Shown here one piece after another: positions 1-64,000 of a stretch of DNA of 64,000 bases. Where the stretch lies: positions 4,810,315 to 4,874,314 of the forward strand of contig OZ245024.1 of NCBI GenBank assembly GCA_965223875.1, given 5' to 3'. The position numbers and the translations under genes are program-made. The first letter of the stretch is position 1; each line of letters opens with the position of its first letter. The notes beneath the pieces were generated by a model. It was not told the DNA's origin, made no database searches, and was given only the letters and a program-made list of their open reading frames with translations. Source of the DNA: Candidatus Multivoradales bacterium. Lineage in GTDB: Bacteria > Acidobacteriota > Thermoanaerobaculia > Multivoradales > JAHEKO01.

Positions 1-2
1 GG

Positions 3-2144
3 GCGCGAGCGGCGCGGCATACGGCGGTAGTTCTCGGGGCGGTGGCGCTCTGGGCGCTCCTCGGCTTCGTCGCCGCGGCCGCGAGCGCCGACGGGCCCTT
101 CACCCTCGCGGAGGTGCTGGCCCCACCGTTCCCGGTCAGCCTCGCCACCGCATCGCAGGCCGATCGGGTCGCCTGGGTTCGCGACGACAGGGGCTCCAGA
201 AACGTCTGGACGGCGGCCCCCGGAGATCCGGCGCGACCGGTCACCGGCTACACCGGGGACGATGGCCAGCCTCTCGGCGCCTTGAGCCTGACACCGGACG
301 GCGAGTGGATCCTCTACGTCAGGGGTGGCGGCGCGAACAGGCTCGGCGAGCACCCCAATCCGACCAGCGATCCACGCGGTGTCGAGCGGTCGGTGTGGAT
401 CGTCAGCTCCGGCGGGGGGGAGCCCCGGCGACTGGGTGAGGGGGCGAGCCCGGTGGTCTCTCCGAATGGCCGCGAAGTCCTGATCGCTCGCGACGGCGGC
501 TTGTTTCGAGCTCCGCTCCATCCAACGATCGAAGACGACGGCGCCGGCCAAGCCGACGGATCCGAGCCGCAGCGGCTCTTCGAGGCGCGGGGAGCCAGCT
601 CCGGAGCCGCCTATTCCCCCGACGGCCGCCGTGTGGCGTTCGTCAGCGACCGCGGCGACCACAGCTTCATCGGCGTCTACGACCTGGAGGCCGAGCGACT
701 CAGCTGGATCGCCCCGAGCGTCGACCGCGACGACTTTCCGGTGTGGTCGCCCGACGGCCGTCGCCTCGCCTTCATCCGGCAGGACGGACAGATCCGCGGC
801 GAGCTCTTCAGCTTCCTCGTCACCCGGCCCTTCCGACTCATGGTGGCCGATGTCGAGTCGTCCGGCGCCGTCGAGCTGTGGCGCTCGCCCGACAGGGGAG
901 GTCCCTTCGCCCAGCTCTACCCGGGCCGGCCGCTGCGCTGGGCCGGGGAGCGGCTGGTCTTCTTCAGCGAGCACGACGGTTGGATGCACGTCTATTCGCT
1001 GGCGGCGAGCGGAGGAGCGCCCGTCGACCTGACCCCGGGACAGTGCGAGGCCGAGCACAGCGATATCGATCCGTCGGGAGCATGGCTGGTCTTCAGCCAC
1101 AACTGCGACGGCATCGACCGACGCCAGGTCTCGGTGACTCAGATCGCGGGGGGTGGGGTCAGCCGGCTCGGCCCCGAGCGTGAGATCCACAGCTCTCCGA
1201 GATTCTCCGCCGAAGGCGAGACGATCTATCTGCGTGCCTCGGATGCGCGACGCCCCGCGACCGTGACGCGGGTCGGTCGTGACGGATCGGGCTGGACGCG
1301 ACTCGACGAGCCCGGACCGGCGTCCCTCCCGCCGCTCGACGCCCTGGTCGTGCCGCGCGCCGTCACTCTCCTGGCGGCGGACGGCCTGACGACGCACGGC
1401 CAGCTCTTCGAGCCCCGGGGGCCGGCGCCGCCCGGTGGCCGTCCGGCTTTGGTCTTCATGCACGGCGGACCGATGCGCCAGATGCTCCTCGGCTGGCACT
1501 ACATCCAGTACTACGCGCGCTGCTACGCCTTCAATCAGTACATGGCGAGCCGTGGCTGGATGGTCCTGTCGGTCAACTTCCGCTCCGGAATCGGCTATGG
1601 GCAGGACTTCCGGCTGGCTCCCGAGCAGGGACCCTACGGAGCCTCCGAGTACCAGGATGTCGTCGCCGCGGGGGAGTGGCTGCGGGACCACGAGGCAGTC
1701 GACCCCCTACGGGTGGCGCTCTGGGGAGGGTCGTACGGCGGCTACCTGACGGCGATGGGCCTGGCCCGTGACTCCGACCTCTTCGCGGCCGGCGTCGATC
1801 TGCACGGGGTGCACGACTGGGCGCTGCGCGCCACCGACTTCACTCCGGGCGGAGGCTGGGGCATAAGTGAGGACGACATGGAGCTGGCGCGCCGGTCCTC
1901 GCCGGTTGCCGACCTGTCTTCGTGGACCTCTCCGGTGTTGTTCGTTCACGGAGACGACGACCGCAACGTGCTCTTCCAGCAGACCACCGACCTGGTGGTG
2001 CGGTTGCGCCGCCGGGGCCTCGAGCCCGAGGTCCTGGTGCTGCCCGACGAAGTCCACGGCTTTCTGCGGCACGCGAGCTGGCTACGGGTCTTCGAGGCGG
2101 CCGCGGAGTTCCTCGAGCGCCGGCTGGGCGCGGCCGCCGGCTAG
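3..2144 (+). CDS. S9 family (prolyl oligopeptidase/DPP-IV-like) serine peptidase with N-terminal beta-propeller (PD40-like) repeats; 5' end probably beyond the window
   Basis: Catalytic motifs GGSYGG (Ser), GDDDRNV (Asp) and DEVHG (His); repeated WSPDG/YSPDG propeller motifs. The frame is open from nt 3 to the GTG at 42 and encodes a signal-peptide-like hydrophobic stretch. Confidence 0.9.
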   Translation, partial: ARAARHTAVVLGAVALWALLGFVAAAASADGPFTLAEVLAPPFPVSLATASQADRVAWVRDDRGSRNVWTAAPGDPARPVTGYTGDDGQPLGALSLTPDGEWILYVRGGGANRLGEHPNPTSDPRGVERSVWIVSSGGGEPRRLGEGASPVVSPNGREVLIARDGGLFRAPLHPTIEDDGAGQADGSEPQRLFEARGASSGAAYSPDGRRVAFVSDRGDHSFIGVYDLEAERLSWIAPSVDRDDFPVWSPDGRRLAFIRQDGQIRGELFSFLVTRPFRLMVADVESSGAVELWRSPDRGGPFAQLYPGRPLRWAGERLVFFSEHDGWMHVYSLAASGGAPVDLTPGQCEAEHSDIDPSGAWLVFSHNCDGIDRRQVSVTQIAGGGVSRLGPEREIHSSPRFSAEGETIYLRASDARRPATVTRVGRDGSGWTRLDEPGPASLPPLDALVVPRAVTLLAADGLTTHGQLFEPRGPAPPGGRPALVFMHGGPMRQMLLGWHYIQYYARCYAFNQYMASRGWMVLSVNFRSGIGYGQDFRLAPEQGPYGASEYQDVVAAGEWLRDHEAVDPLRVALWGGSYGGYLTAMGLARDSDLFAAGVDLHGVHDWALRATDFTPGGGWGISEDDMELARRSSPVADLSSWTSPVLFVHGDDDRNVLFQQTTDLVVRLRRRGLEPEVLVLPDEVHGFLRHASWLRVFEAAAEFLERRLGAAAG

Positions 2145-3392
2145 CCGCCCGACCACGGCGCGGGGAAGCATCAGCCAGAGCCGGCCCTCGTGCTTCATGT
2201 GTCCGGCGATCTCCTCCGCGTCGGCCCCGTGACCCCAGAAGACGTCGCCGCGAACCGGTCCCTTGATGGCACCGCCGGTGTCCTGGGCCACCAACAGGCG
2301 CCGCAGGGCCCGGTCACCGCTGCCGTCGGCGCTCGGAGCGAGCCCGTCGAGCCAGACTGGAGCGCCGAGGGGCAGGAACGACCGGTCGACGGCCAGCGAA
2401 CGGCCGGGGGTCAGCGCCACGCCCATCGTTCCCACCGGGCCCTCCCCTTCGAGCTCGCGGAAGAAGACGAAGGAGGGATTGGTCGCCATCACCGCGGTGG
2501 CCTCCTCGGGGTGGGCCGCGAGCCAGGCCCGTATCGACTGCAGTGAAACTTCCTCGAGCGTCAGGGCGCCCCGTTCGACGAGCTCGCGGCCGATGGCGTA
2601 GTAGGGGCGTCCGTTCTGGCCCCCGTAGCCGACGCGCATCTCGCCGCCCTCCGCAAGCTCGACTCTCCCCGAGCCCTGGATGTGGAGAAAGAACGCGTCC
2701 ACGGCATCATCCACCCAGACCAGCTCCAGGCCGCGCCCGTCGAGCGCTCCGCCGGCGATCTCGGCGCGCTCGTAGTAGGGCTTGAACGTTCCGTCGCCTA
2801 CCCGGCCGGAGATCCGGTCGCCTTCGAACCGGTCGCTCCAGTCGGCCAGATCGAGAGTCAGGAGATCGTCGGGCTTGCGGAACAGCGGAACCGGGTAGGC
2901 CTCGGAGCGCCTGCGACTGCCTCTCAGCGAGGGCTCGTAGTAGCCGGTGAAGAGCCCGGTTCGCTCGTCGTGGTTGCGCACCTGGACCGGACGCAGGTGC
3001 TGCTCGATGAGCTGGCGGACCGAACCGTCGTCCCTCGCGGTCGATACGCCGGTGCAGAAGTCCCTCCAGTCGGCGACCCGTCCGCCGACCTCGTCCGGTC
3101 CGATTCCGGCGGTCGGATCCCGACGGGCGAAGACCTCGCAGCTGCGCCGCAGGGCGGGGAGGGCTTCGGCGACTCGATCATCGCTCCAACCCTCGAGCTC
3201 CTCGAAGTCGGCCGGAACGAGCACCAGTCGATCCTCGAGCGGCTCGGGCTCGATGACGACGGGGGGCTCGGGCTCGACGTCCCGTCTGAAGCACCAGATC
3301 GCGAAGCTGGTCGAGATGATCGCGACCGTGGCCATGATCATCGCCGTGGCCGGCCAGAAAACCGACCCGCCGCGCTTTTCGCTCGTGCTCAT
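2082..3392 (-). CDS. mltA: Membrane-bound lytic murein transglycosylase A (MltA/3D domain)
   Basis: Motifs FTGYYEP, FFLHIQGSG, NPSFVFF, SLAVD, AQDTGGAIKGPVRGDVFWG. Start moved to the ATG at 3392 (MSTSEKRGG, then an N-terminal TM anchor); the longer 670-aa call runs antisense to the GNAT gene. Confidence 0.9.
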   Translation of the reverse strand: MSTSEKRGGSVFWPATAMIMATVAIISTSFAIWCFRRDVEPEPPVVIEPEPLEDRLVLVPADFEELEGWSDDRVAEALPALRRSCEVFARRDPTAGIGPDEVGGRVADWRDFCTGVSTARDDGSVRQLIEQHLRPVQVRNHDERTGLFTGYYEPSLRGSRRRSEAYPVPLFRKPDDLLTLDLADWSDRFEGDRISGRVGDGTFKPYYERAEIAGGALDGRGLELVWVDDAVDAFFLHIQGSGRVELAEGGEMRVGYGGQNGRPYYAIGRELVERGALTLEEVSLQSIRAWLAAHPEEATAVMATNPSFVFFRELEGEGPVGTMGVALTPGRSLAVDRSFLPLGAPVWLDGLAPSADGSGDRALRRLLVAQDTGGAIKGPVRGDVFWGHGADAEEIAGHMKHEGRLWLMLPRAVVGRLAGGRAQPALEELRGRLEDP

Positions 3393-3491
3393 CTGCGGCC
3401 GTTTATAGGGAGCCGTGCGATCGCTGTCAACCGCCCGATCCCGGAATCGTGGGGATAGAGAGACCGGCAGCGTCGGGATAGAGTACCTCCC

Positions 3492-4376
3492 ATGGTCGCC
3501 GACACGCGCGCCTCCTCCGTCGAGGCCGAGCTCTCGGTGGTGGTCGAGATCGGCGGCGAGGGGGAGACGGTCCCGGTGGTTCTGCGGGCGCTCCGCTCGC
3601 TGGACGACTACCAGGCATGTGAGCGCCTCGAGCGCGAGACCTGGGGACAGGACTTCAGCGAGTGTGTTCCGGCCGGCGTGCTGATGATCAGTCAGAAGGT
3701 CGGCGGCGTCGCCGCCGGAGCCTTCGACTCCGACGGCCGGATGGTCGGCATGGTCTACGGCCTCACCGGTCCACGCGGCGGCGAGCTGGCGCACTGGTCG
3801 CACATGCTCGCGGTACGCCCCGAATACCGGGGCCTCGGGCTCGGCAGAGAGCTCAAGCTCTACCAGCGTCGGGTGGTTCGCGAGAAGGGCGCTTCGGTCA
3901 TGCTCTGGACCTACGACCCGATGGTGGCGCGCAACGCCTTCCTGAATATCTGCAAGCTGGGCGCTCGCCCGGTCGAGTACATCCGTGATCTCTACGGGCC
4001 CGATACGGCGAGTGAGCTGCACAGCGGTCTCGGGACGGACCGATTCGTGGTCGAGTGGCGACTCGACAGCGAAATGCCGTCCGATTGCGGGCATGGCGTC
4101 GACTGGGCCGCGGCCCCCGTACTGAACGTGACGTCCGATGGAGAGCCGACCGACGAAGGGCTCGATCCGGCCGGCCTCGACCGGGCGCGGGTGGAGATTC
4201 CGGCCGATATCCAGGCCGAGAAGGCGAGCGATCCCGCCTCGGGATCGCGCTGGCGCGCCTCGACCCGACGTGCCATCGAGAGCTGTCTCGCCGCCGGCCT
4301 CGCGGTGCGAGCCTTCGAGCGCGACCCGCAGTCGGGACGCGGGCGCTACCTGCTGGGACGCGAGGACGGCGATTGA
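3492..4376 (+). CDS. GNAT-family acyltransferase (putative D-amino acid N-succinyltransferase)
   Basis: WSHMLAVRPEYRGLGLGRELK acetyl-CoA-binding motif; WTYDPMVARNA and G..TDRFVVEW are typical of the GNAT found next to NSAR/OSBS; overlaps the next gene (TTGA). Confidence 0.8.
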   Translation: MVADTRASSVEAELSVVVEIGGEGETVPVVLRALRSLDDYQACERLERETWGQDFSECVPAGVLMISQKVGGVAAGAFDSDGRMVGMVYGLTGPRGGELAHWSHMLAVRPEYRGLGLGRELKLYQRRVVREKGASVMLWTYDPMVARNAFLNICKLGARPVEYIRDLYGPDTASELHSGLGTDRFVVEWRLDSEMPSDCGHGVDWAAAPVLNVTSDGEPTDEGLDPAGLDRARVEIPADIQAEKASDPASGSRWRASTRRAIESCLAAGLAVRAFERDPQSGRGRYLLGREDGD

Positions 4377-5503
4377 ATCTCACCGTCGAGCGCGTCGAGA
4401 TGCGCGAGATCCGGCTGCCCCTGCGCGAGCCGTTCCGGATCTCGTCGGGGGTCGAGTCCGAGCGGCGCATTCTCCTCCTCGAGCTGGTCGAGGCCGGCGG
4501 CCGTTCGGCGTGGGCCGAGTGTGTCGCTGGGGCGGCGCCCAACTACTCGCCCGAGACCATCGACGTCGCCTGGCTGGCGCTCGAGGAGTGGGTCGGACCT
4601 CGGCTGCTCGGCGTTGCCTGGGATACGGCCGTCGAGGTCCACGCCCTGCTGGCAGAGAACCTGCGCGGACATCGAATGGCCCGCGCCGCGCTCGAGATGG
4701 GAAGCTGGGGGCTCGAGGCCGAGTGTCGTGGGGTGAGTCTGGCGAGGCTGATCGGCGGCACCCGCGGGGAGGTGGTGACCGGGATCTCGCTCGGTATCCA
4801 GGAGAGTCCCGAGGCGCTCGCCGAGAAGGCTCTGGCCGCCAGAAGCGAGGGCTACCGCAAGGTCAAGCTCAAGATCCGGCCGGGTGAGGACGTCGCCTTC
4901 GTGCGCGCAGTGCGGGAGGAGCTGGGGGACGAGGCGGCGATGGCGGTCGACGCCAACAGCGCCTACTCCCTCGCAGATCGCAGGGTGTTCGAGGAGCTCG
5001 ACGAGCTCGGCCTTCTGATGATCGAGCAGCCGCTCGCCTGGAACGACCTGGTGCGTCACGCCGAGCTGCAGCGGCATCTGCGGACCCCGCTGTGCCTCGA
5101 CGAGTCGATCACCGGCCTCGACCGCGCCGAGGACATGCTGGCGCTGGGGAGCGGGCGGATCATCAACATCAAGCCGGGACGGGTCGGCGGCTTCTCGCAG
5201 TCGTTGGCCATCCACCGGCTCGGCCTCGACAACGATGTCCCGGTCTGGTGTGGCGGCATGCTCGAGAGCGGCGTCGGGCGCTCGTACAACGTGGCCCTGG
5301 CCTCCCTGCCCGGCTTCGTCCTCCCGGGAGACCTGAGCCCCAGCTCCCGCTACTGGGCCGAGGACGTGGTCGAGCCCGAATGGACCATGAGCGACGACGG
5401 CCTGGTGACCGTCCCCTTCGACCGCCCCGGCCTCGGCGTCACGGTGCGTCGCGATCGCGTCGAGGACCTCACGGTCCGCCATCGGACGCTTCGTCCGAGC
5501 TGA
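4373..5503 (+). CDS. menC: o-succinylbenzoate synthase / N-acyl(succinyl)amino acid racemase (enolase superfamily, NSAR/OSBS subfamily)
   Basis: KVKLKI, DAN, IEQP, CLDESI, NIKPGRVGG, WCGGMLESGVGR and GDLS motifs; TTG start at 4373 overlaps the GNAT stop. Confidence 0.85.
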   Translation: MNLTVERVEMREIRLPLREPFRISSGVESERRILLLELVEAGGRSAWAECVAGAAPNYSPETIDVAWLALEEWVGPRLLGVAWDTAVEVHALLAENLRGHRMARAALEMGSWGLEAECRGVSLARLIGGTRGEVVTGISLGIQESPEALAEKALAARSEGYRKVKLKIRPGEDVAFVRAVREELGDEAAMAVDANSAYSLADRRVFEELDELGLLMIEQPLAWNDLVRHAELQRHLRTPLCLDESITGLDRAEDMLALGSGRIINIKPGRVGGFSQSLAIHRLGLDNDVPVWCGGMLESGVGRSYNVALASLPGFVLPGDLSPSSRYWAEDVVEPEWTMSDDGLVTVPFDRPGLGVTVRRDRVEDLTVRHRTLRPS

Positions 5504-5596
5504 CTCTTCGTCCTACCTTTTCTGAAGCGGCCGGCGCCCCTGCCGGCCGTCGGTCGTGAAGGGCACCCCGCCCTCGGCCCCGCACCGGCCCCACCC

Positions 5597-6553
5597 CTAA
5601 TCGAGCAGCTCGGACCCTTCGTTCACCCCGACCCAGCTGTACCAGAAAGTGTCGAACCCGTTGAGCCGCTCGGCTCCGTCCACCGTCCCCTCACGCAGCC
5701 GCATCGCCAGCTCGGCGGGGGAGGCCGAGGCGGCGAGCGAGGCATCCACCATCCAGGCGTCGCTCGAGGCGTAGAACGAGGCCCCCGGGCGCCGGTGGAA
5801 GAGGAGCTTGTGTCCGGCGGCGTCGTAGAGATTGCCGCCCTCGATCGCCCGGTGGGTCACCGCCCAGGGCTTGCCGGCGAGCCAGAACGAGAAGATGTGC
5901 TCCTTGGGCGGCAGTCGGTCGTCGTCGATCTCGAGGCCGCGGAAGGTACCCTCCGACGTGAAGTAGTTGTCGTAGGGGTTGTTGGCTTCATGCTCCTTTC
6001 CGGCGACGGACAGGATCGTGGTCCCCGGATAGCGCAGTTTCCACTCACCCCAGGTCGTCTTCTCGCCGAAGGGGAGCTCTTCGAGGTCGGTTCCGTCGAG
6101 CGCTCCACCGATCGCGTCCGAGGTCATGATCGACCACCAGCTGTCGGTCTCGCGGTCCCGCATCACCAGAGTGGCGCTCATCAGCGCCCCTGAGGCCTCG
6201 AAGTTGAGCTCCCTACCTTCCACCGAGCGGCCGTAGACCACGGCCGTATTGGCCAGCGGTCACCAGACCGCGGCGACCGGGAGGTCGGCGAAACGGTCGT
6301 TGACCACTTCGTGGTGATTGAGCAGGTTGAGGCTGTAGGCCTTCGCCTCGTCGCCGATGGCGACACCGAACACCCAGGCGTCGTCGGGGATATCGGCCTC
6401 GGCGGCGGCGACGAAGGTCGGCTCGGTCACCGCGGCGATGCGGCCGCGGGGGAGGAGCTGTTCGACGCCTTCCGGCGGCGCGTCCTGCCCGGCGAGCGAG
6501 CCCGTGGAGAGCGCCAGGAGCACTAGAGGAGTGACAACGTGGTGGGTTCTCAT
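5597..6553 (-). CDS. DUF3179-family protein with in-frame UGA (codon 98), putative selenoprotein, N-terminal signal peptide
   Basis: The two track ORFs (tail of 6260..7471 and 5597..6241) are in the same frame and separated only by TGA at 6260-6262. The joined sequence reads AYSLNLLNHHEVVND...VAAVW-U-PLANTAVVYGR...LVMRDRETDSWW. ATG at 6553; 318 aa. Confidence 0.8.
6222..6262 (-). promoter_or_regulatory. Candidate bacterial SECIS element
   Basis: On the minus strand: TGA, 13 nt, then a perfect 7-bp stem CGGCCGT/ACGGCCG with apical loop GGTCT (20 nt from UGA to loop; loop starts with G), plus a possible lower stem ACCG/CGGT. Confidence 0.6.
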
Positions 6554-6636
6554 GGCGCTCTCGGTACTCCCTACGGCCCGACGTACCGATCGGTTCATCA
6601 GGGGCCCGTACCACCCCAACGGGTCCCGCGCTTCGG

Positions 6637-7416
6637 CTACCAGACCTTCCAGGGAGGAGCGCCCGAGTCCCACTCCTTCTCGAGCACCATGCGATCGCGC
6701 AGGGTGTCCATCGACTGCCAGTATCCTGCGTGTCGATAGGCGACGAGCTGCCCGTCGTTGGCCAGATTCTCGAGCGGCTCGAGCTCCCATACCGTGGAGT
6801 CGTTCTCGATGTAGTCGAGCGCCTCGGGCTCCACGACCATGTAGCCGCCATTGACCCAGCCGCTCTCGCTGGTCGGCGTCGGCTTCTCCTTGAAGCTGTG
6901 GATCGTGGAGTCGTCCCGCTCGAGGTGGAAGGCGCCGTAGCGTCCCGGAGGCTGCACCGCCGTGAGCGTGACCAGCTTGCCGTGATCGCGATGGAACTCG
7001 ATCAGATCCGGGACGTCGATGTGTCCGACACCGTCGCCGTAGCTCATGCAGAAGGTGCCGTCGGAGACATGCTCCTTGATCCTTCGCAGCCGGCCGCCGG
7101 TCATCGTGTCGAGGCCGGTGTCGACCAGGGTCACGGTCCACGGCTCCGACTTGTTCTGCAACACCTCGAGCTCGCCGGTGGCGAGGTTCATGCGGATGTC
7201 CGAGACGTGCTGCTTGTAGTTGATGAAGTACTCCCGGATCATCTCGCCCTTGTAGCCGCAGCAGATCACGAAGTCGTTGAGGCCGTGGGTGCCGTAGATC
7301 TTCATGATGTGCCAGAGGATCGGGCGCCCGCCGATCTCGACCATCGGCTTCGGACGGATGTTCGATTCTTCGCTGATCCGGGTTCCGTACCCGCCCGCCA
7401 GGATCACGACCTTCAT
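6637..7416 (-). CDS. rfbF: Glucose-1-phosphate cytidylyltransferase
   Basis: ILAGGYGTRISEE, PKPMVEIGGRPILWHIMKIY, VDTGLDTMTGGRL and WQSMDTLRD are family motifs; GAGGAG RBS. Confidence 0.93.
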   Translation of the reverse strand: MKVVILAGGYGTRISEESNIRPKPMVEIGGRPILWHIMKIYGTHGLNDFVICCGYKGEMIREYFINYKQHVSDIRMNLATGELEVLQNKSEPWTVTLVDTGLDTMTGGRLRRIKEHVSDGTFCMSYGDGVGHIDVPDLIEFHRDHGKLVTLTAVQPPGRYGAFHLERDDSTIHSFKEKPTPTSESGWVNGGYMVVEPEALDYIENDSTVWELEPLENLANDGQLVAYRHAGYWQSMDTLRDRMVLEKEWDSGAPPWKVW

Positions 7417-7495
7417 TAATGGATTCTCCTCTGGGATGGATGCCGCCGAAAGGACCGGCGCAGCTTAGCAAAGACCGGAGGCCGGGGGAGCCTGG

Positions 7496-9292
7496 TCAAC
7501 CCCGTGGTACGCCCTCGATCGGGGCCTCGTAGACGATCTCGCCGTCGAGGATGGTGTAGACGACCTCGGCGTCGAGGATCTCCTCCTCGGGGACCTCCAG
7601 AATGTTGCGCGACAGCACCACGATGTCGGCCAGCTTGCCCGGCGTGAGAGAACCGCGTGTCTCCTCTTCACGGATCGCGTGGGCGGCGTTGAGCGTGTAG
7701 GTGCGCAGCGCCTCCAACCGCTCCATCCGCTGCTCCGGGTAGAAGACCGAGCCGTCGGCGAGGCGTCGCGACACGCTGGCGTAGTAGCTGGCGATCGGAT
7801 CGACGTCCTCCACCGGAGCGTCGGTGCCGTTGACGACCAGGGCCCCCGAGTCGGCCAGCGCGCGCCAGACGTAGGCGCCCTCCTCGGAGCGCCGGTCGCC
7901 GAGACGGTCCGGCACCCAGGGAGCGTCCGAGGTGCAATGGACACCCTGGATCGAGGCGATGACACCGAGCTCGCCGAAACGCGGGATGTCGTCGGGATGG
8001 AGGTGCTGCGCATGCTCGATGCGCCAGCGCGGGTCGTCGGCATCGGGGTGGTTGGCGAAGGCCTCCTCGTAGATGTCGAGCACCTCGCGGTTGGCCCGAT
8101 CGCCGATGGCATGGACGGCGAGCTGGTAGTCGTGCTTCATCGCCAGCTCGGCGGTCTCGCGGGCGTGGTCGACCGGAATCAGGTTCAGGCCCGTGCTCGA
8201 GGGGAGGTCCTCGTAGGGCTCGAGCAGCCAGGCGCCGCGTGAGCCCAGGGCGCCGTCGATCGAGAGCTTGATCCCGCCGACACTGAGCCTCCCGCCGTGG
8301 TCGCGCATGCGATAGCCGTCGAGGTGCTCGGCCAGGGCTTCGTTCGAGTCCCGGATCATCACCCACAGCCGTACGCCCAGGAGCCCCTCGTCGGTGGCCT
8401 GCCTCAGCAGGTCTATGGTCCGCAGCGAGGAGCCGGCGTCGGTGAAGGTGGTGACGCCCTTGGCGAGGATCTCCTCGGAGGCCAGCTCGACCATCCGCCT
8501 GGCGATCGCCGCCGAGTGCTCGGCGTCCTCGCCTCCGGGGTTCAGCACCTCGCTCTGTACCAGGCCCTGCGCCGTCTCGTTGAGCAGCCCGGTCGCCCCG
8601 CCCGAGGCGTCGCGCAGGATCTCGCCCCCCGGCGGATCGGCCGTGCCGTCGTCGATTCCGGCCAGTTCCATCGCCCGGGCGTTGACGAACGCCGCGTGGC
8701 CGCTGGCGTGTCGCAGCACCACCGGGTTGTCGGGCGAGACGGCGCTGAGCGAGGTGTGGACGGGGAAGCCGGCGACCGTCTCGGCGGGGGCCCGGGTCCA
8801 CTTGTCCTGGTGCCAGCCACGGCCGTGGATGATCTCTCCCGGCTCGGCGACCGCCACGGCCTCCGCCACCAGGGCGACGACCTCGTCCCAGCTCGACGGG
8901 GTTCGGAGATCGAGGATCAGCTGCGCGTCCCCGACACCCATGAAGTGGCCGTGACCCTCGATGAAGCCGGGAATCGCCAACTGGCCGCCCAGGTCGACGA
9001 CCTCGGTGCCGTCGCCGATGTAGGGGGCGATGTCGGCTTCGCTGCCGATCGCCGCGATCCGTCCGTCGCGGATCGCCATCGCCTCGGCTTCCGGCCGCTC
9101 CTCGTCGACGGTCGCGAAGACGCCGTTGATCAGCGCCATGTCGGCGGGCTCGGGGCCCGGGGCGGTGCAGCCCGATGCCACGAAGGCGGACAGGAGGACG
9201 GGGAGGGCGGCGCGTCCCGGCCAGCCCTTCGAGGCGGCGCCCGGCGTCGGGACCGGTGTGGTGGAAGAGGTCTGTCGCCGGTTCGGGCGCAT
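7496..9292 (-). CDS. Amidohydrolase_3 family (YtcJ-like) metal-dependent hydrolase, probable lipoprotein
   Basis: PGFIEGHGH, IKLSIDGALGSRGA, HAIGD, RIEHAQ, NGTDAPV and GKLADIVVL; lipobox-like VASGC. Start reassigned to the ATG at 9292. Confidence 0.88.
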   Translation of the reverse strand: MRPNRRQTSSTTPVPTPGAASKGWPGRAALPVLLSAFVASGCTAPGPEPADMALINGVFATVDEERPEAEAMAIRDGRIAAIGSEADIAPYIGDGTEVVDLGGQLAIPGFIEGHGHFMGVGDAQLILDLRTPSSWDEVVALVAEAVAVAEPGEIIHGRGWHQDKWTRAPAETVAGFPVHTSLSAVSPDNPVVLRHASGHAAFVNARAMELAGIDDGTADPPGGEILRDASGGATGLLNETAQGLVQSEVLNPGGEDAEHSAAIARRMVELASEEILAKGVTTFTDAGSSLRTIDLLRQATDEGLLGVRLWVMIRDSNEALAEHLDGYRMRDHGGRLSVGGIKLSIDGALGSRGAWLLEPYEDLPSSTGLNLIPVDHARETAELAMKHDYQLAVHAIGDRANREVLDIYEEAFANHPDADDPRWRIEHAQHLHPDDIPRFGELGVIASIQGVHCTSDAPWVPDRLGDRRSEEGAYVWRALADSGALVVNGTDAPVEDVDPIASYYASVSRRLADGSVFYPEQRMERLEALRTYTLNAAHAIREEETRGSLTPGKLADIVVLSRNILEVPEEEILDAEVVYTILDGEIVYEAPIEGVPRG

Positions 9293-9505
9293 GGCGGTCT
9301 CCTGTCGGGTGGGTGCTGCCGCGGACGTTCGGGCCGGGCTTCCGTCTGGCTTCCGGGCTGTCCTCAGGGGGTCGAGCGGGCGGATGCTATCACCGGCCAC
9401 GGCCCGACTTGCCTCGCGGGGGGGTGGCGGCGAGAATAGGCGCGTCGCCCGGGGCGGCTCGTTCCGCTCCCAACGAATCACCGACAGAATCCGGGACAAT
9501 CCACT

Positions 9506-10072
9506 ATGGGAAGCATTGACGCAAACGCCTGTCGCTCGGGCACCAAACTGCTCTACAAGGGCGATCTCTACACCGTCGTGGAGCGTTCGCACCACAAGCC
9601 CGGCAAGGGCGGTGCCTTCGTCAAGCTCAAGCTCAAGGGCATCGTCACGGGCAAGGTGATCGACCACACGGTTCGCGCCGGCACCATGATGGAGTCGGCC
9701 GACGTGGTGACGCGACCGATGCAGTATCTCTACCAGGAAGGCGACAGCTATGTCTTCATGGACTCCGATAGCTACGAACAGCACAGCATCGCCAAGGACA
9801 TCCTGGGATTCGCGTCGAAGTTCCTCGCCGAAAGCGCCGAGGCGCAGGTGACCATGTACGAGGGCAGCGCCATCGGCGTGCAGCTGCCGCAGAAGATGGT
9901 GTTCGAAGTCGTAGAGACGATCGACGATCCGGCGCGCGGCAACACCGCGACCAACGTCACCAAAGACGCGACGATAGACACGGGACTGGTCGTCCAGGTG
10001 CCCAACTTCGTCAAGACCGGCGACAGGATCAGGATCCTGACCGAGGACGGCTCGTACGTCGAGCGCGCCTGA
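9506..10072 (+). CDS. efp: Translation elongation factor P
   Basis: HHKPGKGGAFVK loop, MQYLY, RGNTATNVTK and VPNFVKTGD..I..EDGSYVERA; 188 aa. Confidence 0.92.
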   Translation: MGSIDANACRSGTKLLYKGDLYTVVERSHHKPGKGGAFVKLKLKGIVTGKVIDHTVRAGTMMESADVVTRPMQYLYQEGDSYVFMDSDSYEQHSIAKDILGFASKFLAESAEAQVTMYEGSAIGVQLPQKMVFEVVETIDDPARGNTATNVTKDATIDTGLVVQVPNFVKTGDRIRILTEDGSYVERA

Positions 10073-10116
10073 GGGCTGGGCGGGCGAAGCGGAGCTGGCG
10101 GGCGGAAAGCGGCTGT

Positions 10117-10266
10117 TCCCTCCGACGGGGGACAGGCACCAACGACCACAAGCTGGGGACTGGCTCCAACTGATGCGGTGGCGCATCAGCCATCTGGTGC
10201 TGAAGCTCATCAGTTGGAGCCAGTCCCCGGACTTGCCCTGTTGGTGCCTGTCCCCCGTCGGAGGGA
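10117..10266. repeat. Nested perfect inverted repeat (27-bp outer arms, 21-bp inner arms) made of four REP-like GGGGACWGGCWCCAAC units
   Basis: 10117-10143 is the exact reverse complement of 10240-10266, and 10155-10175 is the exact reverse complement of 10208-10228. Confidence 0.9.
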
Positions 10267-10337
10267 GTATTTGGCCTCTGCCGGAGGGCATACCAGCCTC
10301 CGCCCGTCAGCACATACTTCCGCATGATTGCGGCCGC

Positions 10338-10367
10338 GTAATAACGGCCGCCGCGACACGTTGTCTA
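10338..10367 (+). promoter_or_regulatory. Putative ECF-sigma autoregulatory promoter (AAC-N17-GTCTA)
   Basis: AAC at 10343-10345 and GTCTA at 10363-10367, just upstream of the ECF sigma gene; resembles generic ECF -35/-10 elements. Confidence 0.35.
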
Positions 10368-10379
10368 GAGTGAAGGCCA

Positions 10380-10958
10380 ATGTCAAAGGACGGGAACTCG
10401 ATCATGGAAACAGCCGCTTCGGCGATGGCGCTCAAGGGCCCTTCGGGGGACTACGAGCAGGTCTTTCGCCAGTACTATCGATTGATCGTCGGCACGGCGT
10501 TTCGCGTCACCGGAAGCAGTGACGACGCCGAGGACGTTCTGCAAACCGTCTTCATGCGTCTGCTGCGGCGCTGGGAGGAGATCGACCTGTCGTCGAATCC
10601 AGCCGCCTATCTGCGGCGGGCGGCCGTGAACGCCTCGCTCGACCTGCTGCGCTCGCGGACGCGAGCCGGTTGGGTCCCCCTCGACGACATGGTCCACGAG
10701 GTCGAGGAGACCGGCGAGGCGAGTCCCGACCAACGCAGTCTCGACGGCGAGATGCGCGGCAAGCTGCGGCAGGTGATCCTGACGCTGAGCGACAAGAGCG
10801 CTCACGTCTTCGCCCTGCGCTACCTGGAAGAGATGGACAACAAGGAGATCGCCCGGATGCTCGGAATGAGTCAGACAGCGGTGGCGGTCATGCTGCACCG
10901 AGCGCGGCACAAGGTCCGCCAGCAGCTCGGAGACTTTCTTGGAGGTATGGAGTCATGA
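10380..10958 (+). CDS. ECF-family RNA polymerase sigma-70 factor
   Basis: Region 2 (DAEDVLQTVF, AYLRRAAVNASLDLLR) and region 4 (FALRYLEEMDNKEIARMLGMSQTAVAVMLHRAR). Confidence 0.92.
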   Translation: MSKDGNSIMETAASAMALKGPSGDYEQVFRQYYRLIVGTAFRVTGSSDDAEDVLQTVFMRLLRRWEEIDLSSNPAAYLRRAAVNASLDLLRSRTRAGWVPLDDMVHEVEETGEASPDQRSLDGEMRGKLRQVILTLSDKSAHVFALRYLEEMDNKEIARMLGMSQTAVAVMLHRARHKVRQQLGDFLGGMES

Positions 10959-13648
10959 GGAATCCGCGGAATACTGATCAGGCCCTCGATGCCGCACTGC
11001 GGCAGATTCGCTCGCGGGAGCTGTCCGACGAGGAGGTCGAAGCCATCGCGTCGCGCGTCTGGGCCAAGCTGGCCGACGCCGATCCGGCGAGCTCGCCGGA
11101 CGTCGACGAGCTACGCCCGATCCGCAGTTGTGAGGACTATCAAGCGCTGATTCCGGCGCTTCTCGACGGTACGCTGTCGAAGTCGCGACGGCTCCTGATC
11201 GAGAGCCACACCCGCGAGTGCCTGCTCTGCCGCAAGGCACTGAACTCCGCTCGCAAGGGTGAGCCCGAGAGCGTCGGCCGCTCCGCGACGACGGCCGGAC
11301 GGCCTCCCTACATGCGCTGGGCGATGGCCGCCGCCCTGGTGGCCGCGGTCGCGGCGGGGTCCTACTGGACCTTCGCTCTGCGCTCACTCAGCGGTGAAGG
11401 GGCGGTGGTCGAGACCGGTGGGTCGATCTATCGGATGGCCAGCGCCGAGGCGGGGCCGATCGCGGTCGGCGAGGGCGTCGACTACGGCGAGCGGCTGCGC
11501 ACCGGACGGGGCGAGAGTGCCCTGCTCGAGCTGGCCGACGGTTCGGTCGTGGAGGTCCGTGAACGCAGCCGGCTGTCACTCAAGGCGAATCCCCGCGGCA
11601 CCACGATCGATCTCGAGAGCGGCAGCGTCATCGTGCGGGCGGCGCCGCAGCGCGACGGACGGCTGTACGTGGCCACGGGCGATTGCCTGGTCTCGGTCAA
11701 GGGGACCATCTTCTCGGTGAACCACGGCACCAAGGGGTCTCGCGTCTCGGTCGTCGAGGGTGAGGTTCTGGTCGATGCCGGCGGCAAGGAGACGGTGCTG
11801 ACGCCGGGCGAGCAGACCTCGACCCACATCAGCCTGGCCATGGTCCCGGTCTCCGAGGACATCGCCTGGAGCCGCGACGTCGATCACTACATCGAGCTCA
11901 TGCGCGAGGTCTCCGACCTGCGCCGGGCGCTCGCCGAAGAGGTGCCGCGTCCCGACCTGCGCTACAGCAGCCGCCTGATCGGTATGGTTCCTGAAGACAC
12001 GGCCTTCTACGTGGCTCTGCCGAATCTCGCCGAGACGGTCGCCGAGGCCGACCGGATCCTGCGCGAGCGCATCGACGAGAGCCGTCTGCTCAAGCAGTGG
12101 TGGGAGAGTCGCGAGGAGCTCCAGCAGTTCGGACCGACCTTCGACGACATGACCGAGAGGCTGGCCGAGTTCGGCAGCTATCTGGGCGAAGAGGTCGTGG
12201 TGACGGCTCGCGTCGGCGCCGGCGACGAGGTCGGAAGTCCGTTGATCCTCGCCGAGCTTCGAGATGCCGCGGGCCTGCGCCGCTTCGTCGAGGAGACCCT
12301 CGCCGCCCACGCGGCCGGTGAGACCGACGGCGAGCACGGCGACATGGAGGGCATCGTTTTCATCGACGATCCTGCCCGCGCGCCGGCCACCGACGGTGAC
12401 GTCTACATCTGGATGGAGGGCGACACGCTGATCGCGTCCGACAAGCTCGAAGGCCTGCGCAGCGCCCTGGCGGCCGCCGCCTCCGGCTCGACCGACTTCG
12501 TGACCACGCGGTTCGGTCAGCGGGTCGAGGAGGCCTACGCCGAGGGCGCCGGCGTCCTGATCGCCGCCGATATCGAGCGCTTCGCCGCTTCGCAGATGGC
12601 GGAGACCGAGCTCGGCGACGAGCGCGCCACTCTCGAGGCCACCGGACTGCTGGCAGCCGAGCACTTCCTGTTGGAGCAGAAGTGGGTTGGCGGAGAGACC
12701 CAGCACCGTGCCGTTCTCGGCTTCGACGGGCCGCGCCAGGGGATGGCCGCGTGGCTGGCCGAGCCGGCTCCGATGGGCGGCCTCGAGTTCGTCTCGCCGG
12801 ACGCCAAGTTCGCCGCCGCGATCCTGCTGGTCGATCCCTCGGTCATGCTGGACGACGTGCTGCGGCTGGCGACCGGCATGGAGACCGAGGGCGTCGAGGG
12901 CGGCGTCGAAGAGCACCTGGCCCAGTTCGAGGCGCTGCTCGGTTTCGATATCCGCCAGGACGCCATGTCGGCCTTCGGTGGAGAAGTGGTGGTCGCGGTC
13001 GACGGTCCGCTGCTGCCCTCGCCTTCCTGGAAGCTGATTCTTGAGGTCTACGATCCGGCTCGCGCCGAGTTCGTGCTCGGGCAGATGGCAGCCTTCGCCA
13101 GTCAGCAACTGCTGGCCGAGGGAAGCGATCCGATCGAGATGGTCAGCGAGACCGTGGGCGGCAGGTCCTTCTGGACGATCGAAGGCACGCCCCAGTCCTT
13201 CCACTTCACCTTCGAGGACGGCTACCTGATCGCGGCGCCGAACCGGGCGCTGCTCGATCGCGCGCTGCGCTATCGCCAGTCGGGGTACACCCTGGCATCG
13301 GCGTCGCGGTTCCGTTCGTTGATGCCTGTCGACGGAGCCGACAACTTCTCGGCGCTCTTCTACCAGGACGCCATGAGCCTGCTCGAGCCCCTGGCGGAGC
13401 GCATCGCTTCGCAGGAGCTCACCGAAGGGCAGCGTCAGGCGCTCGACGCGCTGGCGAAGGAGAGTGGTCCGACACTGGGCTACGCCTACGGCGAGCCGGA
13501 GCGGGTCGTCTTCGCGGCCAGCGGTACAATGAGTCTCATCGATGCCGGCCTGCCGGGTCTTCTGGGCCTGGGCGGCTCCTTCGAGATGGACGGTCTGTTC
13601 CACTCGATCATGACGAAGGAGCTCGACCGCATCGAGCCGGAGAGCTGA
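10955..13648 (+). CDS. Large anti-sigma factor: zf-HC2 zinc finger, TM helix, FecR domain and a long C-terminal (DUF3352-like) domain
   Basis: HTRECLLC (HxxxCxxC); TM WAMAAALVAAVAAGSYW; FecR-like GERLRTG...LELADGS...VSVKGTIFSV...VSVVEGEV. ATGA overlap with the sigma gene. The C-terminal domain identity is a recollection-based guess. Confidence 0.75.
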   Translation: MRNPRNTDQALDAALRQIRSRELSDEEVEAIASRVWAKLADADPASSPDVDELRPIRSCEDYQALIPALLDGTLSKSRRLLIESHTRECLLCRKALNSARKGEPESVGRSATTAGRPPYMRWAMAAALVAAVAAGSYWTFALRSLSGEGAVVETGGSIYRMASAEAGPIAVGEGVDYGERLRTGRGESALLELADGSVVEVRERSRLSLKANPRGTTIDLESGSVIVRAAPQRDGRLYVATGDCLVSVKGTIFSVNHGTKGSRVSVVEGEVLVDAGGKETVLTPGEQTSTHISLAMVPVSEDIAWSRDVDHYIELMREVSDLRRALAEEVPRPDLRYSSRLIGMVPEDTAFYVALPNLAETVAEADRILRERIDESRLLKQWWESREELQQFGPTFDDMTERLAEFGSYLGEEVVVTARVGAGDEVGSPLILAELRDAAGLRRFVEETLAAHAAGETDGEHGDMEGIVFIDDPARAPATDGDVYIWMEGDTLIASDKLEGLRSALAAAASGSTDFVTTRFGQRVEEAYAEGAGVLIAADIERFAASQMAETELGDERATLEATGLLAAEHFLLEQKWVGGETQHRAVLGFDGPRQGMAAWLAEPAPMGGLEFVSPDAKFAAAILLVDPSVMLDDVLRLATGMETEGVEGGVEEHLAQFEALLGFDIRQDAMSAFGGEVVVAVDGPLLPSPSWKLILEVYDPARAEFVLGQMAAFASQQLLAEGSDPIEMVSETVGGRSFWTIEGTPQSFHFTFEDGYLIAAPNRALLDRALRYRQSGYTLASASRFRSLMPVDGADNFSALFYQDAMSLLEPLAERIASQELTEGQRQALDALAKESGPTLGYAYGEPERVVFAASGTMSLIDAGLPGLLGLGGSFEMDGLFHSIMTKELDRIEPES

Positions 13649-13819
13649 GGACGATTCCCGGCGAGCGGCCCGGGCCGGCGATCTACTTGACGATCGACCC
13701 GCTCGGACCGCTCGCTCTCCCGTCTCCGGCGTCTCCCAGAGACTCCAGTGTCCGAGGACCCCCTCACCGAACCCGATGCGCCTCGAAACCCGCCGGGTGC
13801 CGCGCGCGTAGTCCCCGCC

Positions 13820-14749
13820 ATGGAATCGGTCATCGAGCTCGACAACCTGAGCGTCAGCTTCGGCAAGGTCGAAGCCCTGCGCGGCCTGACGGGGAGGCTT
13901 TCGGGCCAAGCCATCGGCCTGCTGGGACCGAACGGCGCCGGCAAGACGACGCTCATCCACACGTTGCTCGGCTTCTACGAGCCCAGCGGCGGGGGAGGGC
14001 GGGTCTTCGGTCACGACATCCGAAGTCGCGACCGCAGCGTGCGGGCGCTGATCGGCTACATGCCGGAGCGCGATGCCTTCATCGAAGGCATGAACGCGGT
14101 GCGTTTCGTCCGCATGATGGGCGAGGTGGCGGGCCTGCCGGCGGCCGAGGCCCTGGAGCGGGCCCATGAAGCGCTCTACTTCGTCGGTCTCGGCGAGGCA
14201 CGGTACCGCCAGCTCGAGACCTACTCGCTCGGTATGAAGCAGCGCGCCAAGCTGGCGCAGGCGCTCGTACACGGGCCCCGCCTGCTGTTCCTGGACGAGC
14301 CGACCAACGGTCTCGACCCGCCGGCTCGCGAACGGATGATCCAGCTGATCCAGGAGATCCGTGACGCCGGCGACGTCCACATCATCCTCTCCTCGCACCT
14401 GCTGCGGGATGTCGAGGAGTGTTGTCATGAGGTGCTGATCCTGAAAGACGGTGAGATCGCCTACTCGTGCGATCTCGAAGAGGAGCGCCGCGCCAACATG
14501 AAGTTCCTGCAGATGCGTATCCACGGCGACCGTGACGGCTATCTGGCGCGGATCGGAGACCTGGGTTGCGAGTGCGCGGTCGACAGCAAGGACCGAATCC
14601 GGGTGGTGCTGCCGCCCGAGCTGTCGATTCGGGAGCTCTACCGGATCGCGTCCGAGACCGACGTCCAGATTCGTCACCTCGACTACAAGAAGGACTCGCT
14701 CCAGGACATCTTCCTGAAGGCGATGGAGGGCGGCAATGGCAGTCTATGA
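13820..14749 (+). CDS. ABC transporter ATP-binding protein (ABC-2/drug-exporter type)
   Basis: Walker A GPNGAGKT, signature YSLGMKQR, Walker [10 protein letters not shown]-loop LSSH; the start could be the GTG at 13748. Confidence 0.9.
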
Positions 14750-15635
14750 CCGTCTCTACCGGCCCTACACGGGGCCGACGACGCCGGAGTGGTCGCGCTT
14801 CCTGGTCATCACGCGCTACGCGCTCCGGGACGTCTTCCGCTCGAAGCTCCTGGTGGTCTTCTTCACCTTCTGCTTCGTCTTTCCGCTGATCTCGGCCGGT
14901 GCCATCTACCTGCGCCACAACGCCGACCTGCTCGAGGTTCTGCAGGCGATGGGCGGGGAGGGCATCCACGACTGGGTGCCGATCGACGGGTTCTTCTTCA
15001 ACATCATCCTGCGCGTCCAGGGTGGCTTCGCCTTCTTTCTGGTGCTCTTCGTCGGGCCGAGGCTGATCTCGCGAGACCTGGCCAACAACGGCCTGGCGCT
15101 GTATCTCAGCCGTCCCTTCTCGCGCGCCGAGTACGTGGCGGGGAAGGCGACGATCCTCATCGGTCTGGGGTCGCTGGTGACCTGGGTTCCGGGCCTGCTT
15201 CTGGTGCTGCTGCAGTTCAGCCTCGAGGAGACGGAGTGGTTGGCCAAGTACCCGCGGATCCCAATGGCCGTCTTCCTCGGGTCGTTGGTCTGGGTCGTGA
15301 TGATCACCTTTCTGGCGCTGGCCATCTCCGCCTGGGTGAAGTGGCGTCCCCTGGCCGGTTTCCTGCTGCTGATGATCTACTTCGCCGGCGGCTTCTTCGG
15401 CGAGATCATCAAGGCCCTCTTCCACACCGACCTGGGCCGGTTGGCGAGCATCAAGGCGGTGATCCAGGTGGTGTGGGCGGGCCTTCTCGGAATCGAGACG
15501 CGGATCGGTCCGTTCGGCGCTTTCGGCGCGGTCGAGGTTCCGGGGCTCGCGGCTTGGCTGACCGTCGCCTTCGTCATCGCGGTCTCCCTCTCGCTGTTGC
15601 ATCGGAAGATTCGCGCCTACGAGGTGGTCCGGTGA
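14736..15635 (+). CDS. ABC-2 type permease
   Basis: About six hydrophobic helices; [22 protein letters not shown] motif; overlaps both neighbours. Confidence 0.8.
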
Positions 15636-16588
15636 GCGGCGGGGCGAGAGCTGACTCGATCCGCTTCGACAACGTGTCGAAGTTCTACGGCGAGGTCCTG
15701 GGGGTCAACCGGATCAACCTGACTCTCGAGCCGGGGATCACCGGGCTGGTCGGGCCCAACGGTTCGGGAAAGACCACCCTGATGAACCTGATGACCGGTC
15801 TGCTCCATCCGACCCAGGGCACGGTCGACATCCTCGGCATCCCGACGGACCGGCCCGAGCTGTTGTTCCAGAAGGTGGGCTACTGCACCCAGTACGACTC
15901 GTTCCCGCGCGGCCTGTCGGGGTACCAGTTCATCTACTCCTACCTGCGAGTGCACGGGAACCCCCACGCCGAGGCCGATCGGCTCACCTGGCAGGCCCTC
16001 GAGCGGGTCAACCTGACCGACGCGGCCCGACGCAAGGTCGCGGGGTACAGCAAGGGCATGCGACAGCGCGTCAAGCTGGCGCAGGCGATCAGTCACGACC
16101 CGCGAGTTCTGGTGCTGGACGAGCCGCTCAATGGGCTCGATCCGATGGCTCGCGCCGAGGTCATCGCGATCTTCCAGGACTTCGCCTCGGCCGGACGTCA
16201 CGTCGTCATCTCGAGCCACATCCTGCACGAGGTCGACATGATCTCCGATCAGGTCGTGCTGCTGTCGAGCGGCTACGTCGTCGCCGAAGGGGAGATCGAC
16301 GGCGTGCGAACCGAGATGGAGGACCATCCGATTCAGGTCCTGGTGCGTTGCGATCGGCCTTCGGAGGTCGCTGCAGCCCTGTTCGCGCAGGACCACCTCG
16401 TCGAGGCGCAGATCAACGAGGACGGCGGAGGCCTGCTGGTGCGTACCCGCAGCGCCGACCATTTCTACCGTCAGTTCAACGACATCGTGCTCGAACGCGA
16501 CATCCGCGTCCAGACCGTCACGGTCGCCGACTCCGACGTCCGCGCGGTCTACCAGTACCTGATCGGCAACGAAGGCGAGACGGTATGA
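15632..16588 (+). CDS. ABC transporter ATP-binding protein
   Basis: [32 protein letters not shown]; GTG start overlaps the previous stop (GTGA). Confidence 0.9.
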
Positions 16589-17448
16589 GTGATTCGACCA
16601 CCACGGCCCCGGTCACGACCGCTCCCGTGGAGCCGACCCGGGCGCTGGTGCTCCGCCAGCTCGGCGGCATCCTGCGCCTGGAGCTGAAGCGCAGTCTGTT
16701 CGCCCGGCGTTCCTTCGCGGTCTACTTCCTGGCCTTCGCGCCGGTACTCCTGGTGGCCCTCTGGGCGGCGAGTCCGTTTCCGACCCGGGAGCTCGACGGC
16801 GCGGTCGAGGCCGCGACGATGTTCGCGGTCATCTTCGAGGCCTACCTGAGGGTGTCGATCTTCTTCAGCGCGCTGTTTCTGTTCGTCAACCTCTATCGCG
16901 CCGAGATTCTCGAGAAGAGCCTTCACTACTACTTTCTGTCGCCGGTTCGGCGCGACGTCGTCGCGGCGGGGAAGTACGCGGCGGCGCTGATCGTCGGCTG
17001 TCTGATCTTCATCGTCTCGACGGTTGTGCTGTTCGTGCTGACCATCATCCCCTGGGGGCTGGGAGCCTTCACCACCTATTTCTTCGGCGGTCCGGGTCTG
17101 GGAAACCTGCTGGCGTACCTGGCCGTGGTGGTCATGGCGTTCGGCGGCTACGGCGCGATCTTCATGGTGATCGGGCTACTCTTCCGCAACCCGGTGATCC
17201 CGGCGGCCGTGCTGTGGCTCTGGGAGGCCGCCAATCTGCTGCTGCCGCCGCTTCTGAAGCGCTTCAGCGTCGTCTTCTACCTTCAGTCGCTCTATCCGGT
17301 GCCGCTGACCCGCAGCCTGTTCGAAGTCGTGGTCGAGCCACCACCGGTCTGGCTCTCGGTAACCGGTGGGATCCTGGTGACCCTGGCGGTGCTCGCCTTC
17401 GCCGGCTGGAAGGTGCGGAACATGGAAGTCTCCTACGGCGGCGAGTAG
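16585..17448 (+). CDS. ABC-2 type permease
   Basis: Multi-TM; [21 protein letters not shown] motif; ATGA overlap. Confidence 0.8.
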
Positions 17449-17487
17449 GTCTATCCCACCCTGCCGTCTACCCGTATAGTCGGCCGG

Positions 17488-19227
17488 ATGTTCCCCGAGA
17501 TCCGACGGCGCGACGCGGGCGGCGGCGAGGCGCCCAACGGGCTGAGTCTGCCCGGCGTCTCCGACGTTCTGGGGCGTATCTACGCCACCCGGGGTGTCGA
17601 GGACGCCGACGATCTCGAGTACCGGCTCGACCGACTGCCGTCGTTCGCCGGGCTGGCCGGGATCGACGCCGCGGTCGCGCTCTTCGAGGAGGCCCTCGAG
17701 GAGGGTCGGGAGATCGTCATCGTCGGCGACTACGACGCCGACGGAGCGACCAGCTCGGCGCTGGCGGTGCGGGCGCTACGAGGCTTCGGTGCTTCCAGGG
17801 TGACGACGCGGATACCCAACCGATTCACCGACGGCTACGGCCTGACCGCGGCCATCGTCGACTCGGTCGCGTCCTCCGAGCCGGGGCTGCTGCTGACGGT
17901 GGACAACGGGACGGCCAGCATCGACGGGGTGGAAGCGGCGCGGCGGCGCGGCATCCGGGTGGTGGTGACCGACCATCATCTCCCCGGCCCGGAGCTGCCG
18001 GCCGCGGATGCCCTGGTCAATCCCAACCTGCCGGACGACGCGTCGGGGCTCGGCTATCTGGCCGGAGTCGGCGTGACGTTTCTCCTCATGGTCGCGTTGA
18101 GGGCCCACCTGCGCTCTCGCGACTGGTTCACCAGCCGGTCGCTGGAGGAGCCGAATCTCGCCGATCTGCTCGATCTCGTCGCCCTCGGGACCGTCGCGGA
18201 CGTGGTGCCGCTCGAGCACGGCAACCGCCTGCTCGTCCACCAGGGGTTGCGACGGATGCGGGCCGGTCGCTGCCAGCCCGGCGTCAAGGCCCTGGTCGAG
18301 GTGGCCGGCAAGCGCCTCGAGCGGCTGAGCGAGGCCGACCTCGGGTTCGTCCTCGGTCCGCGACTGAACGCCGCCGGGAGGCTCTCCGACATGGCCCTCG
18401 GACTGAAGTGTCTGCTCGCCGATACCTATTCCGAGGCGCTCGAACCGGCGAAGGAGCTCGACCGCCTCAATCGGGAGCGGCGCTCGATCGAAGCGTCGAT
18501 GGAGACCGAGGCTCGCGCGGCTCTGGAGAGCCTGTCGCTCGACGCTCCGGAGGAGCTCCCGGCGGCGCTGTGCCTCTACGACGAGGGCTGGCACCAGGGC
18601 GTGGTCGGGATCCTCGCCTCGCGGCTGAAGGAGCGCTGGCACCGGCCGGTCGTCGCCTTCGCGCCCGGGGACGGCGCCGAGCTGCGGGGTTCGGCCAGAT
18701 CGGTCCGGGGTGTCCACATCCGCGACGTCATCGAGACGGTGGCGAACCGCCATCCGGGGCTGATCGGAAGGTTCGGAGGACATGCCATGGCGGCGGGGCT
18801 GAGTCTCGACGCGGACCACTTCGGGCGCTTCGAGGAGCTCTTCGTCTCCGAGGTCGACCGGGTCTTCCCGGCCGATGAGCGCCGCGGGATCGTCTACACC
18901 GACGGAGGTCTCGCATCCGGCGAGATCGGCCTCGAGCTGGCGCGCGAGATCGAGCGGGGAGGACCCTGGGGCACCGGCTTTCCGCAACCGAGCTTCGACG
19001 GCACCTTCGAGGTCGTCGACCGGCGCGTCGTCGGTACCAGACATCTGAAGATGAGGTTGCGTCCGCTGGACGGAAGCGGCGTCCTCGACGCCATCGCTTT
19101 TCGGACGACCGACGAAGAGTGGGCGGCCGGCCGGGCAACCATCGAGACGGTCTATCGGCTGGAGGTCAACGAGTACCGCGGGCTAGAGAAGCCACAACTC
19201 GTCGTCGAGCATCTCCGCCTGCTCTGA
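17488..19227 (+). CDS. recJ: Single-stranded-DNA-specific exonuclease RecJ
   Basis: GDYDADGATS, TVDNG, VTDHH, ALGTVADVV, GPRLNAAGRL and GGHAMAAGL. Confidence 0.95.
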   Translation: MFPEIRRRDAGGGEAPNGLSLPGVSDVLGRIYATRGVEDADDLEYRLDRLPSFAGLAGIDAAVALFEEALEEGREIVIVGDYDADGATSSALAVRALRGFGASRVTTRIPNRFTDGYGLTAAIVDSVASSEPGLLLTVDNGTASIDGVEAARRRGIRVVVTDHHLPGPELPAADALVNPNLPDDASGLGYLAGVGVTFLLMVALRAHLRSRDWFTSRSLEEPNLADLLDLVALGTVADVVPLEHGNRLLVHQGLRRMRAGRCQPGVKALVEVAGKRLERLSEADLGFVLGPRLNAAGRLSDMALGLKCLLADTYSEALEPAKELDRLNRERRSIEASMETEARAALESLSLDAPEELPAALCLYDEGWHQGVVGILASRLKERWHRPVVAFAPGDGAELRGSARSVRGVHIRDVIETVANRHPGLIGRFGGHAMAAGLSLDADHFGRFEELFVSEVDRVFPADERRGIVYTDGGLASGEIGLELAREIERGGPWGTGFPQPSFDGTFEVVDRRVVGTRHLKMRLRPLDGSGVLDAIAFRTTDEEWAAGRATIETVYRLEVNEYRGLEKPQLVVEHLRLL

Positions 19228-19239
19228 GAGGTAGCTCGC

Positions 19240-19273
19240 GGCGGGTAGCTTGGTCCCGGGCGGGTAGCTTGGT
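19240..19273 (+). repeat. 15-bp direct repeat GGCGGGTAGCTTGGT x2 upstream of the dipeptidase
   Basis: Copies at 19240-19254 and 19259-19273, followed by TATAAG. Confidence 0.7.
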
Positions 19274-19341
19274 ATAAGACGCAGAGCCAACCAGACCGAA
19301 GCGGCCGTCGATCCCGTCGGCCGCGGCCTACCGGAGGTTCC

Positions 19342-20568
19342 ATGGGAAAGAGACTCTCGCTGATCGCCCTCGCAACCCTGCTCACGGCTTGCGGCACCGC
19401 ACCGGAAGCCGAGGCGCCGGCGGAGGATCTCTGGACCAGAGCGCAGCGTCTGGCAGAGGAGAGCCTGATCGTCGATACACACATCGACGTGCCCTACCGT
19501 CTCGAGGAGGAGATGGCGGACATCACCGAGGCGACGGAGAGCGGAGACTTCGACTACCCCCGGGCCCACGCGGGCGGCCTCAACGTGGCTTTCATGTCGA
19601 TCTACGTCCCGGCCTCCTACCAGGAGACCGGTGGGGGCAAGGAGCTCGCCGAGCGACTGATCGAGATGGTCGAGGGCTTCGAGTCGGCGGCGCCCGACAA
19701 GTTCGCTGTCGCGACCTCCGTCGCCGATGTACGCGAGCAGTTCGAGCGCGGCGTCATCTCGCTGCCGATGGGTATGGAGAACGGCGCGCCGATCGGGGAC
19801 GACCTGGCCAACCTGGCCCATTTCCATCGGGCCGGTATCCGCTACATCACGCTGACGCATTCGGCGAACAACCTGATCTGTGACTCCTCGTACGCTCGCG
19901 AGAGGCGGTGGAACGGGCTCTCGCCCTTCGGTCGCGAGGTCGTCGCCGAGATGAACCGGCTGGGGATCATGGTCGACGTCTCCCACGTGTCGGACGACAC
20001 CTTCTACCAGGTCATCGAGCTGAGCGAGGCGCCGGTGATCGCGTCGCACTCGTCGAGCCGTCGCTTCACGCCCGGCTTCGAGCGCAACATGGACGACGAC
20101 ATGCTCCGGGCGCTGGCCGGGAACAGTGGCGTCATCCAGATCAACTTCGGGTCGGCCTTCCTGCGCGAGGACGCGAACCAGGCGAGCCTCCAGGGCTTCA
20201 TGGCGTTGGCGGCCTACCAGGAGGAGAACGGCCTCGAGGATGGCGATCCCGCGCTCGTGGAGTTCCGTCGGACCTACCTGGAGGAGAACCCCCAGATCTA
20301 TGCGGACATCGCCGATGTGGTGGCCCATATCGATCACGTGATCGATGTCGTCGGAATCGACCACGTCGGTATCGGCTCCGACTACGACGGTGTCGGCGAC
20401 TCGCTGCCGAGGGGGCTCAAGGACGTCTCCACCTACCCCAACCTGGTCTACGAGCTGCTCAAGAAGGGGTATTCGGAGGAGGACGTGCGGAAGATCCTGG
20501 GGGAGAACCTGATGCGTGTATGGGCCGAGGTGGAGGCGGTGGCGGCCGAGCCTCGAGTCGGCGGGTAG
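19342..20568 (+). CDS. Membrane dipeptidase (peptidase M19), probable lipoprotein
   Basis: IVDTHID, GMENG, YITLTHS, MVDVSH, IASHS and GIGSDYDG; lipobox LTAC. Confidence 0.92.
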   Translation: MGKRLSLIALATLLTACGTAPEAEAPAEDLWTRAQRLAEESLIVDTHIDVPYRLEEEMADITEATESGDFDYPRAHAGGLNVAFMSIYVPASYQETGGGKELAERLIEMVEGFESAAPDKFAVATSVADVREQFERGVISLPMGMENGAPIGDDLANLAHFHRAGIRYITLTHSANNLICDSSYARERRWNGLSPFGREVVAEMNRLGIMVDVSHVSDDTFYQVIELSEAPVIASHSSSRRFTPGFERNMDDDMLRALAGNSGVIQINFGSAFLREDANQASLQGFMALAAYQEENGLEDGDPALVEFRRTYLEENPQIYADIADVVAHIDHVIDVVGIDHVGIGSDYDGVGDSLPRGLKDVSTYPNLVYELLKKGYSEEDVRKILGENLMRVWAEVEAVAAEPRVGG

Positions 20569-20599
20569 GGCGTCGCGGCGGCGCCAGCTCCGTGTTGGA

Positions 20600-20839
20600 C
20601 TACGGCTCTACGATGCCTGGCGCGAGCCTGTCGAGCACGGTTTCGGAGAGGTGCCAGGCGTCGAGGGCTGAGAGGGAGGGCGTCCAGTTGATGTCGAACA
20701 CTACGGCCTCGCCGTCGCGGAGAACATAGTCGAACTTCCCGAGATCGAAGCCGAGGTCGGCGCGTAACCGGCGCAGCTCATCGGGGACAGGCGCCTCCTC
20801 GAGGTCGAAGGCGTCCGGGGAGAGGCCTGTGCTTCGTCG
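20600..20839 (-). pseudogene. 79-codon start-less gene remnant resembling the C-terminus of an ATP-grasp-like protein
   Basis: Manual translation: RRSTGLSPDAFDLEEAPVPDELRRLRADLGFDLGKFDYVLRDGEAVVFDINWTPSLSALDAWHLSETVLDRLAPGIVEP*. No start codon; lies in frame directly after the glycosylase TGA. Confidence 0.5.
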
Positions 20840-21460
20840 TCACGTCCTGCTCCGTTCGAGGATTCGCCACAGGTACCAGCAGGCCTGCGACCTGTGCGGT
20901 CGCCAGGGCTCTGCGAGCGAGAGCATCCGCTCGCGGTCGGGTAGCTCCTCGAGGTCGTACAGCAGTTGCATCCCCTGCTGGATGCCGTAGTCGCCGAGTG
21001 GCAGAACGTCGGGCCGCAGGAGATCGAACATCAGGAAGATCTCGGCGGTCCAGGGACCGATGCCGCGGACCGTGGTCAGCATCTCGACGATCTCGGCGTC
21101 CGCCAGGCGATTGAAGCGGCGCGGTTGCACCACGGCGTCGAGATAGGCGTGCGCCAGGTCGCCGAGGTAGGTCGCCTTCTGACGTGACAGGCCGGCGCCG
21201 CGGAGCGCCTCGAGGCTCGTCTCGGCGACCTCGCCGGGTGTCGGAAACCGGCCCTCGGGATAGAGACGGAGGAATCGGCCGAAGACGGCCTCAGCCGCTG
21301 TGGCGGCCACCTGCTGATAGATGATGGCGCGGCTCAGGCTGCGGAAGCTGTTGCGCGTGCGTTTCCAGGGCGGTGGCCCGTAGATTCGGTGGATCTCGTC
21401 GAATCGGGGCTCGAGACGCGCCAGTCGACGGGCGATCTCTTCCCGGGCTCCCTCGGCCAT
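20840..21460 (-). CDS. alkA: DNA-3-methyladenine glycosylase II (AlkA/HhH-GPD family)
   Basis: AIIYQQV, GLSRQKA, HhH motif VRGIGPWTAEIFLMF, DVLPLGD and WRPHRS. Confidence 0.85.
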   Translation of the reverse strand: MAEGAREEIARRLARLEPRFDEIHRIYGPPPWKRTRNSFRSLSRAIIYQQVAATAAEAVFGRFLRLYPEGRFPTPGEVAETSLEALRGAGLSRQKATYLGDLAHAYLDAVVQPRRFNRLADAEIVEMLTTVRGIGPWTAEIFLMFDLLRPDVLPLGDYGIQQGMQLLYDLEELPDRERMLSLAEPWRPHRSQACWYLWRILERSRT

Positions 21461-21464
21461 CGAC

Positions 21465-23393
<1,929 letters not shown>

Positions 23394-23448
23394 GGGGGGC
23401 GGAGATTAGCATGGCGACCGCCGTCGGGATCGGTGCGAGAATGCCGGC

Positions 23449-24309
23449 ATGCGAGGCTCCGACGCAGTCCAGAGACGCCGTTCCGGAGGTCTGTGGGCCG
23501 CCACCGCGGTGCTCCTCTCGTTGGTGACGTCCGCGGCTCCGGGGCGGGCCCTGGAGCCCTGGGGGAAGGCCGGTCTCGCTCCGCCCGGTGGCGCCGGGTC
23601 GACCGCTGATCCGGCAGCTCCCGGTCCGACTTCGGTGCTCGCTCAGGGGACTCCCGACGGGGAGACCCAGCGGCAGGATCCCGCCGAGGTGTGGCGCCAG
23701 CGCCTGCTGGAGATCGGCAGCGATCTGCTGGCCGGGGAGTACTCGCGGGCGGAGAGCCTGTCGGCCGAGCTCGGACGCGAGATGGCCGACACCATCGTCG
23801 GCGGGGCGGGCGCCGATCTGCTGCTCGCCATGACCACGACCTACCACGCCCTGGCGCTGGCCGGTCTGGGACGGGGAGAGGAGGCCGTCTGGGACTGGCA
23901 GGTGGCGCAGCAGCTCTACCCCCGGGTCGCCGAGGTCGACCTGACGCGCTTCGGTTCGACCGGCGCCTTTCTCTCCATGCATCCACCCCGCACGCCGGTC
24001 CGAGACAGTGAAGCGAGCCCGCGAACGGGCCGTTTCGAGCCGCCGGTCAAGGTCGACGCTCCGTTGCCCGAGTTCCCCGACGGCCGCGCCTATCGCGGCC
24101 TCGCCGTCGACGTGGTGGTCCAGCTCGTCATCGATGTCGAGGGCCGGCCGCGCGAGCCGTTGATCCTCGAGGCCGAGGGCGAGCCGACGCTGGTCTGGTC
24201 GACGCTCGAAGCCCTCAAGCGCTGGCGCTTCGAGCCGGCTCGTCGGGACGGCGAGCCCGAGGCGGCGCTCTACCGGCTGACCGCCAGCTTCGTCGTTCCC
24301 GCACAGTGA
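23449..24309 (+). CDS. Secreted protein with C-terminal TonB_C domain
   Basis: Signal-like N-terminus; C-terminal P.FP......V.VQLVIDVEGRP......ALKRWRFEPARRDGEP pattern of TonB_C. Confidence 0.7.
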   Translation: MRGSDAVQRRRSGGLWAATAVLLSLVTSAAPGRALEPWGKAGLAPPGGAGSTADPAAPGPTSVLAQGTPDGETQRQDPAEVWRQRLLEIGSDLLAGEYSRAESLSAELGREMADTIVGGAGADLLLAMTTTYHALALAGLGRGEEAVWDWQVAQQLYPRVAEVDLTRFGSTGAFLSMHPPRTPVRDSEASPRTGRFEPPVKVDAPLPEFPDGRAYRGLAVDVVVQLVIDVEGRPREPLILEAEGEPTLVWSTLEALKRWRFEPARRDGEPEAALYRLTASFVVPAQ

Positions 24310-24356
24310 CCGAACGGTTTCGATCGAGGCCCGGTTTCCGGTACGATTCCGGCGCC

Positions 24357-25373
24357 ATGCGAGTTCGTCCATTCATCGTCGCCTTCGCTTCTCTCGCCGT
24401 CGCCACCCTGACCCTGGCGGCACCCCTCCTTCCGCCGAGCCTGTCCATCCGCCTGCCCCAGAACGCTGTTGCCGTGGTGACCGCGCTCGAGGTGATCGAC
24501 ACCGATCACGTTCGCTTCCGGCGCGACCAGGTTCTGCAGGAAGATCGTGCCCTGGAGCAGACCAAGGAGGCCCCACCGGAGGAGATTCGCGTCAAGGTGG
24601 GCGAGGACGTCGCCGCCCGTGTCGAGGTGGGCAAGCAGTACGTGCTGGGCTACACCTCTCTCGACCCGGTGGCGAGCGATCGGCACACCTATTCGCCCTC
24701 CCCGGAGGGCTCCAGGATCGTCGTTCTCCCCGCCGTGGGGCCGGCGCTCTTCGAAGCGTCGCCGGCGATGCGCAAGTTGGCGACGCCACGCCCGACGGAC
24801 TCCGAGCTGGCCCCGCGCGACCGTCTCGACCTGATCGTCGCCCAGCTCGAGCTCCCCGAGCCGGAAGGACGCCTTTTCGTCCTCGCGGAGCTGGTGCTGT
24901 GGGTCGAGCTGCGTCCCGAGATCACCGACGAGGATCTGGCGCTGGTCCGCAGGCTGCTCGAGGAGGGACAGCTCGAGACCCGGGCCCGGGAGTACGTGCT
25001 GCGGGCGTTCATGCCGATCCGCGAGCAGGTCGGTGAGGAGTGGCTCGCCGCCGAGTGCCGGCGGGTCCTCGCCGAGAACGACAGTCAGCTCGATCTGTTG
25101 TCGCCCAACCCCAGCCTGGTCAACATGGCGTTGAACTCGTTGCGCGAGATGGGGACGGTCGAAGACGGCGAGGCCGCTCTCGAGTTCCTCCAGTCGAACA
25201 ACGAGAGCGTGAGCCTGGCCGCCTTCAGGGCCGCGGCGACGCTGGCGCCGGATCACACGGAAGAGGTGATGTCGAAGATCGTCTTCCACGAGGACCTGCC
25301 GCTCGACACGGAGCGAGCGGCGGTGCGTTTCCTGGCCGAGCGCCAGGCCGCCCGCCGGGACGCTGACGGGTAG
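24357..25373 (+). CDS. Hypothetical exported protein with helical (HEAT-like) C-terminal half
   Basis: Signal peptide MRVRPFIVAFASLAVATLTLA; Leu/Glu/Arg-rich helical repeats; no recognised family. Confidence 0.6.
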   Translation: MRVRPFIVAFASLAVATLTLAAPLLPPSLSIRLPQNAVAVVTALEVIDTDHVRFRRDQVLQEDRALEQTKEAPPEEIRVKVGEDVAARVEVGKQYVLGYTSLDPVASDRHTYSPSPEGSRIVVLPAVGPALFEASPAMRKLATPRPTDSELAPRDRLDLIVAQLELPEPEGRLFVLAELVLWVELRPEITDEDLALVRRLLEEGQLETRAREYVLRAFMPIREQVGEEWLAAECRRVLAENDSQLDLLSPNPSLVNMALNSLREMGTVEDGEAALEFLQSNNESVSLAAFRAAATLAPDHTEEVMSKIVFHEDLPLDTERAAVRFLAERQAARRDADG

Positions 25374-25484
25374 GCGAGACGACGGCGTCTGGGTTCGGGG
25401 GGACGGCGGGCAGCCTCACGGTGGTGCATGCGGGGGGCTCCCGGCGAGACCTTCCGACGCTGGCTGTCGCGCCCGAAGCCGCGT

Positions 25485-25513
25485 TTGACTATAGGGTTGC
25501 ATATGGCTAGACT
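25485..25513 (+). promoter_or_regulatory. Near-consensus sigma-70 promoter
   Basis: TTGACT (25485-25490), a 17-bp spacer, then TAGACT (25508-25513); upstream of the 25602 gene, which has a GGAGG RBS. Confidence 0.65.
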
Positions 25514-25601
25514 TCCGTCCCTAGTCACCCACCATGCTGCGGTTTGTCGCCCGCCCGAAGCGGGCCGGCCGACGGCACCAACAAGGGAGGATCCCATCAT
25601 C

Positions 25602-27512
25602 ATGAAGACCAGACGTTTCACCCTGGGTCTGGCTCTGCTGCTCGCCGTGGCAGTGGCCGCGCCCACCCTTGCACAGGACGTAGTCCGGATGGATCCGGTG
25701 CGCCCCGTCTTAGTGCCGCCCCTCCGCGACATGGACTTCGCGCCCGTGGCGCCCACCGGCTTCAACGTCGAGATCCCGATCCGCGTCGTTCCCGGAGGCT
25801 CCGAGATCGATAACGGTATCGTGTTCCCGGGAACCCAGCGTGAGCTGACCGGCGTCAACTCGCCGGCGCCCCTGGTGAACTTCATGGGGCAGTCGGACGA
25901 CGACAACGCCGCCACCGTCGGAACCCGCATCGTTCCGCCCGACACCGATGGCGGCGTCGGACCGAACCACTACGTGCAGTGGATCAACCTGATCGCGGAG
26001 ATCTACGACAAGAACGGCAACTCGGTTCTCGGTCCCTTCGCGGGCAACGCGTTCTTCACCGGTCTCGGCGCTCCCTGTGCCACCGGCAACAGCGGTGATC
26101 CGCTGACCATCTACGATCAAAAGAACGATCGCTGGGTGGTCTCGCAGTTCGCTCCGAACCAGGGTCGCCAGTGCATCGCGGTCTCCCTGACCAGCGACCC
26201 GACCGGCTCCTACTGGGCCTACGATGTTGCCGTGGGCGGCTTCAACGACTATCCGAAGCAGGGCCTCTGGCTCAACGACACGCGTGACGTCCTCAGCCTG
26301 ACCTACCGCAACTTCGGCGGACCGGGCGGCGGCATCAGCCTCGACTTCCAGGTCCTCGACTACGCCGCGATGCTCGGCGGCGGTGCGGCGGCCTCGGCCA
26401 TCTTCCGCTCCGGCGGCGCGCCCTTCCTCGAGGGGACCATCCCGGCGGACGTCGACGGTACGACCTACCCCTCCGGTGATCAGGCTCTCTTCGGTCGCGT
26501 GTCCAGCAACGGCGCGGCCTACGAGGTCTACGGCTTCGACGCCAACTTCGGCGGTGGTGTCCCGACCTGGAACGGCCTGATCGACACCGCCTCGATCGGT
26601 CCGATCGATCGTGGCATCGGCCGCGTGCCGCAGCCGGCTCCGGGTGAGCCGCTCGACGATCACTCGCAGTTCACCATGAACCGGATGGCCTTCCGCGAGT
26701 TCGGCGGCTACGACCAGATCCTGGTCGCGGCTTCGGCCGACTCGGGCGGCGATGTGGCGGCGGCCTACTGGGCCGAGCTGCGCAGCAACGCCAACGGCAG
26801 CACCAACTTCAGCGCCCACCAGGAGGGCATGTACTCGCCGAACAACTTCGGTCCGCGCCTCGAGCGCTGGATGGGCTCCATCGCGGCCGACAAGAACGGC
26901 AACATCGCTTACGGCTACTCGGCGTCCAACAGCGTCGCCATGCCGTCGGTCCGCTACGCCGGTCGCAAGGCGTCCGACACCCTAGGCATCCTGCGTGACG
27001 AGATCGTCGCGGCTGCTGGTGGCGGCGTCCAGACCGCGTCCGCCAACCGCTGGGGCGACTACTCGAACATGTCGGTCGATCCGACGGACGACTGCACGTT
27101 CTGGTACACCACCGAGTACTACGCCAATACGGGTGGTTTCGACTTCAAGACCCGCATCGTCAGCTTCCGCTTCGACGACTGTGGCGCGACCGGGACCTCC
27201 CCGTCGATCAGCATCGTCAGCGGTGCCTGCGGCGGCACGGTGACCATCCAGGGTACGGGCTTCGCCCCGAACTCCGAGGTCGCGATCGTTCGTTCGCCGA
27301 ACACCAACGGCTTCATCAAGGGTGGCCCGCAGTGCAACTCGGCCATCTTCGAGGTCGGCGAGCCGCTCGTCGGTGGACCTTTCTTCGCCTTCCCCGACGC
27401 CAGCGGTAACTTCAGCGTCGGTGTGTCGGTTCCGGCAGGTGCCTGCCTGGTCGAGGCTCTCGACTACGGCGGCGGCTGCGAGACCACGGGCGCCTTGGAC
27501 ACCAGTCCGTAA
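25602..27512 (+). CDS. Secreted Gly/Asn/Asp-rich protein of the uncharacterised PPDxxG.VGPNHYVQ / RWGDYS family, with a small Cys-containing C-terminal domain
   Basis: Signal peptide MKTRRFTLGLALLLAVAVAAPTLA; motifs PPDTDGGVGPNHYVQWIN, GDPLTIYDQKNDRW, DYPKQG, RWMGSIAADKNGNI and RWGDYSNMSVDPTDDCTFWYTTEY. Confidence 0.75.
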   Translation: MKTRRFTLGLALLLAVAVAAPTLAQDVVRMDPVRPVLVPPLRDMDFAPVAPTGFNVEIPIRVVPGGSEIDNGIVFPGTQRELTGVNSPAPLVNFMGQSDDDNAATVGTRIVPPDTDGGVGPNHYVQWINLIAEIYDKNGNSVLGPFAGNAFFTGLGAPCATGNSGDPLTIYDQKNDRWVVSQFAPNQGRQCIAVSLTSDPTGSYWAYDVAVGGFNDYPKQGLWLNDTRDVLSLTYRNFGGPGGGISLDFQVLDYAAMLGGGAAASAIFRSGGAPFLEGTIPADVDGTTYPSGDQALFGRVSSNGAAYEVYGFDANFGGGVPTWNGLIDTASIGPIDRGIGRVPQPAPGEPLDDHSQFTMNRMAFREFGGYDQILVAASADSGGDVAAAYWAELRSNANGSTNFSAHQEGMYSPNNFGPRLERWMGSIAADKNGNIAYGYSASNSVAMPSVRYAGRKASDTLGILRDEIVAAAGGGVQTASANRWGDYSNMSVDPTDDCTFWYTTEYYANTGGFDFKTRIVSFRFDDCGATGTSPSISIVSGACGGTVTIQGTGFAPNSEVAIVRSPNTNGFIKGGPQCNSAIFEVGEPLVGGPFFAFPDASGNFSVGVSVPAGACLVEALDYGGGCETTGALDTSP

Positions 27513-27535
27513 GCGTTCCTCTCGTTCGTAATCCG

Positions 27536-27566
27536 AACCCCTCGTCCTTCGGGACGAGGGGTTTTT
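27536..27566 (+). terminator. Rho-independent terminator
   Basis: 12-bp stem AACCCCTCGTCC/GGACGAGGGGTT with a TTCG loop and a T-run, 23 nt after the stop codon. Confidence 0.9.
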
Positions 27567-27570
27567 CTTG

Positions 27571-28743
27571 GTGCGCCAGGCATGGCGCGCAGCGCCATGA
27601 TCTGGCGCTGGATAACCGGCGAGCGAAAGCGGACCGGGAAGTGACTTTGGGGGTGCGAGTCCCCTGGAGGCCTTGATGGCGGGAACTCCTAGCCGAACAG
27701 CAACCGCTTCGTCGGGAGGCGCGGTGGGAAGGCAGCTGGAGGCAAAGCCCCGGCCCGAGTCACACGAACCGCATAAGAGGCGTCCGTGGGGTGGGCGAGG
27801 GGGCCAAGAAACCCGAAGCCCGATGCCATCCGGACCGTTCGGGCGTAGATGCGGCGGGTGTATGGGGCGAAGGTCACGCGTCTTACCCTGGGAGGTCTGC
27901 TCGTCTGCCGAGAGGCTAGCGGGGCCGCGCGGTGTCGCGAGGGGTGGGCAGAAGTCAGCCGAGGCCATAGTAGTCGCCGCACAGGGCGACGAAGGGCCGA
28001 ACACGAGGGAGTCGAGCTCGTGACGTTGCGTTCGACGGACGCAGGAGGCGCAGGAACGAGGGCTGAGAGGCCCGAGCGCTCCCGTGAGGTAGGCGGCGGA
28101 ACCGCCGAGGTAGCGGGAAGTGAGCGTCAAACGTCTGCGGCACGCAACGTCGGGACGAGCGAGGGGACTCCGGGACTCTTAGAGGAGGTGCTGTGCCGTG
28201 AGAACGTGATGGCAGCGTATCGCCGCGTGGTGTCGAACGGTGGGGCAGCGGGTGTCGACGGGATGCGTGTCGAGGATCTGATGCCGTACTGCCGCGAGCA
28301 CTGGGCGGCGATCCGGGAGGAGCTGTACAGGGGGACGTATCGACCCCAGCCTGTGCGACGGGTATCGATCCCGAAGCCGGGCGGGGGTGAACGTCTCCTG
28401 GGTATCCCCACGGTGCTGGACGAATGGATCCGCCGCAAGCTGCGCGTCATCTACTGGCGCCGGTGGAAGCGACCCAAGACCCGGTACCGAGAGCTCAGGC
28501 GCCGCGGGATCGATCCCGCGCGCGCTCGTGTCTCGGCGGGCAACGGTCGTGGACCGTGGTGGAATGCTGGCGCTCGCCACATGAACCACGCGGTACCGAC
28601 CCAGACCCTCCGCCGGATCGGACTCGTGAGCGTCCTCGACGAGCATCGGAGACTCCAGTGCCTCTCGTCAACCGCCGTGTACGGAACCGTATGCACGGTG
28701 GTGTGGGAGCCGGGGGCGGGTGACCGCCCTCCGGCTACCCGAT
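27571..28743 (+). mobile_element. Group II intron, bacterial class C (IIC), internally deleted
   Basis: 5' end GTGCGCCAGGCATGGCGC; domain V AACCGCCGTGTACGGAACCGTATGCACGGTGGT (CGC triad); domain VI ending CTACCCGAT; located 4-5 nt after a terminator, the known IIC target context. Confidence 0.88.
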
Positions 28744-28772
28744 TTGCCCTTTGGACCTCTCGCGCTCTCTGA
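28020..28772 (+). pseudogene. Group II intron reverse transcriptase/maturase with RT core deleted
   Basis: RT0-RT2 start (AYRRVVSNGGAAGVDG, YRPQPVRRVSIPKPGGGERLLGIPTVLD) is fused directly to domain X (EWIRRKLR...WKRPKTRY...GRGPWWNAG); no YADD motif. Confidence 0.88.
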
Positions 28773-28794
28773 ACCGCTGGCGCCTCGCGCCCGC

Positions 28795-30240
28795 TCAGAG
28801 TGAGCTTCGGGCGAGCTCTATCTCGCCCCGCAGGTCCTCGAGAGCCAGCTCCATCCGGTCCCTGTGGGTGCGGAAGGAGAGCACGCAGATGCGAACGACG
28901 AAGCGGCCGTCGAGCCGCGTCGCGGTGAGGTAGACCCGGCCACGGCGGTTGACGCCGAGCATGATCCGTTCGTTCAGAGCGTCGACCTCGTCGTCCGAGA
29001 GCTGCGGCGGCGCGTAGCGGAAGGCCAGCAGTGAGAGCTGCGGCGGGCAGGTGATCTCGAGGTGCTCGATCTTCGCCAGTTCCCCGGTGATCCACTCTGC
29101 CAGGTCGAGCTTCTCGTCCAGATTGAGACGGAAGGCCGAGAGACCGTGCATCTTGAACGGAAGCCAGACGCGCAAGCCGCGGAAGGGACGGGAGAGCTCG
29201 GGGGAGATCTCGCAGAAGTCGACGAGATCGGGATCGTCCTGGATCGGCGGCATGTAGTCCGCCGCCAGGCTGTGCGATCGCCGCAGTGCTTCGCCGTCGC
29301 GAACCAGAAGAGCGCCCGTTCCGTAGGGGAGAAACAGACCCTTGTGCGGATCGAGGACGATCGAGTCGGCGCGCTCGAGCCCGCCCATCACCCGTCGGCC
29401 CCGTTCGGTGAGGGCGAAAAAGCCCCCGTAGGCCGCGTCGACGTGCAGCCACAGCCCTTCGTCACGGGCGACGTCGGCCAGCTCGTCGAGCGGATCGACG
29501 GCGCCCGTGTTGGTGGTGCCGGCGTTGCCGTTGACCAGAAAGGGCCGAAGCCCGGCGTCGCGGTCGCGCCGCACGGCCTCGCGCAGGGCCTCGGGCCTGA
29601 GCCGCTGCCTCCCGTCGACTGGCAGCCGGCGCACGTTGGCGGCCGGGAAGCCGGCCAGCATGGCGGCCTTGGCGACCGAGTGGTGTGTCTGATCCGAGGC
29701 GTACAGGATGCCGTCCTGGAAGCTCTCCCCGAGGTGCTCCAGTCGCGCCGTGGTGAGGCCGGTCAGGTTCGCCAGCGAGCCCCCGGGAGTGAGAATGCCC
29801 CGGGCCGCGGCGGGGTAGCCGACGATGTCGCAGAACCAGCGCACCACATTGGCTTCGAGCTGTGCCACCGCGGGGGCCGCGGCGAACACCCCGGTGTAGC
29901 GGTTGAACGAGTCCGACAGCAGGTCGGCGACCGCGCTGTGGAAGAGTCCGCCGCCCGGAACGTAGGCGAGGTAGCCCGGCCCGGCGGTGTTGAAGCTCTT
30001 CGGAACGGCGCGCTGGAAGAGCAGGTCGAGAAGCTCGTCGGCAGGGACGCCGACTTCGGGAGGCATCGCTTCGGCGAGAGAACGGGCCACTTCGACCGCC
30101 CCTGCGGTGTCGGCCGAGGGTTGCTCGGGGAGCGACTCGATGTGCTCCACGATGCGAGCCATCGCCGCATCGACGAGAGCTCGCATCTCGCCGGCGGAGA
30201 GCTCGAGCGGATTCGTCTCCCGGTTCAATTCCCGGCTCAC
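28795..30240 (-). CDS. PLP-dependent group II decarboxylase (aromatic-L-amino-acid/glutamate decarboxylase family)
   Basis: GGSLANL, GTTNTGAVDP, WLHVDAAYGG and DSIVLDPHKGLF (PLP lysine). Confidence 0.9.
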   Translation of the reverse strand: MSRELNRETNPLELSAGEMRALVDAAMARIVEHIESLPEQPSADTAGAVEVARSLAEAMPPEVGVPADELLDLLFQRAVPKSFNTAGPGYLAYVPGGGLFHSAVADLLSDSFNRYTGVFAAAPAVAQLEANVVRWFCDIVGYPAAARGILTPGGSLANLTGLTTARLEHLGESFQDGILYASDQTHHSVAKAAMLAGFPAANVRRLPVDGRQRLRPEALREAVRRDRDAGLRPFLVNGNAGTTNTGAVDPLDELADVARDEGLWLHVDAAYGGFFALTERGRRVMGGLERADSIVLDPHKGLFLPYGTGALLVRDGEALRRSHSLAADYMPPIQDDPDLVDFCEISPELSRPFRGLRVWLPFKMHGLSAFRLNLDEKLDLAEWITGELAKIEHLEITCPPQLSLLAFRYAPPQLSDDEVDALNERIMLGVNRRGRVYLTATRLDGRFVVRICVLSFRTHRDRMELALEDLRGEIELARSSL

Positions 30241-30280
30241 TCCCCGCGAGTGGATTCTTTACGCGACCCGGACGACGGGG

Positions 30281-33151
30281 CTAGGGCGCCACCGCCTCGG
30301 ACTCCAGCCGGTTGGCCCAGTCCTCGGGGTAGAGAACTCCGAGAACGTAGCGATCCTCGTCGAGATAGCGCGCCGCGGCCTCGCGGATCACTTCCGGGGT
30401 GAGTCCGTCGACCATCTCCTCGAACGAGAGGATCTCGGCCGGGTCCCAGCCGTGGCTGACGTAGTTCTTGATCGCGCCGAGCCAGAAGCCGTTCTCCCGA
30501 AGGTCGGTCTCTCGCTTGCGCTTCTGCTGCTCGGTCACCTTGGCGACGTAGCTCGCGTCGACCCCCTCGGCCTTGATGCGCTCGAGCTCGGCCAGGGTCG
30601 CGGCGATGAGGTCCTCCGCGTTCTCGGGCGCGCAGCCGAAGCCGATGGTGAGCGAGTAGCCGTCCTTGGGGCGAGAGTTGACTCCGCCGCTCACCGACAC
30701 GCCGTAGGTCCCACCCATGTCCTCGCGCAGGATCTCGCGCAATCTCATCTCGAGCACCATGCGCAGCGACGCCATCTCGTACACCGCCTCGCGGCTGAAC
30801 TCGGCGGGCCCCGTGAAGACCAGTCGAACCTGGCTCTTCGGCTCGCCGCCGCGGAAGACCTCGAAGCGCTCGACGCTGTCTGGCGACTCGACGCCGATGT
30901 CACGCCAGGTCTCCTCGCGACGGGTCGACGGCAGGCCGCCGAGGTACTTCGTCACCAGCGGCTTGATCGTGTCGGGGTCGACGCTGCCGACGAGGACGAA
31001 GGTGAAGTCGCTGGCGTCGCTGAAACGGTCCCGATAGACGTCGTAGGCCGTCTGCAGGTCGAGCGCCTCGACGAAGGCGGCGTCGGGGGGACGGCGCCGG
31101 AAATGGTCCTGGGTCAGGGTTTCGACCAGCCGATCGTTGAAGACGACCTCGGGCCTGGTGCCGCGGTTCTCGATCAGGCCGCGCACCCGGCCGACGAAGG
31201 TATCGAAGGCCACCTCGTCCATCCGCGGCGCGGTGAAGTAGAGATAGACGATCTGGAGCATGGTCTCGAGATCGTCGGGGGAGGCGGCGGCGCTGATTCC
31301 CTCCTCCAGCTCGCCCAGGTAGGGAGACGCCTGAACCGCCTTGCCGGCGAGCATCTTCTCGAGCGTCACGAGATCGAACTCGGCCAGACCGCCCTCCTCG
31401 ATGAGAGTCGTCGAGATCGACGCCGACTCGTAGTCCTTGTCCGGGACGATCGAGCTGCCTCCCGGGCTGAAGCCGCTCATCAGAACCTGGTCGGCCCGGA
31501 AGTCGGTCGGTTTGACGATCACCCTCACGCCGTTGGCGAGCCGCCAGTCCACCGCGTCGACGCCGTCGAGACGCCGCTCGATGCGGACGCGACCTCCCTC
31601 GGGGACCTCGGCGAGCAGAGGCGTCTCCGGGACGACGTCCTCGTAGGCCGCGATCTCGGCGTTCTCGGTGGAGGAGAAGACCGCCAGCAACTCGTCGCCG
31701 CTGGGCAGCGTCTCCTCGAACTTGTCGGGAGCCGCCAGGAGAACGACCCGGTTCTCCTCGGTGATCCAGTCCTGGACGAGACCGTTGAGCTCGTCGACCG
31801 TGATGGTGGGGAAGAACTGCCGGATCATCTCGAGCTCGACGGCGATGCCCGGCGTGGGCTCGCCGAAGCGGAAGACCCGCGAGTATTCGGCCGCGTAGGT
31901 CCCGGAATCGAGGTTCTCCCTCTCCTCGTAGACGCGCTCCATGGCCCTCAGGTACTCGGCCTTGGCACGCTCGAGCTCGGTCTCCGTGAAGCCGTGGCGG
32001 TCGACCCGCTCGACCTCGGTGAGGAGCGCCTCGAGTCCGATCTCCACCTGGTCCTCCTTGACGGCGGCCAGTTGCATGAAGACCTCCTTGGAGCGGACGA
32101 ACCGGTTACTTGCGTCCGAGGCCGCCGCGAGGAAGGGGGGGTCGGGCTGACGACTCACCTCGTTGAGTCTCGAGTTGAGCATCGAGAAGTACAACCCCTC
32201 GGCGAGCGAGCGCCGGTAGTCGTTGGCCGAGCCCTCGGGCCGCCGGGGGAGTTTGTAGTAGATGCTGAGCAGCGTCGCCGGCGCCTCGGCGTCGGTGACG
32301 ATCGCGAAGAGCGTCTCGTCGTGGTCGGGCACCGGGTAGATCTCGCGCGGCCGCGGCGACTCCGGATTGGTGAGGCCGGAGAAGTTCTCGACGATCTGCG
32401 TCTCGACCGCGGATCGGTCGAAGTCGCCCACCGCGATCACCGCCATCAGGTCGGGTCGGTACCAGTCGCGGTAGAAACGCTTCAGGGCGTCCACTGGCGC
32501 GGTCTCGAGAATGTCGCGCTTGCCGATCGGCAGACGCTCGGCGTAGCGCGAGTCCTTGAACAGCACCGGGAACTGCTTGTCCCGGATGCGCGCTTCGGCT
32601 CCGAGTCCCAGGCGCCACTCCTCGACGACCACGCCGCGCTCCTTCTCGACCTCTTCGGCGGCGAAGGAGACGCCCTGGGCCCACTCGCGCAGAATCTCGA
32701 AGCCGGTCGACAGCGTCTGGGCGTCGTCGGTGGGCACCTTGAGCATGTAGACCGTCTCTTCGAAGCTCGTGTAGGCGTTGATGTCGGGCCCGAAACGCAT
32801 GCCGGTGCTCTCGAGGTAGTCGATGAGCTTCTGGCGCGGGTAGTTCTCGGTGCCGTTGAACGCCATGTGCTCGACGAAGTGCGCCAGACCCTGCTGGTCG
32901 TCGTCTTCCTGATTCGAGCCCGCGTCGACGAGCAGCCAGATCTCGGCGCGATTGGCGGGCTCGCGGTTCTCGCGGATGTAGTAGCTCAGCCCGTTCCCCA
33001 GCTTGCCGGTGGTGAGCAGGGAGTCGACCGGAAGCTCACCGTCGAGGTCGTCGCGCCAGCTCGGGGCGGGCTGCGCCTCGGTCTGGGCGATCGAGGGTAG
33101 CGCCACGAGGGCGAGAAGGAGCGAGAGGATGGTGATCGAGCGTCGTCGCAT
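30281..33151 (-). CDS. M16 family zinc protease (PqqL-like), exported
   Basis: HFVEH (inverted HxxEH), NAYTSFEETVY, YAERLPIG and FYRDWYRPD; signal peptide. Confidence 0.92.
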   Translation of the reverse strand: MRRRSITILSLLLALVALPSIAQTEAQPAPSWRDDLDGELPVDSLLTTGKLGNGLSYYIRENREPANRAEIWLLVDAGSNQEDDDQQGLAHFVEHMAFNGTENYPRQKLIDYLESTGMRFGPDINAYTSFEETVYMLKVPTDDAQTLSTGFEILREWAQGVSFAAEEVEKERGVVVEEWRLGLGAEARIRDKQFPVLFKDSRYAERLPIGKRDILETAPVDALKRFYRDWYRPDLMAVIAVGDFDRSAVETQIVENFSGLTNPESPRPREIYPVPDHDETLFAIVTDAEAPATLLSIYYKLPRRPEGSANDYRRSLAEGLYFSMLNSRLNEVSRQPDPPFLAAASDASNRFVRSKEVFMQLAAVKEDQVEIGLEALLTEVERVDRHGFTETELERAKAEYLRAMERVYEERENLDSGTYAAEYSRVFRFGEPTPGIAVELEMIRQFFPTITVDELNGLVQDWITEENRVVLLAAPDKFEETLPSGDELLAVFSSTENAEIAAYEDVVPETPLLAEVPEGGRVRIERRLDGVDAVDWRLANGVRVIVKPTDFRADQVLMSGFSPGGSSIVPDKDYESASISTTLIEEGGLAEFDLVTLEKMLAGKAVQASPYLGELEEGISAAASPDDLETMLQIVYLYFTAPRMDEVAFDTFVGRVRGLIENRGTRPEVVFNDRLVETLTQDHFRRRPPDAAFVEALDLQTAYDVYRDRFSDASDFTFVLVGSVDPDTIKPLVTKYLGGLPSTRREETWRDIGVESPDSVERFEVFRGGEPKSQVRLVFTGPAEFSREAVYEMASLRMVLEMRLREILREDMGGTYGVSVSGGVNSRPKDGYSLTIGFGCAPENAEDLIAATLAELERIKAEGVDASYVAKVTEQQKRKRETDLRENGFWLGAIKNYVSHGWDPAEILSFEEMVDGLTPEVIREAAARYLDEDRYVLGVLYPEDWANRLESEAVAP

Positions 33152-33306
33152 TTGGCAGACCCCCTGGCAGGACTCGGGGAAACGTACGGATAGGAGGGTG
33201 TCGCGGTGGCGTCACCGCCGCGTCGGCGACGAGGACGTTACCACGGGCGTCACCGGGCGGAAGTGCAATTCGCAGGCCAGCCCGGGCGTCTCCGCCGGGC
33301 CGCCCG

Positions 33307-35886
33307 TCAGGCCTCGCGCTGCAGCAGAGTCAGCGAGCGACCCAGATCCGGTCCGCTGCCGAGGATCTCCTCGAGCAGCCGGCCCCGCTGGCGCGCCAGG
33401 CGTTGCGGGACGCTCTTCAGGTTGAAGGCGGCCGGGTCGAGCGAGCGAGTCACCTCGCGCCAGCGCAGCGGCGTCGAGACCTTGGCGCCGGCGTAGGGGC
33501 GGACGCTGTAGGGGGCGACGAGCAGCTTGCCGTGTCCGTTCTGTACGTAGTCGATGTAGACACGGTCACCGCGCGACGACAGCGACCTCTCGATCGTGGC
33601 GATCTCGGGCAGCTCGCGGACGATCAGTCGCGCCATCAGCTCGGCGAGCTGCCGTGACTGCTCGTAGGTGCACTGCCCGCCGAGCGGCAGGAGCACGTGC
33701 ATTCCGGACCCGCCGCTCGTCTTCGGGTAGCTCGGAAGCTCGATGCTCTCGCAGAGTCGGCGAATCGCCTGCGCCACCTTCACCACCCGGTCGAACGTGG
33801 CCTCCTTGGGGTCGAGGTCGAGAATGCACCAGTCGGGTCGCTCGAGCGAGCCGATGCGGCTCGACCAGATGTGCAACGGGATCGCCCCGAGGTTGGCGAT
33901 GTAGAGCAGGGCCTCCTCGCTGTCGCACACGAAGTACTCGGTCTCGCGATCGCCGTCGCCGGACCACACGGTCTCGGTTCGGATCCACTCCGGCGCGAAC
34001 TCGGGAGCGTTCTTCTGATAGAACGACTTGCCCTCGATGCCGTCCGGGTAGCGGTCGAGCACCAGCGGGCGATCCCTGAGGTAGGGGAGGAGCCAGGAGG
34101 AGACCGCCCGGTAGTACTCGAAAAGGTCTCCCTTGGTGTAGCCCTCCTGTGGCCAGAAGACCTTTCCCGGGCGACTCACTTCGACGCGATCCGGACTCTC
34201 CTGGGGATCGGGTGCGGGCGCGGCCGGGGGCTCGGACGAGGGAAGATCATCACGGGTGCAGTCGCGGACCGCCTTGTCGTCGCGCAGGCGCCGGAAGACC
34301 GGGTGCCTGAGCTGGCCGGCACCGGTGATCTCGGTGAAGGCGACCTCGACCACCAGCTCGGGCTCGACCCAGCGGTGCTCTTCGCCGGCTGGAGGCTGCC
34401 CCGAGACGGGAGCCGTCTCCCTCTCGCTGGCCTCGAGGCGCCGACGCAGCTCGCCGAGCCGCTTCTGGCTGAAGCCGGAGCCGACCCGTCCGGCGTAGAC
34501 CAGCTCTCCGTCACTGGCCTTTCCCGCTCCGCCCTCCGCGACCGCAGCCAGGTGGAGCGCGCCGAGACCGTCACGCCCCGACTTGGGCAACGTGTAGCCG
34601 ACGACGGCGAAGTCGCCGACTCGTTCGGCGCGGATCTTGATCCAGCGCGAGGAGCGTCCACCGCGATAGACCGAGTCGATGCGCTTGGCGACGATGCCCT
34701 CGAGTCCGAGTCGCCGTACCTCGGCGTAGAAGTCATCGCCCCGTTCCAGGAAGTGGTCGGCGAAGCGGATCGGGCCGATCGTCGGCAGAAGCTCGCGCAG
34801 CAGGCTCTTGCGCTCGGCGAGCGGGACGCCGCGCAGGTCGTACTCTCCGAGCGCCAGCAGGTCGAAGGCGAAGTAGGTGGCGGGCATCGTCACCGAGGCT
34901 CGCTCGACGTCGATGCGTCGCGACAGCTGGGCGCGCTGCTGGAGACGCTGGAAGCTCGGCCGGGCTTCGTCGTCGAGCACGACGATCTCGCCGTCGAGAA
35001 CGATCGACGGGAAGGGGAGGGCCGACAGGGCCCGGTGGATCTCGGGGAAGGTAAAGGTGGCATCGCGTCCCGAGCGGTAGCGCAGGTCGACTCTGGTGCC
35101 GCGGTCGAGCCGGCCGAACGGGTCGCCCGGCCCGGCCTCGCCGCGTCGCGCCGCGAGCAGACGGTATCCGTCGTACTTGAGCTCGAAGAGCCAGTCGGGA
35201 TCGGTGAAGGCCTGGCGCTCGAGTGTCGCCAGCATCGGCTTGATCCGGGCCGGATCGACGCCGCCGCGCGGCACCTCGAGCGCCTCGATGCGAGCCTCGA
35301 GGGCCTCGAAGCGGCGGGGTCCGCTGGCAAGCTCCTCGACGGTGAGACCGGAGAGCACCGATCCGGGATTGGGGGGCTCGTCCTCGGCCGTCGTCGCCCA
35401 GGCGTCCGGCTTCTTGATCAGCAGCCACTCCTTCGGGTCCCGCTTGGTACGCACCAGGGTCCACAGACCGCGCATCTTGAAGCCCTTGAGATCGAACAGG
35501 AGCTTCCCCGTCTCGATGCCCTCTTCCGGATCGGTGTGGGAGATCCACTGGCCGCGATCCCAGATGATCATCGCCCCGGCGCCGTAGTTGCCCTCCGGGA
35601 TGATGCCTTCGAAGTCGGCGTACTCCAGCGGGTGGTCCTCGGTCGCTACGGCGAGGCGTTTTTCGGCCGGATCGGTCGAAGGACCGTGGGGCACCGCCCA
35701 GGAGCGCAGGACGCCGCCGAGCTCGAGCCGCAGGTCCCAGTGCATCCTCCGTGCGGCGTGCTGCTGGATCACGAACTGCCGCGGCCGGTCGAGCGCGGCC
35801 TGCCCGAAGGGCTCCGGAGTCGAGTCGGGAGAGCGCTTCGCTCGGTAGGCCTCGAGGCGGTCGCTCGGGCTCTCGTGGGGGCTCAT
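33307..35886 (-). CDS. ligD: NHEJ DNA ligase D (phosphoesterase-ligase-polymerase order)
   Basis: PE domain (FVIQQHAARRMHWDLRLE, TEDHP.EY..FEG.IP.G.YGAG); ligase motif KYDGYR and EGIVAKR; POL domain (DLDP, KTSGGSGMHV, YIDYVQN). Confidence 0.95.
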   Translation of the reverse strand: MSPHESPSDRLEAYRAKRSPDSTPEPFGQAALDRPRQFVIQQHAARRMHWDLRLELGGVLRSWAVPHGPSTDPAEKRLAVATEDHPLEYADFEGIIPEGNYGAGAMIIWDRGQWISHTDPEEGIETGKLLFDLKGFKMRGLWTLVRTKRDPKEWLLIKKPDAWATTAEDEPPNPGSVLSGLTVEELASGPRRFEALEARIEALEVPRGGVDPARIKPMLATLERQAFTDPDWLFELKYDGYRLLAARRGEAGPGDPFGRLDRGTRVDLRYRSGRDATFTFPEIHRALSALPFPSIVLDGEIVVLDDEARPSFQRLQQRAQLSRRIDVERASVTMPATYFAFDLLALGEYDLRGVPLAERKSLLRELLPTIGPIRFADHFLERGDDFYAEVRRLGLEGIVAKRIDSVYRGGRSSRWIKIRAERVGDFAVVGYTLPKSGRDGLGALHLAAVAEGGAGKASDGELVYAGRVGSGFSQKRLGELRRRLEASERETAPVSGQPPAGEEHRWVEPELVVEVAFTEITGAGQLRHPVFRRLRDDKAVRDCTRDDLPSSEPPAAPAPDPQESPDRVEVSRPGKVFWPQEGYTKGDLFEYYRAVSSWLLPYLRDRPLVLDRYPDGIEGKSFYQKNAPEFAPEWIRTETVWSGDGDRETEYFVCDSEEALLYIANLGAIPLHIWSSRIGSLERPDWCILDLDPKEATFDRVVKVAQAIRRLCESIELPSYPKTSGGSGMHVLLPLGGQCTYEQSRQLAELMARLIVRELPEIATIERSLSSRGDRVYIDYVQNGHGKLLVAPYSVRPYAGAKVSTPLRWREVTRSLDPAAFNLKSVPQRLARQRGRLLEEILGSGPDLGRSLTLLQREA

Positions 35887-35940
35887 GAACGCGGTCGTAT
35901 CACGGGTTGAAAGGCCTAACTATGCTATATTGCCGCAGTT

Positions 35941-36834
35941 ATGAGCGTCCGGCCAATCGCCTCGGGCACCGTTTCGTTCGGCCTCGTGGCCATTCCGGTC
36001 AAGCTCTACTCGACCGCGGAGAGCTCCCAGGCGATCCGTTTCAACATGATTCACGAGGCGTGCGGGACCCGGGTCAAGTATCGCTACTACTGCCCGACGG
36101 ACGAGGAATTCGTCGAGCGTTCCGATCTGGTCAAGGGATACGAGTTCGCCAAGGGCCAGTATGTCCTGTTCACCGCCGAGGAGCTCAAGGCGATCACGCC
36201 GGAGCCGACCAACGCGGTCGAGATCCTCGAGTTTGTTCCGCTCAAGAAGGTCGATCCCATCTACTACGAGAAGTCCTACTACCTCGGCCCCGACAAGGGG
36301 GGCGCCCGACCCTACCGTCTGTTGGTCGCGGCGATGCGTGAGACCGGCCGGGCGGCGCTCGCCCGTTACGCGGCGCGCGGCAAGGACTATCTGGTTCTCG
36401 TCCGCCCGTTCGAGGACGGATTGATCATGCAGCAGCTCTACTACGGTAACGAGGTGCGGGCCTTCTCCGAGGTGCCGGTCGACGACGCCGAGATCCGTGA
36501 CGGCGAGCTCGAGCTCGCGGTGCAGCTGGTCGAGCAGATCGCCTCGGACGACTTCGATCCGACCGCCTTCCAGGATGAGGTGAAGAGGCAGGTCCGAGAG
36601 CTGATCGAGCGCAAGGTCCAGGGCGAGGAGATCGTCGCCGCCGCACCCCAGGAGCCCAAGGCGCAGATCATCGACCTGATGGACGCGCTCAAGGCGAGCC
36701 TCGGGGAGAAGGAGACCCCGAAGAGCAAGCCCGCCAAGGGGCGCAAGAAGGCCTCGGCGCGCAAAGCGCCCAGGGCGTCCGGCGCCAGCGCGGCGAGCGG
36801 CCGGGGACGCAAGGCCAAGGCGGCGAAGAAATAG
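35941..36834 (+). CDS. ku: NHEJ Ku protein
   Basis: GTVSFGLVAIPVKLYST, LVKGYE, IDLMDAL.ASL and a basic Lys/Arg/Ala-rich C-terminal tail; divergent from ligD. Confidence 0.95.
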   Translation: MSVRPIASGTVSFGLVAIPVKLYSTAESSQAIRFNMIHEACGTRVKYRYYCPTDEEFVERSDLVKGYEFAKGQYVLFTAEELKAITPEPTNAVEILEFVPLKKVDPIYYEKSYYLGPDKGGARPYRLLVAAMRETGRAALARYAARGKDYLVLVRPFEDGLIMQQLYYGNEVRAFSEVPVDDAEIRDGELELAVQLVEQIASDDFDPTAFQDEVKRQVRELIERKVQGEEIVAAAPQEPKAQIIDLMDALKASLGEKETPKSKPAKGRKKASARKAPRASGASAASGRGRKAKAAKK

Positions 36835-36863
36835 GCCGCGCAGGCGGCCGGGGACGAGAGCCT

Positions 36864-37709
36864 ATGAACGACTTGGACGCTTCCGCCGGATACAAGACGG
36901 CCGAGGTGGCGAGAATGCTCGGCTGGAGTCAGGGCGCCGTGCGCTCGAGCGTGCGCAACGGCTACGTTCATCCGACCCGTGGATCGCGCCGGGAGTACCG
37001 ATTCAGCTTTCAGGACCTGGTGGCCCTGCGAGCGGTCAAGCAGCTTCTCGACGCCGGACTGTCGCGCCGACGCGTCGGGCAGGCGCTCGGTCGTCTGGTC
37101 GAGGATCTGCCCGCCGAGCGGACGCTCGCCGGCGTTCGGATCGTCGCCGACGGCGATCGCGTCGTCGTCGAGGACGGCGAAGAGATCTGGAACCCGGAGT
37201 CGGGACAGCGCGTGCTCGATTTCCGCGCCGCGGAGGCGGCACCCGCGGCGCCGCTCCAGCACGAGCCACCGGTGGTTCCGGCCGAGCCCGACCTGGCCGG
37301 CGAGGAGTGGTACCAACTCGGCATCGAGCTCGAGGCCGAGAACAGCCGCGAGGCCAAGGCGGCCTATCGCAAGGCGATCGAGATCGAGCCCGACCACGTC
37401 GACGCGCACCTCAATCTGGGTCGACTGCTGCACGAGGAGGGCCGGGTGCGCACCGCGGAGGAGTGCTACCGCCAGGCGCTCGAGCTGCGTCCCGAGGACT
37501 CGACGGCGTCGTTCAATCTGGCGGTAGCTCTCGAGGATCTGGGGCGGCCGATGGAAGCGCTGGCCGCGTACGAGAAGGTCATCGAGGCCGACTCGGAGTA
37601 CGCTGACGCCTACTTCAACATCGCCGGGATCTACGAGCGCCTGGGAAAGCGCGCCGAGGCGGTGCGCTACCTGAAGACCTACAGGGTGCTCACCGGCGGA
37701 CGCGCCTAG
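36864..37709 (+). CDS. MerR-type HTH plus TPR-repeat protein
   Basis: N-terminal YKTAEVARMLG...VHPTRG...YRFSFQDLVALR winged HTH; four TPR-like repeats (AYRKAIEIEPDH.DAHLNLG, CYRQALELRPE, YFNIAG). Confidence 0.8.
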   Translation: MNDLDASAGYKTAEVARMLGWSQGAVRSSVRNGYVHPTRGSRREYRFSFQDLVALRAVKQLLDAGLSRRRVGQALGRLVEDLPAERTLAGVRIVADGDRVVVEDGEEIWNPESGQRVLDFRAAEAAPAAPLQHEPPVVPAEPDLAGEEWYQLGIELEAENSREAKAAYRKAIEIEPDHVDAHLNLGRLLHEEGRVRTAEECYRQALELRPEDSTASFNLAVALEDLGRPMEALAAYEKVIEADSEYADAYFNIAGIYERLGKRAEAVRYLKTYRVLTGGRA

Positions 37710-39244
37710 GAGCCTGTCCGAGTAATCCTCGACACGAGGCGTTTGTCATGTTGAGATCAGTGCATGGCTAAGAGGTTTCGTTCGTGGGAGATAGATCAGA
37801 TCTGGCTGCTGCCGCCGTCGGTCCAGGAGTTGGTGCCGGAGGGTCACGTGGCGCACTTCGTTCGGGAGACGGTCCGGGAGTCTCTGGACCTGTCGTCGAT
37901 CCTTGGCGAGTACACCGAGGAGCGAGGGTACCCGCCCTATCACCCGGTGATGATGACGGCGTTGCTTCTGTACGCCTACACCCAGGGGGTGTACTCGTCG
38001 CGGCGCATCGCGCGGGCCTGCGACGAGCGGGTGGACTTCATGGCGGTGACCGCGATGCAGCGGCCGGACTTTCGCACCATCAGCGACTTTCGCAAGCGGC
38101 ATCTGCAAGCTTTGGGGGCGCTGTTCGTCCAGGTGCTTCAGCTGTGTCGTCAGGCCGGTCTGGTCAAGCTGGGGCACGTGGCGTTGGATGGGACGAAGGT
38201 GCGGGCCAACGCCTCCAAGCACAAGGCGATGAGCTATGCGCGCATGCAGAAGGCGGAGCGGGAGCTGGCGGCCGAGGTGGCCGGTTGGTTCGAGCAGGCC
38301 GAGGCTGTCGATGCGCGAGAAGACGAGGCGTTCGGTGAGGACAAGCGCGGTGACGAGCTGCCGGATTGGGTGGCCAACAAGCAGCAACGCCTGGCCAAGA
38401 TTCGCGAGGCCATGGCGGCTCTGGAAGATGAGGCCCAGCGCAAGGATCCTCCCCCGAGCGACCCGGACAAGCCCCGCCGGGGCCGTCCGCGCAAGCATCC
38501 TCCGGGAGTGCCCAAGCCGAAGGAGCAGCGCAATTTCACCGATCCGCAGAGCCGCATCATGAGGACCCCCGATGGGTTCCAGCAGTGCTACAACGCGCAG
38601 GCGGCGGTCGATGCAGCTAGCCAGGTGATCGTGGCGCGTGGCGTGACGCAGTCGGCCACGGACCGCCATCAGCTCCAGCCGATGGTCGAACAGATCCGGG
38701 CCCATACCGGGCAGGATCCCGGCGAGCTGTCGGCCGATTGTGACTACTGCTCGGAAGGCAACTTGGCCGAGCTCGAGCGGTGGGATTCGAGGCTACGTGG
38801 CCACGGGCAAGCAGCAGCACGGCTCGCCGGCACCGGTCGGCTCGCGTCCTCGCAACGGCCCTCTGACCCAACGCATGCAACGCCGACTCAAGTGTGGCGG
38901 GTACCGCAGCCGCTACCGGCTGCGCAAGCACACGGTCGAACCGGTCTTCGGGCAGGTCAAGAGTGCCCGTGGATTCCGACAGTTCCTTCTGCGGGGCGCC
39001 GAGAAGGTCACCGAGGAATGGAGTCTCGTCTGCACCGCGCACAACCTGCTCAAGCTGGCTCGAGCAACAGCGCCATGAGGCGCCCCGACGCGGCTTCTCT
39101 GCGCTCTTGCGCCACCGCCGACCTCCTTGGTGGCCCCTTGAGAGCCGTTTCCGCGCCACCAGCTCGATTGGCCGCCTCTCAGCAACCCAATTCGCTCATC
39201 GTGACCAGCGTACCCGTCTCAAACCGCATTAGCCGGACAGGCTC
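37710..39244 (+). mobile_element. IS1182-family insertion sequence (1535 bp)
   Basis: TIRs GAGCCTGTCCGAGTAAT and the reverse complement of ATTAGCCGGACAGGCTC (15/17 match); CTAG on both flanks (37706-37709 and 39245-39248). Confidence 0.88.
37764..39078 (+). pseudogene. IS1182-family DDE transposase, frameshifted
   Basis: N-terminal GYPPYHPVMM..LLYAY..G..SSRRI...PDFRTISDFR, VALDGTKV.ANAS and YNAQAAVD; the C-terminal part (GIRGYVATG...RKHTVEPVFGQVK..RGFRQFLLRG..KV..EW.L...AHNLLKL) lies in another frame, with the shift at about 38778-38784. Confidence 0.85.
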
Positions 39245-39248
39245 CTAG

Positions 39249-39425
39249 CCTGCGTTTTTCATCAGTCTCCGTAGCGAGCCGCGGGAGCTGCCCGTGGCTA
39301 CAAGGCGCGCGACCGAGGGCGCCGCAGGCGTATCCGCTGCGATACGTCGAGGCGCGCGACCGAGCGCAACGCAGGAGACACGGGGAGATCCGGCGGCGCA
39401 GTAGGAGGCTGGTGAAGAATGCAGG
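39249..39425. mobile_element. 177-bp MITE-like non-autonomous element
   Basis: 20-bp imperfect TIRs (39249-39268 vs 39406-39425, 16/20, all mismatches transitions); CTAG on both sides; internal 15-bp direct repeat AGGCGCGCGACCGAG (39303, 39350) around a CGTATC/GATACG hairpin. Confidence 0.72.
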
Positions 39426-39433
39426 CTAGGCGA

Positions 39434-41635
39434 TCAGACCGAGCTCTTCCGCACGACGACGAAGGTGACGTCGTCGAGCAGCGCTCTCGAGCCCCGCCAC
39501 TGGGCGCCCGCCTCCTCGAGACCGTGGAGGATGTCCTGCGGCGCTCTCGACGCGAGTCGCTGGAAGGTCTTTCTCGCCGCCGGATAGCCCAGGGGGTCGC
39601 CGGCGGCGTTGGCCATCTCGGGGAACCCGTCGCTCATCAGCAGCAGGACGTCGCCCTGGCCGAGCCCCGCCTCGGCCTGCCGGTAGGAGGAGTCGGCCAG
39701 CCCGCCCAGCGGCAGGCCAACCAGGTCGATCTCCTCGATCTCGCCGCTTCGGGCCCGCCAGACGAGTGGAGGCGGCATGCCGGCGCAGGCGATCGCCAAC
39801 CGGTTCCCCTGGTAGCGCACCAGGGTGAGCGCCATGGTCATGCGCCCCAGGTTCATCCGTTTGATGGCCTTCGAGGAGCGCTCGAGGAAATCGGCCGGCT
39901 CGAGGGTCTGCGCCGACGCCATGAAGAGACTCTTCAAGGCCGTGACCATGGTGCCGGCCTTGGCTCCGTGACCGGTGGCATCGCCCAGCGCGATGGTCAG
40001 GGCACCGTCGTCGCCCGGCAGGAAGTCGTAGTAGTCGCCGCCGACCTCGGTCGCCGTCTGCATGTAGACCGCCAGCGACAGGTCGGGATGCTCCGGCACC
40101 CGGTTGGGCAGCAGTGAGAGCTGAAAGGCGCGCGCGTCCTCGAGCTCGCGGCTCTTGCGCTCGTTCTCGGCGGCGAGGAGACGCTGGCGGGTCTCCTGCT
40201 CCTCACGCCGCTCCACCTCGTCGATGAGGCGCTCGCGCTGCCGGTGGAGGTCTGATGCCATGCGGTTGAAGTTGCGCGCCAGCTGTCCGATCTCGTCCTT
40301 CGATCGGATGTCGACCTCCACCGCGGTCTCACCCTCGGCCAGGCGGTCGACACTGTGGGAGAGCTGCCGGATATTGCGGGTCATGCGCCTCGACAGCGGC
40401 AGAATGCCGATCATCGCGAAGACGATGGCGCCGAGGCCGAAGCCGAAGTTGCGTACCGAGTTCTGGCGCATCGCCGCCAGCGACTCGGCAATCGGGCGGG
40501 CGATGCCGAGGGTCACGTCCGACTCGGGATCGGTCGAGGCGACGATCAGCCAGCCGTCCCGGAAGGCGATGTAGGGCCGGTCGGACGCGATCTCGAGACT
40601 CTCGAGGTCGAGCCCTTCGATGGCGGCCTGGTCCGCAGGCTCGACGGTGTACAGGGTGCGTTCCGGCCCCAGGGCGAAGGGCACCTCGCCCTGGTCCCGC
40701 CGCGCGTGCCCGAGGATCGAAGCGAGGAGATGCTGCGGACTGATCTGTGCCCGAACCTCGCCGACGACCTGGCCATCCTGTTCGATTCTCCAGTCGAAAG
40801 AGGTACCGAGGAGGCGCTTGGCCTCCTCCCAGCCTCGCTGCAGCGACTCGACCTCCCGCTCCTCCAGGCGACGCTTCTCTCTGGCCGCCTGCCGAAGCGA
40901 CTGCGCGGCGCGGCGCCGCTCGGCGTTGAGCTCCGCCCGTTCCTCATCGGTGAGGGAGGGGTCCTGGAGCACCTCGCTCAGCTTCTCGACCTGGCGCTGG
41001 TTGGTGGCGATCTGCTCTTCGACCTGCTCGGCTTCGGCCGCCAGACGCTCGACATGGTCTCCGAGGACCAGACCCAGGCCGTCGATGATCTCCTCGGTCA
41101 GCCCCGCCGTGGCGTCCTCGAGCCCCGCCTTCGCGTCCTCGCGCGTCGCGGGGTCGTCTTCGAGGGCCTCGGCGGCCTCGATGACGTGGTCGAGGTAGAT
41201 GACGAAGCTACTCGGCTCCTCGAGCTCGGCACGCGGGCCCGGCGGCACGGCCGGCGCGTCCGGCTCGGGTCCCTCGGCGGGGCGCTCGCCCGGCGATGCC
41301 GGTAGAGGGATCACCTCGACCGATTCCACCATCGGCGCCAGCCGCCCCAACTCGTCGAGCGGCCGGGCGACCGGATAGTCGGTCTCGAACTCGAAGCCCG
41401 AGTCGGGTGCCAGGGTGTCCAGCGACATCGAGCCGAGAGCTCGGATGCGTCGGCCGAGCTCGCTACGAGCCTCGTCCATTCGGTCGTTGAGCTCCAGTGC
41501 CTGAGACCGCACCTCGGTCTCGACGGCCCGCCGGAAGACGCGAATCGAGCTCAGGTAGTTCATGAACACGATCGTCGCCAGCGGCAGCACCGCCAGAAGG
41601 AAGAACGCGAGGACCAGCTTGGTACGGATTCTCAC
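39434..41635 (-). CDS. Membrane HAMP plus SpoIIE/PP2C-family phosphatase (RsbU-like)
   Basis: Two TM helices; HAMP (DEIGQLARNFNRM); EVGGDYYD, ALGDATGHG, LLLMSDG and DDVT. Confidence 0.88.
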   Translation of the reverse strand: MRIRTKLVLAFFLLAVLPLATIVFMNYLSSIRVFRRAVETEVRSQALELNDRMDEARSELGRRIRALGSMSLDTLAPDSGFEFETDYPVARPLDELGRLAPMVESVEVIPLPASPGERPAEGPEPDAPAVPPGPRAELEEPSSFVIYLDHVIEAAEALEDDPATREDAKAGLEDATAGLTEEIIDGLGLVLGDHVERLAAEAEQVEEQIATNQRQVEKLSEVLQDPSLTDEERAELNAERRRAAQSLRQAAREKRRLEEREVESLQRGWEEAKRLLGTSFDWRIEQDGQVVGEVRAQISPQHLLASILGHARRDQGEVPFALGPERTLYTVEPADQAAIEGLDLESLEIASDRPYIAFRDGWLIVASTDPESDVTLGIARPIAESLAAMRQNSVRNFGFGLGAIVFAMIGILPLSRRMTRNIRQLSHSVDRLAEGETAVEVDIRSKDEIGQLARNFNRMASDLHRQRERLIDEVERREEQETRQRLLAAENERKSRELEDARAFQLSLLPNRVPEHPDLSLAVYMQTATEVGGDYYDFLPGDDGALTIALGDATGHGAKAGTMVTALKSLFMASAQTLEPADFLERSSKAIKRMNLGRMTMALTLVRYQGNRLAIACAGMPPPLVWRARSGEIEEIDLVGLPLGGLADSSYRQAEAGLGQGDVLLLMSDGFPEMANAAGDPLGYPAARKTFQRLASRAPQDILHGLEEAGAQWRGSRALLDDVTFVVVRKSSV

Positions 41636-41806
41636 GGAGGAGCGTCGCAGGAAGGGCCCGCTCGGGGCGCGTACGGGTCGCGTGGAGGCGGCCGACCCGA
41701 TGATAGTACGCTCGAGAGCGGGTCCGGGTTCCGGTCCGAGGCTGTCGGAGGGTGATCGACCGCCTTTGAGCTATCATCCGGCTCGCCCGCTCTGGGGAGA
41801 CACGAG

Positions 41807-42616
41807 ATGAACGGAGGAAGCTATCAGCGTCAGGCCGGCGGCGGATTCGGCGGCCTCAGCGGACCCGTGCCGCGCGACCTGGTCGTCCTGCTGGCCGTCG
41901 TCCTCGGCACCTTCTCACTGCGCTTCTTCGCCGCGACGCAGTCGCTCCACGCGCTGCTGACGCTGTCGTCGAACACCTGGCGCCACGCCTTCCTCTGGCA
42001 GCCGGTGACCTATCTGTTCACCGGCGTCGGCCAGCCGGGCATCTGGTTCCTGCTCGCGCTGCTCATTCTCTTCCTCTTCGGGCGCACCGTCTTCTACCAG
42101 CTCGGGCGGCGGGGGTTCTGGCGCTTTCTGCTGGTCGTCGGCGTATCGAGCGCGCTCGTCGCCGTCGTGGTGGACCTTCTCGCCACGGTGCTCTCGGGTC
42201 CGACGCTCAACGCTTTCGTGTTGATGCAGGGCCAGCAGATGCTGCTGACCATGGTCATCGCCGCCTTCGCGACGATGAACCGCGACGCCACGATCCTGCT
42301 CTTCTTCGTCCTGCCGGTACAGGCCCGCTGGTTCCTGCTGCTCGAGGTCCTCTTCGCCTTCATGGGCTTCCTCTCCACCGGCGATCTGGCGGGCTTCGTC
42401 GGGCTCTGCTGCGGGGTCGGACTGTCTGTGCTCTACCTCGGCTGGCGCCCCCGGAGGCTCGATCTGCGTCGTCCATGGCTGCAACTCCAGGAATGGTGGC
42501 TCAAGCGGCGCCTCAAGGGCATGCGGCGGCGCAGCGGTCTGCGTCTCGTCGACGACGACGAGACCGCCGACAGCGGGTCGTCCGACGACGGGCCCGACGA
42601 CGGCTGGGTCCACTGA
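41807..42616 (+). CDS. Rhomboid-like membrane protein (probably catalytically inactive)
   Basis: WQPVTYLF rhomboid L1 motif and 6-7 TMs; no GxSG or catalytic His visible. Confidence 0.6.
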   Translation: MNGGSYQRQAGGGFGGLSGPVPRDLVVLLAVVLGTFSLRFFAATQSLHALLTLSSNTWRHAFLWQPVTYLFTGVGQPGIWFLLALLILFLFGRTVFYQLGRRGFWRFLLVVGVSSALVAVVVDLLATVLSGPTLNAFVLMQGQQMLLTMVIAAFATMNRDATILLFFVLPVQARWFLLLEVLFAFMGFLSTGDLAGFVGLCCGVGLSVLYLGWRPRRLDLRRPWLQLQEWWLKRRLKGMRRRSGLRLVDDDETADSGSSDDGPDDGWVH

Positions 42617-42737
42617 GGGCCGGCGACACACCACAGGGAATATTCGGTCGATCGAATCCCTTGTAGGAGGTGTGCGGCAGTCCGCCGTACGACCATCCTC
42701 CAAGGCGATTGGGGCCCAGGCCCCGAAAGTGAGATCG

Positions 42738-45176
42738 ATGAGCGAGACCCTCTCCCTGCCAGTTCTGCCGTTGCGCGGCGCGGTGATCTTTCCCGGCGTG
42801 GTGACCCCGGTGCGGGCCGGCCGGCCGGCGACGATGCGTGCCATTCAGGCGGCCGTTTCGCGGGGAGACCGGATGGTGTTCGCGGTGTTGCAGAAAGGAA
42901 CCGGCGAGGTCGTCGGTGTCGATGATCTCAATGCCATCGGAACGATCGCCCGCATCGATCAGGTGCAGAAGGTGGGTGCGGGCCTGCAACTGCTGCTCAA
43001 TGGCGACCGGCGCGGTGTCGTGGCGCGGATCGAGGCGGCCGAGGATGGGTATCTCGAGGCTTCCGTGCGCGAGACGACCGAGATCCTGCCGGCGGAGGCC
43101 GACGACCCCTCCTACGAGGCGCTGCAGAAGGAGCTGCGAGAGCGGGCGACGGAGCTCGCCGAGAGCGCCGGTCTCCCGGAGGAGATCATCCGGCAGGTGC
43201 TCGACAGCATCGGGGACCCGTCGAGTCTCTCCGATCTCGTCACCAGCTACCTGGAGCTGTCGACGGTGGAGAAGCAGACGCTGCTCGAGACGCTCTCGGT
43301 CGAAGATCGGCTCAGGCAGGCGCTGCTCCATGTGCAGCGCCAGCTGACCGTGGTCAGCGCCCAGGCCGACATCCAGTCGAAGGTGCAGCAGGAGCTCGGC
43401 GATCGCCAGCGCGAGATGGTGCTGCGCGAGCAGCTGCGCGCCATCCAGGACGAGCTCGGTGGCGGTGAGGACGGCAGCGATCTGGAGGAGCTTCGCGAGC
43501 GGCTCGCGGCGCTGGAGGTGCCGGACGAGGTTCGCAAGGAGATCGATCGCGAGCTCGACCGGCTGGCGCGGATGAACCGGGAGTCGATGGAATCGCAGGT
43601 CATCCGCACCTATCTGGAGACCGTCGCGGAGCTACCCTGGAGCACCCGGACCGAGGACGACCTGGACCTGGCTCGCGCCGAGGAGATTCTCGAGGAGGAC
43701 CACTTCGGGCTCGACGACGTCAAGCAGCGCATTCTCGAGTTCCTCGCCGTACGCAAGCTCAGCCGGGCCGTCGAGGGGAGCGCGGAGCCGGATGCGGACG
43801 GGGAGCGCGAGGCGCCGGGCGATGGCCCGGCGAAAGCCCCCATTCTGCTCTTCACCGGCCCGCCAGGTGTCGGCAAGACCTCCATCGCGCGCTCGATTGC
43901 CCGCGCCATGTCACGCGAGTACGTACGCATCTCCCTCGGCGGCGCTCGCGACGAGGCCGACATCCGGGGACACCGTCGCACCTATGTGGGCGCACTGCCG
44001 GGTCGGATCCTCAACGGCATGCGCCAGGCCGGCGCCAAGAACCCGGTCTTTCTGCTCGACGAGGTCGACAAGCTCGGGGCCTCGTTCCAGGGCGACCCGG
44101 CGAGTGCTCTGCTCGAGGTCCTCGATCCGGCGCAGAACGACAGCTTCGTCGATCACTACCTGGGCGTGCCCTTCGATCTGTCGGAGGTCTTGTTCATCGC
44201 CACCGCCAACGCGCCGCATCGGATCCCGGCGCCGTTGCTCGACCGCATGGAGGTGGTCGAGTTCTCGGGCTACACGGAGGGCGAGAAGCTGGAGATCGCG
44301 CGCCGCTACCTGCTGCCGCGCCAGGTGCGCGACAACGCGCTGGATGCCGCCCAGATCGGGATCAGCGACGAGGCGATCCTGCAGGTCGTCTCGCGCTACA
44401 CCCGTGAGGCGGGAGTGCGACAGCTCGAGCGCGAGATCGGTAAGCTCTGCCGCAAGGTGGCGCATCGTGTGGCGACCGAAGCGGTGTCGACGGTCGAGGT
44501 CGGCGAAGACGACGTCTCCGATCTGCTCGGGCGGCCGCGCCTCCACCCCGAGACGGCGGCGACGGTGCCGCAGGTCGGCGTGGCGACCGGCATGTACTAC
44601 ACGCCCGCCGGCGGCGACATCATGTTCGTCGAGGCGACCGGAATGCGCGGCAAGGGCGAGCTGGTCCTCACCGGCCAGCTCGGAGACGTGATGAAGGAGT
44701 CGGGGCGAGCGGCGTGGAGCTGGGCCCGCTCGCATGCCGCCGAGCTGGAGATCGACGAGGAGGCCTTCGATCGGGACCTGCACATCCACGTTCCGGCCGG
44801 GGCTGTACCCAAGGACGGCCCGTCGGCCGGCGTCGCGATGGCGGCGGCTCTCGTCTCGACGCTCTCGGGGCGACCGGTGCGGCACGACATCGCCATGACG
44901 GGCGAGGTGACGCTGTCGGGCCGCGTCCTGCCGATCGGCGGCGTCAAGGAGAAGATCCTCGGTGCGGTCCGCAGCGGCATCCACCGGATCATCCTGCCGA
45001 AGGAGAATCTGCCGGATCTCGACGATCTGAGTGAGCAGCTCCGCGGACGGCTCGAGATCCATGCCGTCGACGAGCTCTCCGAGGCGTTGTACCTGCTCAT
45101 CGAGGGGCTTCCCCACCACGCGGCGCTGCTGCGAGGCGACGGGCGGACCGACCACTCGGCGCCGGCCACCCACTGA
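42738..45176 (+). CDS. lon: Lon ATP-dependent protease
   Basis: LPVLPLRG..IFPG N-domain, GPPGVGKT, LLDEVDK, ALLEVLDPAQN, KDGPSAG (Ser) and PIGGVKEK (Lys). Confidence 0.95.
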   Translation: MSETLSLPVLPLRGAVIFPGVVTPVRAGRPATMRAIQAAVSRGDRMVFAVLQKGTGEVVGVDDLNAIGTIARIDQVQKVGAGLQLLLNGDRRGVVARIEAAEDGYLEASVRETTEILPAEADDPSYEALQKELRERATELAESAGLPEEIIRQVLDSIGDPSSLSDLVTSYLELSTVEKQTLLETLSVEDRLRQALLHVQRQLTVVSAQADIQSKVQQELGDRQREMVLREQLRAIQDELGGGEDGSDLEELRERLAALEVPDEVRKEIDRELDRLARMNRESMESQVIRTYLETVAELPWSTRTEDDLDLARAEEILEEDHFGLDDVKQRILEFLAVRKLSRAVEGSAEPDADGEREAPGDGPAKAPILLFTGPPGVGKTSIARSIARAMSREYVRISLGGARDEADIRGHRRTYVGALPGRILNGMRQAGAKNPVFLLDEVDKLGASFQGDPASALLEVLDPAQNDSFVDHYLGVPFDLSEVLFIATANAPHRIPAPLLDRMEVVEFSGYTEGEKLEIARRYLLPRQVRDNALDAAQIGISDEAILQVVSRYTREAGVRQLEREIGKLCRKVAHRVATEAVSTVEVGEDDVSDLLGRPRLHPETAATVPQVGVATGMYYTPAGGDIMFVEATGMRGKGELVLTGQLGDVMKESGRAAWSWARSHAAELEIDEEAFDRDLHIHVPAGAVPKDGPSAGVAMAAALVSTLSGRPVRHDIAMTGEVTLSGRVLPIGGVKEKILGAVRSGIHRIILPKENLPDLDDLSEQLRGRLEIHAVDELSEALYLLIEGLPHHAALLRGDGRTDHSAPATH

Positions 45177-45206
45177 GCACCGGCGCTTTTTCAAAGCCAG
45201 GGTCGG

Positions 45207-47339
45207 CTAGGGAACGGTGAAACTCAGGGCGTTCGAAAACGCCCATTCCACGGGTCCCAGCGGATCGACCACGGCGGCCTGCCAGTAGAGCGTGCGGCCG
45301 GAGGGCACGTCGTTCCAGGCGAAGATGCTCCAGCTCGCGCGACCCTGGGAGTCGGTGGTGGTGGTGAACCTCCGCTGAATGGCGGGCACGAACTCGCCGC
45401 CGCCGATCTGCTGTCGCGCCAGCTCGATGCTGGCCACCAGGTGAACCGCGGCGTTCGGACGCGCGTCGATGAGCTCGAACTGCACCGGTGTGCCGGGCGA
45501 CAGGTCGCCGCTCGCCGTCAGCGACGGCATCCCGGCCGTTCCGGCCAGGTGCTTGCCGAGAAGAACGAAGGGGTTCGAGGGCTCGCGAACCTCGTAGAAC
45601 GAGAGCATGCCCTTGGCGCTGTGCTCGAGGATATGGCAGTGGAAGAGCCAGCCTCCCGAGGTCCAGGCGCCGGTCGGGTCGAAGGTCGGCAGTTGGCCCT
45701 GGGCCTCGACCTGTCCCTCGCGGCCCTCGTCGTCGAAGTGGACGACACCCCGTGTGATCGACATGCTCCGTCCCGGGACGCTGCCGCCCCTCGCCGCCGC
45801 CCGGACGGTGTCCTTGACCTGCTCGAAGGGCCACGGAATGGTGACGTTGGTCTCCGGACGATCGAGATCGATGAACTCCACCTCGATCGGTACGAAGGAG
45901 AAGCCGTGAGTGTGGAAGGGGTGATCGCCGTGGGTGAGGTTGGTGATCTCCCAGGTCCAGACGTCACCGACCTCGACGTCATAGGCGTTGAAACTGTCGA
46001 TCATCCCGGCGGGAAGCGGCACCATCGTGCCGCTCGAGAAGTCCGCCTGGGCGAAGAGCTCCACGTTGCCCTCGGCGTCGGGGAGCTTGTGGCCGAAGGT
46101 CACCGGCAGAGCACCCTTCGAGCCGGCTGGGACCCCGATATCGGTCAGCAGGTCCTGTGGCGGCACGAACTCGCCGGTGCCCGGGTCGGGACCGGTCACC
46201 TGGAGCTGGAGGAAAGTCTGGGGAGGGTAGAGCCCGTCGAGCGGATCGTCGAACAGCAGGATCTTGCCCTCCTCCTCGGGGTCGTACTGCACCACGTGCC
46301 GGCCGCGGCGCCAATCGTAGTTCCACACCGTCCAGGTCTGGCCCGGTGTCCCGATCGGGGTGAAGATCACGTCCATACGCTCGCCGGGCATGAGGAACAC
46401 GCCCTCACGCAGCTTGGGCAGCAGGGTGACCGTGGGGTGAGGGTCGAGCCTCTGGGGATCGGGACCGCAGCGTTGCGACGGACCGCAGAGGAATGGCTGG
46501 ATCACTGTCCGCGGCTGGGGCGACTCGAGCAGTCCACCATCGGAGCCGATCTCGAACACGCGGCAGCCTTCCGCGAGACCCGGCCGGCAGAGCTCGCGCA
46601 TCCCCAGACGCGAGAAGGATGTGTTGGCGGCATTGATGAAACGCCATCTCTGGGGCTTGCCGTTCTCCACCGCCAGGGTCACGTCTTCCGCGTACTTGCC
46701 GTTGATCAGCAGGTGGTTCCCTTCGCGACCGTTCAGGTGGTAGACGGCGTTCTTGAGCGGGTCGGTGAAGGAGAAGGCCGGGACGATCTCGAACTGCGAG
46801 TCGAGCAGCAGATCGTCGAAGAAGACGATCCGCTCCTGAAGCCCGTCGAACCCGAGCTGGACGTCCTTGATCGGGTCGCGCACCAGGAGCGCACCGTAGA
46901 GGCCCTTCTCGACCTGGTCGAAGGGTCGCACGTGGGGGTGGTACCAGAAGACCGAGGCGTCGTTGACGACGAAGGAGTAGTCGAAGGACTCGCCGGGTGC
47001 GATCGTGGCCTGGGAGATATGACTACCGTCCATGGTCGCCGGAGTCTCGACACCGTGCCAGTGGACGGTGGTTTCCTCCGGCAGGTCGTTGGTGAAGTGC
47101 ACGATGACCGTGTCGCCCACCTTCGCCTCGATCGTCGGCCCGGGAATCGAGCCGTTGTAGGCGTAGACCCGGGTATCGATGCCGTCGATGAACTGCCAGG
47201 TCGTCTCGGCCGCGACGAGGTTGACCTCGACGATGTCGTCGGCTGGGTTGATGTCGATCGCGATCGGCGGCTCGAAGCCGAAAGCCGGCGTCGCCGCCAC
47301 GAGGCAGGCGGCGAGAGAGCAGTGCAGAATCCCCTTCAT
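45207..47339 (-). CDS. Multicopper oxidase (laccase/CueO-like) with an extra C-terminal domain
   Basis: HWHG, WYHPH, HPFHTHG and HCHILEHSAKGM copper ligands; signal peptide from the ATG at 47339. Confidence 0.9.
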   Translation of the reverse strand: MKGILHCSLAACLVAATPAFGFEPPIAIDINPADDIVEVNLVAAETTWQFIDGIDTRVYAYNGSIPGPTIEAKVGDTVIVHFTNDLPEETTVHWHGVETPATMDGSHISQATIAPGESFDYSFVVNDASVFWYHPHVRPFDQVEKGLYGALLVRDPIKDVQLGFDGLQERIVFFDDLLLDSQFEIVPAFSFTDPLKNAVYHLNGREGNHLLINGKYAEDVTLAVENGKPQRWRFINAANTSFSRLGMRELCRPGLAEGCRVFEIGSDGGLLESPQPRTVIQPFLCGPSQRCGPDPQRLDPHPTVTLLPKLREGVFLMPGERMDVIFTPIGTPGQTWTVWNYDWRRGRHVVQYDPEEEGKILLFDDPLDGLYPPQTFLQLQVTGPDPGTGEFVPPQDLLTDIGVPAGSKGALPVTFGHKLPDAEGNVELFAQADFSSGTMVPLPAGMIDSFNAYDVEVGDVWTWEITNLTHGDHPFHTHGFSFVPIEVEFIDLDRPETNVTIPWPFEQVKDTVRAAARGGSVPGRSMSITRGVVHFDDEGREGQVEAQGQLPTFDPTGAWTSGGWLFHCHILEHSAKGMLSFYEVREPSNPFVLLGKHLAGTAGMPSLTASGDLSPGTPVQFELIDARPNAAVHLVASIELARQQIGGGEFVPAIQRRFTTTTDSQGRASWSIFAWNDVPSGRTLYWQAAVVDPLGPVEWAFSNALSFTVP

Positions 47340-47403
47340 CGCTGTTGATCTCCTGGTAGTGATTCCGGGCGAGAGGACGGCCGGCGAGGGCGGAAACAAC
47401 CTA

Positions 47404-48897
47404 TCACGCCGGAAGCGGGCGATCACGCGGGACACGCGAGGAGGCCAGAGCCGTGGCGTAGTTGGCGAGCACTCCGACCGTTCCGGCATGGAGACCACCG
47501 AGAGACCGGAAGCCGGTGGAGTAGAGGCCGAGCGCGACCGTCAGACCGACGACGAGGCCGAGAAGGATGTCCCGGTCGTCGCACAGAGCCTGCTGTCCCT
47601 CGCCGTTCGCTTCTTCCGAGGCTCCCCGCCGGGCCGGCCAGGTGCCGAGAACGAAGGCCGGTGACATCTGGATCAGGAGCTCGAACTTGATCACCAGGAG
47701 CCCCCAGAGCGTCGTCGGTGGTCGCAGGGCCAGGGGCACGACGACGAGGATCGTCCCGATGCTGGTCAGCGTGCCCAGGCGGCTGAGGCGCTCCGGGTCG
47801 GCAAGGCCGCCGGCCCGAGCCACGACGTCCTTGGTCAGGATCGACGAGAGGGAGAGAAGGCAGGAATCCGCGGTCGACATGATCGCCGCCAGCACCGCCA
47901 TCATCACCACCAGGACCGGGACGTAGGTCCAGGGCCTGGCCTCGACGAGATAGGCGAGAACCCGGAAGGTGACCTGGTCGGAGTCGAGGCGTCCGAGGTT
48001 CGGGTACACGGCGATGCCGATGAGACCGATGAAGACGACGGTGGTGATGGCGATGTGCGGCAGGAAGGCCATCGTGGCGAGTGCGCGGCGCAGCTCGGAG
48101 AGCCTGCGCGCCGCGTAGATGCGCTGGATGGCCTGCGGGTAGAGGGGGGCGCCGAGACCGAGCAGGAGGAAGTTGCTCAGCCAGAGAGCGCAGGTTCGGT
48201 ACGAGGGCGGTTCGATCTTCTCGGGCGCCGTCGCCGCGATCTGCCCCAGTACCTCGGCCGGACCTCCCACCAGGTCGGTGAGCAGTATCACCGCGAGAAG
48301 CAGCCCGACCATCAGCGCGATGCCCTGCAGCGCGTCGGTCCAGGCGACCGCCCGCATCCCGCCCATCAGCTCGTAGGCGAGGATGACCACCGCGCCACCA
48401 ACGACACCTGCCCCGTAGGGAATCCGGTTGTCGGTGAGCCCGGCAAAGGCGTGCCCCATGGCGATGAGCTGGGCGAGCAGGAAGTTCATCAGCACGAAGA
48501 TGAAGATGACCGTGGCGAGTCGATGCAGCGCCGTGCTGCGGAAGCGGTAGCGCAGATAATCGCCGGGAGTGACGAAGTTGTGGAGCCGGGAGAGCTTGAA
48601 CAGCCGGGGTGCGAAGAGCAGGTAGCCGGAGACGATCGCCACCATGAAGGTGACCGACATGTAGTAGGCGAGACCCTCGCGGTAGGTCTGGCCGGGAAAC
48701 CCGGAGAGCGAGTTGCCACTGTACTGGGTGGCGAAGAGCGTCAGCAGCAGGACGACGAGTCCGATCGACCGCCCCGCGAGATAGAAGTCCGACAGCGTGC
48801 TCTCGCGGCGTGCCCGGCGGCTCATCCAGGCGATCACCATCAACATCGCCACGTAGAAGCCGGTGGCGACGACGATGCCGTTGGCGAAGTCAGTCAA
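47404..48897 (-). CDS. Sodium:solute symporter (SSS, PanF/PutP-like)
   Basis: FYLAGRSIG, TQYSGNSLSGFPG, GGMRAVAWTD, QRIYAAR and AAIMSTADS. Confidence 0.88.
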   Translation of the reverse strand: MTDFANGIVVATGFYVAMLMVIAWMSRRARRESTLSDFYLAGRSIGLVVLLLTLFATQYSGNSLSGFPGQTYREGLAYYMSVTFMVAIVSGYLLFAPRLFKLSRLHNFVTPGDYLRYRFRSTALHRLATVIFIFVLMNFLLAQLIAMGHAFAGLTDNRIPYGAGVVGGAVVILAYELMGGMRAVAWTDALQGIALMVGLLLAVILLTDLVGGPAEVLGQIAATAPEKIEPPSYRTCALWLSNFLLLGLGAPLYPQAIQRIYAARRLSELRRALATMAFLPHIAITTVVFIGLIGIAVYPNLGRLDSDQVTFRVLAYLVEARPWTYVPVLVVMMAVLAAIMSTADSCLLSLSSILTKDVVARAGGLADPERLSRLGTLTSIGTILVVVPLALRPPTTLWGLLVIKFELLIQMSPAFVLGTWPARRGASEEANGEGQQALCDDRDILLGLVVGLTVALGLYSTGFRSLGGLHAGTVGVLANYATALASSRVPRDRPLPA

Positions 48898-49102
48898 GGT
48901 CGTCGTCCTTCCACAAGCGCAGGATGCCCCAGGCGGTGAGCGCCGAGAGGGCCAGCGTGAACGCGATGCTCGACCAGAGCCAGAGCGGCAGGCCCAGCCA
49001 GCTCACCGGCTCCCGGCCGACGAACAGGGCCGGGACCGTGCCCAGGGCCGCGACGGCGAGGAGGATCAGGAAGACCGGATGACGACGCGGCTCATCGGTC
49101 AC
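48890..49102 (-). CDS. Small two-TM partner of the SSS transporter (DUF997/DUF3311-like)
   Basis: 70 aa, two hydrophobic helices with a GLPLWLW motif; overlaps the SSS start. Confidence 0.65.
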   Translation of the reverse strand: MTDEPRRHPVFLILLAVAALGTVPALFVGREPVSWLGLPLWLWSSIAFTLALSALTAWGILRLWKDDDLD

Positions 49103-49144
49103 GCCGTCGGTCCTCCGACCTGGATCGCCGTCGCGTCCGCCGAA

Positions 49145-50101
49145 CTAGCGGCGGGACTTCCGGAAAGCGGCTTCGAGGGCGTTGAACCCGGCGGACATCT
49201 CGTCGGCGGCGGACTTCTTGTAGTCCTCGAAGTCCGAGCGCGATCCGCCGAGCTGGGCCCCCTTGGGCGCCAGCGAGATGCGGCGGCGGCGGGGATCGAT
49301 CGAGACGATCTGCACGTCGACCTCTCGTCCGCTCGGAAAGGCCCTCGCCGGCGAGGTGTCGCGCGGCAGGGACATCTCGGAGCTCGGCAACAGGCCGGTG
49401 AGCCCCGGCTCGATCTCGATCAGCGCCCCGAATCGTTCGGTCTTCTCGACCACGCCGGTGACCACGGTGCCCTCGCGGAGCCGCTCGCTCAGGTCCTTCC
49501 ACGGGTCGGGCTCGAGCGCCTTGCGCGACAGCGAGATGCGACGACCGCCCTGCTCGATTCGCAGGATCTTGACCTCGACCGTCTGGCCGACCTCGAAGAC
49601 GTCCGAGGGGTGCTCGACGCGACGACGGCCGATCTCGGAGATATGGACCAGGCCCTGGACACCGCCCAGGTCGACGAAGGCTCCGAAGTCGGTGATAGAG
49701 GCCACCGTCCCTTCCACCACCGCGCCGACCTCGAGCGTCTTGCGCGTCGCCCGGGCCCTCTCGTGACTCTCCTCGCGCGCGGCGGCAGCCCGCGACAGAA
49801 CGACACGGCGGCCTCCGCGACGGATCTCGATCACCTTGAACTCGAAGGCCTGGTCGACATAGTCGCGCGGCTCGCCGACCTTTCCGGGCTCCATCTCGGA
49901 CCGCGGACAGAACGCGGCGAAGCCGTCGACCACGACGTGGAAGCCGCCGGCGTTCCAGCCGATGACCTTGCCCTCGACGCCGGTGCCGGAGTCGAAGGCG
50001 GCCTGGAGGCTCGCCGGAGCCGCGCTCTTCGAACCGGCTCCAGAGTCCTCTTTCGAGACGGACGAATCCGTCGTCTCCGCTGCTCGCTGCTCATCTGACA
50101 T
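49145..50101 (-). CDS. S1 RNA-binding domain protein (short RpsA-like, three S1 domains)
   Basis: Three S1 repeats (AFCPRSEM; FGAFVDLGGVQGLVHISEI; FGALIEIEPGLTGLLPSSEM). Confidence 0.85.
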   Translation of the reverse strand: MSDEQRAAETTDSSVSKEDSGAGSKSAAPASLQAAFDSGTGVEGKVIGWNAGGFHVVVDGFAAFCPRSEMEPGKVGEPRDYVDQAFEFKVIEIRRGGRRVVLSRAAAAREESHERARATRKTLEVGAVVEGTVASITDFGAFVDLGGVQGLVHISEIGRRRVEHPSDVFEVGQTVEVKILRIEQGGRRISLSRKALEPDPWKDLSERLREGTVVTGVVEKTERFGALIEIEPGLTGLLPSSEMSLPRDTSPARAFPSGREVDVQIVSIDPRRRRISLAPKGAQLGGSRSDFEDYKKSAADEMSAGFNALEAAFRKSRR

Positions 50102-50289
50102 GGTGTGCGGGTGCTGTGGGGACACACGCCCATCAGGGTGGGGGCCCGCCTAGGTGGCCCACTACGTTATCAGACTTCCCGCGTCGTTATCAGCCTCGGC
50201 TCACCGCGGCTGGTCGGTGGCGGTCCGCCCGGCGCGGACACCCGATCGACGATCCTCGCGGGTGCTCCGTCGGGCGCTCCGGTGGGCGC

Positions 50290-50853
50290 TCAGTCGGGCG
50301 GGTACTTCTTGAGCACCTTCTGCACGGCCTTCTCGATCTTGGCTCTCAGCTGACGGGTCGTCTGGGCCTTGGCCTGGACGACGCCGCTCCAGACGATCTT
50401 CTCGGTCTCCGCGTCGGCGAAGTCCAGGACCAGGGTTCCGACCTCGTAGCGGCGTGTGACGTCGAGGGCGTCGGCACCGGTCCAGACGACGCTGGGGGCG
50501 AGCTCGTAGCGCACGCCTTCGATGAGCAGATTCTCGTCGACGCCGCCGTAGTAGGTGATCAGGAGGTCGGGCTCCTCGCCTTCGTCCGCCGGGCGCAGAC
50601 CCTTGCCCTTCAGCTCGGCGTCGGCGGTGCGCTTGACACGATCGTCGACCATCTTCGCCTCCGGCGTCTCGTTGAGCGGACCTGTCGCCCAGCGGTAGGT
50701 CGAGAAGGCGGAGAAGTCGGCGCTGTGGTCGTAGAGGATCTCGACGTCGAGCCCGGCGACGAGAGGTGATGCGAGCAGCACCAGCGCGGCGAGCGCCAGG
50801 GCCGGAGTCGGGAGATGGATGACTGATGGACGGAGCAAGATTCGTCTCCTCAT
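50290..50853 (-). CDS. DUF4136-family exported protein
   Basis: YDHSADFSAFSTYRW, PDLLITYY, YEVGTLVLDFADA....VWSG and KVLKKYPP; signal peptide. Confidence 0.7.
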   Translation of the reverse strand: MRRRILLRPSVIHLPTPALALAALVLLASPLVAGLDVEILYDHSADFSAFSTYRWATGPLNETPEAKMVDDRVKRTADAELKGKGLRPADEGEEPDLLITYYGGVDENLLIEGVRYELAPSVVWTGADALDVTRRYEVGTLVLDFADAETEKIVWSGVVQAKAQTTRQLRAKIEKAVQKVLKKYPPD

Positions 50854-50860
50854 TGTGGGC

Positions 50861-51454
50861 TCAGGATGCGAGGCGCCCGTCGAGCTCGAGCTCTTCGGCC
50901 GCTCCCTGCATCGCTTCGAGCACGTTCTGCGCGTGCTCCCACAGATCCAGACCGCCGTCGAAGCAGACCCGGCTGAAGTCCTCGGTCGCCTCGGCGACGT
51001 GCTCGCGGTCGACACCGGCGGCGAAGGCGCGAGACTTCCACCGCTTCTTCACCGACTTCAGACGTACCTGGCGGACATCCTTGTCGGGCCGGATGAGTGC
51101 CGCGGCGATGATCAGACCGGTGATCTCGTCGCAGGCGAGGAGCGCGAAGTCGATCGGCCGCTCGCGCTCGACGCCGGTACCCTCGGTGTTGTGGGAGAGG
51201 ATGGCGGTGACGACGGTCTCGGGGCAGCCCCTCTGGCGCAGGATCGGCGCTCCGTCGCGCGGATGCTGTTCCAGGGTGGGGTGCATCTCCCAGTCGAAGT
51301 CGTGCAGCCGCCCGGCGATGCCCCAGGTTTCAGCGTCCTCGTTCAGGATCCCGGCGTAGTGGCGCATGGCGGCCTCGACCGCGGCCATGTGACGCCGCAG
51401 GCCGGGGGCCTCGACGTGCTCCTCGACGATCTCGCGTGCGGTCTCTCGATCCAT
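50861..51454 (-). CDS. HD/HDIG-domain metal-dependent phosphohydrolase
   Basis: LRRHMAAVEAAM, LHDFDWE, AILSH and ACDEITG. Confidence 0.82.
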   Translation of the reverse strand: MDRETAREIVEEHVEAPGLRRHMAAVEAAMRHYAGILNEDAETWGIAGRLHDFDWEMHPTLEQHPRDGAPILRQRGCPETVVTAILSHNTEGTGVERERPIDFALLACDEITGLIIAAALIRPDKDVRQVRLKSVKKRWKSRAFAAGVDREHVAEATEDFSRVCFDGGLDLWEHAQNVLEAMQGAAEELELDGRLAS

Positions 51455-51479
51455 GACTGTCGGTTTCTCCCTCGAGGCC

Positions 51480-51809
51480 TCAGCCGAGCATGGCGAAGGT
51501 CACGGTCGCCTTGGCCACCAGGCGGTCGTCCTGCCGCACCTCGCCCTCTGCCACGCTCAGCCGGCGCCCCTTCTTGGTGACCCGGCCGACGGCGCGCAGG
51601 CGTCCCGGGCTGGCGCGGGAGAGCAGGTTGAGGTGGACGCTCGCCGGCACCACCGCCGCTCCCACCGCCTGCGCCGCCGAGACCTCCGCCATCGTCGCCA
51701 GGACGGCGAAATGAATCAGTCCTGGAGCGACCTCGTGATCGGGGCGCGTGTCGAGAACGATGGCGTCCCCGTCGCGTGTCAGGCCCAGAGCGCTGTTGAA
51801 GTCGGCCAT
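51480..51809 (-). CDS. PaaI-like hotdog-fold thioesterase
   Basis: IHFAVLATMAE, HLNLLS, GRVTKKGRRLSVAEGEV. Confidence 0.7.
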   Translation of the reverse strand: MADFNSALGLTRDGDAIVLDTRPDHEVAPGLIHFAVLATMAEVSAAQAVGAAVVPASVHLNLLSRASPGRLRAVGRVTKKGRRLSVAEGEVRQDDRLVAKATVTFAMLG

Positions 51810-51904
51810 CGGGTGCTCGTGATCTTCCGCACCGGGTGGAACGGCCGGCGTCGGCGGGTCGATTCTATCAGCGGCGACGGTCGCGGGACCGCCGTCCGGC
51901 GACC

Positions 51905-52762
51905 TCAGCCGGCGCCGCGTTGGCGATAGAACTCCTTGGCCTCCTGGAGGAAGAAGTCGGGCAGGAGCGTCTCGCCGGGCTGTACGGCGTAGACGTCGAA
52001 ATCGGTCACTCCGGCCTCTCGCAGGACCTCTTCGTCAATGTAGAAACGACCTGTCGTCGTGGCGGCGTCGGAGGTGAGGATGGCGTGGGCGGCGTCGGCG
52101 AGGATCTCCGGCTTGCGGCAGTGCCTGGTGTCGGCCATACCGGGAATCATGCGCAGGGCCGCGGTGGCGATGACCGTGCGGGGCCACAAGGCGTTGACCG
52201 CGATGCCGCGATCACGAAACTCCGCCGCCATGCCGAGGACGCAGAGGCTCATGCCGTACTTGGCCATCGTGTACGGCAGATGGGGGGCGAACCAGACGGG
52301 GTCCATGTCGAGGGGCGGCGAGAGATTGAGGATGTGGGGGTTGTCGCTCTCGGCCAGGTGGGGGAGGCAGGCCTGGGAGCAGACGAAGGTTCCGCGTGCG
52401 TTCACCGACCACATGAGATCGAAGCGCTTCATCGGCGTCTCGAGAGTTCCGGCGAGGAAGATGGCGCTGGCGTTGTTGACCAGGATGTCGATGCCGCCGA
52501 ATGTCGCCACGGTCTCGGCCACCGCCGCGGCGACCTCGTCTTCGTGACGGATATCGACCTTGAGCGGCAGCGCCTCACCGCCGGCGTGACGAACCTCCTC
52601 GGCCGTCGTGTGGATGGTGCCGGGTAGCTTCGGGTGCGGCTCGTCGGTCTTCGAGGCGACGACGACGCGAGCTCCGTCACGCGCCGCGCGCAACGCGATC
52701 GCCTTGCCGATACCGCGGCTGGCGCCGGTGATGAAGAGCGTCTTGTCCCTCAGGTCTTCCAT
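51905..52762 (-). CDS. Short-chain dehydrogenase (HSDL2-like)
   Basis: ITGASRGIG, NNASAI, YTMAKYGMS (YxxxK) and NALWPRTVIAT. Confidence 0.88.
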   Translation of the reverse strand: MEDLRDKTLFITGASRGIGKAIALRAARDGARVVVASKTDEPHPKLPGTIHTTAEEVRHAGGEALPLKVDIRHEDEVAAAVAETVATFGGIDILVNNASAIFLAGTLETPMKRFDLMWSVNARGTFVCSQACLPHLAESDNPHILNLSPPLDMDPVWFAPHLPYTMAKYGMSLCVLGMAAEFRDRGIAVNALWPRTVIATAALRMIPGMADTRHCRKPEILADAAHAILTSDAATTTGRFYIDEEVLREAGVTDFDVYAVQPGETLLPDFFLQEAKEFYRQRGAG

Positions 52763-52826
52763 ACGCGTCCTCCTGCGAAGAAGTGGCTATCATAAGCCTT
52801 CTTCACGGAGTTCCGGAGGTGAGTGG

Positions 52827-53183
52827 ATGAGTCGATCGGTCGACGAGTTTCGAAGCTATCGCGAGCGCATGAACCAGCGGATCCTTGGCGGGGATCACCT
52901 GGGCATCAAGCGCTTCTTCAATCTGGACACCGCGGCCTATCGCGACGGAGCGCTCGATGGCCGGACCAAGGAGCTGCTCGGCCTGGTGGCCTCGATGGTG
53001 TTGCGCTGCAACGACTGTATCGACTACCACGTCGACAACTGCGTCGAGGCCGGCTGGAGCGACGACGAGATCGAGGAGGCCTTCAACGTCGCGCTGGTGG
53101 TCGGCGGCAGTATCGTCATTCCCCATCTGCGTCACGCCTACGACACGCTGGATCAGCTGCGCGCCGAGCGCGCGGCGGATTGA
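52827..53183 (+). CDS. Carboxymuconolactone decarboxylase/AhpD-like protein
   Basis: GALDGRTKELLGLVAS...CNDCIDYH (CxxC) and EEAFNVALVVGG. Confidence 0.82.
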   Translation: MSRSVDEFRSYRERMNQRILGGDHLGIKRFFNLDTAAYRDGALDGRTKELLGLVASMVLRCNDCIDYHVDNCVEAGWSDDEIEEAFNVALVVGGSIVIPHLRHAYDTLDQLRAERAAD

Positions 53184-53205
53184 CTCCGGAGACCGGGAGA
53201 TCGCC

Positions 53206-53616
53206 ATGAGTCGGAGACGGGTTCTCTTCCTCTGTACGGCCAACTCGGCGCGCTCGCAGATCGCCGAGGGTCTGGCCCGTCACCTCGGGGGTGAGCGACT
53301 CGAGGTGGCCAGCGCCGGCGCCGAACCGTCGAGCGTCCACCCGCTGGCGATCGAGGTGATGGCGGAGCGCGGCGTCGACATCTCGGGCCAGCGCTCCCAG
53401 CCGCTCACCGACTTCGTCGATCTGCCGTTCGACGACGTCGTCACGGTGTGCGACCGGGCCGCGGCGCGCTGCCCGGTCTTCCCGGGACCGGCGCGGCGCC
53501 ATCACTGGTCGATGCCGGATCCCGCGGCGGCGCCCGAAGCGCAGCGCCTGGAGGCCTTCCGCGAGGTGAGAGAGGCGCTCGAGACACGCCTGCGCGATTG
53601 GCTCGAGTCGGTCTAG
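53206..53616 (+). CDS. arsC: Thioredoxin-type arsenate reductase / LMW-PTP family protein
   Basis: VLFLCTANSARSQIAEG (CX5R), TVCD...RCPVFPG and HWSMPDPA. Confidence 0.8.
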   Translation: MSRRRVLFLCTANSARSQIAEGLARHLGGERLEVASAGAEPSSVHPLAIEVMAERGVDISGQRSQPLTDFVDLPFDDVVTVCDRAAARCPVFPGPARRHHWSMPDPAAAPEAQRLEAFREVREALETRLRDWLESV

Positions 53617-53659
53617 CCTGCCTTGTTCGTCGCCGTCGGAGGCCGGTGGAGAACGCTGG

Positions 53660-54490
53660 CTAGGCCTCCGCCTCGCTCAGTTCCCTGGCGATCGCCGGCA
53701 GGGCCACCTCGGCGCCCTGTTCGATCGCCAGAACACCCAGCGCCGCCAGTCGCGGCTCGAGCCCGGCCGGATCGACCGACACGACCGGTCGCCGGCGTCG
53801 CAGCGCCTCGCGCAGCACCAGCTCGGTGACGCCGACCGAGAACGAGGTGCCGACGAAGAGGGCCGCGTCGCAGGTGGCGGCGGCGGTCTCGACCTCGTCG
53901 AAGCGGTAGTCGAGATGCTCGCCGTAGTACTCGTCGAAGAAGAGGACATGAGCGCGCAGGAGAGCGCCGCAATCGGGGCAGCGGGGCAGGTTCGACGCCT
54001 GACGCTCCCGGCGGAAGGGATCGAGGTCGACCTCCCGCCGGAGCAGTGAGCCCCGCGGGGCGGCCAGGCGGCAGCCTCCCTCGCTCGTGCAGCGGAGCCG
54101 GTCGCTGCTCCCGTGGACCTTGATCGGGTCGACGCTCCCCGCGGCCTCGTGCAGACAGTCGATGTTCTGGGTGACGAGGACGAAGTCGCCTCCGTGCCGG
54201 CCGACCGAGCGCTCGATCTCCACGATCGCCGTGTGGGCCGCGTTGGGGCGCGCCCCGTCGATGCTGGCGAACCGGTCGAGATACCAGGCCCACTGACCGA
54301 CCGGGTCACGCTGGAAGTACTCGCGGGTCGCCAGCTCGACGTCGTGGCGCCGCCACACCGCCCCGGGCTCCGAGCCGCGGAAGGTGGGGATGCCACTGGC
54401 GCTGCTGATTCCGGCCCCGGTGACGACGAGTAACCGTCCACGGGATGCGGTTCGCAGGGCGTCGATGGCTGGGTCGTGCGCGCTCGGCAT
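53660..54490 (-). CDS. Sir2-family NAD-dependent deacylase
   Basis: TGAGISSASGIPTFRG, TQNIDCLH, HGS, Cys zinc ribbon and VGTS. Confidence 0.88.
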   Translation of the reverse strand: MPSAHDPAIDALRTASRGRLLVVTGAGISSASGIPTFRGSEPGAVWRRHDVELATREYFQRDPVGQWAWYLDRFASIDGARPNAAHTAIVEIERSVGRHGGDFVLVTQNIDCLHEAAGSVDPIKVHGSSDRLRCTSEGGCRLAAPRGSLLRREVDLDPFRRERQASNLPRCPDCGALLRAHVLFFDEYYGEHLDYRFDEVETAAATCDAALFVGTSFSVGVTELVLREALRRRRPVVSVDPAGLEPRLAALGVLAIEQGAEVALPAIARELSEAEA

Positions 54491-54574
54491 GTGGAGGGAT
54501 TCTAGCTCCCGGCACGAGCGTCATCTGAGACAATGACGCGTGCGCAGACGATCCGGTGAGGCTTCCTCCGTTCG

Positions 54575-56215
54575 ATGAGCGGCGCCCTCAAGGTCGGGGC
54601 GGGCATTCTGCTCAGCCGGCTGGCCGGTTTCGTTCGCGACGCCTCGCTGGCGTACTACTTCGGCGCCGGGCCCCACGCGGACGTCTTCCGCATCGTGCTC
54701 CGGGGCCCGAACATTCTCCAGAACCTGCTCGGCGAGCAGACGCTGTCGGCGTCGTTCATCCCCGTCTACTCCCGTCTGTGCGACACGGATCCGCGCGCCG
54801 CGGGACGGTTCGCCGGGGCCGTCTTCGGACTCCTCCTGGCGCTGGTGGCCGGCCTGGTGCTGCTGGGCGAGCTGCTCGCCGGACCGATCATCGCGCTCGT
54901 GGCACCCGGATTCGTGGCCGACGCCGCCGTTGTCGAGGCGGTCGGTGGAGGCGTAGACCGCTACGCCCTCGCGGTCGGGGCGGTGCGTTTCATCTTTCCG
55001 ATGGTCGGATTCCTGGTGCTCTCGGCCTGGGCTCTCGGTGTCCTCAACAGTCACCGCCGCTTCTTCGTCTCCTATGTCGCGCCGGTGGCCTGGAACACGG
55101 CCATCGTCGCCGCCCTCACGGCTGCTGCCGGGATGGCCGAAGGTGTTTCCGACACGCTGCTGACCGCGGCCTGTGTAGGCGCCCTGGTCGGAGGGGTCCT
55201 GCAGTTTCTGGTGCAGCTGCCGCTGGCCCTGCGTCTGCTGTGCGGCTTCCGGATCTCGCTGTCGCGGCGGGTAGAGGGAGTCGGCGAGGCCCTGAGGGCT
55301 CTTGGACCGTTGGTGGCGGCGCGCGGCGTCGTCCAGATCTCGGGTTATTTCGACCTCCTCTTGGCGTCGTTTCTGGCCGTCGGTGCGATTGCCGCGCTCG
55401 GCTGGGCCTATACCCTCTACGTCCTCCCGATCAGCGTCTTCGCCATGTCGGTGGCGGCCTCTGAGCTGCCCGAGCTGGCGCGGCGTTCCGAACCGGACGC
55501 GGCCGATGCCTTCGCCGGACGGGTGGTCGATTCGGTGCGGCGGGTCGTGGCGCTGGTGGTGCCGACGGCGGTCGGCTACCTCGCCTTCGGCTACCTGATC
55601 GTCAGCGCCGTATTCCGTCGCGGCAGCTTCGGTCAGGCCGACACTTCGCTCGTTTACATGGTTCTCTTCGCCTACAGCCTGGGGCTGGTGGCGAGCACCG
55701 TCTCGCGGGTGCTGACGAACGCCTTCTACGCGCTCGGCGAGACGAAGCCGCCGGCCCGTGTCGCGGTCGTCCGGGTGGTCGTGTCGGCGGTCATCGGAGC
55801 GGCGCTGATGCTCCTGCTCGACCGCTTCCCGATCCAGGCCCTGCCCTGGCCGGTGGAGGAGCGGGGCCTGAGGCTCGGCGGCGTCGGCCTGGCCCTCGGG
55901 TCGGCGGTGGGGGCATGGCTCGAGATCGCGCTGCTGGTCCGAGAGCTACGCCGTACGCGCCCGGAGCTGGTCGTGGAGCTGCGCAGGGACCTGTCGCTCC
56001 ATCTCCGCTTCCTGGCGCTGGCGATCACCGCGCTGGTCCCCGCGGCGGCCGTCGCCGGGTGGACCTCCGGGCTGCCCTGGGCGGCCCGGGGTGGGCTCGT
56101 GATCGGGTGCTATGCTGTCTGCTACCTGGCGCTCGGCAAGCTCCTCGGTGTGGTCGAGCCGCGTGATCTGCTGAGAGGATTCGAGCGCCGACGGGAGGCC
56201 TCGGAGGACCGATGA
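54575..56215 (+). CDS. murJ: Lipid II flippase MurJ (MviN)
   Basis: LSRLAGFVRD..LAYYFGAG..AD.F, LGEQTLSASFIPVY; about 14 TMs; FYALGETK.P. Confidence 0.9.
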   Translation: MSGALKVGAGILLSRLAGFVRDASLAYYFGAGPHADVFRIVLRGPNILQNLLGEQTLSASFIPVYSRLCDTDPRAAGRFAGAVFGLLLALVAGLVLLGELLAGPIIALVAPGFVADAAVVEAVGGGVDRYALAVGAVRFIFPMVGFLVLSAWALGVLNSHRRFFVSYVAPVAWNTAIVAALTAAAGMAEGVSDTLLTAACVGALVGGVLQFLVQLPLALRLLCGFRISLSRRVEGVGEALRALGPLVAARGVVQISGYFDLLLASFLAVGAIAALGWAYTLYVLPISVFAMSVAASELPELARRSEPDAADAFAGRVVDSVRRVVALVVPTAVGYLAFGYLIVSAVFRRGSFGQADTSLVYMVLFAYSLGLVASTVSRVLTNAFYALGETKPPARVAVVRVVVSAVIGAALMLLLDRFPIQALPWPVEERGLRLGGVGLALGSAVGAWLEIALLVRELRRTRPELVVELRRDLSLHLRFLALAITALVPAAAVAGWTSGLPWAARGGLVIGCYAVCYLALGKLLGVVEPRDLLRGFERRREASEDR

Positions 56216-56655
56216 AGATCGCCATTGCCTCGGATCACGCCGGATTCCGCTACAAGGAAGAGATCAAGCGCTTCCTCACCGAGGGTGGTCACGAGGTGGT
56301 CGACTTCGGCACCGACTCGCAGGAGGCGGCGGACTACCCCGTCTACATCCGACCGGCGGCCGAAGCGGTATCGCGCGGCGACTGCGAGCGCGGCATCGTG
56401 CTCGGCGGCTCGGGCAACGGCGAGGCGATGGCCGCCAACCGGGTCCGGGGCGTTCGCTGTGCCCTGTGCTGGGACGTCACCACGGCCCGGCTGGCGCGCG
56501 AGCACAACGACGCCAACATGCTCTCGCTGGGTGAGCGGCTGGTCGATCTGGAGACGGCGTTCGACATCGTCCGCACCTGGCTCGAGACGGCCTTCGAAGG
56601 CGGGCGTCACGTGCGCCGGATAGCGCTCATCGACGAGCTCGGAGCGGGTGACTGA
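56212..56655 (+). CDS. rpiB: Ribose-5-phosphate isomerase B
   Basis: IAIASDHAG, DYP, GGSGNGEAMAANRV.GVR, EHNDAN and FEGGRH.RRI. Confidence 0.92.
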   Translation: MKIAIASDHAGFRYKEEIKRFLTEGGHEVVDFGTDSQEAADYPVYIRPAAEAVSRGDCERGIVLGGSGNGEAMAANRVRGVRCALCWDVTTARLAREHNDANMLSLGERLVDLETAFDIVRTWLETAFEGGRHVRRIALIDELGAGD

Positions 56656-57218
56656 TGGAGACGGCGCTGAGCATCGCGCTGGGGATCGGGCTGGCGGCCG
56701 CATGTGGCTTCCGGGTCTTCGCTCCGCTCCTGGTCGTCTCGGTCGCGGCGCGGGCGGATGCCCTGAGCCTCGGCGACGGCGTCTCCTGGATCGGCTCGAC
56801 TCCGGCTCTGATCATCCTCATCGGGGCGACGGTGGCCGAGGTCGCCGCCTACTACGTCCCCTGGCTCGACAACCTGCTCGACACGATCGCGACTCCGGCC
56901 GCGGTCATCGCGGGTGCGGTGCTTGCGGCGTCGGTGGTCACCGGGATGGATCCCTGGCTCAAGTGGACCCTGGTCGCCATCGCCGGAGGTGGGGTCGCCG
57001 GCGCTGTCCAGGTGTCGACCGCCACGGCGCGGGGCGCTTCGACAGTCCTCACCGGCGGGCTCGGCAACGCCGGCGTCGCTTCCGCGGAGCTCGCCGGCTC
57101 GGTCGCTCTCTCGGTGCTCTCCATCGTCTGGCCTCTGCTCGCCCTCGTCGCGGTGGCCCTGCTGCTGCTCCTTGTCGCCCGCTGGCGGGCACGACGGGTC
57201 TCCGCCGCGCCGGGTTGA
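56655..57218 (+). CDS. DUF4126-family membrane protein
   Basis: GLAAACGFRVFAPL, AYYVPWLDNLLD and TGGLGN. Confidence 0.75.
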   Translation: METALSIALGIGLAAACGFRVFAPLLVVSVAARADALSLGDGVSWIGSTPALIILIGATVAEVAAYYVPWLDNLLDTIATPAAVIAGAVLAASVVTGMDPWLKWTLVAIAGGGVAGAVQVSTATARGASTVLTGGLGNAGVASAELAGSVALSVLSIVWPLLALVAVALLLLLVARWRARRVSAAPG

Positions 57219-57220
57219 CG

Positions 57221-58351
57221 ATGCCTCGCCGAGCGGCTCTGCCGGTGGGGGTGGTGACGCTGCTCTGCGGCTGTCTGGCCTGCCTCGGTCCGGTGTCGGC
57301 CGACGAGCTCCGGCAGGACGAACGCGAGCTTCTCCGCCAGCTCGAGCAGAGGGGACTGTCGGCGGAGGAGATCGTCCGGCCGCACGCTTTGAGCGACGAG
57401 ATGAAGCGGTGGCTCGCCGATTCGGTCCCGCGCGGCCTGCCGGAGGACGAGCGCGTCGAGGAGCTGCTCCGGCTTCTCCTCGGCCGGAGCGAGCTCGACC
57501 TGCGCTACCACCAGGGCTACACCGGCACCGCCATCGAGACCTTCTCGTCGGGCAAGGCCAACTGCCTGGCCTTCACCCACCTGTTCGTCGGCATGGCCAG
57601 GGAGCTCGAAGTGGAGGCCCACTATCTCCGGGTCGACGATCTGCAGAGCTTCGAGCGCGAGGGCGACCTGGTGGTGATCTCCGGGCACGTCACGGCCGGG
57701 TTCGGCTCGGCACGGCAACCCCGGGTGCTCGAGTTCACCGTCTTCCCGGCCGGTGAGTACCGCCAGGTGAGACTGCTGAGCGATCTGAGCGCCCTGGCGC
57801 TCTTCTACTCGAATCGAGGTGCCGAGCTGTTGCTGGCGGGCGACCGCGGGGGCGCCCTCGAATGGCTCGAGACGGCGGTCGCGATCGACGACTCGCTGTC
57901 CGACGCCTGGGTCAATCTCGGAGTCGTCCGCCGAAGGCTCGGGGACCTGGCGGGCGCCGAGCGAGCCTACCGGCAGGCGATCGAGCTCGATCCTGAGCTG
58001 GCCTCGGCCTACCAGAACCTCTCGGCGTTGCTGATCCGGTGGGACGGCAGATCCGAGGAGGGCGAGCGTCTGCTGGCGCTGACCGATCTGCGGGGGAACC
58101 GCAATCCGTTCAACTACCTCGCCCTGGGCGACCTCAGCCTGCGAGAGGGACGGCTCGAGGACGCTCAGCGCTACTACCGACGCGCCCTCGATCTGGGACC
58201 CGACGAGGCGGAGGTGCAGGCGGCGATGGGTCTGTGGCACCTCGAGGCCGGCCATCGGAGCCGTGCCAGGAAGTGGCTCAAGCGAGCTCTGAAGACCGAC
58301 CCCGAGCAGGCGCGCGTCCGCCGTCTGGCTGAGCAGATCGCCCAGGGATGA
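57221..58351 (+). CDS. Exported transglutaminase-like domain plus TPR repeats
   Basis: Signal/lipobox; NCLAFTHLFVGMARELEV (Cys), GHVTAG (His); C-terminal TPRs (AWVNLGVV, AYRQAIELDP, YYRRALDL). Confidence 0.7.
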   Translation: MPRRAALPVGVVTLLCGCLACLGPVSADELRQDERELLRQLEQRGLSAEEIVRPHALSDEMKRWLADSVPRGLPEDERVEELLRLLLGRSELDLRYHQGYTGTAIETFSSGKANCLAFTHLFVGMARELEVEAHYLRVDDLQSFEREGDLVVISGHVTAGFGSARQPRVLEFTVFPAGEYRQVRLLSDLSALALFYSNRGAELLLAGDRGGALEWLETAVAIDDSLSDAWVNLGVVRRRLGDLAGAERAYRQAIELDPELASAYQNLSALLIRWDGRSEEGERLLALTDLRGNRNPFNYLALGDLSLREGRLEDAQRYYRRALDLGPDEAEVQAAMGLWHLEAGHRSRARKWLKRALKTDPEQARVRRLAEQIAQG

Positions 58352-60630
58352 CCGCACACGACGACGGCCGCCGGGGGAGCGCCTGGCGTATCTGGATCGA
58401 TACCGGGGGCACTTTCACCGACTGTGTCGCCACCGATCCGCGCGGACGGACGACGCGGATCAAGGTGCTCTCGGACAGTTCCCTGCGCGGGACCGTCTCG
58501 GCCTCCGACACCTCTCGCAGGCCGGTGCTGGCGATGCCATGGACGCTCCCCGGCGACTTCCTGGCCGGGCGGGAGCTGCGCCTCGGTGCCCGACACGGTC
58601 GCTCGGCAAGGATCCTCGGGTCGGCCGCGGACGGGACGGTCGAGCTCGACGCCGACCTCGGGGCCGTCGTGGGTGAGCCCTGGGAGGTCCGCTTCGCCGA
58701 GGAGGTGCCGGTCCTCGCCGCTCACCTGGCCACCTCGACGCGCCCCGGAGACGCGCTTCCAGCGATCGCCATGCGACTGGCGACCACCCGGGCGACGAAC
58801 GCGCTCCTCGAGCGCAGCGGAGCGAGGACGCTGCTGGTGACGACTCGCGGCTTCGCCGATCTTCTGCGCATCGGCAGTCAGCAGCGGCCCGACCTGTTCG
58901 CCGCCGAGGTGCGGCTCGAGCCTCCGCTCCACGCCGGGGTGGTCGAGGTCGACGAGCGGCTGGACTCGGCCGGCCGAGAGGTGAGACCGCTCGACGAGGC
59001 CACACTCGAAGAGGCCCTCGGGGAGGCCCTCGGCGAGGCCGTCGGGGAGGCCGGTGCCGACGGCTACGAGGCCGCGGCGGTGGTCTTCCTGAACAGCTAT
59101 CGCGACGGAGGGCACGAGCGACGCGCGGCACGGGCGCTCGGCCACCTCGGAGTGCGGCACGTTTCGCGGTCGAGCGTGGTGGCGCCCCTCCAGGGAGCGG
59201 TGCCGCGAGGTCAGACCACGGTCGTCAACGCCTACCTCGCCCCGTCGATCGAGGACTACCTGGACGGCGTGGCGTCGTCGCTGCGTGACGGCCGGCTGAG
59301 GGTCATGACCAGCGCCGGTGGCCTGCAGGCGGCGGCCGAGGTGCGGCCGAAGGACTGCCTGCTGTCGGGGCCGGCGGGAGGCGTCGTCGGCGCCGTTCGG
59401 GCGGCCGCCGCCGCGGGCCTCGGCCGACTGATCTCTTTCGACATGGGCGGCACCTCGACCGACGTCGCCCGGTACGACGGCGAGTTCGACTACCGCTTCG
59501 AGACACGGATCGCCGGGACGCGCTTGATGGCGCCGACGCTTGCCATCGAGACCGTCGCGGCCGGCGGCGGGTCGGTCTGTCGATTCGAGGACGGGCGCCT
59601 GAGGGTCGGACCGCAGAGCGCCGGCGCGCGTCCGGGACCCGCCTGCTACGGCGGCGGCGGCCCGCTGGCGCTGACCGACGTCAACGTCCTGCTCGGTCGC
59701 CTGGATCCGGAGCGTTTCGAGATTCCTCTCTCGCGAGCGGCGGCCGACGAGCGGCTCGAGGAGCTGCTCGGCCGGCTCGAGGCCTCCGGTGAGACCCCCG
59801 GTGAGACCCCCGGTGAGACGCCAGTGCCCGAGGTCATCCTCAGCGGCCTGCTGGAGATCGCCAACGAGCGCATGGCGGAGGCGATTCGTCGCATCTCGGT
59901 GCGTCGCGGCTACGACCCGGCGGAGTTCGCGCTGGTCGCCTTCGGCGGCGCCGGCGGACAGCACGCCTGCGCCGTGGCGGCCCTGCTCGGCATGGAGACG
60001 ATTCTGGTGCCGGCCGACGCTTCGGTGCTGAGCGCCTGGGGCCTCGGACACGCCCGTCTCGAACGATTCGTCGAGCGGCAGGTCCTGGAGCCGCTCGAAC
60101 GCTTCGAAGACGGTGCCGCGGTCCGGCTCGAAGAGCTGGGAGAGGCGGCGCGTGAGGCGCTGATCGCCGAGGGTGTCGCGGCTGGAGAGGTCGAGGTCCG
60201 GAGAGTCATCCTGCGGCTGCGGCTGGCCGGGCAGGAGTCGACGATACCGGTCGACTTCGATGCCCGGCGGCCCCTGAGCGAGGTGTTCTCCGAAGCCTAC
60301 CGCTCGCGGTTCGGCTACGAGCCGCCCGAGCGCGATGTCGAAGTCGAATCGGTGCGGGTGGTCGCTTCGACCCGCCAGGAGCCGCTGCCCGAAGCGCCCG
60401 AGCGCGTCGCCGCCACGGCGACGCCGGTGTCCACGCGGCGATGCTTCCTCGACGGTGGCTGGCTGGAGGCGCCGGTCTTCGTCCGTGAGAGCCTGCGGGT
60501 CGGGGAGTCCCTGCGTGGCCCCGCCCTGGTCGTCGAACGCTTCGGCGCCGTGGTCGTCGAGTCGGGCTGGAGGTGTCGTGTCGGCCCGGCGGGCGGGCTG
60601 CTCTTGGAACGTTCGGAGGGGATGCCATGA
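58348..60630 (+). CDS. 5-oxoprolinase/hydantoinase A subunit (HyuA-like)
   Basis: IDTGGTFTD, ATTRATNALLER, LSGPAGG, FDMGGTSTDV, TVAAGGGS, GPQSAGARPGPACY and FGGAGGQHAC. Confidence 0.9.
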   Translation: MTAHDDGRRGSAWRIWIDTGGTFTDCVATDPRGRTTRIKVLSDSSLRGTVSASDTSRRPVLAMPWTLPGDFLAGRELRLGARHGRSARILGSAADGTVELDADLGAVVGEPWEVRFAEEVPVLAAHLATSTRPGDALPAIAMRLATTRATNALLERSGARTLLVTTRGFADLLRIGSQQRPDLFAAEVRLEPPLHAGVVEVDERLDSAGREVRPLDEATLEEALGEALGEAVGEAGADGYEAAAVVFLNSYRDGGHERRAARALGHLGVRHVSRSSVVAPLQGAVPRGQTTVVNAYLAPSIEDYLDGVASSLRDGRLRVMTSAGGLQAAAEVRPKDCLLSGPAGGVVGAVRAAAAAGLGRLISFDMGGTSTDVARYDGEFDYRFETRIAGTRLMAPTLAIETVAAGGGSVCRFEDGRLRVGPQSAGARPGPACYGGGGPLALTDVNVLLGRLDPERFEIPLSRAAADERLEELLGRLEASGETPGETPGETPVPEVILSGLLEIANERMAEAIRRISVRRGYDPAEFALVAFGGAGGQHACAVAALLGMETILVPADASVLSAWGLGHARLERFVERQVLEPLERFEDGAAVRLEELGEAAREALIAEGVAAGEVEVRRVILRLRLAGQESTIPVDFDARRPLSEVFSEAYRSRFGYEPPERDVEVESVRVVASTRQEPLPEAPERVAATATPVSTRRCFLDGGWLEAPVFVRESLRVGESLRGPALVVERFGAVVVESGWRCRVGPAGGLLLERSEGMP
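59011..59058 (+). repeat. Degenerate 12-bp tandem repeat (EALG-EALG-EAVG-EAGA) inside hyuA
   Basis: GAGGCCCTCGGG GAGGCCCTCGGC GAGGCCGTCGGG GAGGCCGGTGCC. Confidence 0.7.
59788..59823 (+). repeat. 12-bp tandem repeat x3 (GETP) inside hyuA
   Basis: GGTGAGACCCCC GGTGAGACCCCC GGTGAGACGCCA. Confidence 0.8.
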
Positions 60631-62171
60631 GGCGATCCGACGCCGTCGAGCTGGAGCTCTTCAAGAACCGCTTCACCGCGGTGGCCTGGGAGATGGGAGA
60701 GCTGATGCGGCGGGTGGCGATCTCGACCAACGTCAAGGAACGGCTCGACTACTCCTGCGGCGTTCTCGACCCTGCCGGACGCCTGGTGGTCAACGCGCCC
60801 CACATTCCGGTCCATCTGGGAGCACTGGGCGAGTGCGTCCGTGCGGTGGCGAGCGAGTTGCCGCTCGGACCCGGAGATGTGGCGGTGACCAACCACCCGG
60901 CCTACGGCGGCTCCCACCTGCCGGACATCACCGTGATATCTCCGGTGCACGACACCAACGGTGGCGCGCTCGGCTACGTGGCGACCCGCGCCCATCACGC
61001 CGAGCTGGGCGGGAGCCGGCCGGGCTCGATGCCTCCCTCTGCGACCCGTCTCGCCGATGAGGGGGTGGTGATCGCACCGCGCTACCTGGTCCGGGCGGGG
61101 GAGGCCGACTGGGACGGCATCGAGGCGCTGCTCGCCGGCGGTCCCTGGCCGAGCCGTTGCGTCGAGGAGAACCTCGCAGACCTCGAGGCGGCCGTGGCGG
61201 CGAACCACCGCGGCGCGACGGCGCTCGTCGGACTCGCGGAGCGCCACGGCGGCGATCGCGTGCTCGATTTCATGGGCCGGCTCGCCGGTTCCGCCCGGCG
61301 TTCGCTCGGCGCGGTGATCTCGACGGTGGGTAAGGGGCGTTTCACCGCCGTCGAACGGCTCGATGACGGGTCGCCGCTCGCCGTCACGATCGATGTCGAT
61401 CGAGGCCGCATCCACTTCGACTTCAGCGAGTCGGGGGCGGTGCACCCGGGGAATCTGAACGCCACCCCGTCGATCGTGCGCAGCGTGGTTCTCTACGTGC
61501 TGCGGCTCATCGCCGGAGGCGACGTACCGCTCAACGAAGGACTCCTCGATGACGTCGAGATCGTGCTCGGTGAGGGGTTGTTGAGTCCCGGGTTTCCCGA
61601 CGATCCCCGAGACTGTCCCGCGGTGGTCGGTGGCAACGTCGAGACCAGCCAGCGGCTCGTGGACCTCATTCTCAAGGCTTTCGGAGGCATGGCGTGTAGT
61701 CAGGGCACGATGAACAACGTGCTGTTCGGTGACGAGAGCTTCGGCTACTACGAGACGGTGTGCGGCGGCTGCGGCGCCGGCGACGGCTTCGATGGCGCCA
61801 GCGGCGCACACAGCCACATGACCAACACGGCGATCACCGACCCGGAGGTGCTCGAGCATCGCTACCCGGTACGGCTCGAGCGCTTCGCCATCCGGCGGGG
61901 CAGCGGGGGAGCGGGTCGTTGGAAGGGGGGTGACGGCGTGGTGAGAGAGATCCGGTTCCTGGCTCCACTGGCTCTGTCGGTGCTCGGACAGCACCGCGTC
62001 GAGAGACCCTACGGCATGGAGGGTGGCGAGCCGGGGGCGACGGCCCGTGTTCTGCTGCGCCGCGCCGACGGCGAGGAGGAGCGCCTGGGCCCGGTCGACG
62101 AGCGGGACGTCGCTGAGGGTGACTCGCTGCTTCTCGAGACGCCCGGCGGTGGCGGTTGGGGGAGCTCGTGA
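60627..62171 (+). CDS. 5-oxoprolinase/hydantoinase B subunit (HyuB-like)
   Basis: [68 protein letters not shown]; ATGA overlap. Confidence 0.9.
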
Positions 62172-63487
62172 AGCGGCTCCTGTCGATCCTCTTCTGGTCG
62201 GTCATCGCCGCCGCCTTCATCGGTCCCGGCACGGTGACCACGGCGGCCAGCGCCGGAGCGGGTCACGGGTACGCGCTGCTCTGGGCGCTCGGGTTCTCGA
62301 CACTGGCCTGTCTGGTGCTGCAGGAGGCCGCCGGGAGGCTGCGACTGCTGTCGGGTCTCAGCCTCGGTGCGGCGTTGCGACGGCAGTTCCCCTCCGGCGG
62401 AGCGCGCTGGCTCGTCCTGGGTGTTGTTCTCGGGGCGATCCTGGTCGGCAACGCGGCCTACGAGGCCGGCAACATCCTCGGCGCGGTCTCGGGCGCCTCC
62501 CTCGTTCTCGGTCTGCCGGGCTGGGCCCTGACCCTCGCCTGCGGTCTCGTCGCCGCACTCCTCCTCTGGTTCAACGCTCCCGGCCGCGTGGCCCAGACGC
62601 TCGGTCTGCTGGTCGCGGTCATGGGAGTGGCGTTCCTGGTGATGGCGCTGGCGCTGCGACCGTCGCCACGGGCGATCCTCGAGGGCCTCCTGGTACCGAC
62701 CCTGCCGGCGGGAGCGGGTCTCCTGGCTCTCGGTCTCGTCGGGACGACCGTCGTTCCGTACAATCTGTTTCTCGGTTCGGGACTCGGCCGCGACGAAGAC
62801 CTCTCGACCTTCCGCTTCGGCCTCGCGGTCGCCGTTCTGTTGGGGGGCGCCATCTCGATGGCGATCCTGGTCGTCGGAACCCGGCTGGAGCCGCCCTTCT
62901 CCTTCGCGGCGCTTTCGCAGACGTTGACCGGGGGACTCGGAGGCTGGGCCGCCGGGCTCTTCGCGCTGGGTCTGTTCGCCGCTGGACTCTCCTCGGCGGT
63001 CACCGCGCCGCTGGCCTCGGCCCTGACCGCGCAGAGCGTTCTGTCGGCCGACGGCGAACGACGCTGGAGCGCCGGCGGCGGTGCCTATCGCGCGGTCTGG
63101 GCGGCGGTGCTGCTCGTCGGCCTGATCTTCGGGCTGAGCGGGGTGAAGCCGGTGCCGGTCATCCTCCTCGCTCAGGCACTCAACGGGGTTCTGCTTCCGG
63201 GTGTGGCCGTGTTCCTACTGATCGCGGTGAACGACCGGAGCCTGATGGGGCAGCGGGGTCTGAACGGCTGGTTCTCCAATGCGCTGATGTCGGCGGTGAC
63301 CGGGGTGGCTCTGCTTCTGGGTTGCGTCGCCGTCGCGCGCGCGGTCGCCGGTGCCGGTGGAGCCGAGGCTCCGCCGCTCTCGAGAGTCCTGCTGGCCGCC
63401 TCGGTTCTGGCGCTCCTCGGCGCCCTACCGATCGCGCGCTCGATCATGCGCCGTAGGGGCTCCGGCTCGGAGCGGCCGGCGCTTTAG
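62168..63487 (+). CDS. NRAMP-family (MntH/YcsG-like) transporter
   Basis: AAFIGPGTVTT, LQEAAGRL, GNAAYEAGN.LG, VGTTVVPYNLFL and AQALNG; GTGA overlap. Confidence 0.82.
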   Translation: MKRLLSILFWSVIAAAFIGPGTVTTAASAGAGHGYALLWALGFSTLACLVLQEAAGRLRLLSGLSLGAALRRQFPSGGARWLVLGVVLGAILVGNAAYEAGNILGAVSGASLVLGLPGWALTLACGLVAALLLWFNAPGRVAQTLGLLVAVMGVAFLVMALALRPSPRAILEGLLVPTLPAGAGLLALGLVGTTVVPYNLFLGSGLGRDEDLSTFRFGLAVAVLLGGAISMAILVVGTRLEPPFSFAALSQTLTGGLGGWAAGLFALGLFAAGLSSAVTAPLASALTAQSVLSADGERRWSAGGGAYRAVWAAVLLVGLIFGLSGVKPVPVILLAQALNGVLLPGVAVFLLIAVNDRSLMGQRGLNGWFSNALMSAVTGVALLLGCVAVARAVAGAGGAEAPPLSRVLLAASVLALLGALPIARSIMRRRGSGSERPAL

Positions 63488-63503
63488 TAGACTCGGTCCC
63501 GTC

Positions 63504-64000
63504 ATGCGACTGAGACTCCTGGCGATCGGACTCGCGTTGGTCACCGGCATCGGCTGCGCCACGAACCCGGCAACGGGCAAGAAGCAGCTCTCCTTCATCA
63601 GCGAGGAGAGCGAGATCGAGCTCGGGCGCAAGAGCCACGAAGAGGTTCTCGCCGCCTTCGGGGACTACGAAGACGATGAGCTCGAGGCCTACGTCCGTCG
63701 CGTCGGCGAGGAGCTCGCCGCGACCTCGGAGCGACCCGGGCTTCCCTGGTCCTTCGAAGTCCTGGACGACGCCTCGGTCAACGCCATGGCCCTTCCCGGT
63801 GGCTTCATCTACGTGACCCGGGGGATCCTCGCGCACATGAACTCCGAAGCCGAGTTGGCGGGGGTTCTGGGGCACGAGATCGGGCACGTGACGGCTCGGC
63901 ACTCGGTCAATCAGCTCAGCAAGCAGCAGCTCTACGGCGGGCTGTTCGCGGTCGGCATGATCGCCTCGCCGGAGCTGCGCGCGTTCGGCGACCTCGCCGG
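63504..64000 (+). CDS. M48 family metalloprotease lipoprotein (truncated by the window end)
   Basis: Lipobox GIGC, ATNPATGK.Q, VNAMALPGG.IYVTRG and HEIGH; not in the ORF track because no stop falls inside the window. Confidence 0.85.
   Translation, partial: MRLRLLAIGLALVTGIGCATNPATGKKQLSFISEESEIELGRKSHEEVLAAFGDYEDDELEAYVRRVGEELAATSERPGLPWSFEVLDDASVNAMALPGGFIYVTRGILAHMNSEAELAGVLGHEIGHVTARHSVNQLSKQQLYGGLFAVGMIASPELRAFGDLA

Follow-up and report, generated by a model that had tools for sequence, protein, structure and literature searches.

The question raised by this locus is whether a TGA codon lying inside an otherwise intact gene ends translation or is read as selenocysteine (Sec). The gene sits near one end of the window, by which is meant the whole 64,000-nt stretch of Candidatus Multivoradales DNA that was analysed. 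The original prediction had joined two open reading frame (ORF) calls into one 318-residue frame, and retranslation agrees with it. The minus strand at 5597-6553 reads as a single frame of 318 codons whose sole internal interruption is the TGA at 6260-6262, codon 98, in the context VAAVW-[TGA]-PLANTAVVYGR. The Pfam family DUF3179 (PF11376) matches this translation on both sides of the TGA, over residues 38-308, with 186.8 bits (E 8e-55) against a gathering score of 27 bits. Profile positions 3-286 of 292 are covered, which places the protein within the family. The features of the gene are collected in Table 1.

Table 1. Features of the DUF3179 gene in the window, and tRNA-Sec genes next to related genes (the latter in coordinates of their own loci)
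Feature	Position	Strand	Basis or remark
Complete DUF3179 selenoprotein gene (predicted), 318 codons including one UGA (Sec98)	5597..6553	-	sequence, translation, Pfam PF11376
Start codon ATG	6553-6551	-	translation
Predicted Sec-type signal peptide, residues 1-21, MRTHHVVTPLVLLALSTGSLA, cleavage before GQ	6491..6553	-	sequence
His80-His81-Glu82	6308..6316	-	H-E 17 residues before Sec, conserved in the wider family (x-x-H-E-I/V)
In-frame UGA, residue 98, very probably read as selenocysteine	6260..6262	-	aligns to Cys; TGA/TGC/TGT in relatives
U-P-L-A motif, codons 98-101	6251..6262	-	C-P-L-C in the wider family
SECIS-type hairpin, stem CGGCCGU/ACGGCCG (7 bp), loop GGUCU	6228..6246	-	pairing, covariation, synonymous constraint
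214-residue ORF, GTG start within the hairpin loop	5597..6241	-	gene-caller output; P0002 in the protein collection
R-D-R-E-T-D-S-W-W block, residues 132-140	6134..6160	-	most conserved motif downstream of Sec
Stop codon TAG	5599-5597	-	translation
tRNA-Sec(UCA) downstream of a DUF3179 gene	L069:6140-6236; L072:4080-4174; L076:5564-5660; L100:3123-3217		four related loci

The identity of the residue at codon 98 is best approached through relatives of the gene. The TGA had been expected to fall on a conserved cysteine. Among 28 full-length homologues it aligns with a near-invariant Cys (at least 90% conserved) within the motif W-C-P-L-A-N. At the DNA level, 79 of 80 loci taken from one-per-species genomes have TGA as the homologous codon and the remaining one has TGC. 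A second set of 79 loci was retrieved from metagenomes with a query built solely from Cys forms, and here TGA is found in 66 and TGC or TGT in 13. Both sets pooled, TGA accounts for 145 of 159 loci and TGC or TGT for 14, and neither TGG nor any other sense codon was found at position 98 in these 159 loci. The original prediction had called for this check of the codon in relatives. The loci carry the labels of Acidobacteriota (mostly Thermoanaerobaculia), Krumholzibacteriota, Latescibacterota, KSB1, Calditrichota, Gemmatimonadota and Myxococcota-labelled metagenome-assembled genomes (MAGs), among others. On a family tree made from the N-terminal 153 residues, with the Sec/Cys site itself removed, at least four switches between Sec and Cys are needed to account for 12 Cys forms. 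The gene thus has a UGA aligned with Cys and, on either flank, sequence conserved as protein, as would be expected of a selenoprotein gene.

The SECIS element of the E. coli fdhF type is a SelB-binding hairpin in which the loop G-U is essential. A candidate hairpin begins 13 nt 3′ of the window UGA, with the loop G and U at 6238 and 6237. The loop has the general form NGUNU in relatives, and the window copy has all seven stem pairs together with the GU loop. In 80 Sec-form sequences the stem cells are paired 90% in register; shifting the partner by -3 to +2 lowers this to 25-33%, and a shift of +3 to 58%. On average, 6.3 of the 7 pairs are present in Sec forms and 4.4 in Cys forms (p 5e-10). 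Covariation is seen at two pairs among 137 unique Sec forms. Pair 21-31 is C-G 129 times, U-A eight times and never broken, and each of its U-A cases combines an Ala change from GCC to GCU with a replacement of Gly GGC by Ser AGC. At pair 18-34, G-C is seen 116 times and U-A six times, the latter produced by a synonymous NCG to NCU change along with Arg CGN to AGR.

Constraint on synonymous sites falls on the same nucleotides. Codons 38-190, which span residues -60 to +92 relative to the UGA, were each assigned a synonymous entropy. Codons +5 and +6 of the 5′ arm have the lowest values, ranking 1 and 2 of 73 four- or six-fold columns, and codons +9 and +10 of the 3′ arm rank 1 and 2 of 34 two-fold columns. 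The third positions of the loop codons, +7 and +8, are freer than those of the stem arms. These loop codons specify Val-Val in 136 of the 137 unique Sec forms and Ile-Val in the remaining one, with the loop G-U invariant, while Cys forms have AV, AA, LV or other pairs at this site. The case for the hairpin is made by register, covariation and synonymous constraint, and stability adds nothing to it. The hairpin region is no more stable than shuffled sequence (z -0.45), no difference in local folding energy was found between Sec and Cys forms, and in DNA this rich in G+C folding stability was rejected as evidence. A further lower stem, ACCG/CGGU (3-6/38-41), was also rejected, being paired in 27.5%, the background level. 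The hairpin stands directly 3′ of the UGA with G/U at its apex, as a SECIS element should, and by analogy with fdhF would be the expected kind of SelB-binding element.

Alignment with Cys, the TGA, TGC and TGT codons of relatives and the conserved hairpin together support the original prediction that UGA encodes Sec in place of the first Cys of the family motif, and recoding of codon 98 is very probable on this comparative evidence. SelB carrying Sec-tRNA(Sec) would bind the G+C stem and its invariant apical G-U in the mRNA, the UGA would be recoded during translation, and the locus would encode one exported 318-residue selenoprotein of the DUF3179 family.

The other readings of the TGA have to be weighed against the same observations. 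It could be a true stop, arising from a nonsense mutation, marking a pseudogene or separating two products, a 97-residue peptide and the 214-residue ORF from the GTG at 6241. Automatic calling, which gives only the latter ORF, agrees with such a stop. Yet the same TGA recurs in 145 loci from several phyla, both flanks are strongly conserved as protein and Cys takes its place in the remainder; neither the signal peptide nor one half of the N-terminal domain would be part of the 214-residue product; and the window copy retains a perfect hairpin and a frame with no further stops. A true stop is exceedingly unlikely. Read-through that needs no selenium, by a near-cognate tRNA-Trp or tRNA-Cys for example, would follow loss of the Sec pathway and give a low-yield protein with Trp98 or Cys98. 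A Sec-less lineage would be expected either to fix TGC, as 14 relatives have done, or to lose the hairpin, but no stem pair has been lost from the window copy and its GU loop persists, so that this kind of read-through is very unlikely. Nothing beyond the in-frame TGA itself speaks for a genome-wide reassignment of the codon (codes 4 or 25) or for a sequencing or assembly error at the base. TGA is the commonest stop in the window, closing 21 of 37 ordinary, well-supported genes and lying within none of them, and the genetic code is therefore the standard one. A 1196-nt Logan contig, assembled independently in metagenome runs X3 and X4 (two samples of one study), matches 6128-6553 without differences; it carries the same TGA, which is therefore not an assembly error. 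Reassignment and error are almost certainly wrong.

Recoding to Sec also explains how the gene came to be listed in a shortened form. The 214-residue ORF, the last 214 codons of the gene, is an annotation artefact, and about 90 among the best 120 database relatives listed are likewise proteins of 210-220 residues that start just past the TGA position, which suggests genes split by the same stop. With gene calls truncated in this way, the exported, Sec-containing nature of the proteins is hidden in most metagenome catalogues.

The surroundings of the gene were surveyed for other components of Sec metabolism. A six-frame scan for TGA codons with at least 40 codons of coding-type GC3/GC2 on each side yields two sites in the 64 kb, codon 98 and the ordinary stop of the gene at 20840, and no second selenoprotein was found with it in the window. 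The gene at 20840-21460 is followed, past its TGA stop, by 79 in-frame codons with a coding-like GC3 of 0.82 (20600-20842, minus strand). The context, RSRT*RRST, is not Cys-like, and this extension is probably due to chance or to an overlapping feature. No tRNA genes, no selA, selB, selC or selD and no SelD-like sequence were found in the 64-kb window, and the neighbours of the DUF3179 gene are unrelated to Sec (an MR/MLE-type enolase-superfamily enzyme, a nucleotidyl transferase and an amidohydrolase). Across related loci no conserved gene neighbour was found, the best neighbour cluster being present in 8 of 81 loci. An Rfam scan of the window returned nothing except a group II intron, domains D1-D4 of which are matched at 27708-27997 on the plus strand (RF02001, 107.7 bits; RF01998, 62.9 bits). 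These hits fall in a gap of the gene map, 27512-28795, and probably represent an intron or its remnant.

Related loci are more informative in this respect. Four of them, from KSB1-like or unclassified MAGs, have a tRNA-Sec(UCA) gene downstream of the DUF3179 gene, at a distance of 0.1-2.2 kb from its end, and the four tRNAs (in L069, L072, L076 and L100) are about 92% identical to each other. A tRNA-Sec adjoining the orthologue in four loci ties the DUF3179 family to Sec-using genomes. The ORF beside the tRNA-Sec of L069 was considered as SelB and rejected, since it encodes an M1 peptidase that carries a Por secretion tail. When a relative's tRNA-Sec was compared with metagenome runs X1-X4, only 35-40-nt pieces from many organisms were recovered, none of them assignable to the window genome. 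In a further locus, from MAG Bpl_12, the DUF3179 gene is preceded, at a distance of about 2.6 kb, by a sequence coding for the C-terminal part of an AIRS_C-domain protein (L057:2-439, plus strand). Comparison with an approximate E. coli SelD sequence gave 31% identity over 140 residues, and the protein could be SelD or another AIR-synthase relative. As for the window genome, the perfect hairpin and the intact frame argue that a Sec pathway is likely to be present.

The predicted product begins with a signal peptide, called by inspection by eye and a hydropathy heuristic. MRTHHVVTPLVLLALSTGSLA, followed by GQ, has a positive start, a hydrophobic core of 10-12 residues and small residues at -3/-1. 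In the AlphaFold model, pLDDT is below 50 at residues 1-3 and 12-22. Similar hydrophobic N-termini are present in 130 of 133 related loci with a readable start, in keeping with the original prediction of an exported protein. The peptide would direct export of the protein by the Sec translocon, either into the periplasm or onto the cell surface. In five loci (L013, L020, L028, L039 and L007) a lipobox-like L-x-x-C closes the signal peptide, and part of the clade may be lipid-anchored instead of soluble in the periplasm. Elsewhere in the family, a protein of 1587 residues in the representative library (P0122) contains five or six DUF3179 repeats alongside five fibronectin-III domains and some Ig-like ones, and has C-S-N-C at the equivalent site. 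Its domain company points to an extracytoplasmic DUF3179 module.

The residues around codon 98 set the window clade apart from the wider family. Searches at E <= 1e-3 gave 7610 representative clusters, and the motif was read in about 110 distant representatives: CPLC occurs in 60, CPLA in eight and CPLT in six, and the first Cys is absent in a few. DUF3179 proteins thus normally have CPLC, as had been stated from the start. U-P-L-A is found in the window protein and in all 145 Sec-form loci. The original prediction had read this motif as Sec paired with Ala in place of the resolving Cys. The motif itself stands, but its coupling to Sec does not, since the Cys forms of the clade have CPLA; the clade is U/C-P-L-A throughout, in Sec and Cys forms alike.

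The window protein contains no Cys at all. Among 128 Sec-form relatives 105 likewise lack Cys, and 22 have one distant C-terminal Cys pair that is probably structural. Sec98 would therefore be without an intramolecular partner and act alone, which reinforces the earlier proposal of a mono-selenol site. Upstream, the conserved His-Glu may have a role beside Sec98. Downstream, the RDRETDSWW block has invariant columns at D133, T136, S138 and W140 in the 28 full-length homologues. The Logan contigs of X3 and X4 fragment at window 6120-6157, exactly over this block, into many pieces of 31-35 nt with high depth, and several DUF3179 genes with words in common there seem to be present in the source metagenomes.

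What the selenol does can be approached through the predicted fold and the variation of the motif. AlphaFold models of the full length (pLDDT 88.8) and of residues 38-190 (pLDDT 93.8) are almost all beta, with residue 98 closing a beta-strand. Sec98 would stand at this strand end in the all-beta N-terminal domain, in place of the first Cys of C-P-L-C. A thioredoxin-fold oxidoreductase was rejected, given the almost all-beta models, the position of residue 98 at the end of a strand and a lack of matches to thioredoxin-family Pfam entries. Most probably Sec98 is a redox nucleophile with a single selenol that depends on an external thiol partner, in analogy with known selenoenzymes; its catalytic cycle would include a selenenic acid or else a mixed selenenylsulfide formed with that partner. 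A redox nucleophile is favoured because the family varies among CxxC, CxxT, CxxA and UxxA, a thiol-redox pattern, and because Sec/Cys pairs among homologues usually mark catalytic redox residues.

Structural searches raise another role for the residue. With Foldseek the full-length model has no match in the PDB at E <= 0.001. The N-domain model gives recurrent analogues that are solely of Rieske fold (NirD, 3c0d and 4aiv; Rieske ISP, 8hn2; dioxygenase ferredoxins, 3dqy and 3gce), at E ~1, with probabilities of 0.5-0.66 and TMt ~0.5. Profile searches of PDB sequences gave no link from DUF3179 to any solved structure, no match to Pfam Rieske was obtained even at E <= 10, and no NCBIfam model matches the window protein. 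A Rieske [2Fe-2S] domain was rejected, as the CxH...CxxH ligands are absent and the likeness of fold is limited to Foldseek matches at E ~1. The resemblance of the modelled N-domain is a lead only.

If this lead were followed, Sec98 could be a metal ligand instead of a redox nucleophile, and the gene would still be a selenoprotein gene. The selenolate and His would make up a site on a Rieske-like beta-sandwich, formed by two loop tips, H-E 81-82 and U/C-P-L-x 98-101. The recurrence of Rieske folds alone among the analogues fits such a site, as do the use of C-P-x-C as a common metal "knuckle" and the His-to-Cys spacing of 17, which resembles the Rieske ligand pattern CxH-(15-17)-CxxH. The Foldseek values are, however, not significant, sequence comparison provides no link to Rieske proteins or to solved structures, and replacement of the second Cys by Ala, Thr or Ser within one family is a thiol-redox habit that would be costly for a metal site. 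A ligand role is possible but doubtful. A bolder proposal, and an unlikely one, is that the U-P-L-A clade is a distinct, almost obligately Sec-dependent extracytoplasmic enzyme of several phyla that are associated with sediment, soil and sponges. A lone selenol, in a protein devoid of Cys and on a cluster-less Rieske-like scaffold beside His-Glu, would there catalyse a periplasmic redox or chalcogen/metal-handling reaction new to enzyme families.

The clade is a clean candidate for work on DUF3179 function, offering a single selenol, no Cys, a signal peptide and a confidently predicted fold in a family that reaches about 7600 representative clusters. Selenium use is also made likely by the gene, both for a sponge-type Acidobacteriota genome and for many lineages not yet in culture. 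Knowledge of Sec decoding itself is unchanged by it.

Several known systems can be set beside the gene and its product. Like the SECIS of E. coli fdhF, the window element is a short hairpin in coding sequence just 3′ of the UGA with an apical G-U, and its loop, GGUCU, resembles that of fdhF. In contrast, the G-U is found at +25/+26, counted from the U of UGA, versus +23/+24 in fdhF, and the hairpin has no bulged U. A C.A mismatch at the fourth stem pair, a further departure from fdhF, is found in 46 of 80 genome-derived relatives and is absent from the window copy. In its chemistry the protein may be likened to enzymes of the glutathione peroxidase type and to methionine sulfoxide reductase B of the 1-Cys type, single-Sec redox enzymes dependent on an external reductant, which also use one catalytic selenol without an intramolecular resolving Cys and interchange Sec with Cys among homologues. 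Their folds and sequences are unrelated to those of the window protein, which is predicted to be extracytoplasmic. With cluster-less Rieske folds (NirD, the nitrite reductase small subunit; 3c0d, 4aiv) and Rieske ferredoxins the predicted N-domain shares an all-beta sandwich over 80-90 residues and a spacing of about 17 residues between functional positions on hairpin tips. It differs in having neither CxH/CxxH ligands nor sequence similarity, the match being insignificant at E ~1, and the C-terminal half of DUF3179 is without a counterpart there.

The closest comparison is with selenoproteins of the same family. Sec-containing DUF3179 variants had been said to be annotated already, and this is the case. 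The NCBI product name for relatives is "DUF3179 domain-containing (seleno)protein", applied also to a 62%-identical Cys form. DUF3179 is among the listed prokaryotic selenoprotein families with the motif UxxC/T (PMC9312934, PMC13188914), and both reviews trace the listing to Zhang & Gladyshev 2007 (PMC1976440). The selenoprotein type of the window gene is thus known to databases, and the gene adds a modest motif variant to it. It shares with the listed proteins the Pfam family, Sec at the first position of C-P-L-C, the existence of Cys homologues and a hairpin after the UGA. The UxxC/UxxT pattern does not extend to the window protein, which has U-P-L-A, and its clade has Ala at the fourth position throughout, with most members lacking any other Cys. 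What goes beyond tabulated knowledge is this U-P-L-A motif, the total absence of Cys and a clade that, in the sampled loci, is about 90% Sec across several phyla.

Follow-up and report, generated by a model that had tools for sequence, protein, structure and literature searches.

Bacterial NHEJ is described as a two-component system made of a Ku homodimer and LigD, and this holds for Mycobacterium, Pseudomonas, Bacillus and Sinorhizobium meliloti (PMC4889933, PMC7969030, PMC6379672). The locus described here resembles the canonical ones in having ku beside a three-domain ligD and in coding for a Ku with a basic tail and the C-terminal motif typical of these proteins, but differs from them in a third conserved gene, operonic with ku. 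We use the name X for the 281 aa protein encoded by this gene directly after ku. The literature on bacterial NHEJ that we found keeps to two-component descriptions and does not mention the X family. The author of an earlier note on this DNA knew of no characterised function for such an architecture; in agreement with it, our literature search returned no paper describing the family or tying a MerR/TPR protein to Ku.

Two groups of better known proteins are relevant for comparison. XLF, PAXX and APLF are Ku-binding accessory factors of eukaryotes; X is not known to be related to them in sequence or fold, and any analogy is functional only. RNPP regulators (PlcR, PrgX, NprR, Rap) join an HTH and a TPR peptide sensor in one polypeptide. 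They possess an XRE-type HTH, five or more TPRs and a cognate secreted peptide and serve quorum sensing in Firmicutes, whereas X has a MerR-type HTH, four TPRs and a place in the ku operon. In Pfam the HTH of X is recognised as MerR_1 or HTH_17 rather than XRE, which argues against its membership in RNPP.

Layout of the locus

Positions below refer to the window, i.e., the whole 64,000-nucleotide stretch of DNA analysed. ligD (33307..35886, minus strand, 859 aa) is transcribed divergently from ku (35941..36834, plus strand, 297 aa), the two being separated by a 54-nt intergenic region (35887..35940). The X gene (36864..37709, plus strand) follows ku after a 29-nt spacer (36835-36863). All three reading frames are located where the earlier note had placed them, with ligD divergent from ku as it had stated.

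LigD has the domain order phosphoesterase, ligase, polymerase according to both Pfam (LigD_N, DNA_ligase_A_M, DNA_ligase_A_C and LigD_Prim-Pol matches) and NCBIfam, where it scores above the cut-offs of TIGR02776 (533 bits, cut-off 373), TIGR02777, TIGR02778 and TIGR02779. The ku product, the single Ku of the source genome, is a bacterial Ku (TIGR02772, 291.7 bits, cut-off 150) with the conserved QIIDLMDALKASL motif and a C-terminal tail rich in lysine and arginine. A Ku homologue and an ATP-dependent ligase bearing polymerase and phosphoesterase domains, encoded divergently across 54 nt, mark this as an NHEJ locus. The X reading frame is a real gene, since over 2,000 homologues with lengths near 280 aa were found at 50-87% identity. 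A GC-rich hairpin, GGCCGC-GCAG-GCGGCC, is located in the ku-X spacer (36834..36849, plus strand); it is not followed by a T-run on the plus strand and is therefore not a terminator of the ku transcript. Coverage is even in the sequencing runs that hold the locus, as in DNA metagenome runs.

Linkage of X to ku

A survey of gene neighbourhoods had been named in the earlier note as a test able to refute the involvement of X in NHEJ. The homologues turned out to be enriched at ku. Genomes of Acidobacteriota (401) and Gemmatimonadota (151) were used as unbiased samples. In the former, 48 of the 60 strong X homologues immediately follow ku and share its strand, a further one is found within 2 kb of ku and two adjoin ku but are divergent; in the latter, all 26 strong homologues directly follow ku, giving 74 same-strand neighbours immediately 3' of ku out of 86 for the two phyla. 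Among the loci fetched from five phyla (Acidobacteriota, Gemmatimonadota, Myxococcota, Krumholzibacteriota and Acidiferrobacterales), 71 of the 76 assessable ones are linked to ku. The linkage also occurs on conjugative plasmids: X directly follows ku on all seven Burkholderiales plasmids inspected, including those of Cupriavidus necator N-1 and B. vietnamiensis G4, and plasmids of Paraburkholderia and Variovorax are among the carriers as well.

The linkage is present on both main branches of the family tree, and X proteins only about 30% identical, with Ku partners 32-37% identical, still adjoin ku. From the stop of ku to the start of X there are 25 nt in the median of 69 loci, and in 60 of these the gap does not exceed 60 nt; on the Burkholderiales plasmids the two genes overlap by 4 nt (5/7) or are 2 nt apart (2/7). 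The same-strand linkage and the short median gap support the earlier proposal of a third NHEJ-linked gene, for an accessory factor or a locus regulator, that is probably co-transcribed with ku. Operon linkage of the X family to ku is thus conserved in at least five phyla, with hundreds of bacteria carrying X behind ku.

The surroundings of the pair are variable. C. metallidurans p2 has the genes in the order ku-X-ligD, C. necator pBB2 in the order ligD-ku-X, and across X loci ligD can be divergent, upstream, downstream or absent. Flanking genes other than ku and ligD each recur in at most 19 of about 100 loci. DUF72, Abhydrolase_11, an ATL-type protein and an HGSNAT-like membrane protein were considered as further universal neighbours and rejected as clade-limited, so that only ku and, less often, ligD are universally conserved beside X. 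No Ku-X or X-LigD fusions were found among these loci or the best 150 X representatives, none of which exceeds 321 aa.

Could X be functionally unrelated to NHEJ, its position being due to inherited synteny or to hitch-hiking on a mobile ku module? NHEJ modules are indeed found on plasmids, five full-length members of the main clade are displaced from ku, and branches of the wider family adjoin unrelated genes coding, e.g., for an OPT transporter, a T2SS ATPase or an M19 peptidase. However, the adjacency is kept across five phyla and at the low identity mentioned above despite rearranged surroundings, and among the Acidobacteriota Ku is encoded in 56 of the 60 genomes that carry a strong homologue of X, compared to 155 of 401 overall. 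We consider the absence of any functional link very improbable.

The distribution also limits what X can be. In Acidobacteriota, 155 genomes bear Ku but only 60 a strong homologue of X; the respective numbers for Gemmatimonadota are 99 and 26. As many Ku-bearing genomes do not have the X gene, X is accessory, and it cannot be a core component since Ku and LigD suffice in published reconstitutions (PMC7969030). Distant branches of the family do not adjoin ku, and some are found in genomes without ku; the X fold is therefore not limited to NHEJ.

Domain anatomy of X

The family can be defined by location directly downstream of ku, by the signature RFSFQDLVxLR ... W-x-P-E-S-G-Q-x-x-L-D-F and by acidic C-terminal TPRs, and X agrees with this definition in position, signature and TPR acidity. 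The earlier reading of the gene found 29 nt after ku as coding for a MerR-like winged HTH, a linker and about four TPRs is borne out by Pfam and by the AlphaFold2 model (mean pLDDT 87), and a beta subdomain is located between the HTH and the linker.

The winged HTH (36885..37106, plus strand; X residues 8-81) is recognised by Pfam, PDB profiles and Foldseek. MerR_1 matches residues 10-71 with 35.2 bits (cut-off 21.6), and the protein begins with the HTH at residue 8, with no BRCT found in Pfam. The helices of this domain are modelled at 12-19, 23-31, 49-63 and 68-81. PDB profiles of GlnR, CarH, RacA and TnrA match it with E about 4e-6, while Foldseek returns NmlR, CvkR, RacA, SoxR, CueR and BmrR (TM 0.5-0.56 over about 75 residues). 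The winged HTH of MerR-family DNA-binding proteins that lack a classical sensor domain (NmlR 5d8c/5d90, GlnR/TnrA 4r4e/4r22, RacA 5i44, CarH 5c8d) superposes on X with an rmsd of 1.2-2.2 Å; the arrangement alpha1-alpha2, wing, alpha3-alpha4 is shared, and the X motif R-x-x-x-x-x-G-F/L-L-x-P...R-F-S-F-Q-D-L matches the MerR signature. The nearest structural relatives of this domain are almost all transcription factors, which speaks against an adaptor; RacA is an example of a MerR-type fold in a non-transcriptional, chromosome-tethering role.

In the model, the long antiparallel coiled-coil dimerisation helix (alpha5) of MerR proteins is missing, and helix 68-81 is followed by beta strands and a disordered linker. 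The strands (residues 92-110 in the model) form a family-specific three-stranded beta subdomain (37125..37220, plus strand; residues 88-119) with the signature W-x-P-E-S-G-Q-x-x-L-D-F, for which Foldseek found no PDB fold match. Conservation in the N-terminal half is highest in this subdomain and in RFSFQDLVxLR. The recognition helix belongs to the less conserved parts and varies between clades, while RFSFQDLVxLR, the beta subdomain, SGQxxLDF and the TPRs are retained. The N-terminal domain is basic, the family median pI of residues 8-119 being 10.6. The linker (37221..37292, plus strand; residues 120-143) is poorly conserved and predicted to be disordered at 120-136 (pLDDT below 50).

At the C-terminus, where MerR proteins have an effector-binding domain that controls DNA distortion, X carries an array of four TPRs, a possible ligand sensor (37296..37697, plus strand; residues 145-278), modelled as eight helices at 146-276. 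Many Pfam TPR models match residues 147-275, with TPR_1, TPR_2, TPR_8, TPR_11 and TPR_17 above their cut-offs, and Foldseek aligns the array with consensus TPRs, the OGT TPR domain and MamA (rmsd 1.1-2.2 Å). X thus belongs with TPR proteins, which have at least three tandem 34-residue helix-turn-helix repeats that build a superhelical groove. The domain is acidic, with a family median pI of 4.8 and a net charge of -2 to -17. In TPR folds the A helices line the groove. In the X family these helices are 80-99% conserved, including positions that the fold does not need, and B helices are conserved at fold positions only.

A remote homologue, a BRCT-like variant of the X family, is encoded on S. 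meliloti 1021 pSymB (L166:4712-5797, 361 aa). Its gene starts at the stop codon of the upstream ku, which is itself preceded by ligD. The S. meliloti NHEJ paper does not mention this gene (PMC6379672). hhalign relates X to this protein with a probability of 98.7% (E 1.5e-16) over the wing, alpha3, the beta subdomain and the TPRs, X being aligned only from residue 46 onward. The first 124 residues of the S. meliloti protein, unlike those of X, are not a MerR-type HTH and show a weak BRCT likeness to LigA and RFC1 (E 0.0025-0.0056).

Possible control of ku expression or assistance to end joining

The domain anatomy, ku operon linkage, charge bipolarity and conservation pattern described above are shown by the analysis, and they could be accounted for in several ways. 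X may be a dedicated transcriptional regulator of the ku-X operon and, where ligD is divergent, of ligD too, with the HTH bound to an operator at the ku promoter and the TPR domain acting as a sensor (e.g., of free Ku or of a damage or stress peptide) that would turn the NHEJ genes on in stationary phase or after damage. The N-terminal domain is, after all, a bona fide MerR-type fold, its closest solved relatives being NmlR, CvkR, SoxR, CueR, GlnR and CarH, and the combination of HTH and TPR is well established in the peptide-sensing RNPP regulators. In S. meliloti, ku2 is stress-induced and its regulator is unknown (PMC6379672).

We searched the ku upstream regions for the corresponding operator. 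An extended -10 element, TGcTATATT (35923..35931, plus strand), ends 9 nt before the ku ATG, so that the ku mRNA is predicted to be leaderless or nearly so. Of 72 related ku upstream regions, 42 have a TAnnnT hexamer at this position, and in 26 of these 42 TG stands two bases before it; the closest relatives have the hexamer too. The 54-nt intergenic region contains no dyad, no inverted repeat longer than 6 nt and no sigma-70 promoter that includes a -35 element. When 34 non-redundant ku promoters were compared, the best matches to a -35 element showed no enrichment at a spacing of 19-20 nt. No word or dyad is common to the ku upstream regions, where the only enriched words came from coding sequence, the -10 element or the start codon; an operator might lie elsewhere.

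An imperfect palindrome, RTGCA-N10-TGCAC, does overlap the ku -35 element or start site in two subclades of Thermoanaerobaculia, in keeping with a regulator. It was considered as an SOS/LexA box and rejected: a genome scan with the simplified form TGCACA-N8-KGCAC located its other copies in or near unrelated genes, for radical SAM, aminotransferase, TPP enzyme and GemA. Since these copies have no SOS theme, a local regulator is possible in the two subclades.

For the family as a whole, the HTH of the main clade is well conserved and yet no operator is shared by the ku promoters, which are of the extended -10 type and do not have the 19-20 bp spacer of MerR targets. The dimerisation helix canonical for MerR proteins is absent from the modelled structure, and the BRCT-like variant does not align with the MerR-type HTH before the wing. 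Translational coupling 3' of ku, or a position between ku and ligD, would also be unusual for a low-copy regulator. From sequence evidence, we regard a regulatory role of X as possible, though less likely than not.

We favour an adaptor over a regulator because of the tight operon coupling, the basic N-terminal domain combined with an acidic TPR domain with a conserved groove, the variable recognition helix and the lack of a conserved operator or MerR-type promoter. Our preferred reading is that X would be a lineage-specific accessory factor or adaptor of Ku/LigD end joining that works at the protein level; we give this proposal an even chance. Ku and X would be co-produced from the ku-X operon, the basic winged HTH and beta subdomain would hold X on DNA, and the acidic groove of the four TPRs may bind a short peptide that is part of an NHEJ protein. 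The ligand that suggests itself first is the C-terminal tail of Ku, LigD being an alternative. X might then act on the loading, retention, bridging or removal of Ku or on the recruitment of LigD. Should this model hold, X would resemble XLF, PAXX and APLF as a non-catalytic Ku- and DNA-binding tuner of end joining.

The Ku tail comprises about 40 residues with a charge of about +10. The QIIDLMEALKASL motif is common to Ku proteins partnered with X and to unpartnered ones, and no feature specific to X-partnered Ku was found, tails being equal in length and charge with and without X. The proposed TPR ligand thus gains no support from the C-terminal motif and tail.

The same charges would allow X to act as a negative modulator or chaperone of Ku, the DNA-like acidic TPR domain (-2 to -17) masking the basic tail, limiting Ku on intact DNA or helping to strip it from repaired DNA. 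Co-production of Ku and X, which follows from their tight coupling, would suit such a role. However, the case is purely electrostatic, the adaptor model fits the same data, and nothing indicates that in X-bearing organisms Ku is toxic or becomes trapped on DNA. We consider it unlikely.

That a third gene has remained operonic with ku across five or more phyla and on conjugative plasmids is as strong a hint as genomes can give of a missing NHEJ part, and bacterial end joining probably has a third, lineage-specific part. X could be a helper affecting repair efficiency, fidelity or foreign-DNA capture, or the long-sought regulator of stress-induced ku expression, and the question bears on NHEJ-based genome-editing tools. 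More tentatively, we speculate that X and its BRCT-bearing relatives provide prokaryotic end joining in many phyla with a genuine third structural component. It would be a TPR scaffold bound to DNA, gripping the Ku tail (or LigD) and controlling synapsis, LigD recruitment or Ku removal. If so, X would correspond in function to the Ku-binding accessory factors of eukaryotes, and the two-protein view of bacterial NHEJ would be overturned in X-bearing lineages. Orthologues are present in cultured organisms, namely on C. necator N-1 pBB2, on plasmids of Paraburkholderia and Variovorax and, in the BRCT-like form, in S. meliloti, which makes the role of X accessible to standard genetics.

Linkage of X to ku

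The three ORFs of the locus were found exactly where the earlier note had put them. ligD (33307-35886, minus strand) codes for an 859-aa LigD with phosphoesterase, ligase and primase-polymerase domains that passed the NCBIfam LigD models, and ku (35941-36834) codes for a 297-aa Ku that passed TIGR02772 and is the sole Ku of the 5.06-Mb genome. The third ORF (36864-37709) begins 29 nt past the ku stop codon and codes for X, a 281-aa protein present in full length as a single copy in the genome. We found no publication on the X family. Its homologues of about 280 aa (more than 2,000) carry the source names "tetratricopeptide repeat protein" or "MerR regulator" and nothing else.

Eighty loci, chosen as best matches, were fetched from species-representative genomes of Acidobacteriota (mostly Thermoanaerobaculia), Gemmatimonadota, Myxococcota, Krumholzibacteriota and Acidiferrobacterales. 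Upstream sequence was sufficient in 76, and 71 of these have ku immediately before X on the same strand; ligD and ku diverge in about half of the loci. The median distance from the ku stop to the X start is 25 nt, and 60 of 69 such distances are no longer than 60 nt. No neighbour other than ku and ligD is widely shared among the loci. In L092 (genome G055) and L091/L032 (genome G142) the reading frame of the ku gene before X is broken in two, owing either to a frameshift or to an assembly error.

Since the fetched loci are best matches, unbiased surveys were added with a profile limited to X residues 1-122 (the N-domain), which sidesteps the noise of TPR matches. Among 401 evenly drawn Acidobacteriota genomes there were 60 strong matches (E below 1e-24): 48 directly behind ku, one within 2 kb, two adjacent but divergent and nine elsewhere, the latter comprising five full-length copies displaced by rearrangement and four N-domain-only copies, possibly remnants. 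Ku is present in 56 of these 60 genomes vs 155 of the 401 overall. In the Gemmatimonadota survey (151 genomes, 99 of them with Ku) all 26 strong matches are directly behind ku. Of seven sampled members with only about 30% identity to X, from four other acidobacterial families, five sit behind a Ku that is just as divergent (32-37% identical). Among 1.84 billion representative proteins, the profile matches 273 clusters (50% identity) at E <=1e-30 and 1,346 at E <=1e-10.

The enrichment next to ku was the test that the earlier note had set for its proposal of a third NHEJ-associated gene, an accessory factor or a regulator, and the conserved linkage supports this proposal. The locus can best be viewed as an NHEJ module of three genes. 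A functional coupling of X to Ku, shared by all explanations except the absence of any link, can be considered nearly certain.

Two further features border X in the window. A perfect 6-bp GC hairpin (GGCCGC GCAG GCGGCC, 36834-36849) starts from the last base of the ku stop codon; it lacks a T-run in the ku direction and has a terminator-like score on the opposite strand. It could tune the Ku:X ratio or stabilise the ku message. An IS1182-family element (37706-39248) is inserted at the CTAG holding the X stop codon, which is kept. The depth of this element is about 12-25x that of its flanks in four metagenome runs, so it is multi-copy. Metagenome contigs across it have two extra bases (GC) after 38781 and A>G at 39114, so the transposase of the copy in the assembly is frameshifted; the IS1182 model covers just residues 9-339 of the 494-aa ORF in the element.

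Domain anatomy and family tree of X

The architecture previously proposed for X (HTH, linker and about four TPRs) is borne out by Pfam matches and by an AlphaFold2 model (24 homologues; mean pLDDT 87). Residues 10-71 match MerR_1 above the cut-off and residues 147-275 match many TPR models, while the model includes a winged HTH (12-81), three beta strands (92-110), a disordered linker (120-136) and eight helices forming four TPRs (146-276). The N-domain resembles the MerR-family DNA-binding domains of NmlR, CvkR, RacA, SoxR, CueR, GlnR and CarH, superposing over about 75 residues (TM 0.5-0.56); the beta subdomain had no match in this structure comparison. Foldseek matches of the C-terminal half are consensus TPRs, the OGT TPR domain and MamA, and no others.

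Of the main-clade members in a maximum-likelihood tree, 88 are linked, 6 are unlinked and 4 could not be assessed, and the second clade has 5 linked among 17 unlinked members. As linked members occur in both, the linkage is either ancestral with losses or was gained repeatedly. Many Ku-bearing genomes lack X, some branches of the wider family adjoin unrelated genes and some occur in genomes without Ku. X is therefore accessory, and its fold is not exclusive to NHEJ.

X versions of 140-196 aa consisting of the HTH and the beta subdomain without TPRs were found in one acidobacterial family (L096, L098, L099 and L101 in genomes G353, G336, G100 and G159, respectively). None of them adjoins ku; a Ku match is absent in three of the four genomes and weak in the fourth. 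These versions are either remnants or a stand-alone DNA-binding half.

Adaptor or regulator: X and the ku promoter region

X may act on Ku or LigD as a protein-level adaptor or modulator, or it may be a dedicated regulator of ku. The fold of its N-domain, which is that of a transcription factor, speaks for the regulator, and so does the overall design, since a combination of HTH and TPR is known from sensor-regulators. Conservation within the family is an argument for an adaptor and against a classical regulator: what stays invariant in the N-terminal half is the wing, alpha3 and the beta subdomain, while different clades have different recognition helices (QVRSxVRAGF in the main one, VVERLIAAGF or VLSGLIDAGF in Burkholderiales, RLRYWDRIGL in distant members). 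TPR conservation likewise favours an adaptor: it falls mainly on the A helices of TPR2-4, positions 2, 3, 5, 6, 9, 12 and 13 included, and is limited to fold positions in the B helices. In characterised TPRs the listed positions form the lining of the ligand groove, and by analogy the conserved A-helix residues of X may form a binding groove; N184, R187, H190 and E191 are among the putative groove residues. The bipolar charge of X (median pI 10.6 for the N-domain vs 4.8 for the TPR domain, with a net charge of -2 to -17), together with the Ku tail of about 40 residues and a charge of about +10, also points to an adaptor. The C-terminal motif and tail do not differ between partnered and unpartnered Ku, which leaves the proposed TPR ligand without specific support.

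Regulatory DNA was searched for traces of a regulator. Across phyla, 42 of 72 related loci have a TAnnnT -10 hexamer whose distance to the ku ATG is 5-14 nt (mostly 6-10), and the TG of an extended -10 is present in 26 of the 42; in the window the element reads TGcTATATT (35923-35931). With a -10 element so close to the ATG, the ku mRNA is predicted to be leaderless, and judging by sequence ku appears leaderless in the related loci with such a hexamer too (upstream regions of L001-L080 and L110-L113). Where ligD is divergent, just 20-60 nt separate its start codon from that of ku, so each promoter must fall in the 5' end of the other gene. A -35 element at 19-20 nt is not enriched across ku promoters, the window's 54-nt ligD-ku intergenic region has no dyad and, by consensus scan, no promoter with a -35 element, and no words are enriched across lineages upstream of ku save coding words and start signals. 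This lack of a regulator footprint favours an adaptor.

A possible exception in support of the regulator is an imperfect palindrome, RTGCA-N10-TGCAC, found at the ku promoter in two Thermoanaerobaculia subclades (L012, L014, L017, L020, L036, L037, L041, L066, L067, L079, L080 and L117; L023, L042, L049, L052, L062 and L115). In one subclade the palindrome and the -35 element overlap; in the second it lies just past the -10, over the start site, and there the ku leader is about 70 nt long and includes a GAGGTG ribosome-binding site. A simplified form (TGCACA-N8-KGCAC) has further copies in those genomes, among which no SOS or DNA-damage theme is evident, so the palindrome could be a local operator. 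Overall, we give a protein-level adaptor or modulator roughly an even chance, and consider it moderately probable once a negative modulator is included; a dedicated regulator seems less likely.

A gene for an MGMT-family protein of 105-155 aa (Pfam DNA_binding_1) is divergent from ku in L012 (8660-9040) and ten further Thermoanaerobaculia loci. PWHRVV replaces the PCHR active site and makes the product alkyltransferase-like, and the gene is a second DNA-repair gene at the ku promoter region in that clade. DUF72 (19 loci) and Abhydrolase_11 (9 loci) genes are repeatedly found a few kb or less from ku/ligD in Gemmatimonadota, Myxococcota and some Acidobacteriota, e.g., at 4755-5450 and 5562-6236 of L013, and the P. 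graminis plasmid has a DUF72 gene (L160:140-1036) at a distance of 2 kb from ku. The window's own locus contains neither.

Plasmid-borne modules and the Sinorhizobium meliloti variant

The N-domain is present on 32 Burkholderiales plasmid records. In all seven inspected (B. vietnamiensis G4 pBVIE01, C. necator N-1 pBB2, C. metallidurans p2 and plasmids of Burkholderia sp. YI23, Caballeronia SBC2, Variovorax WDL1 and P. graminis) ku directly precedes the X homologue, the two being 2 nt apart or overlapping by 4 nt, and in five ligD is within 4 kb. The order is ligD-ku-X on pBB2, where the X orthologue is CNE_RS37965, and ku-X-ligD on p2. Translational coupling of X to ku, or a position between ku and ligD, again favours an adaptor over a classical regulator. 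The ligD-ku-X modules of pBB2 (L156) and Caballeronia pSBC2-3 (L158) adjoin damage-tolerance genes, namely those for an error-prone polymerase and an SOS-response-associated peptidase and umuD, with an H-NS family gene nearby.

In S. meliloti, ku2 is located downstream of ligD2, and Ku2/LigD2 are treated as the main pathway; the regulation of ku2 was stated to be unknown, and the X-related pSymB gene described next was not mentioned in the genetic NHEJ study concerned (PMC6379672). On pSymB of strain 1021 a ligD-ku pair is followed by a 361-aa ORF beginning at the ku stop. Profile-profile comparison relates its product to the X family (probability 98.7%, E 1.5e-16), the alignment covering the wing and alpha3 (RFSFQDL vs YSFRDL), the beta subdomain (SGQxxLD vs DGQLLLD) and the TPRs. 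Ahead of the wing there is no alignment to the MerR-type HTH of X, a further point in favour of an adaptor; the first 124 residues instead show a weak resemblance to BRCT domains, those of LigA and RFC1 (E 0.0025-0.0056).
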